Below, piece by piece: positions 1 to 48,813 of a stretch of DNA of 48,813 nt. How positions within the stretch are numbered: the first letter of the stretch is position 1; every line of letters begins with the position of its first letter. This DNA is from a virus. Its lineage: Duplodnaviria; Heunggongvirae; Uroviricota; Caudoviricetes. The notes beneath the pieces are model-generated. The model did not search any database, was not told the DNA's origin, and worked only from the letters and a program-made list of their open reading frames with translations. Made by a program: the position numbers and the translations under genes. The DNA lies in the IMG/VR virus record IMGVR_UViG_2718218305_000005, positions 1-48,813 of that record; one strand, 5' to 3'.

Positions 1-342
1 ATGATGAAAAAAAGTATTCTGGCGTTTCTGTTACTCACCAGTTCTGCAGCGGCGCTGGCTGCACCGCAGGTGATTACCGTCAGCCGTTTTGAAGTGGGTA
101 AAGACAAATGGGCGTTTAATCGCGAAGAGGTGATGCTGACTTGCCGACCGGGTAATGCTTTGTATGTCATCAACCCAAGTACCCTCGTGCAGTATCCTTT
201 AAACGATGTCGCACAGAAGGAAGTTGCCAGTGGGAAGACTAAAGCCCAACCCATTTCGGTGATTCAGATTGATGATCCCAACAATCCCGGCGAAAAAATG
301 AGTCTGGCACCGTTTATAGAACGAGCTGAAAAACTCTGTTAA
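1..342 (+). CDS. yebY: Periplasmic DUF2511-family protein YebY (host flank, outside prophage)
   Basis: 113-aa ORF with N-terminal signal peptide ([22 protein letters not shown]); recalled as E. coli YebY; lies left of the att repeat. Confidence 0.6.
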
Positions 343-377
343 TTACCTAAAATAGCCTTTTGATTTCCAATAAAAAA

Positions 378-414
378 ACCGCCTCAGTTCTTTCACCAGA
401 ACGGGCGGTTTTTA
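378..414 (+). terminator. Rho-independent terminator downstream of yebY
   Basis: Interrupted GC stem (CCGCC..CAGTTCT / AGAAC..GGCGG) followed by a T5 run. Confidence 0.4.
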
Positions 415-500
415 ACATTTAAGCTGATGACCACCGCGCTTTTTATTGACCATTTTGCACGCAAACTGGAAAACCTGGCGTCGTCATCTATTCTTAAAGG

Positions 501-606
501 GCAAGGCAACTAAGCCTGCATTAATGCCAACTTTTAGCGCACGGCTCTCTCCCAAGAGCCATTTCCCTGGACCGAATACAGGAATCGTACTCGGTCTTTT
601 TTTAAT
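501..606 (+). ncRNA. sdsR: sRNA SdsR (RyeB); its terminator hairpin coincides with the prophage att core
   Basis: Sequence GCAAGGCAACTAAGCCTGCATTAATGCCAAC...GGACCGAATACAGGAATCGTACTCGGTCTTTTTTT matches the recalled SdsR sequence; the yebY-pphA intergenic position is the known ryeA/ryeB locus. Confidence 0.55.
576..606 (+). repeat. attL core (direct repeat of 47716..47746)
   Basis: GAATACAGGAATCGTACTCGGTCTTTTTTTA versus GAATACAGGAATCGTGTTCGGTCTCTTTTTA at the right end; 15 bp exact then 3 mismatches. Confidence 0.6.
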
Positions 607-734
607 TGTATTTAAAATCAATCATTTGCAAGCGTCTCCCCGAAATTCCCCGAAATTTACTCGAATTTCTGTATTCCGGTCTTTTTTGGTTATATCACAA
701 CCAAAATACATTTAACAATCCATTTACGTTAAAA
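607..734. promoter_or_regulatory. attL phage arm with putative arm-type Int-binding repeats
   Basis: Tandem CCCCGAAATT (637..656), ACTCGAATTT, and an inverted core-like CTGTATTCCGGTC; similar motifs recur in the right arm. Confidence 0.3.
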
Positions 735-1811
735 TCAGAGCAGTAAGTACGTTTTTTCTCTCTCATCAAGATACATTTTTGTTGTCTTCTCCGATGTGTG
801 GCCAAGTAGACGCTGAGCAAATTCTTCTCCACATGTTTCTTTGTACAATCGTCCAGCCAGGCTTCTGATCTCGTGAAAAGTTGGTGGGTTTTCACTGAAC
901 TGGATACCTGTTAATTTTCTGGCTGCGACAAATTTTTTTGTCAGGCCATCCGGGTGAATGCTGCCGTCAGGGCTGTTTTTTCTAATCCCGGCACTGATTA
1001 GATAATCTCCCCGGCTTACCAGGCGGCACTGTTCAACTACTGTACCAAGCCGTAGACCAGCGACAGGAAGGCTGAGTGACAGGGGGATAGCAATCATCAT
1101 TCCTGTCTTAATTTGCCTGATGTGGAGACGATCATCATAAATATCACTAAACCGCATATTCGTTATGTCTTCGCGACGTTGTCCTGTTACAAGGGCTAAA
1201 TCCATAGCTAATGGGAACCATGCCGGAAGTTGATCTGCTGCCTCCCTGATGCAGTTGTATGTCTTTAGTTTCAGTCGTTCTCTTGTAACTACTATTTTCG
1301 GTGCTCTTGTTGGCGTTACTGGATTTTGAGATATACGTCCTTCAACAATGGCCTCACGAAACATATCAGACAACACAGAACGCATTGATCCTGCCATTGT
1401 GTTTTTCCCTCCTTCAATCCACAAATCAAGAAACTCGGCAATATGGCGAGTGGTTATTTCTGTCAGTAAAATCTCTCCCAATTTTTCTTTTATTGTCTCC
1501 AGTTGATTTACCCGAATTTTATAAGTATTTCTGGACACTTTTCTCCTTATAAGAATCGTTTTGTAACGTTCAATCCAGTCTGCCATAGTAAATGAGTCGA
1601 ACCCTTTAAGTTTTTCAATTAAGGCAGCAGGAGAGTAGTTTTTGTATATATAATGATTTGCTTCAATTGCCTGCGCGATTGCATCTCTTCTTGAAATTTT
1701 ACCTAGTGTAAATTCTTCTTTCGTCAGAGGGTTGCGCCAGTAATATGCTTTGTCCCTCCTTCGATATGTTAAGTTTTTAGGCAAATTGGGATCGTATTTT
1801 TTCCGCTGCAT
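735..1811 (-). CDS. int: Tyrosine integrase (lambda Int family)
   Basis: 358-aa ORF resembling lambda Int (N-terminal arm-binding region, C-terminal ...HELRSL...LLGH...Y catalytic region); adjacent to attL. Confidence 0.95.
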
Positions 1812-2064
1812 GTTTTAACTTCTCCAGTAACGGACTGTCTCTCCCTTGTCGCCCATTAGGCTGATGGTGTGTTATATCGGTATCAACCTTATTTGGGTTG
1901 ATATAGAAAGCTTCCGGAACCACCCTGTAACTCCTCCCGTGTAGTTCAGGTGCAGGATAAATGTTTCCATTCCTTGCCCATCGTCTCAGCGTTGATATTG
2001 ATGGTGGGTTATCCGGATATCTGAGTTTTCCCCACGTTTTGAGTGTCACAAGATTCATTGCCAT
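1777..2064 (-). CDS. xis: Excisionase (Xis-like)
   Basis: Small basic ORF directly upstream of and overlapping int; lambda Xis-like winged-helix sequence (TLRRWARNGNIYPAPE...); start codon uncertain. Confidence 0.7.
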   Translation of the reverse strand: MAMNLVTLKTWGKLRYPDNPPSISTLRRWARNGNIYPAPELHGRSYRVVPEAFYINPNKVDTDITHHQPNGRQGRDSPLLEKLKHAAEKIRSQFA

Positions 2065-2164
2065 ACCTCTTACGATATGACCGCCAGTAAATATACAGAA
2101 TACTGGCGGGTGTGGTTGATTTTTAATAATCAGCTATGAAGTTCTAATTTGTATATAATGCAAC

Positions 2165-2353
2165 TCACGAGGACAGAAGTTTCTCGCAATTAAAATTTAT
2201 CAGCTTTACTTTCTGCTCTCTGGACACGCCTGCTTCTTTTTTCCATGAGAGCATTTTTTCGCATTCTGATTTCGTTAATTTAGATTTTGAATATCTTGTC
2301 CAGTTAGTAGGAGTGCCACCTTCTTTTTCAATAGTGGCAGTTATTTTATACAT
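2165..2353 (-). CDS. Hypothetical small protein (Rac YdaC-like position)
   Basis: ORF immediately downstream of lar in the same operon; start set at the internal Met (MYKITAT) after the lar stop. Confidence 0.4.
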   Translation of the reverse strand: MYKITATIEKEGGTPTNWTRYSKSKLTKSECEKMLSWKKEAGVSREQKVKLINFNCEKLLSS

Positions 2354-2552
2354 GAACACCTCCATTATTATTTCCAGTAGTTCGTTTATTCCATCTTTCG
2401 AGTGCTTCTTTTTCACTTCCACCATAGCCAGTTCGGGATTCGCATCCGTTGCATTTTGCCCGGTAATATCCTGAAATTGCTTTCACCGTAACAGATGGAC
2501 AACCACAAAACGGACATGGTTTAACATCGTCATATCTCATAATTTTTGTCAT
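2346..2552 (-). CDS. lar: Restriction alleviation protein Lar/RalR family
   Basis: About 68 aa with CPFCG...C..C zinc-finger motifs typical of the Lar family; Rac-like position between recT and ydaC. Confidence 0.7.
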   Translation of the reverse strand: MTKIMRYDDVKPCPFCGCPSVTVKAISGYYRAKCNGCESRTGYGGSEKEALERWNKRTTGNNNGGVHV

Positions 2553-2726
2553 AAAAACTGTCTCACGTTGGCGGTGCATTACACCGCCAGGCTGAATTAT
2601 TCTTCTGAATTATCGATCACACTGTATTCCCCGGTTAATACAGAGGAGTCTGCCGGATCGATTGTCAGTGGTTCCTTTTCATCCATTGATACTGCACGCT
2701 GGATTTCAATTGAGACAGGCAGGTAT

Positions 2727-3407
2727 TTAAACAGGCGACGAATAGCCGTTTTTTTTTGCCATTTCTTCCCAGTGAGTTACCCATGGCCCGTTATTACCAG
2801 CCTTACTCTGGCTGCGCACCAGTTCAATCTGTTTGCGCGTCATAACTTCAAATTGAGTCCCTCCGTCTTTCAGTCTTGCGACAGCATAGACGTGGGTCAC
2901 TGGTGCATCTTCGTTTTCTCCCGGGCGGTGTATTAACTTTTCATCAAGGCCAAATTCAAAACTAAACTCGTCACCTTCACGGACAACACGGGCTGACAGG
3001 CTGGCGATTTGACCAGAACGGCGAGCCAGATCAATCATGCCGCGATAACCAATGATTAGCTGAACGTTCTTTTTACCGCTCTTTTCGTTTTTATTACCAA
3101 AAGGCAGTAAATATGCGTGACCGAGGGCGCTACCTGGCTCAAGGCCGAGCTGTGAACACTGAACGATCGCACTGACAAAACTCATGGTGTCACAGTTTCC
3201 TAGCGCCGGAACCTTACGAATTTCTGTGGTGGCGATACGTATCATTCGTTCAGCCGTCATATGGCGTGGGAGAGCTGCTGCCAGTTGCTCTTTCATTGAT
3301 GGCTGATTAATAAAGCTGATCACGTCGTTATTTTTTACTGCTGCTGGTGCACGGTTTCCCTGGGTTTTTTGCAGATCGGCTTTTGCGATAGGTGGTTGCT
3401 TAGTCAT
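2727..3407 (-). CDS. recT: Recombinase RecT (C-terminus altered by an apparent +1 frameshift in an A9 tract)
   Basis: Matches recalled Rac RecT from [14 protein letters not shown] onward; after ...EEMAKK the frame changes at a 9-nt homopolymer (2749..2757) and the remaining RecT C-terminus continues in another frame to 2597. Confidence 0.85.
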
Positions 3408-6000
3408 TTGCATACTCCTTAGCCCAGCGGGGCAGTGATAACGTTTTAATAGCTGGCCATTCATCGGTATTCAGGCAGTCAGCCAGGGTCCTCAGATTGC
3501 GGTGATATTCCTGCTGGCCTGCCAGTTTTGCTTCTTCGCCCATCATGAAAATCTCAACCGGGTAACGTCCGCATTCAACAGTTGTGCTGGCAACCAGAAA
3601 AACGAAAGTTGGCAGCACGCCAAACTGTGCTTCATAACCGTCACTGTAGAATGCATCCTGAACGTGATAGCGGTAGTCGTAATAAGCCGTTTTGAATCGT
3701 TGAATATCCGCTGTGGTTTTCACGTCCATGATCCAGTGAAATTCAGGAATAATTTTGTCCGGACGGCACCGACACAAAATTCCTGTTTCAGGATCTTCCC
3801 AGTAAATTGATGATTCAGCGTGTCCGGCGCTTTCAACAAGCCATTGACCCAGCGGCAAAGCCATAACGCTCTGATACATGAGTTCAATTTTCCGGCCTTC
3901 TTCGGCAGTGATAACCGTTTTTCCTGTGCTTGCGCATTCCATCAGAAACGCTTTCTCCTCTTCTTTTCCGGCGGTTGTACGGCGGTTAAATTCAGGTGCC
4001 ACGATAAAGCGGTTACTGAATTCTTCCGGTTCAAGTACACGGCAGTGGAAAGCGGTTCCTAAATCGAGCGTTTTTGTCTTTGTGGTGTCCACTGGGGCAT
4101 TTTTACGCCACAAATACAGAGCCGGAGTATCAGCAATGTCGTCGAGCTGAGACTTACTGACACCGGGACCCGCGTGGTAATTCTCATTCGAAATTCCGTA
4201 ATAAATACCAGGCTCTATGTCTCCTGCGATTACGGGATCTGCGACTTCGCCAGTTTCATCATTGCAATCGCGATGCGGATCGCTGCCAGCATTCTCATTG
4301 TGCGGATGTTCAGCGCCTTCCATTTCCTCCGGATCATTTTCCTTAGCTTCAACCTGACTCTCTTCATCGAATGTTTCCTGGTATGTTGCGTCGCCCATCA
4401 CCGCACCACAGTCAGGGCAGTTATCCCCGCCAGTCTGGCCGCAGGCATTGCAGGCTATTTCCGGTTCCTGTTGCACTACTGGCTCAGGTTGATTCATATC
4501 TGGGCTGGTTTTTTCCGTTTCTGGCTGGTTCTGGTACACACAATCGCGAGTCTGGATCCCCTTTACCCATTTCGGATCGTTCGGGTCGCTAATTCCGTCA
4601 ACAAATTCACCACGTGATGCAGCAAGCAATTTATCGGCATCGACAGGATTTTTTGATGGAATGTTTTTCCGGGCTTCATGGAGTTCTGCCCGCAGTTCCT
4701 GATATTTCGCATCAACAGAATTTACCTGTGACTGAGCATCCAGCGGCTGCGTGTCCTGATGATGTTCAGTTGCGTCCGGTTCCATTGTTTCAGCCTCTCC
4801 CTGTTCAACTGCCGTTGTTCCAGATGGTTGCGGTTTTTCTTCATCATCCTGTTTTCCTTCTTCTGTTACTCGCTGCGGCATCGGGGCAGAGGAGCGACCG
4901 CAGGCAATATCCACGATTTCCGGATCAGGGTTGGCATGATCGGTTTCAGTCAGTACTTTGTTCAGATATTCAGTGACGTGCGCGGGGATGACCTCGATCC
5001 CAATTGGTGCTTCTTTTACGGACGCAACCACGATGGCGCGGGAATAATCCAGCCCGCCAGGCATGGTGATGAATTTGTCGCGGAAAACAGAAAAGGGCGG
5101 TTTATTTTCAGCGATAATTTCCTCAATGCGTTTAGCGTGTGCCGGATGAAGGTTATAGATGTCCAGATCCATTGAACGGGCCAGTACGCCAGTGGCTACG
5201 TCGCGCGCCAGTGACGTCAGATCGTGTACGAAACCTTCGCCGCGATCGGTGAGGTTTCCGCCGCCAGCATTAGCACCGGAAGCCGTGCGAGTGATGTGTG
5301 AAACACGATTACCCTTCATCCACTCTTTTGTCAGCAGTCCTCGATCGGTGTAGTCAGCGTTCAGGTATGCTTCGAAAAAAGCAGTTATCAGTCCCAGGTT
5401 TGAATTACCAGGATTAGGGAAAACTTTGTCAGTGTCACGAACCAGTTTGTGGAGTTCGCGAATTTCCAGCGGGTCGAGCAGGCTGGTTTTGTGGGAAACA
5501 GCCAGGGCAGTAACAGCCGGTAGTTCTTCAGCCCGAGCAATGTGTAATGCCTGGAGTCCGTCGCGTGAAACGTGCGTTACCGGTTTTTCGCTGCCGTGTT
5601 GAGCAAGCCAACGAATGGGCAGTTCCTGGCCAGAAATTGGGAGTAGCATATTCTCCTCAATCTCAGTCATGTCTTCGCCGTTGACGTTGGTATTGCCTTG
5701 ATAATGAGCGTTGTCTGGTGCTGCTCCCGGTTTTAGTTCCCATGTCATGGAGTCTTTGCTGAGTTGATAGCGTTCACTCCAGGTAAAATCGATCTCACCT
5801 TCAGCGGGCAGGTCATTAACGACAGGAAAATTCGTGGCAACAGCTTTAAAATAGCTGCTCAGTTTTTTACCTGACTTAACGATCAGGTAGTCCAGAGTGG
5901 CACAGGTCGATTCAAAATCGTTGCTTGCCCACAGGACGACGTCAGGTTCACCGGATGATTTTTTCGCTTTCCGTAACAGGAAGAGTGGTTTTGTGCTCAT
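3400..6000 (-). CDS. recE: Exodeoxyribonuclease VIII RecE
   Basis: 866-aa ORF matching recalled Rac RecE in length and sequence; upstream of and overlapping recT. Confidence 0.95.
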
Positions 6001-6101
6001 TGTTTTTTAACCTCAACTCAGATTAAAATTCGTTTTGTTCAGTGAATGATCTTGCCGGATACACACTGTTCATAGCCTGCGCCATACGCAGGCTATTTCT
6101 T

Positions 6102-6377
6102 TCAGATTTCACCTTTTAATTTCATTGCAATTAGAGTTGCCAGAAATTCGGCTTTTTTTTCTGCGGGCAGATTCTTTCCGATATGCACCAGGCACATTTT
6201 TTTGACACCTTCATCAAGTGTTTTTACGTTGCCTGATGGACCATCGATATCAACCACAGTGAATGGGGTTTCTTTATTTTCTGTTTTAATTACGTAGCCA
6301 ATGCGCTTTCCTTCCAGATTCACCTCGTGAACAATGTCATCGGTAGTTACAACAGTGGCTTCATAATTGGTAATCAT
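6102..6377 (-). CDS. racC: RacC-like protein
   Basis: 91-aa ORF (MITNYEATVVTTDDIVHEV...) matching recalled Rac RacC. Confidence 0.8.
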   Translation of the reverse strand: MITNYEATVVTTDDIVHEVNLEGKRIGYVIKTENKETPFTVVDIDGPSGNVKTLDEGVKKMCLVHIGKNLPAEKKAEFLATLIAMKLKGEI

Positions 6378-6451
6378 GTTTTTCTCCTTAATTAAGGTTG
6401 AGCGAATACCTGCCATTTCTGGCATAAATTCAGTTTCGAATAGTCAATTAA

Positions 6452-6622
6452 TTAAAGTTCATGTGCCATCTGGTCTTTTTCGGCACAAGCTTCACTGCAA
6501 TATTTTCTCGGTTCGTCTTTTGATAAAATCCCGTGCATGAAGTGAAGCATTCTTTCAATAGCTTTGCTTTCTTCAACGTCTTTTTTGCAAAGGTGGTAAG
6601 CACATTTTATTTTCTTAGTCAT
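6452..6622 (-). CDS. ydaE: YdaE-like small zinc-binding protein
   Basis: 56-aa [59 protein letters not shown] read from the minus strand (below the ORF-track length cutoff). Confidence 0.7.
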   Translation of the reverse strand: MTKKIKCAYHLCKKDVEESKAIERMLHFMHGILSKDEPRKYCSEACAEKDQMAHEL

Positions 6623-6843
6623 CACCATGACTCCGCCTTTACAGGTAAACCATCACGACCGAGGAAGACTTTAATCATGCGGTCAGTAATGCATGTTTTT
6701 GTGGTCAGGTTACGAATATATAGTTTTCGCTTTTTAATATTGTTTGCCGAGGCAATATATGTCCGGCCTTCATGAAGAACATAATCGCCAGGAGTCACAC
6801 ACTGACGTGGTATTTCATCAGTTCCGAAGTGATGTGCAATCAT
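6622..6843 (-). CDS. kilR: KilR-like cell-division inhibitor
   Basis: 73-aa [25 protein letters not shown]... matching recalled Rac KilR; Rac gene order. Confidence 0.8.
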
Positions 6844-7250
6844 AATTATCTCCATTTTTACAAATGAACTTTGTTGATGCGGTGCCTGGTGCCTCCAGGT
6901 GACTGCAACCAGTTAACAATTACAGTCGGCTTTCCCACCCAAACCAATAAGGACTAACATGACTTTTAACTGTGCCACGTGCGCTTAGCCGCATTCACCG
7001 CATCACAAAATTCACTTTAAAAAGGGCGGACATCAGCCGAACTTCAAGAAAAAAACTGATGCCGCCAGGACTACACACAGCAATGTCGTTATTTACAACC
7101 GGAGGCGCACTCCCACCATTTAAATTTAACAGACAAGACCGACTCTTTATGGATATCGGAAATGCGCCTTCGTGTTGTGCGCCTGTCTTTTTACCACTTC
7201 AGGCTCGGTGGTATACTGGAGTTCTCACACAACCAGTAAGGAGAATAATT

Positions 7251-7430
7251 GTGCTATCCAATATGAATGAAATTGATTCGTTAGTTTTTGAATATTTGCG
7301 ACTTAAGCACCCCAAAGGCTGGGATTGCAGTGAAGCCGATTTTATTTCAGAAGTTCAACGCCTGAGAGCGGAGTTTACCGAGCTTCTTAACCCGCCTCAG
7401 CGTGATATCCCCCCTGGGTTTATTGGTTAA
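7251..7430 (+). CDS. Hypothetical small protein (in the position sieB occupies in Rac)
   Basis: 59-aa ORF with GTG start 5 nt after AAGGAGA; ends PPGFIG; no membrane segments, so not SieB. Confidence 0.3.
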   Translation: MLSNMNEIDSLVFEYLRLKHPKGWDCSEADFISEVQRLRAEFTELLNPPQRDIPPGFIG

Positions 7431-7791
7431 TCGCTAGAGTAATCATTGATTTGATACTGGCAACGGCTGCTGCGCTTGCCGTTGCCACAGCATTTTCAAC
7501 AAACTCTTTATCTTTGCCTTTTAATGTTAGTTCTTCTATTATCCGGCAAAATGTAGGTTGATATTTTTCCAGAACAAAGTAAGCAAATTCTCTGTTAACG
7601 CTGTGCCCATAAACAATAATATTTTTATCTGTTTGCTTTGTATTTGTATCATATGCAGAATGTAGACTTTTATTAGCCATAATAATTCGTTCTTCAGTGC
7701 CTGCATTTGGTTCCAGCTGCTGGAGGCGCTTTGCATCCTCCAGAAGCAGAGCGATAACGTGTTTTAATTCTGTCTCGTTCATTTTACTCAC
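7420..7791 (-). CDS. Hypothetical 123-aa protein (unknown function)
   Basis: ORF in the leftward early operon between ydaF-like and kilR; no recognisable motif. Confidence 0.5.
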   Translation of the reverse strand: MSKMNETELKHVIALLLEDAKRLQQLEPNAGTEERIIMANKSLHSAYDTNTKQTDKNIIVYGHSVNREFAYFVLEKYQPTFCRIIEELTLKGKDKEFVENAVATASAAAVASIKSMITLAINQ

Positions 7792-7939
7792 CTGAATGTC
7801 TTCCCAACCAACGACGTGCGCCTGTTTCAGTTTTAAATGTTTTGCTTTTGGTATACGTCATGGCGGTGAACGTTCCATCCTGGTTGGGGAACACGCCACA
7901 CACTAGGGATTCGTTGTTGCCGAGGTCGATTTTTTGCAT
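7784..7939 (-). CDS. YdaF-like small protein
   Basis: 51-aa ORF MQKIDLGNNESLVCGVFPNQDGTFTAMTYTKSKTFKTETGARRWLGRHSGE; Rac-like position. Confidence 0.5.
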   Translation of the reverse strand: MQKIDLGNNESLVCGVFPNQDGTFTAMTYTKSKTFKTETGARRWLGRHSGE

Positions 7940-7949
7940 TTTGCGAATC

Positions 7950-8084
7950 TCACATCTTGTTGCTGCATATAGCGGCTTCTGCCTGCCAGAGATCCCAGTC
8001 GTTGCTGCGTAGAGCCTGTACAGCTTGGCTGTAAGTGATACCGCAACAATCCATCAAATACTGAACTACTTCGTAATGCACCAT
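7950..8084 (-). CDS. YdaG-like small protein
   Basis: 44-aa ORF MVHYEVVQYLMDCCGITYSQAVQALRSNDWDLWQAEAAICSNKM; Rac-like position next to the repressor. Confidence 0.5.
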   Translation of the reverse strand: MVHYEVVQYLMDCCGITYSQAVQALRSNDWDLWQAEAAICSNKM

Positions 8085-8320
8085 TTTATCTCTCCCTTTA
8101 ACGCCGGGTGGCGGAACTAAAACCTACAGCGCCGTGCTGCTTCTGTAATAATATTAGTTATGTTCATATTAATGATCAACACAAATATGCATTTCGTTGA
8201 TAAAAATGTACTATCCTAATGAAATTTTTAGTGTTTTTTTTGATAAAAAGTAAGGCGGGGGCGGGCGGAGGGGACAAAAAAACCGCCAAAAATGGCGGTT
8301 TAGTTACGAGATGGTGGGAG

Positions 8321-8785
8321 CTATTTCTTCATGCGTTTTTGAGCTGCCAGCATATTTTCAAATGCTTCTTTGTAGAGTTCATTCTGACCTTTAAGTCTTT
8401 CGATTAGTTTTGCTTTTTCTGATTCGGGAAGGATATCAAAAAGATCTAGTAAATCAGCTTGTTGCTTGTTAACCATCCGCCAACCTTCGCCTTCGAAACT
8501 TTCGTCATAAGTTCCTGAGGAACGGACGTAATTCATCAGATCAGCTAAATCAGGCCTCAACTCTTCAGGCTTAACTCTTAGTAATACAGCGAATTTTAAT
8601 GCCGCATCAGTATTAAGTGGAGCCTTTCCGTTGAGATAATGGCTAACCGCAGATTGCGCCTCAAAACCCATTAGCTCGGCAGCAAGCTCCTGAGTCAGTT
8701 TGAGCTCTCTTTTTTTTGCATCCCAGATTGCGCGCAGACGTTGCGTAGCTTCCGGCGATGCGATTTCTTCGCGTTTTCTTCTCAT
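8321..8785 (-). CDS. racR: Prophage repressor, RacR-like (HTH, no peptidase domain)
   Basis: 154-aa ORF with XRE-type HTH (TQELAAELMGFEAQSAVSHYLNG) and coiled C-terminus; divergent from a Cro-like gene. Confidence 0.8.
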   Translation of the reverse strand: MRRKREEIASPEATQRLRAIWDAKKRELKLTQELAAELMGFEAQSAVSHYLNGKAPLNTDAALKFAVLLRVKPEELRPDLADLMNYVRSSGTYDESFEGEGWRMVNKQQADLLDLFDILPESEKAKLIERLKGQNELYKEAFENMLAAQKRMKK

Positions 8786-8889
8786 ACCACCATCTTATGA
8801 ATACAGTTCATAATCTCAAACTGATATAGGTATTGATCATTTAAATTAGTATGGTTAATATTTTTGTGAGCATTACTAAGGTGACCATT
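8786..8889. promoter_or_regulatory. Divergent immunity-region promoter/operator
   Basis: AT-rich intergenic region between divergent repressor and Cro-like genes; partial palindrome TATGAATACAGTTCATA. Confidence 0.4.
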
Positions 8890-9165
8890 ATGACATTAGA
8901 TGAATATTTGAAAAAAAATCGTGTACGACAGTCTTGTTTGGCCGCGCTGGCTGGTTGTTCGCAATCAATGATTAGCCTCGTTGCTACTGGACGTAGTCAG
9001 TTAAGCCCTGAAAAGGTATTGCGTATCGCAGAGGCTACGAATTTCGAGGTTACACCTCATGAACTCCGGCCTGATATCTACCCTAATCCGACCGATGGTT
9101 TACCTGTTGGATGTAAGGCTAACACGCAAAATGCACAGGAGTTGATTCATGAAAATCAGGCATGA
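8890..9165 (+). CDS. ydaS: Cro-like HTH regulator YdaS family
   Basis: HTH protein (MTLDEYLKKNRVRQSCLAALAGCSQSMISLVATG) transcribed divergently from the repressor. Confidence 0.8.
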   Translation: MTLDEYLKKNRVRQSCLAALAGCSQSMISLVATGRSQLSPEKVLRIAEATNFEVTPHELRPDIYPNPTDGLPVGCKANTQNAQELIHENQA

Positions 9166-9571
9166 GCACATCGAATCAGTGTTGTTAGCCCTGGCAGCCG
9201 AAAAAGGGCAGGCGTGGGTCGCTAACGCAATTACTGAAGAATATCTGCGCCAGGGGGGCGGCGAATTGCCCCTGGTACCAGGCAAGGACTGGAACAATCA
9301 GCAGAATATCTATCACCGTTGGTTGAAAGGTGAAACGAAAGCGCAAAGGGAAAAAATTCAGAAACTGATCCCTGCGGTTCTGGCAATTATTCCGCGCGAG
9401 CTGCGTCACCGACTCTGCATCTTCGATACCCTGGAACGCCGTGCATTACTGGCGGCGCAGGAAGCGTTGAGTACGGCAATTGATGCGCATGATGATGCAG
9501 TCCAGGCCGTTTACCGGAAAGCACATTTCAGCGGTGGTGGGTCGCCCGGCGATTCTGTCGTAGTGCATTGA
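9149..9571 (+). CDS. ydaT: YdaT-family protein
   Basis: 140-aa ORF MKIRHEHIESVLLALAAEKGQAWVANAITEEYLRQGGGELPLVPG... resembling recalled Rac YdaT. Confidence 0.8.
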   Translation: MKIRHEHIESVLLALAAEKGQAWVANAITEEYLRQGGGELPLVPGKDWNNQQNIYHRWLKGETKAQREKIQKLIPAVLAIIPRELRHRLCIFDTLERRALLAAQEALSTAIDAHDDAVQAVYRKAHFSGGGSPGDSVVVH

Positions 9572-9615
9572 TTGAAATTAATCGTGCCGGATTGTTTTGT
9601 TCGGTATCAGTTAAA

Positions 9616-10035
9616 TGTAACGCTGCGAGCGTTACAAGGTGAAAACAAATGGCTTCAAACTGGATAAAGCTCGAGGTTATTACGCCGGATAAGCCGGAAA
9701 TATTCAGGCTTGCTGAGATTCTGAATATTGATCCAGATGCCGCATTAGGGAAGGTTATTCGCTTCTGGGCATGGGCGGATCAACAAATGATAGACGGTAA
9801 TGCAGATTGTAACGCTCGCGGCGTTACAAAAAGTGCAATAGATCGCATCACTTTTATGGCTGGTTTTGCTGATGCGTTAATTCAGGTTGGATGGCTGGTC
9901 GAAAATGACGGTGGGCTTTCTCTACCTAACTTTGAACGTCATAACGGAAAAAGCTCTAAAAAACGGGCGGTTACAAACGAGCGAGTTACAAAAATACGCG
10001 AACTGAAACGAAAATGTAACGCTGCCAGCGTTACA
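9616..10035. repeat. Three copies of a 21-bp palindrome TGTAACGC-N5-GCGTTACA (putative origin iterons or operator sites)
   Basis: Copies at 9616..9636, 9808..9828 and 10015..10035, plus GTTACA half-sites at 9968..9995; one upstream of and two inside the replication gene. Confidence 0.6.
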
Positions 10036-26612: not shown

Positions 26613-28117
26613 TGGCGATTAGCGATGATGTGATTGGTTTTTTCTCGCCCGGCTGGAAAGCAGCGCGATTACGCTCAAGGGCGTTAATTATGGCCTATGA
26701 GGCCGTGAAACCCACCAGGACGCATAAAGCACGCCGGGAAAACCGTTCTGCCGATCAGCTCAGTAAATACGGTGCGGTTTCCCTTCGGGAGCAGGCCCGC
26801 TTTCTGGATATCAATCATGACCTGGTGATAGGCGTGTTTGACAAGCTGGAGGAGCGGGTGATTGGTGCGAAGGGGATCACCGTTGAGCCTAATCCGGTGA
26901 TGAAAAACGGGGAGATTGCGGCGGAGCTGGCAGCGGATATCCGGCGGCTGTGGGCAGAATGGTCTGTCAGTCCGGATGTGACCGGACAGTACACCCGTCC
27001 CATGCTCGAACGCCTGTTACTGCGTACCTGGCTGCGTGACGGGGAGGTGTTTGCGCAGATGGTCAGTGGTGCGGCAAACGGTCTTAAGCGGTCTGCCGGT
27101 GTGCCTTTCTGGCTTGAGGCGATGGAGCCGGATTTTGTGCCCATGCGCAGTGATGAGTCTGCCGGACTGAATCAGGGCGTTTTTCTGGATGAGTGGGGGA
27201 GGCCGAAAAAATATCTGGTTTACAAAAATTATCCGGTTTCCGGGATACAGAGTGATACCAAAGAGATCGCCGCAGACAAAATGGTGCATCTGAAATTCAC
27301 CCGCCGCCTGCACCAGACGCGTGGTGCGTCCATGTTGTCCGGTGTGATGGTGCGTATCAGTGCGCTTAAGGAATATGAAGATGCCGAACTGACAGCGGCG
27401 CGTATTGCTGCGGCGCTGGGGCTGTATATCCGTAAGGGGGATGGACAGGATTACGACGATCAGGGAGCAGACAAAAAAGAAGAGCGGGAAGTGCATATCA
27501 CCCCGGGCATTATCTATGACGATTTGCGCAAGGGTGAGGATATCGGCATGGTCAAATCCGACCGTCCTAATCCAAATCTTGAAAATTTTCGTAATGGTCA
27601 GTTGCGTGCGGTGGCTGCAGGCAGTCGTCTGAGCTTTTCCAGTACCGCACGCAACTACAATGGCACCTACAGTTCACAGCGGCAGGAGCTGGTCGAGTCC
27701 ACCGACGGTTACCTTATCCTGCAGGACTGCTTTATTGGCGCGGTAACCCGCCCGGTGTACCGTGCATGGCTGAATATGGTGGTTGCTGCCGGTCTGCTGA
27801 AAATCCCGTCTTGCCTGGATATGAAGACGTTATATAACGCGACATATTCAGGTCCGGTGATGCCGTGGATAGATCCGGTTAAGGAGGCTGAAGCCTGGCG
27901 GATACAGATCCGGGGTGGTGCCGCAACGGAATCCGACTGGGTACGTGCCGGCGGACGTCATCCGGATGAGGTTAAACGTCGCCGCAAGGCTGAAATTGAT
28001 GAAAACAGCAGACTGGGGCTGGTCTTTGATACTGACCCCGTCAACGACAAAGGAGGCAACAGTGCCGGAACTGAACGACAGCGTCAACAGGCCACCGACA
28101 GCCAGCATGAAGAATAA
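26612..28117 (+). CDS. Portal protein (gpB-like)
   Basis: 501-aa ORF downstream of terminase and W; start overlaps the W stop. Confidence 0.9.
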   Translation: MAISDDVIGFFSPGWKAARLRSRALIMAYEAVKPTRTHKARRENRSADQLSKYGAVSLREQARFLDINHDLVIGVFDKLEERVIGAKGITVEPNPVMKNGEIAAELAADIRRLWAEWSVSPDVTGQYTRPMLERLLLRTWLRDGEVFAQMVSGAANGLKRSAGVPFWLEAMEPDFVPMRSDESAGLNQGVFLDEWGRPKKYLVYKNYPVSGIQSDTKEIAADKMVHLKFTRRLHQTRGASMLSGVMVRISALKEYEDAELTAARIAAALGLYIRKGDGQDYDDQGADKKEEREVHITPGIIYDDLRKGEDIGMVKSDRPNPNLENFRNGQLRAVAAGSRLSFSSTARNYNGTYSSQRQELVESTDGYLILQDCFIGAVTRPVYRAWLNMVVAAGLLKIPSCLDMKTLYNATYSGPVMPWIDPVKEAEAWRIQIRGGAATESDWVRAGGRHPDEVKRRRKAEIDENSRLGLVFDTDPVNDKGGNSAGTERQRQQATDSQHEE

Positions 28118-30086
28118 ATCCTGGTTCAGGATGCAGGCTGGGGAGCCGGGTGACGCGGATATTTATATTTATGACGAGATTGGTTTCTGGGGAGTTACCG
28201 CGAAGCAGTTTGTCTGCGATCTGAATGCTCTGGGTGATATCACCCACATTAATCTCCATATCAACTCACCGGGTGGCGATGTCTTTGAAGGCATCGCCAT
28301 TTTTAATGCCCTGAAAAATGAGGGGGCGACCATTACCGTGTATGTGGATGGCGTTGCCGCATCGATGGCATCTGTGATTGCGATGGCCGGTGATACGGTC
28401 ATTATGCCGGAAAATGCTTTCATGATGATCCATAAGCCATGGGGTTTCAGTGGGGGGGATGCTGAGGATATGCGCAGTTATGCCGATCTGCTGGATAAAG
28501 TCGAATCGGTACTGTTGCCAGCCTATGCGCAAAAAACAGGAAAAACCACCGATGAAATTGCCGCCATGCTGGCGGATGAGACCTGGATGTCAGGTGCCGA
28601 GTGTCTGGCACACGGATTTGCTGACCAGGTGACGCCAGCCGTTAAGGCAATGGCATGTATTCAGTCAAAACGTACAGAGGAATTTAAAAAGATGCCGGAA
28701 TCCATCCGAAACATGATTACTCCGCCACGCAACAGTGCCCCGCGTGATACCACAGTGACAATCCCTGCACCGGCGGTAACAGAACCATCACCGGTACCGG
28801 CAGTGTCTGATGAGGCGACCATTCGCGCCCGCGTTATGGCTGAGCAGAAAGCCCGCATGTCAGGCATTAACGATCTGTTTGCCATGTTCGGCGGTCGCTA
28901 TCAGACGCTTCAGGCACAGTGCGTGGCTGATCCTGACTGTTCGCTGGAAATGGCCCGTGAACGTCTGCTGAATGAAATGGGCAAGGAGTCCTCGCCGACC
29001 AACAAAAACACACCGGCCCATATTTATGCCGGAAACGGCAATTTTGTGGGAGACGGGATCCGCCAGGCGATGCTGGCCCGTGCCGGATTTGAAAATGTCG
29101 AGAAGGATAACGCCTATAACGGGATGACCCTGCGTGAATGGGCTCGCATGTCACTGACGGAGCGCGGTATTGGGGTGGCCAGTTATAACCCCATGCAGAT
29201 GGTCGGGCTGGCGCTGACGCACAGCACCTCTGATTTTGGCAATATTCTGCTGGATGTGTCGAACAAGGGGCTGATCCAGGGCTGGGAGGAATCAGAAGAA
29301 ACCTTCCAGAAGTGGACCCGTAAGGGACGCCTGTCAGACTTCAAAACAGCGTATCGCGTGGGGATGGGCGGTTTTGGTTCTCTGCGCCAGGTTCGTGAGG
29401 GGGCGGAGTATAAATACATCACCACCTCAGATCGCAAGGAGACCATTGCGCTGGCCACTTACGGGGAGATTTTCTCCATCACCCGCCAGGCCATTATCAA
29501 TGATGATCTGAATATGCTGGTGGACGTGCCGATGAAGATGGGGCGTGCGGCGAAGGCAACGATTGGTGACCTGGTCTACAAGGTGCTGACGGATAACCCG
29601 AAACTGTCCGACGGTAAGGCGCTGTTCCATGCCGATCACAAAAATATTGCCACCGGGGGGATCTCCGTTTCCGGACTGGATGCGGCCCGTCAGATGATGC
29701 GCCTGCAGAAAGAAGGCGATCGTGCCCTGAATATCCGCCCGGCCTTTATGCTGGTACCGGTGGCACTGGAGACGGTGGCGAACCAGACCATCAAATCGGC
29801 CAGTGTGAAAGGGGCGGATGCAAACGCCGGTGTCATTAACCCCATCCAGAACTTTGCTGAGGTGATTGCAGAAGCGCGTCTTGATGCGGCAGATCCGAAA
29901 ACCTGGTATCTGGCGGCGGCACAGGGCACCGACACCATTGAAGTGGCCTGGCTGGATGGGGTGGACACGCCATACATTGACCAGCAGGAAGGTTTCACCA
30001 CTGACGGCATTGCCACAAAAATCCGTATTGATGCCGGTGTGGCACCGCTTGACTGGCGCGGACTGGTGCGTTCGTCGGTGGCCTGA
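28062..30086 (+). CDS. Fused head-maturation protease (ClpP/S49-like) and major capsid protein
   Basis: N-terminal peptidase motifs (INSPGGDV...GVAASMASVIAMAGDTVIM) and long C-terminal capsid-like region in one 674-aa ORF; GTG start after AGGAGG. Confidence 0.8.
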   Translation: MPELNDSVNRPPTASMKNKSWFRMQAGEPGDADIYIYDEIGFWGVTAKQFVCDLNALGDITHINLHINSPGGDVFEGIAIFNALKNEGATITVYVDGVAASMASVIAMAGDTVIMPENAFMMIHKPWGFSGGDAEDMRSYADLLDKVESVLLPAYAQKTGKTTDEIAAMLADETWMSGAECLAHGFADQVTPAVKAMACIQSKRTEEFKKMPESIRNMITPPRNSAPRDTTVTIPAPAVTEPSPVPAVSDEATIRARVMAEQKARMSGINDLFAMFGGRYQTLQAQCVADPDCSLEMARERLLNEMGKESSPTNKNTPAHIYAGNGNFVGDGIRQAMLARAGFENVEKDNAYNGMTLREWARMSLTERGIGVASYNPMQMVGLALTHSTSDFGNILLDVSNKGLIQGWEESEETFQKWTRKGRLSDFKTAYRVGMGGFGSLRQVREGAEYKYITTSDRKETIALATYGEIFSITRQAIINDDLNMLVDVPMKMGRAAKATIGDLVYKVLTDNPKLSDGKALFHADHKNIATGGISVSGLDAARQMMRLQKEGDRALNIRPAFMLVPVALETVANQTIKSASVKGADANAGVINPIQNFAEVIAEARLDAADPKTWYLAAAQGTDTIEVAWLDGVDTPYIDQQEGFTTDGIATKIRIDAGVAPLDWRGLVRSSVA

Positions 30087-30173
30087 TAACCGCGTTATCA
30101 CAATCACTGCCCGAAAGGGCTTTTTTTATGCCTGAAAAACAGCCCCACAGGGGCTGTCCGGAGAAACAGCATT

Positions 30174-30500
30174 ATGGCGAAAAATTTTGTACAGGACGGC
30201 ACCACCATTGAGCTGGTGAATGCCGGAGATCAGACCATCCTGAGCGGTGCTGCGGTGGTGGTCGGCAGTATGGTGGCCGTGGCCATTACCGATATTCCTG
30301 CCGGTGAGGCCGGTGACGGTTTTGCCGAAGGCGTGTTCCTGCTGCCCAAACAGTCTGCTGACGACATTCAGTCCGGCGCGGTGGTTTATCTGAAGGACGG
30401 GGTTGTGCAGCTGGCTGCAGACGGTGCGGTGGCAGCGGGGGTAGCCTGGGAAAATGCCCCTGCAAACAGCGCCACTGTGGCGGTAAAAATCAATGTCTGA
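30174..30500 (+). CDS. Head decoration / DUF2190-like protein
   Basis: 108-aa Ala/Gly/Val-rich protein directly after the capsid gene. Confidence 0.55.
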   Translation: MAKNFVQDGTTIELVNAGDQTILSGAAVVVGSMVAVAITDIPAGEAGDGFAEGVFLLPKQSADDIQSGAVVYLKDGVVQLAADGAVAAGVAWENAPANSATVAVKINV

Positions 30501-30774
30501 TCTGTTTACGCGAATGTGTTGCCGGATGGACGTGGCGACCGTTCGGGTGATGGGCAAACAGGCGGAGATTAACGGCGTCGTGTACGACGTGATGCCGGAG
30601 GAAGAGTCCGCGGAGATGGGGGCGCTTTCGGGCAGCCAGTTGTCACTGGTGGTGTTTTCAGCCCGGTACCGTCCGGCCCGTCATGATGTTGTTGTGTTTG
30701 CGGGGCGCACACTGACGGTGACCCGTTATGACACGTACAACGGTAAACCCCGGATTTTTGTCGAACAGGAATGA
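30493..30774 (+). CDS. Head-tail connector / head completion protein
   Basis: 93-aa ORF in the head-tail joining cluster; starts and stops overlap neighbours. Confidence 0.55.
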   Translation: MSDLFTRMCCRMDVATVRVMGKQAEINGVVYDVMPEEESAEMGALSGSQLSLVVFSARYRPARHDVVVFAGRTLTVTRYDTYNGKPRIFVEQE

Positions 30775-31400
30775 GTATGGCAATAAAAGGTCTGGCGCAG
30801 GCCATGAAAAATCTGGATGCAATTGATCGCCGTGCCGTTCCCCGGGCCTCTGCCACGACACTGAACCGCGTGGCGGGGGCCATTATTGCGAAAACGGCCT
30901 CTTCAGTTGCCAGGGAGCTGGCCGTTCCCCGTCGTCTTATCCGTGCCCGCATCCGGTTAAGTCCGGCACGACCGGATAAGGTTTACGCAAAGGTTTACAT
31001 CAATACCGGCAACCTGCCCGCCATCAAACTGGGGGAGGCCCGCGTTCGACTTTCCCGCAGAAAACGGAGAAAGAAAGGACAGCGTGCGGCCCTGAAAGGG
31101 GGCGGCAGTGTGCTGATTGTGGGGAAAAGACGGATCCCGGACGCCTTTATCACCCGGCTGGCTAACGGACGCTGGCATGTGATGCAGCGTATGCCGTGGG
31201 CATCATCATCCACCGGCGCGGACAGCAAAGGGAGGCCGAAACGCCACCGTCTGCCGATCGAAGTGGTGAAGATTACGACTGCCGGACCGCTGGCAGAAAC
31301 CTTTGAACGTGAACGGGACCGGATGTACCGGGAAAAATTACCGGCGCAGATGATGAAAGCCATGACGCATCAGTTACGCCTGGTGCTGAAAAGAAAATGA
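30771..31400 (+). CDS. Tail completion protein (gpZ-like)
   Basis: 209-aa basic protein between head-completion and gpU genes. Confidence 0.55.
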   Translation: MSMAIKGLAQAMKNLDAIDRRAVPRASATTLNRVAGAIIAKTASSVARELAVPRRLIRARIRLSPARPDKVYAKVYINTGNLPAIKLGEARVRLSRRKRRKKGQRAALKGGGSVLIVGKRRIPDAFITRLANGRWHVMQRMPWASSSTGADSKGRPKRHRLPIEVVKITTAGPLAETFERERDRMYREKLPAQMMKAMTHQLRLVLKRK

Positions 31401-31412
31401 CTGGGAGGGTGT

Positions 31413-31811
31413 ATGAAACACCGTGAAATACGGGCGGCAGTTCTGTCTGCCCTGAAAGAAAATATTTCTGAGAGGGTGAGCTGGTTTGACGGTCGCCCGG
31501 TTTTTATTGATGAACAGGAACTGCCTGCTGTTGCTGTTTACCTGACAGATGCGTCTGCTGCTGACGAGTTCGTTGATGAGGGAACCTGGGAGGCGACACT
31601 GCATATTGAGGTTTTTCTCAGGGCAAAAGAACCGGACTCGGCACTGGATATGTGGATGGAAGAAAAAATTCTTCCTGCGCTGGAGGCAGTTCCCGGGCTC
31701 AGTGCATTACTGCTGAAGATGAATCTTCAGGGGTATGACTACCGCCGGGATGATGAGTTTATGATGTGGGGATCGGCAGATCTCCTGTGGAAAATTACCT
31801 ACGAGATGTGA
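31413..31811 (+). CDS. Tail terminator protein gpU
   Basis: 132-aa [14 protein letters not shown]...[25 protein letters not shown] closely resembles recalled lambda U. Confidence 0.85.
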
Positions 31812-31818
31812 GGACGAT

Positions 31819-32571
31819 ATGGCAACACCAAATCCCCTTGAGCCGGTAAAAGGTGCCGGTACCACTCTGTGGGTTTACAACGGCAAGGGTGATGCTTATG
31901 CAAACCCGTTGTCAGACGATGACTGGCAGCGACTGGCTAAGGTGAAGGATCTGACGCCGGGCGAGATGACGGCAGAACCCTACGATGATAACTACCTGGA
32001 TGATGAAGACGCGGACTGGACCGCGACCGGGCAGGGGCAGAAGTCTGCAGGAGATACCAGTTTTACGCTGGCCTGGAAACCGGGAGAAGAAGGTCAGAAA
32101 GGGCTTATAGGCTGGTTTGAAAGCGGGGATGTGCGGGCCTATAAAATCCGTTTCCCAAATGGCACGGTGGATGTGTTCCGTGGCTGGGTCAGCAGTATCG
32201 GTAAGGCCGTGACGGCGAAAGAAGTGATCACCCGCACGGTGAAAGTCACTAACGTGGGCAAACCTTCCGTGGCGGAAGAACGCAGCGAAATTACGCCGGC
32301 CACTGCAATTAAGGTGACACCGACATCCGGTACGGTGGCAAAAGGGAAAACAACCACCCTGACTGTTTCTTTTGAGCCGGAAAGTGCAACCGACAAGACG
32401 TTCAGAGCGGTTTCCGCCGATCCGTCGAAAGCCATCATTAGTGTGAAAGATATGACAATTACGGTAAACGGCGTGGCGACAGGTAAGGTGCAGATCCCTG
32501 TGGTGAGCGGAAATGGTCAGTTCGCCGCAGTGGCTGAAGTCACCGTTACTGAAGCGGGCGCAGCAGGGTAA
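31819..32571 (+). CDS. Major tail protein gpV (with C-terminal Ig-like domain)
   Basis: [33 protein letters not shown]... closely resembles recalled lambda V. Confidence 0.9.
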
Positions 32572-32584
32572 ACGGAGGTAATAC

Positions 32585-33007
32585 ATGTTTCTGAAAACAG
32601 AACAATTTGAATATAACGGTGTGTCCGTCACGCTGTCGGAGCTGTCTGCGCTGCAGCGGTTTGATTATATGAAGTTTGTTTCAGACGCAGCACAACAGAA
32701 GACAACGGAGCATAATGCCGTGCACATTAACCAGCGATATCTGGAAACGGCATCCCTGCTTGTGGCGATGTCGCTATGGCATTCCCATTCCCTCAAAGGC
32801 ACTCTGGCCTCTCCGGAGACAGAGATGCAGCAGATCCGCCGTGAAGTGATGCTGGGATGGCCTGCTGATGCACTGAATCAGGCAACGAACCGGGTGCTTT
32901 ATCTTTCAGGTATGCTGGATAACCGGCACGATGCCGATCCTGAACCAACCGGGAAAACAGAAGCGACTGAGCCGGTAACATCAAAAAAGCATTCGAAGGC
33001 GAGCTGA
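32585..33007 (+). CDS. Tail assembly chaperone gpG
   Basis: MFLKTEQFEYNGVSVTLSELSALQR... resembles recalled lambda G. Confidence 0.85.
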   Translation: MFLKTEQFEYNGVSVTLSELSALQRFDYMKFVSDAAQQKTTEHNAVHINQRYLETASLLVAMSLWHSHSLKGTLASPETEMQQIRREVMLGWPADALNQATNRVLYLSGMLDNRHDADPEPTGKTEATEPVTSKKHSKAS

Positions 33008-33342
33008 ACTTTGTCCTGAAACTGGCGCGTGAGATGGGGAGAGCCGACTGGCGCGCCATGCTTGCCGGGATGACATCCACCGAATATGCCGACTGGCGAC
33101 GTTTTTACTGCACGCATTATTTTCAGGATACCCAGCTGGATATGCATTTTTCCGGGCTGACGTACGCCGTACTCAGCCTGTTTTTTTGCGATCCGGATAT
33201 GCATCCGGCGGATTTCAGCCTGTTCGCTCCGGAGGCAGAGGAAGGGCAGGCGGAGACGCCGGACGAAAATGATGTACTGATGCAGAAGGCGGCGGGCCTC
33301 GCCGGTGGAGTCCGTTTCGGGGAGGAGGGAAGGAGGTTGTGA
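32585..33342 (+). CDS. Tail assembly chaperone G-T fusion made by programmed -1 ribosomal frameshift
   Basis: Slippery heptamer A_AAA_AAG at 32983..32989 near the end of G; the -1 frame continues open to 33342. Confidence 0.65.
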
Positions 33343-33385
33343 CAGTTATTGATGGTATCAGAGGACATTTCAGGAGGTGACCACG

Positions 33386-36092
33386 ATGGCAGGTAATTTT
33401 GCCGATCTGACAGCCGTGCTGACACTGGATTCTGCCCGTTTTTCTGAAGAGGCAGCGCGGGTAAAAAAAGAGCTGGGTGAAACCAGTGCGCTTGCTGATT
33501 TGATGTCCGGGAAAGTCAGTCAGTCTTTCAGAAAACAGGCTGATGCTGCTGAGCAGAGTCTGAGCCGACAGGCGCTGGCTGCACAAAAAGCCGGGATATC
33601 AGTCGGACAGTATAAGGCTGCCATGCGCACACTGCCCGCACAGTTCACGGATATTGTCACTCAGCTTGCCGGTGGTCAGAATCCCTTCCTTATCATGCTG
33701 CAGCAGGGGGGGCAGATCAGCGATTCATTCGGTGGACCGCTCAGCCTGCTTACCCTGCTGAAGGAGGAACTTCTCGGGATCAGGGATGCCTCTGAATCAT
33801 CAGAGGAGTCGCTGTCAGATACGGCAAATGCACTGGCTGAAAATGCCCGGAATGCCGGTGAGCTGGGACGATTTATGTCGGTGGCCCGTGTGGCGGCAGG
33901 TGGCGGGGTTGCCGTACTGGCCGCGCTTGCTGCCGCCGCCTGGCAGGCAGAGCAGGCTGACCGGGCCTTATTGCGTTCACTGACCCTGACCGGAGGGGCT
34001 GCTGCCACCACAACGGCAGAATTGTGGAAAATGGCCGGGGTGATCAGCGATGAAGCCGGTGGTGGTATCAGACAGGCGGCAGAAAATCTGGCCCGTCTGG
34101 CAGAAAGCGGGAAATATACCGCCGGGCAGCTACGGATCATGGGGGAAACCTCTCAGAGATGGCTGCAGACGGTGGGGGACGATGCCGGGAAGGTGGAAAA
34201 AGCCTTTGAAGGGATTGCAGCAGATCCGGTGAAGGCGCTGGCCTCCCTGAATCAGCAGTATAACTTCCTGAGCGTTTCCCAGTTACGCCATATTGATGAG
34301 CTTGAGCGCACGAAAGGTAAACAGGCTGCGGTGACGGAGGCGATGTCCCTGTTTGCGGATGTCATGAATGCACGTCTGGAGCAACTTGATAAAGCGGCCA
34401 CGCCGGTGGAAAAAATCTGGGACGATGTTAAAACCTGGACTTCTGACGCATGGGCATGGATAGGTGATCATACACTGGGGGCACTCAGTCTGATCACTGA
34501 CGTGGTGGCAGGAACCGTTGAACAGGTGAAGCTGCTGCTTGTGCAGGGGGATCTGGCGCTGGCTGAATTTATTCAGTCAGCCTGGGAAACGACAAAGAAT
34601 GTGCCCGGCGTTGGTGCGTTGTTTGGTGAACTGGCAGAAGAGAACCGCGTATTTATTGAGAAAACAAAACGTGATGAACTGGCGCTGAGAAAATCCATTG
34701 CGGAACGGGATGCGCGTATACGCCAGGGGGAAATGGGGTACATCAACCGTTCGCGGTGCAACAGGCGTCAGCAAAGGTCCGGGGCAGCAGGAAGCCGTCA
34801 GCCGTCTGGCTGAAGAGCTGACAGGTAAAAAGCATACATCACCGAAAACGCGCTCTGCCGGGGAGAGGGAAGAGGAGCAGGCAAGAGAGGCTCTGCTTGC
34901 CCTTGAAGCTGAGCTCAGGACGCTGGAAAAACACAGCGGTGCGAATGAGAAAATCAGCCGGCAGCGCCGTGATTTATGGAAGGCGGAAAGTCAGTATGCG
35001 GTCCTGAAAGAGGCTGCCACGAAACGACAGTTATCTGAGCAGGAAAAATCCCTGCTGGCGCATAAAGACGAGACGCTGGAGTACAAACGCCAGCTGGCTG
35101 AGCTGGGCGACAAGGTTGAATACCAGAAACGCCTGAATGAGCTGGCACAGCAGGCGGTGCGGTTTGAAGAGCAGCAGAGCGCGAAGCAGGCCGCCATCAG
35201 CGCAAAAGCCCGCGGTCTCACTGACCGTCAGGCGCAGCGGGAGTCTGAAGCGCAGCGTCTTCGGGACGTGTACGGTGATAATCCGCAGGCGCTGGCCCGG
35301 GTCACCGGGGCACTGAAACAGACATGGGCGGATGAAGACATGCTGCGCGGTGACTGGCTGGCCGGGCTGAAGTCCGGCTGGGGGGAGTGGGCGGAAAGTG
35401 CGACGGACAGTTTTTCGCAGGTTAAAAGTGCTGCCACGCAGACCTTTGACGGTATTGCACAGAATATGGCGGCGATGCTGACCGGTGCAGAGGCAGACTG
35501 GCGGGGATTCACCCGTTCGGTGCTGTCCATGATGACAGAAATCCTGCTTAAACAGGCCATGGTGGGCATTGTCGGGCGTATCGGCAGCGCCATTGGCGGG
35601 GTTGTTGGAGGTGGTGTAACGGCTTCCTCGGGGACGGCCATTGAGGCTGCGGCAGCGAACTTCCATTTTGCGACCGGCGGATTTACGGGAACCGGCGGCA
35701 AATATGAGCCTGCGGGGATAGTTCACCGCGGGGAGTTTGTTTTCACGAAAGAGGCAACCAGCCGGATAGGTGTGGGGAATCTTTACCGTCTGATGCGTGG
35801 CTATGCGGAAGGGGGGTATGTGGGTGGTGCCGGAAGTCCGGCGCAGATGCGGCGGGCGGAAGGTATTAATTTTAATCAGAACAATCACGTGGTGATTCAG
35901 AACGACGGCACCAACGGACAGGCGGGGCCGCAGCTGATGAAGGCGGTGTATGACATGGCCCGCAAGGGGGCGCAGGATGAGATTCAGGCGCAGTTGCGTG
36001 ATGCGGTATGTTATCGGGGAGCGGGCGATGAAAACATTTCGCTGGAAAGTGAAGCCGGATATGGAGGTGAACTCGCAGCCGTCGGTGCGTGA
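33386..36092 (+). pseudogene. Tape measure protein gpH-like, interrupted by a +1 frameshift in a G4 run near 34735
   Basis: Two ORFs (33377..34813 and 34698..36092) together make a lambda-H-sized protein; removing one G from ATGGGG at 34735..34738 joins them seamlessly. Confidence 0.8.
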
Positions 36093-36357
36093 AGTGCGTT
36101 TTGGTGACGGGTACTCACAGCGTATGGCGGCAGGGCTGAATGCTGACCTGAAAACATACCGTGTGACGCTTTCCGTGACCCGGGAGGAGGCCCGGCATCT
36201 GGAAGCGTTCCTGGCAGAGCACGGAGGCTGGAAGGCATTTTTGTGGAAGCCACCCTATGCATACCGGCAGATAAAGGTGACCTGTGCCGCCTGGTCATCA
36301 CGGGTTCGCATGCTGCGGGTTGAATTCAGTGCCGAGTTTAAGCAGGTGGTGAACTGA
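36028..36357 (+). CDS. Minor tail protein gpM
   Basis: MKTFRWKVKPDMEVNSQPSVREVRFGDGYSQR... resembles recalled lambda M. Confidence 0.85.
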   Translation: MKTFRWKVKPDMEVNSQPSVREVRFGDGYSQRMAAGLNADLKTYRVTLSVTREEARHLEAFLAEHGGWKAFLWKPPYAYRQIKVTCAAWSSRVRMLRVEFSAEFKQVVN

Positions 36358-37055
36358 TGCAGGATATTCACGAAGAAAGCCTGAACGAGTCGGTTAAATC
36401 AGAGCAGTCACCGCGGGTGGTGCTCTGGGAAATTGACCTGACGGTGCAGGGCGGTGAGCGGTATTTTTTCTGTAATGAGCTGAATGAAAAAGGGGAGGCG
36501 GTCACCTGGCAGGGGCGGCAATATCAGGTATACCCGATTGACGGCAGCGGTTTTGAGATGAACGGGAAGGGCAGCAGTGCCAGACCGTCGCTGACAGTGT
36601 CCAATCTTTTCGGCCTTGTCACCGGGATGGCGGAGGATTTGCAGAGCCTGGTGGGTGCCACGGTGGTCCGCCGCCGGGTGTATGCGCGTTTTCTGGATGC
36701 GGTGAATTTTGTGGCAGGCAATCCTGAGGCAGACCCGGAGCAGGAGCTGACGGACCGGTGGGTGGTGGAGCAGATGTCATCGCTGACGGCCATGACGGCC
36801 TCGTTTGTGCTGGCGACACCGACGGAGACGGACGGAGCGCTGTTTCCCGGTCGCATCATGCTGGCGAACACCTGTATGTGGGATTACCGGGGAGATGAAT
36901 GCGGGTATAACGGTCCTGCGGTGGCGGATGAGTTCGATAAACCCACCACGGATATCCGGAAGGACAGATGCAGTAAATGCATGCGCGGGTGTGAGATGCG
37001 CGGCATGGTGGCTAATTTTGGCGGTTTCCTTTCCATTAACAAACTTTCGCAGTAA
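36357..37055 (+). CDS. Minor tail protein gpL
   Basis: 232-aa ORF resembling recalled lambda L including the C-terminal Cys cluster. Confidence 0.9.
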   Translation: MQDIHEESLNESVKSEQSPRVVLWEIDLTVQGGERYFFCNELNEKGEAVTWQGRQYQVYPIDGSGFEMNGKGSSARPSLTVSNLFGLVTGMAEDLQSLVGATVVRRRVYARFLDAVNFVAGNPEADPEQELTDRWVVEQMSSLTAMTASFVLATPTETDGALFPGRIMLANTCMWDYRGDECGYNGPAVADEFDKPTTDIRKDRCSKCMRGCEMRGMVANFGGFLSINKLSQ

Positions 37056-37060
37056 ATCCA

Positions 37061-37804
37061 ATGACACAGACAGAATCAGCGATTCTGGCGCATGCCCGGC
37101 GGTGTGCGCCTGCGGAGTCGTGCGGCTTCGTGGTGAGAACGCCGGAGGGGGAGCGGTATATCCCTTGTGTGAATATCTCTGCAGAGCCGGAGGCGTATTT
37201 TCGTATTGCACCGGAAGACTGGCTGTGGGCAGAGATGCAGGGGGAGATTGTGGCACTGGTCCACAGTCATCCCGGTGGTCTGCCCTGGCTGAGCGAGGCG
37301 GACCGGCGGCTGCAGATAAAGAGTGCCCTGCCCTGGTGGCTGGTCTGCCGGGGGGAAATTCACAAATTCCGCTGTGTGCCGCACCTGACCGGGCGTCGTT
37401 TTGAGCACGGGGTGACGGACTGTTACACCCTGTTCCGGGATGCATACCATCTGGCGGGGATAACGCTGCCGGATTTTGTGCGTGAGGATGACTGGTGGCG
37501 CAACGGTCAGAACCTTTACCTGGACAATATGGCGGTCACCGGCTTTTACCGGGTGCCCCTGTCCTCTGCACAGGCGGGCGATATCCTGCTGTGCTGCTTT
37601 GGCGCATCGGTGGCCAATCATGCCGCCATTTACTGCGGCAACGGTGAACTGCTTCACCATCTGCCTGAACAACTGAGTAAACGGGAGAGGTATTCCGAAA
37701 AATGGCAACGACGAACGCATTCTGTCTGGCGTCACCGCCACTGGCACGCATCTGCCTTCACGGGGATTTGCAACGATTTGGCCGCCGCCTCAGCCTGTAT
37801 GTGA
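37061..37804 (+). CDS. Tail assembly protein gpK (NlpC/P60 and JAB/MPN-like)
   Basis: MTQTESAILAHARRCAPAESCGFVV... with HSHPGG motif; its 3' end overlaps gpI by about 100 bp. Confidence 0.85.
   Translation: MTQTESAILAHARRCAPAESCGFVVRTPEGERYIPCVNISAEPEAYFRIAPEDWLWAEMQGEIVALVHSHPGGLPWLSEADRRLQIKSALPWWLVCRGEIHKFRCVPHLTGRRFEHGVTDCYTLFRDAYHLAGITLPDFVREDDWWRNGQNLYLDNMAVTGFYRVPLSSAQAGDILLCCFGASVANHAAIYCGNGELLHHLPEQLSKRERYSEKWQRRTHSVWRHRHWHASAFTGICNDLAAASACM

Positions 37805-48813: not shown

Follow-up and report, generated by a model that had tools for sequence, protein, structure and literature searches.

A one-base expansion of an A8 tract, real or apparent, frameshifts recT in a Rac-like E. coli prophage beside yebY

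A single extra base in a run of As separates the recT gene of one prophage sequence from a full-length annealing protein gene, and raises the question of whether the gene is truly broken. The window, by which we mean the whole 48,813-nucleotide (48.8-kb) stretch of viral DNA that was analyzed, is a lambdoid, Rac-like prophage inserted beside the host gene yebY. Three explanations of the frameshift had been put forward in the original prediction, namely a sequencing or assembly error, a real pseudogenising mutation, or a slippage-prone tract, and these turned out to be the right set of alternatives to weigh. The features that bear on the question are as follows.

1..342: host gene yebY, on the attachment side of the prophage
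735..1811, minus strand: int, followed, reading from int toward recT, by xis, DUF1187 and ralR/lar
2346..2579, minus strand: ralR/lar (Lar_restr_allev), downstream of recT and followed by DUF1187, xis and int
2597..2748, minus strand: 3' remainder of recT in the +1 frame, uninterrupted, ending in DNSEE and a stop, every base the same as in the clone-mates described below
2727..3407, minus strand: recT frame-0 open reading frame, 226 aa, consisting of 219 RecT residues plus NGYSSPV
2749..2757, minus strand: A9 homopolymer at the Lys-Lys of A-K-K-T, with one base more than the A8 found in every clone-mate
3400..6000, minus strand: recE (exonuclease VIII, 866 aa; Exonuc_VIII and DUF3799), the partner exonuclease gene

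The recT start codon (ATG, 3407..3405) lies inside the end of recE (...AAT GAC TAA), an 8-nt overlap that is the usual recE-recT arrangement, and the two adjacent genes share an operon. Beyond recE lie kilR and ydaE-like genes and then the immunity region, and the plus strand carries replication, lysis, head and tail genes, an IS3-family element, an NleC-like effector gene and a metallophosphatase gene. The last two lie at the right end, as a Peptidase_M85 (NleC-like type III effector) gene at 46162..47148 and the metallophosphatase gene at 47878..48537. With these genes at its right end, the prophage probably had as host an E. coli of the attaching-effacing or STEC type; the window contains neither stx nor tRNA genes. 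The IS3-family element is a 1308-bp insertion at 44299..45606 that is absent from the closest late-region relatives (L141 and L144), is about 96% identical to IS3-family (IS629/IS1203-like) copies at other loci, and carries two minus-strand open reading frames, 45228..45554 (108 aa) and 44341..45231 (296 aa). It disrupts a small tail-fibre C-terminal gene; such an insertion cannot be a base-calling error and is undoubtedly a real lesion in the prophage.

Read on the minus strand, the site in recT runs ...TGG GAA GAA ATG GCA AAA AAA AAC GGC TAT TCG TCG CCT GTT TAA, with the A9 run at 2757..2749. Frame-0 translation from the ATG at 3407 gives ...THWEEMAKK followed by the seven codons of NGYSSPV and a stop at 2729..2727, a product of 226 aa. 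The frame had been predicted to match RecT as far as EEMAKK, to shift in the A9 run and to stop after seven codons, and translation confirms this; the corresponding T9 is present in the plus-strand letters at 2749..2757. The +1 frame from 2755 is uninterrupted to a stop at 2599..2597 and encodes the rest of the RecT C-terminus, which had been expected to be intact in the next frame down to 2597. In silico deletion of one A yields a 269-aa protein that is the same as the RecT called in the clone-mate L128, and the A8 of the clone-mates likewise encodes a 269-aa RecT, in agreement with the expectation that A8 would give a full-length gene. No other homopolymer of nine or more bases occurs within the 48.8 kb.

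The identification of the gene as recT stands on a match to the RecT family profile (PF03837), on homology to the solved RecT of Listeria innocua (LiRecT, PDB 7UB2), and on the PGAP naming of the orthologue beside recE. Both the PF03837 domain and the overlap of recT with the end of recE are shared with the RecET module of Rac-type lambdoid prophages, and among RecT/Red-beta annealing proteins the first 219 residues are those of the common 269-aa E. coli RecT (at least 1000 contigs). In the truncated product the profile is matched with E=1.8e-47 over residues 53-219, spanning profile positions 1-163 of 198, and in the repaired A8 version the domain occupies residues 53-244 and profile positions 1-187; the A9 allele does not hold a complete core domain in a single reading frame. 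The core modelled for LiRecT comprises residues 34-224. W216 and I218 belong to the lower hydrophobic core at the interface between subunits, and a role in binding SSB and other partner proteins has been proposed for residues 225-271 (PMC9772228). In the alignment A-K-K-T is identical in both proteins, A-K-K falls just ahead of the lost segment, and the LiRecT counterpart of that segment is part of the 7UB2 model; W216 and I218 align to Y228 and P230 of RecT. Unlike LiRecT, the A9 product is without the helix aligned to LiRecT 207-224, which contains W216 and I218, and without the C-terminal tail. The 226-aa product thus ends ahead of the final helix of the core, with part of the filament interface and the entire C-terminal tail missing, and because of these losses the A9 allele, if read literally, would be null or severely hypomorphic.

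Close relatives of the window offer the comparison of tract length that had been proposed as a check. The exact integrase of the window occurs in 689 index blocks of public assemblies and its exact RecE in 475, which places the window in a heavily sequenced clone. We compared ten clone-mate neighbourhoods with the exact integrase or the exact RecE, and all ten carry A8 and a 269-aa RecT. These sequences are near-identical to the window, with 0-1 SNP over 8-14 kb: no mismatch was seen in L128, L129, L136 or L137 over the 8.2-11.7 kb aligned, and a single one in L132 over 14 kb. Apart from a gap of one base at 2749, each clone-mate compared differs from the window little or not at all. Thus, the extra A is private to the window sequence. 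There is no private SNP in the first 14 kb of the window, and the out-of-frame 3' portion of recT shows no decay relative to the clone-mates. Searches further afield returned no 100% match to the window among 5,426 complete E. coli genomes and no close match in the INPHARED phages, and for the window's lineage none of the exact products of the recT frameshift, the tape-measure frameshift described below or the IS-truncated tail fibre is on record. A search for clone-mates of the late region, anchored on protein L, gpJ, the tail fibre and a 277-aa early protein, found only other prophages (at most 97-99% identical) or the assembly L144. The latter (L144/L149, GCA_026134785.1), a single 5.5-Mb contig that carries the exact gpJ of the window, is an error-prone long-read assembly: it has several indels relative to the window at places where L141, as far as it extends, sides with the window, as well as an internal tape-measure deletion (window 34127..35799), and it is a poor reference.

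The extra A would be a sporadic, non-programmed one-base expansion of the A8 tract, and could have arisen in at least two ways. First, it may stem from a wrongly called homopolymer in the consensus of an assembly that was finished or made from long reads. All of the short-read clone-mate contigs end inside the prophage and the window spans all 48.8 kb including the IS copy, from which we infer that it came from an assembly of this kind. The A9 is also a singleton among near-identical genomes and is accompanied by other private one-base indels in the same assembly. In the tape-measure gene (33386..36092), for which the intact 870-881-aa relatives L138, L141 and L150 served as references, an extra G at 34755 (GCGGTG versus GCGTG) moves the reading from frame 2 to frame 3 and splits the gene into 33386..34813 and 34698..36092, and a missing G at 36002 (GATGCGG versus GATGGCGG) alters the C-terminal end. 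The extra G was found in 0 of 628 complete-genome records with that local sequence, the missing G is the only difference from the two records of the same local haplotype, and neither occurs in any complete E. coli genome searched; both indels are private with respect to complete genomes, in a region that no clone-mate covers. Private differences that consist of indels only, where the first 14 kb hold not one private SNP, have the look of consensus error. In view of these indels and of the apparent long-read or finished assembly we lean slightly toward a consensus miscall, to which we give an even chance, making it slightly likelier than a real change in the DNA. Explanations other than an artefact or a real, recent slippage together have little probability.

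Second, the extra A may be a genuine and very recent replication-slippage event, A8 to A9, in this isolate, which pseudogenised recT in an already decaying prophage. We consider this a strong contender, at somewhat less than an even chance. Homopolymer length does vary among the short-read clone-mates: another 8-nt run, at 6153..6160, is T8 but T7 in L128 and L136, and the A8 at 11321..11328 is A7 in L134. Since the clone-mates differ at such runs, real homopolymer indels make up a sizeable share of the variation in the clone. (With T7 at 6153, a 91-aa open reading frame upstream of recE is no longer called in L128 and L136; L134 also has one additional unit of the 12-bp AGAGGAAGAGGA repeat at 10058.) At all five remaining runs of 8 nt within the first 14 kb the window itself has the length of the clone majority, and a split-gene scan that used 2,631 open reading frames from relatives as probes found only recT and the tape-measure gene to be split in 48.8 kb. 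The assembly is thus not grossly error-prone. Long-read consensus errors are more often deletions, and two of the three private one-base indels of the window are insertions. Decay of this prophage is visible in the private IS3-family insertion and the broken tape-measure gene, prophage genes with frameshifts are often met in E. coli genomes of high quality, and, if the mutation is real, loss of RecT would be cheap to the host, for which the RecET module is of importance only once the prophage is induced. Frameshift alleles of the A8 to A9 type are also a recurrent class in E. coli (PMC1088944). Against a real mutation stand the singleton status of A9 beside ten A8 clone-mates with no accompanying private SNP in 14 kb, the co-occurrence of two private non-homopolymer one-base indels found in no complete genome, and the fact that one other lineage is the only one for which exactly this 226-aa product has been recorded.

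That lineage bears on both readings, as the same A8 to A9 change is fixed in it. Only one complete genome carries A9, that of E. coli 2014C-3050 (NZ_CP027472.1, AAF93_RS05070), in which PGAP annotates recT as a "frameshifted" pseudogene, and the 226-aa A9 product is also found in the Logan assemblies of SRR26149259 and SRR19513030. The three datasets represent one lineage, with an identity of 99.95% or more across 7.6 kb that take in host flank, and differ from one another by true SNPs. The recurrence of A9 in three datasets separated by true SNPs shows that A9 is real in the 2014C-3050 lineage, and such a recurrence in an independent lineage marks the tract as slippage-prone. Within this lineage 2014C-3050 (L002) alone has a CGT to TGT change (Arg to Cys) in the out-of-frame part of recT, at position 6710 (position 1636 of L003), a single observation that fits relaxed constraint after the frameshift. 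The site, the A9, the 226-aa product and the gene order recE-recT-ralR-DUF1187-xis-int beside yebY are all the same as in the window. The lineage is a different one, however, with 97.9% identity between 2014C-3050 and the window over 5.3 kb, and with 68 SNPs separating its Logan relatives from the window in 4.3 kb. Its A9 is corroborated by three datasets, whereas no clone-mate shares the A9 of the window. At 2618 and 2853, the recT SNPs on either side of the tract, the window has the alleles of its own clone. Given these alleles and the 68 SNPs, the two A9 alleles would most simply be independent events. Import of A9 by recombination from the 2014C-3050 lineage was considered and is unlikely, as only a patch of less than 235 nt could have been brought in between SNPs 2618 and 2853.

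Miscalling at the same tract also seems to be represented in public data. The sole A7 copy in IMG/VR (L031, IMGVR_UViG_2526164664_000030) is 99.94% identical to the 2014C-3050 lineage and departs from it, within 7.9 kb, at a single SNP and at three homopolymers that are shorter, one of them the tract, with A7 in place of A9. This A7 looks like homopolymer under-calling rather than biology. Real slippage and miscalling thus both occur at the recT tract in public data.

That this tract exists at all is a matter of codon usage. The intact allele writes the conserved A-K-K-T as GCA AAA AAA ACG, and there is an A8 tract only because Ala-Lys-Lys-Thr is encoded in this way. Most recT alleles use AAG for the first Lys and so break the run. 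A pattern scan that permitted any 6-12 bases at the tract site found, among IMG/VR loci, 88 with AAAGAAAA, 30 with A8 and 1 with A7; all four matches among the species-representative genomes of GTDB were AAAGAAAA, and metagenome contigs gave 45 with AAAGAAAA and 3 with A8. Pooled over these three sources, there were 137 AAAGAAAA, 33 A8, 1 A7 and 0 A9, and the exact A9 pattern was absent from IMG/VR, the JGI/ENA metagenomes and the GTDB representatives. Among complete E. coli genomes with this local allele, A9 was present in 1 of 208 and the other 207 were in frame. Contigs encoding the exact products of this allele numbered at least 1000 for A8, 8 for A7 and 2-3 for A9, with A10 and A11 products absent from the product counts, so that off-length products make up roughly 1% of contigs or less. 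Since most alleles lack an uninterrupted run, the homopolymer is, judging from these comparisons, an accident of codon choice for a conserved peptide.

If the A9 is real, it could still permit some RecT synthesis as a leaky 'pseudo-pseudogene', in which RNA polymerase slippage would restore a fraction of the protein, so that RecT is down-tuned rather than lost. Addition of two As would give a 270-aa RecT, or removal of one A the 269-aa RecT, alongside the truncated form. In silico, an A11 version does restore the frame, with one extra Lys, 270 aa and an intact C-terminus. Such 'pseudo pseudogenes', in which an A8 is extended to a slippage-prone A9 and the open reading frame is restored by two As in the mRNA, have been described (PMC1088944), and both of their features, an A8 to A9 extension relative to intact orthologues and a frame restorable by non-templated A insertion, are found in silico for recT. 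The tract also reaches the length of about nine A or T that the literature gives as the threshold for RNA polymerase slippage: slippage is efficient in vivo at runs of 9 A/T, where one or more As are inserted in diminishing proportion (PMC5009743), and the 9A run of Yersinia pseudotuberculosis tssM3 yields 15-25% frameshifted product (PMC4256274). However, the commonest event, insertion of a single A, fails to restore the recT frame, and with E. coli RNA polymerase none of the poly(A) runs assayed was rescued through deletion (Koscielniak 2018, PMC6260861), with little slippage activity below 8 As (PMC6260861). Lambda N, which is relevant to a pL-type operon, inhibits deletion slippage (PMC6260861), and tract length is not conserved among recT alleles, which also counts against rescue. 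As single-A insertion is non-restoring and deletion is undetectable with E. coli RNA polymerase, any rescue of A9 recT would, by analogy with these systems, likely be small. We therefore regard a leaky gene as improbable. Equally doubtful is the idea that, if A9 is real, the A7/A8/A9 tract could work in prophages of this pathogenic-type E. coli clone as a heritable dimmer, setting the level of RecT relative to that of RecE.

The recT A9 resembles the cases of Baranov et al. 2005 (Genome Biol 6:R25) in the A8 to A9 extension and in a frame restorable by two As; it differs in being known from sequence alone, and in that the A9 itself may not be real, and recT is absent from the supplementary list of that study. 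With the programmed transcriptional slippage sites (9 or more As) of Thermus thermophilus dnaX, Y. pseudotuberculosis tssM3 and IS transposases it shares a sense-strand A9 in a coding region and an alternative C-terminus in another frame. In those systems homologues conserve the tract length and a two-product organisation, whereas the recT tract is usually interrupted or an in-frame A8. The conserved slippery tract and two-frame organisation of a recoding site are not seen in the pooled counts for recT. No stimulatory RNA structure was found near the site (fold z-score 0.31 versus shuffles) and no terminator-like hairpin at the tract on either strand. Slippage does not strictly need a stimulatory RNA element.

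The weakest proposal is that the tract is a selected phase-variation switch (a contingency locus) or a programmed ribosomal frameshift that controls prophage recombination, which we consider very improbable: A7, A8 and A9 versions do all occur in public data, but the majority of alleles break the run with a G, A7 and A9 products are rare beside A8 and at least one A7 case is artefact-like, no downstream structure or other stimulator was found at the tract, and the shift needed is +1/-2, while A-rich heptamers in E. coli favour -1. The frequent on/off variation in tract length within populations, and the upkeep of the tract by selection, that mark a contingency locus are not seen, with off-length products so scarce and the tract missing from the majority allele. 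The unconserved tract length and two-frame organisation rule against programmed recoding and selected phase variation alike, and a programmed frameshift, having neither a conserved tract nor a stimulator, was rejected. A role for the plus-strand T9 as an antisense terminator was rejected as well, as there is no hairpin and the run is interrupted in most alleles. Elsewhere in the window, the tail-assembly chaperone gene G (32585..33007) carries a -1 slippery heptamer, A_AAA_AAG, at 32983..32989, 17 nt before its stop, from which the -1 frame is open into the T open reading frame (33034..33342). Here we probably have the programmed frameshift, conserved in such phages, that joins G and T (G/GT), a genuine recoding site that contrasts with recT; the lambda-type GGGAAAG motif is not present at the G/T junction.

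The extra A in the window is thus an ordinary, non-programmed homopolymer frameshift, real or apparent, in a well-known prophage gene. Such an allele is already annotated in a public genome (2014C-3050), and the class to which it belongs has been described before (Baranov 2005). If the A9 is an error, recT in this prophage is to be annotated as intact. If it is real, the yebY prophage would be without its single-strand annealing protein, with less RecET-type recombination after induction, and would have taken one further step in prophage decay. In either case, the writing of A-K-K-T as GCA-AAA-AAA-ACG makes for a recurrent hotspot of indels and miscalls in one recT allele family, which is relevant to counts of recT pseudogenes in E. 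coli surveillance genomes and is otherwise mainly a matter of annotation hygiene.

Follow-up and report, generated by a model that had tools for sequence, protein, structure and literature searches.

What has taken the place of the exclusion gene sieB in a prophage whose early-left region otherwise follows that of Rac, and might the replacement serve a comparable purpose? The question is raised by a tailed-phage sequence from IMG/VR (IMGVR_UViG_2718218305_000005), 48,813 nt in length (hereinafter, the window). The original prediction had recognized a Rac-like gene order in the left arm, and this assessment holds: the genes for the integrase, xis, lar, recT, recE, a racC-like gene, ydaE and kilR are followed by a cassette, ydaF, a ydaG-like gene and an HTH_3 repressor. 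This order matches both K-12 Rac (kilR, sieB, ydaF, a 44-aa gene, racR) and the PGAP annotation of near-identical loci (recE, the racC-like gene, ydaE, kilR, a 59-aa hypothetical protein, ydaF, HTH repressor). Comparison of the window with K-12 using blastn defines the exchanged segment. Homology amounts to 98.9% over positions 6000–7212 and to 94.1% over 7800–8120, with breakpoints at 7212 and 7800, and the intervening 587 bp (7213–7799, the cassette) stand in for 569 bp of K-12 Rac that contain sieB, so that the suspected exchange of the sieB segment is borne out by the alignment. Sequence flanking the cassette is matched in 4,401 of 5,426 complete Escherichia coli genomes; the cassette itself is rare, with just six of these genomes containing at least 80% of positions 6900–8100.

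The surroundings of the cassette form a series of early-left genes on the minus strand. The repressor gene (8321–8785, minus strand) occupies the position of racR, belongs to a different immunity type and ends with an intrinsic terminator (8301–8280). The early-left promoter presumably lies within the 235-bp spacer that follows (8085–8320). The first gene of the operon encodes a 44-aa YdaG-like protein with a UBA-like domain (7950–8084, minus strand), and the next one is ydaF (DUF1391; 7784–7939, minus strand; Pfam E-value of 2.4e-28, also called by PGAP). On the other side of the cassette, a DicF-like RNA (7024–7079, minus strand; RF00039, 39.1 bits, E = 2e-6, which is below the gathering score of 48) precedes kilR (6622–6855, minus strand). 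As described below, the cassette is an accessory two-gene unit inserted in a slot of Rac/Qin-type (DicA-like) lambdoid prophages.

Two small genes and their families

The sieB slot had been predicted to hold a minus-strand ORF for a 123-aa protein and a convergent plus-strand ORF for a 59-aa protein. Both reading frames exist (7420–7791 and 7251–7430, each read from a GTG), and we refer to them as genes X (orf120) and Y (orf59), respectively; the length given for the former does not stand. The start codon of X is almost certainly the ATG at 7782, which yields a protein of 120 aa (7420–7782, minus strand), because this codon lies one base past the ydaF stop (TAAAATG), is preceded by GGTGAG and is also where the homologues begin (P0001 and P0003–P0015, with database homologues sharing the equivalent start). 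Given that it begins one base after the ydaF stop, X is the third cistron of a ydaG-ydaF-X operon. Hence, the placement of both ORFs in the sieB slot applies to Y, which has the position and orientation of sieB, and not to X, which is an early-left operon gene located 3′ of ydaF and directly downstream of it. The statement that neither protein resembles SieB or has a membrane character proved accurate: the Pfam SieB profile (PF14163) matches neither of the window ORFs at E ≤ 1, as opposed to 1.5e-31 for K-12 SieB, and there is no hydrophobic stretch comparable to that of K-12 SieB (maximum KD19 values of 0.21 for Y, 1.49 for X and 2.19 for SieB).

X and Y are both real genes evolving under purifying selection. 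Among the copies from Escherichia, Salmonella and Enterobacter, pS is 0.6–0.8 and pN is 0.2–0.3 for the two genes, corresponding to dN/dS of approximately 0.1–0.3 (~0.2 for X and 0.09–0.29 for Y), and selection at the protein level on both frames shows that these are more than chance ORFs. In the case of X, a related doubt stems from genome annotation. In H1 and H3, PGAP reports Y as a hypothetical protein and marks just codons 1–40 of X, as an incomplete pseudogene “missing C-terminus,” as if X were a gene remnant or an annotation artefact. We regard this explanation as refuted, given that every E. coli copy preserves the full frame of 120 codons and that full-length homologues under the same constraint are present in Salmonella (62% identity) and Enterobacter (56–59%), with remoter ones at 46–47% identity. 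The pseudogene call arises because well-populated relatives exist for the N-terminal part of X alone.

The AF2 model of X (pLDDT 75.8) consists of a helical hairpin, a flexible linker and a β-hairpin followed by two long helices, and the two ends of the protein have different relatives. The N-module (aa 1–45; 7648–7782, minus strand), which corresponds to the helical hairpin and carries the motif LKHVIALLLEDAKRLQQLEPNAGTE, matches PHROGs 30817, 12693, 2982 and 32391 with E-values from 6.6e-20 to 5.6e-12, over aa 1–47 only. A profile search against 1.8 billion representative proteins detects this module in more than 100 early-left proteins with varied C-termini, the genes of which always directly follow the prophage repressor and precede kil (for example, in Shigella phage 75/02 Stx, Cronobacter phiES15 and Aeromonas pAEv1818). 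The constraint acts on the protein (pN of 0.08–0.23 vs pS of 0.43–0.83); conservation of the module as a DNA or RNA element was considered and rejected because the synonymous sites have diverged. The C-module (aa ~52–120; 7423–7629, minus strand), comprising the modeled β-hairpin and two long helices, also has relatives that consist of this part alone, namely stand-alone proteins of 72–128 aa in the PHROG 23495 family. A direct hmmscan of X against PHROG 23495 gives an E-value of 0.14; the profile of full-length X homologues, when run against the 1.8-billion-protein library, retrieves the stand-alone protein P0187 with an E-value of 7.6e-8, and P0187 matches phrog_23495 at 2e-47. By these profile matches, the C-module belongs to PHROG 23495 via P0187, and X is a fusion of a widespread early-left N-module with a separate C-module, drawn from two PHROG families without an assigned function. 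When 50,697 phage records were searched with tblastn, X produced matches to the N-module only and Y produced none; P0131 used as a query had no match in IMG/VR.

Gene Y (7251–7430, plus strand) encodes an acidic protein of 59 aa, and its GTG start codon lies 7 nt past the Shine-Dalgarno sequence AAGGAG; the homologues start with TTG or GTG at the same offset from the conserved upstream island discussed below. In the AF2 model (pLDDT 84), Y folds into two helices (residues 7–19 and 28–46) with a disordered tail, and a structure search with this model found no analogue. A profile built from Y homologues retrieves 45 small proteins, mostly from Klebsiella, Raoultella, Citrobacter and Escherichia. 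The Y homologues of loci L125 and L123 match the Pfam family PF15930 (29.5 and 27.7 bits, respectively; gathering threshold of 27), and orf59 does not. The connection passes through the L125 protein, which is 44% identical to orf59 (pairwise E = 1e-11) and 41% identical to K-12 YdiH (E = 1e-11); no direct alignment between orf59 and YdiH was obtained, nor does orf59 have a Pfam YdiH match. Thus, Y appears to be a divergent protein of the YdiH family (PF15930), at best a remote one, with homology that is transitive only. K-12 YdiH, at 62 aa, is similar to Y in size, and its gene is chromosomal (menI-ydiH-sufA), with no convergent partner and no X. The extended −10 sequence GGTGGTATACT also occurs upstream of chromosomal K-12 ydiH. 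A role of YdiH in oxidative stress has been guessed, with low confidence (PMC12356324).

A convergent pair in three genomic contexts

X and Y overlap at their 3′ ends by 11 nt, which include both stop codons (7420–7430, from the ORF coordinates). All 39 C-module loci gathered through the island have a convergent and overlapping Y-family ORF, representing 21 distinct pairs, and this applies to C-module genes with and without the N-module. The same arrangement is found in all six loci gathered independently via stand-alone C-module proteins, and it recurs with the divergent X homologues at L125 and L126. Consistently, tblastn detects a convergent and overlapping Y homologue beside each full-length X homologue (in Salmonella, Enterobacter and the remoter sequences), including the Enterobacter Y homologues, which gene callers had left uncalled. 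The C-module/YdiH-like pairs overlap by 9–74 nt and occur in Escherichia, Salmonella, Enterobacter and Klebsiella-type sequences, with identity as low as 20–30%.

The pairs occupy three contexts: they follow repressors of the DicA/RacR type or of the S24 cI type or, in four loci of a different kind of phage, lie between the genes for the tail tube and the tail-assembly chaperone. In every context examined, X is encoded on the same strand as the neighboring phage genes, whether early-left or tail genes, and Y is antisense to them. The constancy of the pairing across the three contexts indicates that the C-module of X and Y move as a unit.

Part of this association could be plain linkage of physically overlapping genes, and a more radical version of the argument is that X and Y are functionally independent, with Y being a stand-alone moron and X an early anti-defence or host-modulating protein that resembles lambda Ral in position, and that they travel together owing to their overlap and shared anchors. 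Several observations are compatible with such independence. The variable region lies between sharply conserved anchors (the edge of the island at 7239–7242 and, at its opposite end, the N-module, the end of ydaF or the start of ydaG); the N-module has recombined with many C-termini; one Y type (cluster 7) co-occurs with several X types; and YdiH stands alone in the chromosome. Nevertheless, the pairing of the C-module with Y has outlasted divergence to ~20–30% identity, persists in the tail operon, which lacks the early-left anchors, and is not broken in any of the intact loci examined, none of which has the C-module separated from a Y relative. Judging from these comparisons, the co-occurrence goes beyond what linkage within one slot would give, and we consider independence of the two genes a possible but rather unlikely explanation.

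The promoter island and its variable cargo

Upstream of Y lies an island of approximately 65 nt that is near-invariant (7173–7243, plus strand) and was delineated by a promoter scan and by conservation. It contains a −35 element (TTTACC, 7190–7195, plus strand) and, after a 16-nt spacer, a near-consensus extended −10 element (TGgTATACT, 7209–7217, plus strand), followed by a GGAG discriminator, a CA-rich leader and the Shine-Dalgarno sequence (7238–7243, plus strand). Y is thus predicted to have its own sigma-70 promoter, on the strand opposite to that of the early-left operon, and, going by the motif only, would share with morons the possession of a private promoter; no canonical intrinsic terminator is found 3′ of Y. 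An exact 20-mer of the island, TGGAGTTCTCACACNACCAG, is present in 106 IMG/VR stretches, and the island occurs in 83 of the 5,426 E. coli genomes, in which it is never annotated. It remains 90–99% identical even between loci whose flanks cannot be aligned, is invariant among prophages with different types of repressors, is conserved far beyond any of the cargo genes and has a sharp right edge at 7239–7242, just inside the Shine-Dalgarno sequence. Within the repressor-ydaG spacer, the only repeated motif is TTGATAAAA, a possible operator; the Y promoter lacks it, and the window shows no enrichment for it.

In other prophages, at least 15 unrelated small ORFs, coding for proteins of 59–148 aa, are found behind the island. 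Many of these have a type-specific convergent partner, with overlaps of 4–74 nt, and certain cargo types occupy the slot without such a partner. The left side of the island is bordered by a kil homologue in 75 of the 111 loci with room for one, and the right side by a repressor in 66 loci; the variable region ends, on its far side, at approximately codon 30 of the N-module, the 3′ end of ydaF or the start of ydaG. The slot is flanked by the repressor-proximal early-left genes on one side and by the dicF/kil region on the other. Pfam, searched with ten other cargo types, yields only zinc-ribbon matches below the gathering thresholds, and PADLOC yields no significant match (the best being PDC-M14A with an E-value of 1e-4 and NsnC with 0.021). 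In the literature searched, we found no description of the slot, the shared promoter island or the convergent cognate pairs; prophage slots for variable accessory or defence genes are, as a class, already known (PMC9122126). Such diversity of cargo, at least 15 unrelated families, is the usual signature of conflict genes. If the exclusion model set out below holds, a 20-nt anchor opens a catalogue of at least 15 uncharacterized families of tiny prophage proteins, which are located at the very place that lambdoid phages use for exclusion and anti-restriction genes and which defence-island methods miss because of their small size. The slot looks like a good place for new genes of phage-bacterium conflict.

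The island also displays signs of base pairing. Stem B (7214–7238), identified by covariation, is formed by TACTGG (7214–7219) and CCAGTA (7233–7238) around an invariant 13-nt loop, AGTTCTCACACAA. Pairing is retained in 98% of the cells, compensatory changes affect three of the six pairs, and the covariation score is 0.174 compared to 0.081 after shuffling (0/500). Diverged loci preserve the overall design of a −10 element, stem, CA-rich loop, stem and Shine-Dalgarno sequence. Because the 5′ arm of stem B is inside the −10 element, which it overlaps, the stem cannot belong to the Y mRNA; either it can form only in the antisense RNA of the early-left, lytic transcript or it reflects a symmetric DNA site. 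If the island functioned on both strands, its extreme conservation would be explained. Stem A (7193–7212; ACCAC paired with GTGGT within the promoter spacer) has weaker support than stem B, with 87% pairing, and is also found upstream of K-12 sieB. Complementarity of DicF or the DicF-like RNA to the Y leader, assessed by eye, is limited to 4–5 bp.

These features invite an explanation at the RNA level, according to which the island promoter produces an antisense RNA and causes transcriptional interference of the excludon type, which would damp ydaG-ydaF-X and, by collision, kil and recET in lysogens, with the island doubling as an RNA element and the ORFs being secondary passengers. Conservation of the island far above that of any cargo, a compensated stem that is possible only in the early-left RNA, the lack of a canonical terminator past Y and the listing of sieB-ydaF as an excludon (PMC12288877) all fit this scenario. 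It would explain the slot and not the cassette, however; both ORFs and their pairing are clearly under protein-level selection, and the predicted folding energy of the island is ordinary (z-scores of −0.4 to −0.7). Accordingly, we rate regulation by RNA as the primary role of the locus as quite unlikely.

Possible roles of the pair

Absent from the original prediction were the co-inheritance of the pair, the fusion origin of X, the YdiH-like nature of Y with its island and the hypervariability of the slot. As for the remote-homology and structure analysis, no PADLOC, NCBIfam or PDB match and no informative fold match was found for either protein. Specifically, scans against Pfam, PHROGs, NCBIfam and PADLOC assign no functional family to X or Y, including no match to the toxin-antitoxin families in Pfam, NCBIfam and PADLOC; PADLOC-DB 2.0 gives no match at E ≤ 10; sequence and profile searches against the PDB return nothing meaningful; and fold searches with the X model yield only generic helical hairpins. 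A type II toxin-antitoxin module was considered as a candidate and rejected, given that the genes are convergent rather than co-directional and that no toxin or antitoxin family is matched.

Among the functional interpretations, we rank first, with a probability of roughly 40%, the one in which Y serves the lysogen as an exclusion or abortive-infection factor and its cognate partner X, made in the lytic programme, confers self-immunity. A conflict function is suggested by the combination of the position (that of sieB in K-12, with ral and sieB in the equivalent part of lambda), the hypervariability of the slot and the tiny size of the proteins. We infer the expression states of the two genes, a contact between their products and an anti-phage effect of the cassette as follows. 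In the lysogen, Y would most likely be made constitutively from its own promoter, as sieB is, considering that the island promoter is the same across prophages with unrelated repressors. X would be made only upon prophage induction or infection, since its translation is coupled to that of ydaF and the early-left operon that contains both is under repressor control. Y made in the lysogen would most likely be directed at the host or at phages, providing exclusion, abortive infection or another benefit to the lysogen. Because kilR is located downstream of the cassette, early-left transcription has to cross Y in the antisense direction, head-on, and during the prophage's own lytic programme the convergent transcription and antisense RNA would suppress Y expression, while the C-module of X would probably bind Y as its cognate partner, resulting in self-immunity. 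Several points count against this interpretation. The GTG or TTG start codon of Y suggests modest translation; the existence of YdiH without an X partner indicates that Y-type proteins can work without X; some of the slot cargo has no convergent partner; and neither X nor Y is homologous to a known defence, exclusion or toxin-antitoxin protein.

The constant pairing of genes that are predicted to be active in opposite states would also suit the reverse assignment of roles, in which X is a host-directed, possibly toxic early takeover protein and Y a constitutive antidote to X made by leaky early-left transcription in lysogens, with cognate specificity driving their co-variation. The early-left operons of Rac and Qin indeed carry the toxic genes kilR, dicB and dicF under layered control (PMC10448788, PMC5069750), and Y, like many antitoxins and inhibitors, is acidic and tiny. 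An X-directed antidote is harder to reconcile with the chromosomal YdiH, which has no X, and with the partnerless cargo behind the island; moreover, X has no toxin-like fold or motif, and the convergent layout is unlike that of a type II toxin-antitoxin operon. This reversal of roles strikes us as conceivable, albeit with the odds clearly against it.

The closest functional analogue of the pair, if Y acts in exclusion, would be the SieB/Esc system of P22 and lambda, to which sieB of K-12 Rac also belongs. Like Rac sieB, Y is convergent with ydaF, shares its position and orientation and is predicted to have its own promoter. For P22, Ranade and Poteete reportedly described, in 1993, an exclusion factor expressed by the lysogen, an escape factor made by the phage and antisense control, a logic that the one proposed here would match. 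The components differ, nonetheless. SieB is a membrane-associated protein of ~160 aa, whereas Y is a soluble two-helix protein of 59 aa with no similarity to it in sequence or fold; and the escape product of SieB/Esc arises from an in-frame internal start, with an additional sas antisense RNA, whereas the putative escape partner here, X, is encoded by a separate convergent gene. The dicBF region of Qin (ydfA-ydfB-ydfC-dicF-dicB, repressed by DicA; PMC5069750, PMC10448788) has a backbone in common with the window, consisting of the repressor, a DUF1391 gene (ydfA or ydaF), small genes, an “untranslated” stretch with a DicF-type RNA and a division inhibitor. X occupies the place of ydfC in this backbone, and both the island and a convergent Y are missing from K-12 Qin. 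YdfC itself was considered as a homologue of X and ruled out as unrelated.

More broadly, variable defence genes are known from the P2 and P4 hotspots of prophages (PMC9122126), and the slot resembles prophage defence hotspots in its fixed position, conserved anchors and many unrelated cargo genes. It differs from the P2/P4 hotspots in that the cargo proteins measure 59–148 aa and go unrecognized by PADLOC, one near-invariant promoter and leader serves the different cargo types, and many of the genes form convergent overlapping pairs. The idea of a prophage sparing itself from its own defence has a parallel in BstA/aba, a prophage defence with cognate self-immunity (bioRxiv 10.1101/2020.07.13.199331). 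Extending the exclusion interpretation of Y to the entire slot, one may speculate that it is a general plug-in site from which enterobacterial lambdoid prophages express cognate pairs of a lysogen effector and a lytic neutralizer, constituting an unrecognized miniature class of exclusion or abortive-infection systems with self-immunity, in which the C-module/YdiH-like pair is the most widespread, ydiH is a domesticated effector and the island works on two strands, as a promoter and as part of a structured lytic RNA. This broad generalization is a bold one and, in our estimation, probably does not hold. If the exclusion interpretation is correct, it provides the first functional lead for orphan ydiH and two PHROG families, and adds a prophage in which convergent transcription links an effector with the antidote to it. 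Should the defence interpretation be wrong, a systematic mis-annotation is corrected all the same, the X “pseudogene” being intact and the Enterobacter Y genes having been left uncalled.

Finally, the layout of the cassette resembles that of excludons, of which sieB-ydaF, with its convergent transcript overlap, is an example in K-12 RNA-seq data (PMC12288877). In both cases, the genes are convergent, their 3′ ends overlap (here, as an ORF overlap of 11 nt) and their expression is predicted to be mutually exclusive. X and Y go beyond this scheme in being also a conserved pair of proteins.

Cargo and a stem at the island

At least 15 unrelated families of small ORFs (59–148 aa) are found directly 3′ of the island, the conserved promoter and leader of the YdiH-like gene Y, in the IMG/VR loci L012–L117. 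All of these cargo families sit behind one and the same promoter and leader, and many have a convergent partner specific to their type. Several zinc-ribbon proteins are among the cargo, as is a ~95-aa 'ARVELYNAEPEDY' family. A Pfam scan of ten cargo types other than Y returned zinc-ribbon matches only, all of them sub-threshold, and no characterised function, and a PADLOC scan yielded marginal matches only (PDC-M14A, E 1e-4; NsnC, E 0.021).

The Y promoter is itself overlapped by a stem with compensatory substitutions (stem B, window 7214–7238), which encloses an invariant 13-nt loop and is also present upstream of the Y genes in L118, L121, and L122. Because the 5′ arm shares bases with the −10 element of this promoter, the stem can form in the antisense (early-left) RNA only, or else is a symmetric DNA site.

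X, Y, and their relatives

In five loci (L084, L093, L077, L098, and L013), genes occupying the position of X, the convergent partner of Y, share another recurrent N-terminal module, M(E/K)(F/M)(K/Q)(D/E)LPxxVQxIAAQ...; abundant 133-aa E. coli proteins (P0061, P0089) carry this second module fused to the N-terminal side of the LKHVIALLLEDA module. In RefSeq/PGAP, codons 1–40 alone of the intact 120-codon X are annotated, as a pseudogene 'missing C-terminus' (L001, 4763–4882; L003, 4699–4818; equivalent to window 7663–7782), and the Y homologues of the Enterobacter loci L006 and L007 are uncalled.

Relatives of the pair also occur outside the early-left slot. In phages of an unrelated type (L118–L121, ~2500–2950), a pair of an X C-module and a Y-family gene is inserted downstream of a DUF3383 gene, with the tail tube gene (PF11681) on one side and the gene for the tail assembly chaperone (PF21822) on the other. 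A distant relative of Y is the chromosomal ydiH of E. coli K-12 (menI-ydiH-sufA; L127, 1886–2164), which is preceded by the same GGTGGTATACT extended −10 motif. The absence of stem B and of a convergent partner at this locus suggests that ydiH is a domesticated copy.

Flanks of the cassette

Between the cassette and kilR, the minus strand contains two sub-threshold RNA matches: a DicF-like RNA at 7024–7079 (RF00039, E 2e-6; 39.1 bits against a gathering score of 48) and, at 6836–7022, a stretch resembling STnc100 (35.5 bits against 47). The order cassette, DicF-like RNA, kilR matches the ydfABC-dicF-dicB layout of the K-12 prophage Qin. K-12 Rac has the DicF-like/STnc100-like sequence too (98.9% identity), and its PGAP annotation contains no feature there.

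At the repressor end, a clear intrinsic terminator (8280–8301, minus strand) directly follows the repressor gene. Two TTGATAAAA(A) repeats in the repressor-ydaG spacer (8085–8320), at 8197 and 8240, are candidate operators; across the window as a whole, the TTGATAAAA motif shows no enrichment. In E. coli strain 61_150228 (L003), an extra gene for a Rha-family regulator (3021–3872) lies between kilR and the island region, a further sign of the mosaicism of this arm.

Follow-up and report, generated by a model that had tools for sequence, protein, structure and literature searches.

The three 21-bp palindromes in and just upstream of the replication initiator gene of this prophage are probably the cognate sites of the initiator encoded by that gene and, together with a terminal half-site and a polypurine tract, probably constitute the prophage origin. 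The analysed stretch of DNA (48,813 bp, hereafter the window) is a Rac-family prophage located at ttcA that carries intR, xisR, ralR, recET, kil, and racR. It resembles Sp10, which is found at the same att site. Sp10 of O157 Sakai encodes a DnaC-type loader and is both excisable and transferable (PMC2669165). The origin or initiator-site role put forward in the original prediction is supported by five lines of comparison: co-inheritance of the sites with the N-terminal domain (N-domain) of the initiator, selection on DNA, covariation with residue 113, a natural domain swap, and the location of the gene at the position of O. A publication describing these sites or this type of origin was not found in the open-access literature.

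A pattern scan of the window reveals exactly three perfect copies of TGTAACGC-N5-GCGTTACA, each with 0 mismatches, starting at 9616, 9808, and 10015 as originally predicted (Table 1). This whole-window motif scan, which had been suggested as a check, returned zero further copies at ≤3 mismatches. In shuffled versions of the window, 0.14 palindromes are expected, and none of 100 shuffles reaches three. The octamer GCGTTACA occurs 7 times in the window versus 1.34 expected, and 6 of the 7 occurrences are palindrome arms. The placement of one palindrome upstream of the start codon and two inside the gene is also correct for the open reading frame at 9649–10437. Between the end of site 1 and the ATG at 9649 there are 12 nt, and the site adjoins the Shine-Dalgarno sequence AAGGTG; sites 2 and 3 both lie within the reading frame. 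The distances between the sites are 192 bp and, from site 2 to site 3, 207 bp. The conserved core of each arm is the 7-bp sequence GTAACGC; the T at 10015, the eighth base of the site 3 arm, is a minority allele present in 2 of 61 haplotypes.

Table 1 Features of the initiator region, with positions counted from the first nucleotide of the window.
Feature	Position	Strand	Description
racR-like repressor gene	8321–8785	−	
ydaS	8851–9165		
ydaT	9149–9571		Ends 45 bp upstream of site 1
Palindrome 1 (site 1)	9616–9636	.	TGTAACGCTGCGAGCGTTACA, that is TGTAACGC-TGCGA-GCGTTACA; ydaT–ydaU intergenic region
Initiator gene	9649–10437	+	262 aa; O position; N-terminal domain, basic helix, acidic linker, DnaT-like C-terminal domain
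Degenerate half-site GTAATGC	9797–9803	+	One 12-bp step 5' of site 2
Palindrome 2 (site 2)	9808–9828	.	TGTAACGCTCGCGGCGTTACA, that is TGTAACGC-TCGCG-GCGTTACA; in coding sequence of the N-terminal domain
Basic-helix codons	9955–10017	+	Residues 103–123 (K104, R106, T109, R112, V113); predicted DNA-reading element
Palindrome 3 (site 3)	10015–10035	.	TGTAACGCTGCCAGCGTTACA, that is TGTAACGC-TGCCA-GCGTTACA; core of half-site cluster, inter-domain linker
Terminal half-site GCGTTAC	10051–10057	−	Codons A-L-P; adjoins the polypurine tract
All-purine tract	10059–10079	+	AGAGGAAGAGGAAGAGGAAGA, 21 nt; encodes EEEEEE linker; putative strand-opening or helicase-entry element
ydaV	10444–11184	+	DnaC-like helicase loader; PF01695 (5e-19), NF009043 (2e-151), DnaC equivalog (6e-91)

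Two of the features in Table 1 are single half-sites, which, like the purine run, were overlooked in the original prediction. The degenerate half-site 5' of site 2 reads GTAACGC in 16 of 61 related haplotypes (T9801C) and encodes part of a four-residue insert, NADC, ahead of site 2. This insert is a duplicated 12-bp half-site unit, and perfect paired half-sites are observed at +148 and +160 in five homologous loci (L007, L009, L010, L012, and L013). The terminal half-site codes for a conserved A-L-P using the rare Leu codon TTA. The additional GTTACA half-sites that had been proposed between the in-gene palindromes are indeed present as hexamers, at 9970–9975 and 9985–9990, but they are codons rather than conserved sites. 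Extended, they read GCGGTTACA and GCGAGTTACA, not GCGTTACA, and they correspond to V108-T109 and V113-T114 of the basic helix. The hexamer is not enriched window-wide (25 found versus 17 expected), both copies are polymorphic among close relatives (G9970A and the synonymous T9987A; 61 haplotypes), and they are missing in homologues that read RALTxxRVA at this place. The GTTACA hexamers were rejected as sites on these grounds.

The product of the initiator gene matches phrog_2509, annotated as a replication initiation protein (4e-89), and no Pfam family was matched at E ≤ 0.01. Membership in the lambda O family (Phage_rep_O) was rejected based on this lack of a Pfam match and on the extent of phrog_678, the only O-like-labelled PHROG matched, which covers residues 77–236 and not the N-domain. 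Membership of the N-domain in the YdaU/DUF1376 family was likewise rejected, as there is no Pfam match and identity with the 285-residue K-12-type protein of phage 683R6 begins only at about residue 150; the nucleotide match spans 54% of the query. The gene is thus a Rac-family initiator at the O position, but its DNA-binding half is not that of K-12 YdaU. In an AlphaFold2 model, the N-terminal region has a helical, winged-helix-like core of high confidence with helices at residues 61–68 and 73–80 and a hairpin at residues 84–91, followed by a long basic helix (residues 103–123) and a disordered acidic linker. Structure searches returned weak winged-helix matches only. Based on the model, residues ~1–100 are predicted to be a winged-helix-like origin-binding domain. 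At the other end of the protein, residues 170–262 match DnaT in a phmmer search of the PDB (2ru8_A, 1e-4; 9zbt_D, 3.5e-4), and the features of the DnaT C-terminal domain are present, including the tail PDSxIPPGFRG. The DnaT model NF002770 matches this tail only, below its cut-off, and PF17948 is carried by homologues. The partner of the initiator is YdaV, encoded by the next gene.

At 50% identity, homologues of the first 125 residues of the initiator, taken as the N-domain, fall into 6,790 clusters with E ≤ 1e-3 and ~4,300 with E ≤ 1e-10. Only two plasmid records carry the N-domain, and typed replicons are thus of no help. To sample this family, one genome per species was scanned, which identified 70 N-domain-encoding loci, of which 67 (384 kb) are non-redundant. 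The 70 loci belong to Enterobacterales, Pseudomonas, Burkholderiales, Xanthomonadales, Planctomycetota, Verrucomicrobiota (including Akkermansia), Ignavibacteria, and Acidobacteriota, and their amino-acid identity falls to ~35%. Isolated phages with the N-domain include epsilon15, Xanthomonas CP2, PAN70, and the Stx-related TL-2011b. With at most one mismatch allowed, an equivalent of site 2 (+100 to +200) is present in 46 of the 67 loci and an equivalent of site 3 (+300 to +430) in 42, with 39 loci having palindromes at both in-gene places at a median spacing of 212 bp. More narrowly, the site 2 equivalents fall at +136 to +160 and those of site 3 at +330 to +395. The upstream copy, at −32 to −45, is the least conserved site; it occurs in 5 of the 67 loci, and only in some members of the Enterobacterales. 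Elsewhere in the 384 kb only 2 palindromes are found, and the chance expectation is ~0.001 per locus. Half-site 6-mers are distributed in a similar way: the initial 400 nt of the gene contain 9–12 per kb and the flanks ~0.3 per kb. At site 3 there is usually a cluster, made up of 1–4 forward half-sites at 11–12-bp steps, the palindrome, and 1–2 reverse half-sites, and some homologues have 4–6 phased half-sites. The initiator gene is always in the O position, and the gene immediately downstream varies across the family. A DnaC/IstB-like gene follows in Akkermansia and in Pseudomonas phage PAN70, where DnaB is present too; Pirellulaceae, Coralloluteibacterium, and Ralstonia phage Raharianne have DnaB at this place, and lambda-P-like genes are found there in Pseudomonas, Alloalcanivorax, and Eoetvoesiella. 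If confirmed, these elements would provide an origin and a recognition rule for a very large, unnamed initiator family of at least 4,300 clusters (50% identity, E ≤ 1e-10) that spans many phyla, has no Pfam model, and includes epsilon15-like, Xanthomonas, Pseudomonas, and Stx-related phages as well as Rac/Sp10-type prophages of pathogenic E. coli. Origins in this family would then be predictable from sequence as a pair of palindromes, at ~+150 and ~+350 within the gene, with a purine tract after it.

Two natural exchanges separate the N-domain from the remainder of the module. Phage 683R6 has ydaT, ydaV, and the C-terminal part of the initiator in common with the window, but its N-domain is of the K-12 YdaU type (DUF1376). 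No GTAACGC palindromes are present in phage 683R6; the equivalent mid-gene place is occupied by (A/C)AGrTGTTCAA repeats at 33-bp steps. The opposite case is provided by Enterobacter phage BUCT554 and a Klebsiella phage, which resemble the window in the N-domain alone (~70% nucleotide identity) and retain GTAACGC-N5-GCGTTAC at +148 and +357.

Several observations show that selection acts on the DNA of these sites. Across homologues, site 3, within the variable linker, occurs in each of the three reading frames (26/9/7), and its peptide is CNAASVT in the window and NVTRTALQ in BUCT554. Site 2 encodes the near-invariant N55-A56-x-x-V59-T60 and reads GGT-AAC-GCt...GC-GTT-AC even in genomes of 60–68% GC. 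Its synonymous Val codon is GTT where the Asn codon is AAC and GTG where a His codon, CAC, takes its place, which preserves the symmetry of the palindrome. Among 61 haplotypes from close relatives, the 42 arm positions have just 4 variants, all of them rare, and variation is seen at 11 of the 15 spacer positions; the arms of the intergenic site 1 are invariant except for one rare change, and its spacer is variable. Nearly invariant arms around a variable spacer are what a dimer site shows when its spacer is not contacted. The region is plainly one of overlapping codes: DNA of the probable origin dictates NAxxVT, ALP, the REEKRRE or EEEEEE linker with rare AGA codons, and loop insertions produced by half-site duplication.

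Variant half-sites change together at every site of a locus. GTCACGC half-sites are present in nine loci, and GTTGCGC (L036), GTTACGC (L031), and CTAACGC (L054) are each found in a single locus; other half-sites are GTCCGC in epsilon15 and GTAGAC in Raharianne. These differences are accompanied by differences at residue 113 of the basic helix. This residue is Val (once Ala) in ~51 GTAACG loci, Lys or Gln in all 8 genomic GTCACG loci and a Vibrio phage, and Met in both T-type loci. It is again Lys or Gln in epsilon15 and Raharianne, with their still different half-sites. Independence of the changes was evaluated from nearest neighbours over the rest of the domain, minus the site-encoding loop and the helix. 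For L035, L051, and the Vibrio phage, the nearest relatives are GTAAC-type proteins, and five loci group together in one clade. The result is a minimum of four independent changes from A to C and two T-type switches (at least six lineages), each with a change at residue 113. The covariation between residue 113 and base 3 of the half-site is a correlation, but it is the strongest computational evidence at hand that the basic helix reads the half-site. Residue 55 also covaries, trivially, because it is encoded by site 2. The candidate one-residue specificity code that is suggested by these data (V113 for GTAAC, Lys or Gln for GTCAC, and Met for GTTnC) could be useful for studies of incompatibility and exclusion and for the design of orthogonal replicons.

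In addition to the palindromes, the purine tract next to the terminal half-site is conserved. The last reverse half-site directly abuts the purine run, and the junction, GCGTTACC(T) followed by AGAGAAG, is kept across loci. The terminal half-site becomes GCGTGACC or GCGCAACC where the half-sites of the locus are GTCAC or GTTGC, and it is GCGGACC in epsilon15. A purine run of 14–33 nt is found at the equivalent place in most loci, compared to a locus background median of 7–8 nt, and the purine strand is always the mRNA-sense strand. The run is usually AGAGAAGAGAAGAGAAGAGA, encoding REEKRRE, with every Arg encoded by AGA even at 60–68% GC. In most phyla the tract is (AGAGA)n, and in Enterobacterales it is (AGAGGA)n with the peptide EEEEEE; the peptide changes and the purine tract stays. 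Epsilon15 and Raharianne retain the tract despite their different half-sites, and it is thus a constant component, distinct from the one that carries specificity. The region from 9930 to 10050 is mildly AT-rich (40–43% GC) with a strong A-over-T skew and no classical AT-rich 40-mer, and neither DnaA boxes nor an IHF consensus was found near the sites. That a strict polypurine tract stands where an AT-rich element would be expected raises the mechanistic question of how such origins open. Formation of a triplex (H-DNA) was rejected as a universal explanation because, although (AGAGA)n is a perfect mirror repeat, (AGAGGA)n is not.

Based on these comparisons, we infer physical binding, the geometry and stoichiometry of the dimer, origin firing, the site of opening, and the roles of the DnaT-like domain and of site 1. 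A dimer of the initiator would place its basic helices (residues 103–123) into successive major grooves of GTAACGC-N5-GCGTTAC, with T109 and V113 reading the third and fourth base of the half-site. Dimers bound at site 3, at the flanking half-sites, and at site 2, ~207 bp away, would build a nucleoprotein complex in which the neighbouring 21-nt purine/pyrimidine tract is opened. The DnaT-like C-terminal domain and the DnaC-like YdaV would then bring in host DnaB. Site 1, at the ribosome-binding site, may be an accessory element that serves as a loop anchor or as an autoregulatory roadblock. A more specific and rather doubtful proposal is that the polypurine tract replaces the AT-rich unwinding element altogether. 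Transcription would leave an R-loop of purine RNA and pyrimidine DNA (or the mirror repeat would form a triplex), and the ssDNA-binding C-terminal domain of the adjacent bound initiator, DnaT-like in the window, would capture the displaced strand and load DnaB via the loader. Such a primosome-style, R-loop-assisted origin would be shared from E. coli to Planctomycetota and, if real, would be hard-wired into a phage initiator gene.

An explanation in which the palindromes are only operators must also be considered. The initiator or another repressor would use them as roadblocks to autoregulate ydaU–ydaV transcription, and the true origin would be elsewhere. The position of site 1 just upstream of the start codon, the lack of a separately predicted promoter in the operon, the wide separation of the sites (192 and 207 bp), and the palindromic dimer architecture, which is typical of operators, are all consistent with this role. 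Moreover, the comparative signals prove a partnership between protein and DNA rather than the firing of an origin, and operators would give much of the same signal. However, it is the upstream site that is least conserved (5 of 67 loci), and those that are conserved lie 150 and 350 nt into the gene. In addition, site 3 is a phased half-site cluster that ends at a conserved polypurine tract, an arrangement needless for an operator, and no other repeat cluster is seen near the module. The equivalent place in the K-12-type YdaU gene holds repeats, and in lambda O, the iterons are found at the equivalent place within the gene. A purely regulatory function is considered unlikely in light of these features.

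The palindromes could alternatively act as RNA hairpins in the ydaU mRNA that affect processing, stability, translation control, or pausing. Each site folds as a 9–10-bp stem (−11 to −16 kcal/mol, z of −2.1 to −3.6), symmetric arm changes would also keep pairing, and site 1 is beside the ribosome-binding site. Hairpin stability is, however, uninformative for any palindrome. In a set of 95 distinct sites, 81 arm pairs depart from Watson-Crick pairing; of these, only 4 are G.U when read on the mRNA strand (17% expected) and 16 are A.C. Furthermore, the stem keeps its primary sequence across phyla and shows no compensatory drift, the direct half-site arrays at 11–12-bp steps in many loci are unable to pair, and the half-site changes in step with a residue of a DNA-replication protein. 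No Rfam 15 match was detected at E ≤ 1 on either strand between 9300 and 10500. The scarcity of G.U pairs, the unpairable direct arrays, and the lack of an Rfam match make a role as RNA hairpins highly improbable. Intrinsic terminators were also considered and rejected, as only site 3 was flagged, on the minus strand, because an A-run of lysine codons adjoins it, and GC-rich homologues are without the T-run.

It is similarly improbable that the sites are read by a different protein, such as a host factor or one of the prophage regulators YdaT, YdaS, and RacR. The end of ydaT is close to site 1, and YdaT-box-like sequences are found at 9142–9159 and, weakly matching, at 9568–9585. YdaT, a CII-like protein, binds TTGATT-N6-AATCAA (PMC9986795, PMC11879457), a motif that the palindromes do not resemble, and a regulator, which the original prediction had named as a possible binder, is an unlikely one for this reason. 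The palindromes instead follow the N-domain into Planctomycetota, Verrucomicrobiota, and Xanthomonas and Pseudomonas phages with differing neighbouring regulators. They vanish when only the N-domain is exchanged, and differences in specificity among them follow residue 113 of the gene product. Finally, an origin of the palindromes as a by-product of a repeated peptide motif, or by chance, can be dismissed almost entirely: sites 2 and 3 do both translate as C-N-A-x-x-V-T in the window, but site 1 is non-coding, homologues read site 3 in three frames, synonymous positions are fixed by palindrome symmetry, and 0.14 copies would be expected in the window by chance.

With the sites regarded as those of the initiator itself, the best-supported interpretation from the comparisons is that the element would be a functional analogue of ori-lambda in O and of the TGTTCAA repeats in K-12-type ydaU. 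The originally noted likeness to lambda ori holds in that repeated initiator-type sites are located within initiator coding sequence and the loader gene is immediately downstream. In both lambda (including the Stx-phage O/ori, PMC7466680) and the present system, the origin is mid-gene, and its DNA codes for a flexible linker between the DNA-binding and loader-recruiting domains. Both also have dyad-symmetric sites for an N-terminal domain that is dimeric in lambda and presumably so here, and a purine-rich strand beside the sites. The N-domain and its sites co-vary and, as with lambda, are exchanged between phages as one module. The present system differs from lambda in that its initiator is not a member of Phage_rep_O and has a DnaT-like C-terminal domain with a DnaC-like loader. 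Its sites are GTAACGC-N5-GCGTTAC rather than 19-bp iterons, and one of them falls among the very codons of the DNA-binding domain. A strict (AGAGA)n or (AGAGGA)n polypurine tract takes the place of the AT-rich 40-mer of lambda. Lambdoid origins have 4–6 tandem iterons, whereas a tight array of at least four iterons is not present in the window, where the core consists of one palindrome and one half-site, with full sites spaced 192–207 bp apart.

The K-12 Rac prophage belongs to the same prophage family as the window and has the same integration site and operon (racR / ydaS-ydaT-ydaU-ydaV), with the C-terminal half of the initiator and YdaV in common. Its YdaU type has a DUF1376 N-domain and (A/C)AGrTGTTCAA repeats and is without GTAACGC palindromes. 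An active origin, oriJ, has been reported for Rac (PMC3945230; Potrykus 2000, cited in PMC11014345). Because the K-12 YdaU N-domain and repeats differ, results with oriJ plasmids are not directly transferable to the sites described here. Similarities also extend to iteron-type plasmid initiators (RepA, pi, and RepE), which the present protein resembles in its N-domain, predicted here to be winged-helix-like, and in short repeats phased at about one helical turn. As in those systems, one protein may serve both to autoregulate, at an inverted repeat close to where its gene starts, and to initiate replication at the origin. Finally, the C-terminal ~90 residues of the initiator align with the C-terminal ssDNA-binding domain of E. 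coli DnaT, a primosomal protein of replication restart. Unlike the window protein, DnaT has no sequence-specific origin-binding domain, and it acts with PriA and PriB at forks and at D- and R-loops rather than at a dedicated origin.

In the gp42-like gene of Salmonella phage epsilon15, two copies of GTCCGC are followed by two copies of GCGGAC in 11-bp steps (about +330 to +400), and Ralstonia phage Raharianne carries two copies of GTAGAC and then GTCTAC. Both arrays stop at AGAGAAGAGAAGAGAAG; the architecture is that of the window with different half-sites. The database records of these two phages carry no origin annotation at the array region. Degenerate sites (PNDLNVT) are found in the N-domain homologues of five Verrucomicrobiaceae MAGs (L041, L043, L044, L045 and L048), where half-sites lie around −58 and +696 and the purine tract is missing. 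The gene that follows in L043 encodes a glycosyltransferase, not a helicase or loader. These homologues may represent a domesticated or decayed copy.

A different repeat set is observed in the K-12-type YdaU (DUF1376) gene of phage vB_EcoS-683R6 (L002). Here, (A/C)AGrTGTTCAA recurs in 33-bp steps at 2037, 2070, 2103 and 2115 and is found once more, inverted, at 2133; the whole set (2037–2143) lies mid-gene, at a position equivalent to that of the initiator sites in the window. These repeats are likely candidates for the iterons of Rac oriJ.

At and just past site 3 and the purine tract, four GATC sites fall within 112 bp (10042–10153), the maximum density per 150 bp for the whole window. This cluster is possibly linked to origin control through Dam/SeqA. 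The terminator scan also flagged palindrome 3 on the minus strand (10014–10036, a stem plus TTTCGTTTCA). This match is probably incidental, because the T-run derives from lysine codons and is missing in GC-rich homologues.

Upstream, two inverted repeats resemble the published YdaT motif, TTGATT-N6-AATCAA (PMC9986795). The placement of the first matches that of the YdaT box described for Rac; the second could be another site for tetrameric YdaT, permitting looping.

Features flanking the putative initiator gene
Feature	Window position	Remarks
YdaT-box-like inverted repeat TTGATTCATGAAAATCAG	9142–9159	Resembles published YdaT motif; spans ydaT start codon
Weaker YdaT-box-like copy TTGATTGAAATTAATCGT	9568–9585	Between ydaT and ydaU; palindrome 1 follows 30 bp downstream
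DUF1627 protein gene	11210–11980	Downstream of ydaV; HTH-like segments
DUF977/Ren-like exclusion protein gene	11981–12388	Downstream of ydaV; phrog_142, 5e-42

With a Ren-like gene following the replication genes, the order is parallel to O-P-ren in lambda. The initiator homologue itself is labelled "hypothetical protein" by RefSeq in nearly all E. coli genomes among the matches listed (e.g., NC_013941.1, 1740844–1741632), and the names given in phage records are "primosomal protein I" and "DNA replication protein O". No Pfam or NCBIfam model exists for the N-domain. Finally, a short ORF without a PHROG match (7262–7430, plus strand), which overlaps kil in antisense, ends in NPPQRDIPPGFIG, similar to the C-terminal tail IPPGFRG common to DnaT and the initiator. 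This likeness could be due to chance, or the ORF could encode a small competitor peptide.

What the first reader, a model, noticed from the sequence alone, without database searches (positions are those of the whole stretch)
34725..34745. Tape measure gene split by a +1 frameshift in a G-run
Two ORFs (33377..34813 and 34698..36092) together span a lambda-H-sized gene. The reading frames join seamlessly if ATGGGG at 34735..34738 loses one G. A second homopolymer-associated +1 shift in the same prophage makes systematic sequencing error more likely than two independent mutations, though tail-less decay cannot be excluded.
Basis: seen in the sequence. Interest (0 to 1): 0.45.

Follow-up and report, generated by a model that had tools for sequence, protein, structure and literature searches.

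The report
Tape measure gene broken by two single-base indels
The tail tape-measure gene of this E. coli prophage is split by one extra G and, 1.2 kb later, one missing G; no other known sequence has either change, so this is most likely an error in the deposited sequence, or at most an ordinary pseudogene.

Summary
The lambda-H-type tape measure gene spans 33386..36031. It differs from intact 881-aa relatives by two 1-nt indels. One is an extra G at 34755-34756 (CGCGGTG, where relatives have CGCGTG). The other is a missing G at 36003 (GATGCGG, where relatives have GATGGCGG).

Undoing both indels gives a protein identical, residue for residue, to an intact tape measure protein in a sister genome (MCW7325803.1).

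Neither indel occurs in any of 5,426 complete E. coli genomes, in 63 IMG/VR contigs, or in three sister prophages that are 99.85-99.97% identical. Across 18.1-47.3 kb the window has these two private indels and no private substitution. Neither indel touches any of the gene's 18 homopolymer runs of 5 or more. The tail module is present in four copies in a sister genome.

Most likely (about 0.7) these are consensus or assembly errors in a repeated region. A genuine double mutation (about 0.25) is not excluded. The recT frameshift elsewhere in the prophage is genuine and inherited, so it does not indicate systematic error. Either way the finding is ordinary.

The parts
33386..34813 (+). Tape measure (lambda gpH-like) gene, N-terminal segment. 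It is in the original frame and ends at a premature TGA at 34811-34813. From about 34757 the last 19 codons are out-of-frame sequence.
   Evidence: ORF list. tblastn of an intact TMP, aa 1-459, 99.3% identical. Pfam TMP_2.
34755..34756 (+). First lesion: GG where every relative has a single G (CGCGGTG against CGCGTG). This +1 insertion shifts the true reading frame.
   Evidence: MAFFT alignments. No match with the extra G in 640 records / 1437 places. 63 of 63 IMG/VR loci have one G.
34757..36002 (+). Tape measure gene, central and C-terminal segment (about 415 codons). It is read in the +1 frame and is contained in ORF 34698..36092.
   Evidence: tblastn aa 458-880, 97.4% identical, frame 3. 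Pfam Tape_meas_lam_C.
36002..36003 (+). Second lesion: one G missing (GAT-GCGG where relatives have GATGGCGG). It returns the last 9 codons and the stop codon to the original frame.
   Evidence: Alignments. Best matches in 2950 records all carry the extra G. 38 of 38 IMG/VR loci have GG.
36003..36031 (+). The last 9 codons (GMLSGSGR) and the TGA of the tape measure gene, in the original frame. The stop overlaps the ATG of gene M (ATGA).
   Evidence: Translations.
36028..36357 (+). Gene M (minor tail protein), intact. In this record ORF2 reads through its first 65 nt.
   Evidence: tblastn. Pfam Phage_min_tail.
32585..33342 (+). Tail assembly chaperone genes G (32585..33007) and T (frame open 32971..33342). 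An in-phase -1 slippery heptamer A AAA AAG lies at 32983-32989. This is the genuine programmed frameshift just upstream of the tape measure gene.
   Evidence: Pfam Phage_TAC_2 and Phage_tail_T. Phase check.

Best explanation
Positions 33386..36031 hold an ordinary lambda-gpH-type tail length tape measure gene in a lambdoid prophage integrated between yebY and pphA. In this record it carries two single-base differences that no other known sequence has: an added G at 34755-34756 and a lost G at 36003. Because the two cancel in length, the gene occupies exactly the span of its intact relatives, but its central 415 codons sit in the +1 frame. The most likely cause is two consensus or assembly errors in the deposited sequence. 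They fall inside a tail module that is present in several near-identical copies per genome, which is the kind of region where read placement and polishing are unreliable. On this reading the phage gene is really intact and encodes the 881-aa protein found in the sister genome. What is shown: the two indels, their privacy to this record, the exact identity of the corrected protein, and the repeat status of the region. What is inferred: that the cause is technical rather than mutational.
For: 1. Privacy of the indels.
- None of 640 records (1437 places) among 5,426 complete E. coli genomes has the extra G. None of 2950 records (6032 places) lacks the second G.
- IMG/VR loci show 63/63 and 38/38 with the normal state.
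- The three sister prophages at the same integration site are normal at both sites: L008 (99.97%), L083 (99.85%) and L006.

2. Identity of the corrected gene. Undoing both indels gives an 881-aa protein identical to MCW7325803.1/WP_265196035.1 on JAOWOM010000001.1. There is no other sign of decay in 2.6 kb.

3. Indels without substitutions. Across 18.1-47.3 kb the window has no private substitution. The four SNPs against the sisters are shared with other relatives. It has two private indels, both within 1.25 kb. From my own knowledge of E. coli mutation-accumulation data, natural indels are roughly tenfold rarer than substitutions. Two neutral indels in one gene with no substitutions is therefore very improbable.

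4. Sequence context. Neither indel lies in any of the 18 homopolymer runs of 5 or more in the gene (G7, A7, two G6 and others), where replication slippage would be expected.

5. Repeat context.
- Independent short contigs are 100% identical to the window over 18443/19432..30211/31798 and end there.
- A sister genome has four tail modules encoding an identical gpM, with TMP paralogues 92-98.5% identical.
- Residual errors of long-read assemblies persist in repeats after short-read polishing (PMC8812927).
- Long-read STEC assemblies very often show broken TMP genes. An intact TMP was called in only 1 of 10 places.

6. Absence from RefSeq. The record is not in the RefSeq complete-genome set; the best match is 99.1%.
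Against: - No reads are available, so the error is inferred and not shown.
- Elsewhere the record is accurate. It has no differences from independent assemblies over about 12 kb, and all homopolymers agree with relatives. Two errors 1.25 kb apart therefore need a local cause.
- The indels are 1-to-2 and 2-to-1 changes in G count, not the long-homopolymer miscounts typical of long-read error.
- The prophage does carry genuine lesions: the inherited recT frameshift and a private IS629 insertion in the tail-fibre C-terminal gene. Real decay is therefore happening in this element.
- Defective morphogenesis genes are common in EHEC prophages (PMC2669165).
Confidence: 0.72

Rival explanations
1. Both indels are genuine mutations. 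The tape measure gene is a recent pseudogene in a decaying prophage. One frameshift inactivated it and the second accumulated neutrally. The prophage cannot build its own tail, although co-resident lambdoid prophages with 92-98.5% identical tape measure genes could supply the protein in trans.
For: - The same prophage has genuine lesions: the recT frameshift, which is shared with independent read sets, and an IS629 insertion with a GGA target duplication at 44299-45608 that the sisters lack.
- Sakai-type EHEC prophages commonly have defective morphogenesis functions yet are still transferred (PMC2669165).
- The record is otherwise accurate.
- The sister L006 has a 1671-nt deletion in the same gene.
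Against: - Both changes are private to one record, with no private substitution in about 28 kb.
- They are two indels of opposite sign in one gene, and neither lies in a slippage-prone run.
- The rest of the gene is identical at protein level to an intact allele.
- No paralogous copy in 5,426 genomes carries either change, so gene conversion from a decayed copy is excluded.
Confidence: 0.25
2. The split is functional. Either there is recoding (a +1 ribosomal shift near 34755 and a -1 shift near 36003), or two separately translated half-proteins (about 475 and 460 aa) replace a single tape measure protein.
For: - Both halves remain open for their full homologous length.
- A genuine programmed -1 frameshift operates in the neighbouring G/T genes.
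Against: - There is no slippery motif at either site (CGC GGT GCA; GAT GCG GTA).
- The two-frame arrangement is found in no relative out of hundreds.
- No good start codon or ribosome-binding context was identified for the second half. The only candidates are TTG 34698 and ATG 34710, both inside the overlap.
- Two opposite shifts would be needed in one mRNA.
Confidence: 0.02

Closest known systems
Bacteriophage lambda gpH (tail length tape measure protein) and its orthologues in EHEC lambdoid prophages, e.g. VT1-Sakai H (BAB19568.1) and CP-1639 H (CAH23254.1)
   Same: - Same Pfam domains (TMP_2 and Tape_meas_lam_C).
- Same gene order Z-U-V-G-T-H-M-L-K-I-J.
- Same 2646-nt span.
- 97-99% nucleotide identity.
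- The corrected product is identical to WP_265196035.1.
   Different: In this record the ORF is interrupted by +G at 34755-34756 and -G at 36003, so no full-length product is encoded as written.
Residual indel errors of genome assemblies in repeated regions (described for long-read assemblies in PMC8812927)
   Same: - Isolated single-base indels private to one record, with no accompanying substitutions.
- Located in a multi-copy prophage tail module.
- Sister long-read assemblies show many such private indels.
   Different: The indels are not in long homopolymers. The sequencing technology of the source record is unknown to me.
Defective prophage pool of EHEC (Asadulghani et al. 2009, PMC2669165)
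   Same: A lambdoid prophage carrying effector cargo (nleC), with lesions in recombination and tail genes. Co-resident prophages have very similar morphogenetic genes that could complement them.
   Different: Documented defects there are confirmed features of a finished genome. Here the tape measure lesions are unsupported by any second sequence.

Membership tests
Lambda gpH-type tape measure protein gene | TMP_2 N-terminal domain and Tape_meas_lam_C domain | tested here: met
   Pfam: ORF1 hits TMP_2 (165.8 bits) and ORF2 hits Tape_meas_lam_C (76.7 bits).
Lambda gpH-type tape measure protein gene | Position between the G/T chaperone genes and gene M in the lambda tail gene order | tested here: met
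   tblastn of relatives' proteins gives Z, U, V, G, (T), H, M, L, K, I, J in order. Pfam hits for G, T and M.
Lambda gpH-type tape measure protein gene | One uninterrupted ORF of about 850-880 codons | tested here: not met
   As written the gene sits in three frame segments. It becomes 881 aa only after both indels are undone.
Programmed ribosomal frameshift site | Slippery or shift-prone motif at the frame junction | tested here: not met
   The junction sequences are CGCGGTGCA and GATGCGGTA. The only in-phase X XXY YYZ heptamer nearby is the G/T site at 32983-32989.
Programmed ribosomal frameshift site | The two-frame arrangement is conserved in relatives | tested here: not met
   0 of 640 records, 0 of 63 IMG/VR loci and 0 of 3 sister prophages share it.
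Genuine frameshift pseudogene | The lesion is present in independent assemblies or read sets of related strains | tested here: not met
   Both indels are private to the window. By contrast, the recT frameshift passes this test.
Genuine frameshift pseudogene | Read-level support in the source strain | not testable with these tools
   No reads are available. The source record is probably the one carrying gpJ APH98639.1, but I could not retrieve it.
Sequence-record (assembly or consensus) error | Differences private to one record that are indels without accompanying substitutions | tested here: met
   Two private indels and no private substitutions over 18.1-47.3 kb.
Sequence-record (assembly or consensus) error | Location in a region repeated within the genome | tested here: met
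   Short-read-type contigs of the closest strains end at 30211/31798. A sister genome has four tail modules with identical gpM. This was tested in sister genomes, not in the source genome itself.

The most novel reading that the evidence does not exclude
Both indels are real, and they belong to a pattern in which sister strains independently disable the tape measure gene of this one prophage. The window has the two indels, L008 has A7 to A6, and L006 has a 1671-nt deletion plus small indels. That would imply selection to disarm the tail of one of several co-resident lambdoid prophages while its cargo (nleC) and head genes are kept.
Probability: 0.03. Interest if true: 0.35.

Novelty: not a real feature. 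Interest (0 to 1): 0.07.

Why it matters
It matters little biologically. If the indels are errors, the prophage has an intact tail gene set apart from the IS629-disrupted fibre gene, and it should not be scored as tail-defective. If they are real, this is one more defective EHEC prophage whose tape measure protein can probably be supplied by paralogous prophages. The practical lesson concerns annotation. A frameshift can be localised by alignment to intact relatives, not by picking the nearest homopolymer. Length-neutral pairs of indels are easily overlooked.

Tried and rejected
- **Finding the source record.** A text search for the contig length returned only unrelated papers. Exact look-ups of the IS-truncated fibre protein and of the fibre N-terminal protein did not return the source. 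The 5,666,998-bp contig turned out to be a sister genome (L083) with an intact gene, not the source.
- **Searching metagenomes and species-representative genomes for the extra-G 23-mer.** The single hit is an unrelated Planctomyces MAG contig with no flanking similarity, so it is a chance match.
- **Testing whether both indels lie next to paralogue-variable sites, as a possible mis-polishing signature.** I dropped this argument because 52-67% of all positions in the gene lie within 5-13 nt of a variable site.
- **Gene conversion from a decayed paralogue.** Rejected, because no copy in 5,426 genomes or in the four paralogues of a sister genome carries either indel.
Rejected, because the G4 is conserved in intact genes and the repair gives six non-homologous residues.
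- **Recoding.** Rejected for lack of a motif and lack of conservation.

Full report
**What is in the sequence**

The window is a lambdoid prophage inserted between yebY (1..339) and pphA/yebW (47881..48729). It has the lambda tail gene order Z-U-V-G-T-H-M-L-K-I-J (tblastn with relatives' annotated proteins).

ORF1 matches Pfam TMP_2 and ORF2 matches Tape_meas_lam_C. In closely related prophages (E. coli UTME-3, phage CP-1639, VT1-Sakai) a single 2646-nt CDS of 881 aa occupies the span that corresponds to window 33386..36031. It is annotated as tape measure / lambda H-like. The window therefore holds a disrupted tape measure gene, not a chance pair of ORFs.

**Where the disruption really is**

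The megablast matches to intact relatives were exactly as long as the query (2901 against 2901 nt). That is impossible for a single 1-nt indel.

Alignment shows two indels:
- An extra G at 34755-34756. The window reads TTCGCGGTGC and relatives read TTCGC-GTGC.
- A missing G at 36003. The window reads GTGAT-GCGG and relatives read GTGATGGCGG.

It yields EMGTSTVRGATG, whereas relatives read EMGYINRSRATG.

As written, the gene sits in three frame segments:
- 33386..34756 in the original frame.
- About 415 codons in the +1 frame.
- The last 9 codons and the stop (36003..36031) back in the original frame.

A ribosome starting at 33386 stops at 34811-34813. ORF2 misses the natural stop and runs to 36092, across the start of gene M. 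Repairing only the first indel gives a 901-aa protein with a wrong C-terminus. Repairing both gives 881 aa.

**How widespread the two indels are**

I queried 151 nt around each site against 5,426 complete E. coli genomes.
- For site 1, 640 records (1437 places) matched. The best are 150 of 151, and all lack the extra G.
- For site 2, 2950 records (6032 places) matched. The best two (CP027325.1, CP013029.1) share the local ATTCAGGCG variant at 35982-35989 but carry GG.

In IMG/VR, 63 of 63 loci have one G at site 1 and 38 of 38 have GG at site 2. The extra-G and missing-G patterns gave no hits. A single metagenome / GTDB hit to the extra-G 23-mer is an unrelated Planctomyces contig and is a chance match.

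**Closest relatives**

The window's gpJ protein is recorded under four accessions: APH98639.1 and three MCW accessions. The three MCW records are sister prophages at the same chromosomal site:
- L006 (JAOWOB01).
- L008 (JAOWNA01), 99.97% identical over 22 kb.
- L083 (JAOWOM01), 99.85% identical over 21 kb.

All three are normal at both sites where they cover them. APH98639.1 is therefore presumably the window's own record.

Undoing the two indels gives a protein identical, residue for residue, to the intact tape measure protein of L083 (MCW7325803.1 / WP_265196035.1). The ORF1 and ORF2 products themselves are not found among about 15 billion proteins.

**Error or mutation?**

Several observations point to error.

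1. The four substitutions that separate the window from the sisters over 18.1-40 kb are all shared with other relatives. The window thus has no private substitution but two private indels, both inside 1.25 kb. To my knowledge from E. coli mutation-accumulation studies (not checked here), indels are about tenfold rarer than substitutions. Two neutral indels in one 2.6-kb gene, in a lineage too young to show one private substitution in about 28 kb, is therefore very unlikely.
2. The gene has 18 homopolymer runs of 5 or more, including G7, A7 and two G6. All are unchanged, and the indels are G-to-GG and GG-to-G changes. That is not the pattern of replication slippage.
3. The region is repeated within these genomes.
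   - Independent short contigs from the nearest strains are 100% identical to the window over 18443/19432..30211/31798 and stop there.
   - One sister genome has four tail modules encoding the identical gpM, with tape measure paralogues 92-98.5% identical.
   - Residual assembly errors are known to persist in such repeats (PMC8812927).
   - Of ten long-contig places carrying this gpM, only one had an intact tape measure gene called. The sister assemblies are each sprinkled with their own private homopolymer indels.
4. The record is absent from the RefSeq complete-genome set.

Several observations point the other way.
- No reads are available.
- The record is otherwise very accurate.
- The indels are not classical homopolymer miscounts.
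- The prophage does carry genuine lesions.

I put error at about 0.72, genuine double mutation at about 0.25, and anything functional at about 0.02. There is no shift-prone motif, no conservation, and two opposite shifts would be needed.

**The "second frameshift" in the prophage**

recT (2600..3407, minus strand) has T9 at 2749-2757 where relatives have T8. The same 226-aa truncated RecT is encoded in CP027472.1, where RefSeq annotates it as frameshifted. It is also encoded in two assemblies of independent SRA runs that are only 98.4% identical to the window, without a gap. That frameshift is therefore real and inherited.

**Comparison with what is known, and verdict**

The gene is a standard lambda gpH-type tape measure gene. 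The genuine programmed frameshift of this module, G to G-T, is intact just upstream, with an in-phase A AAA AAG at 32983-32989.

Frameshift-split tape measure genes are commonplace, whether as artefacts of assemblies in prophage repeats or as real defects of EHEC prophages. Real defects can be complemented by co-resident prophages (PMC2669165).

Nothing here is novel. Interest is low.

Noticed in passing
window 2600..3407 (minus strand); T9 at 2749-2757: recT carries a +1 frameshift in an A9/T9 run, where relatives have 8. The identical 226-aa truncated RecT is found in CP027472.1 and in two independent SRA-run assemblies. It is therefore a genuine, inherited lesion, unlike the tape measure indels.
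   Followed up: yes
window 44299..45608 (minus strand), flanked by GGA at 44296-44298 and 45609-45611: A 1310-bp IS3-family element (orfA 108 aa, orfB 296 aa), recognised from memory as IS629 and not checked against a reference. It has a 3-bp target duplication and interrupts the tail-fibre C-terminal gene that starts at 44150. The sister prophages L006 and L083 lack the insertion.
   Followed up: partly
window 32983..32989: An in-phase -1 slippery heptamer A AAA AAG lies near the end of gene G, and the T frame is open from 32971. This is the programmed G/G-T frameshift. RefSeq annotates the T ORF of relatives as an 'incomplete' pseudogene (L001, L004), which looks like an annotation artefact.
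   Followed up: partly
L006 about 7172 (corresponds to window 34128..35798): The sister prophage in GCA_026134785.1 has a 1671-nt deletion inside the tape measure gene with a GGC microhomology at the junction. It also has a 4-nt deletion (window 33899-33902) and several homopolymer indels in the MCP, Z and TMP genes. That assembly appears error-prone, so it is unclear which of these are real.
   Followed up: partly
window 35982..35989: A cluster of 5 substitutions in 8 nt (ATTCAGGCG where most relatives have CTCCGGCTG) changes three residues near the C-terminus of the tape measure protein. Only two complete genomes share it (CP027325.1, CP013029.1). It is a mosaic allele boundary, not an error.
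   Followed up: partly
window 46162..47148: An intact nleC gene (type III effector zinc metalloprotease, 99.7% identical to WP_000701369.1) sits as cargo between the tail-fibre genes and the right prophage end.
   Followed up: no
L089-L098 (places carrying the window's exact gpM): An intact tape measure gene was called in only one of ten long-contig places. One genome (GCA_026134785.1) has four tail modules with identical gpM. This shows how repetitive this module is in STEC genomes and how often it is broken in long-read assemblies.
   Followed up: partly
L087 / L088 4706-4728: A 23-nt exact match to the extra-G pattern occurs in a contig binned as a Planctomyces MAG (SXGS01437577.1 / SYJG01000314.1). 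The flanks are unrelated, so it is a chance match in a very large database.
   Followed up: yes
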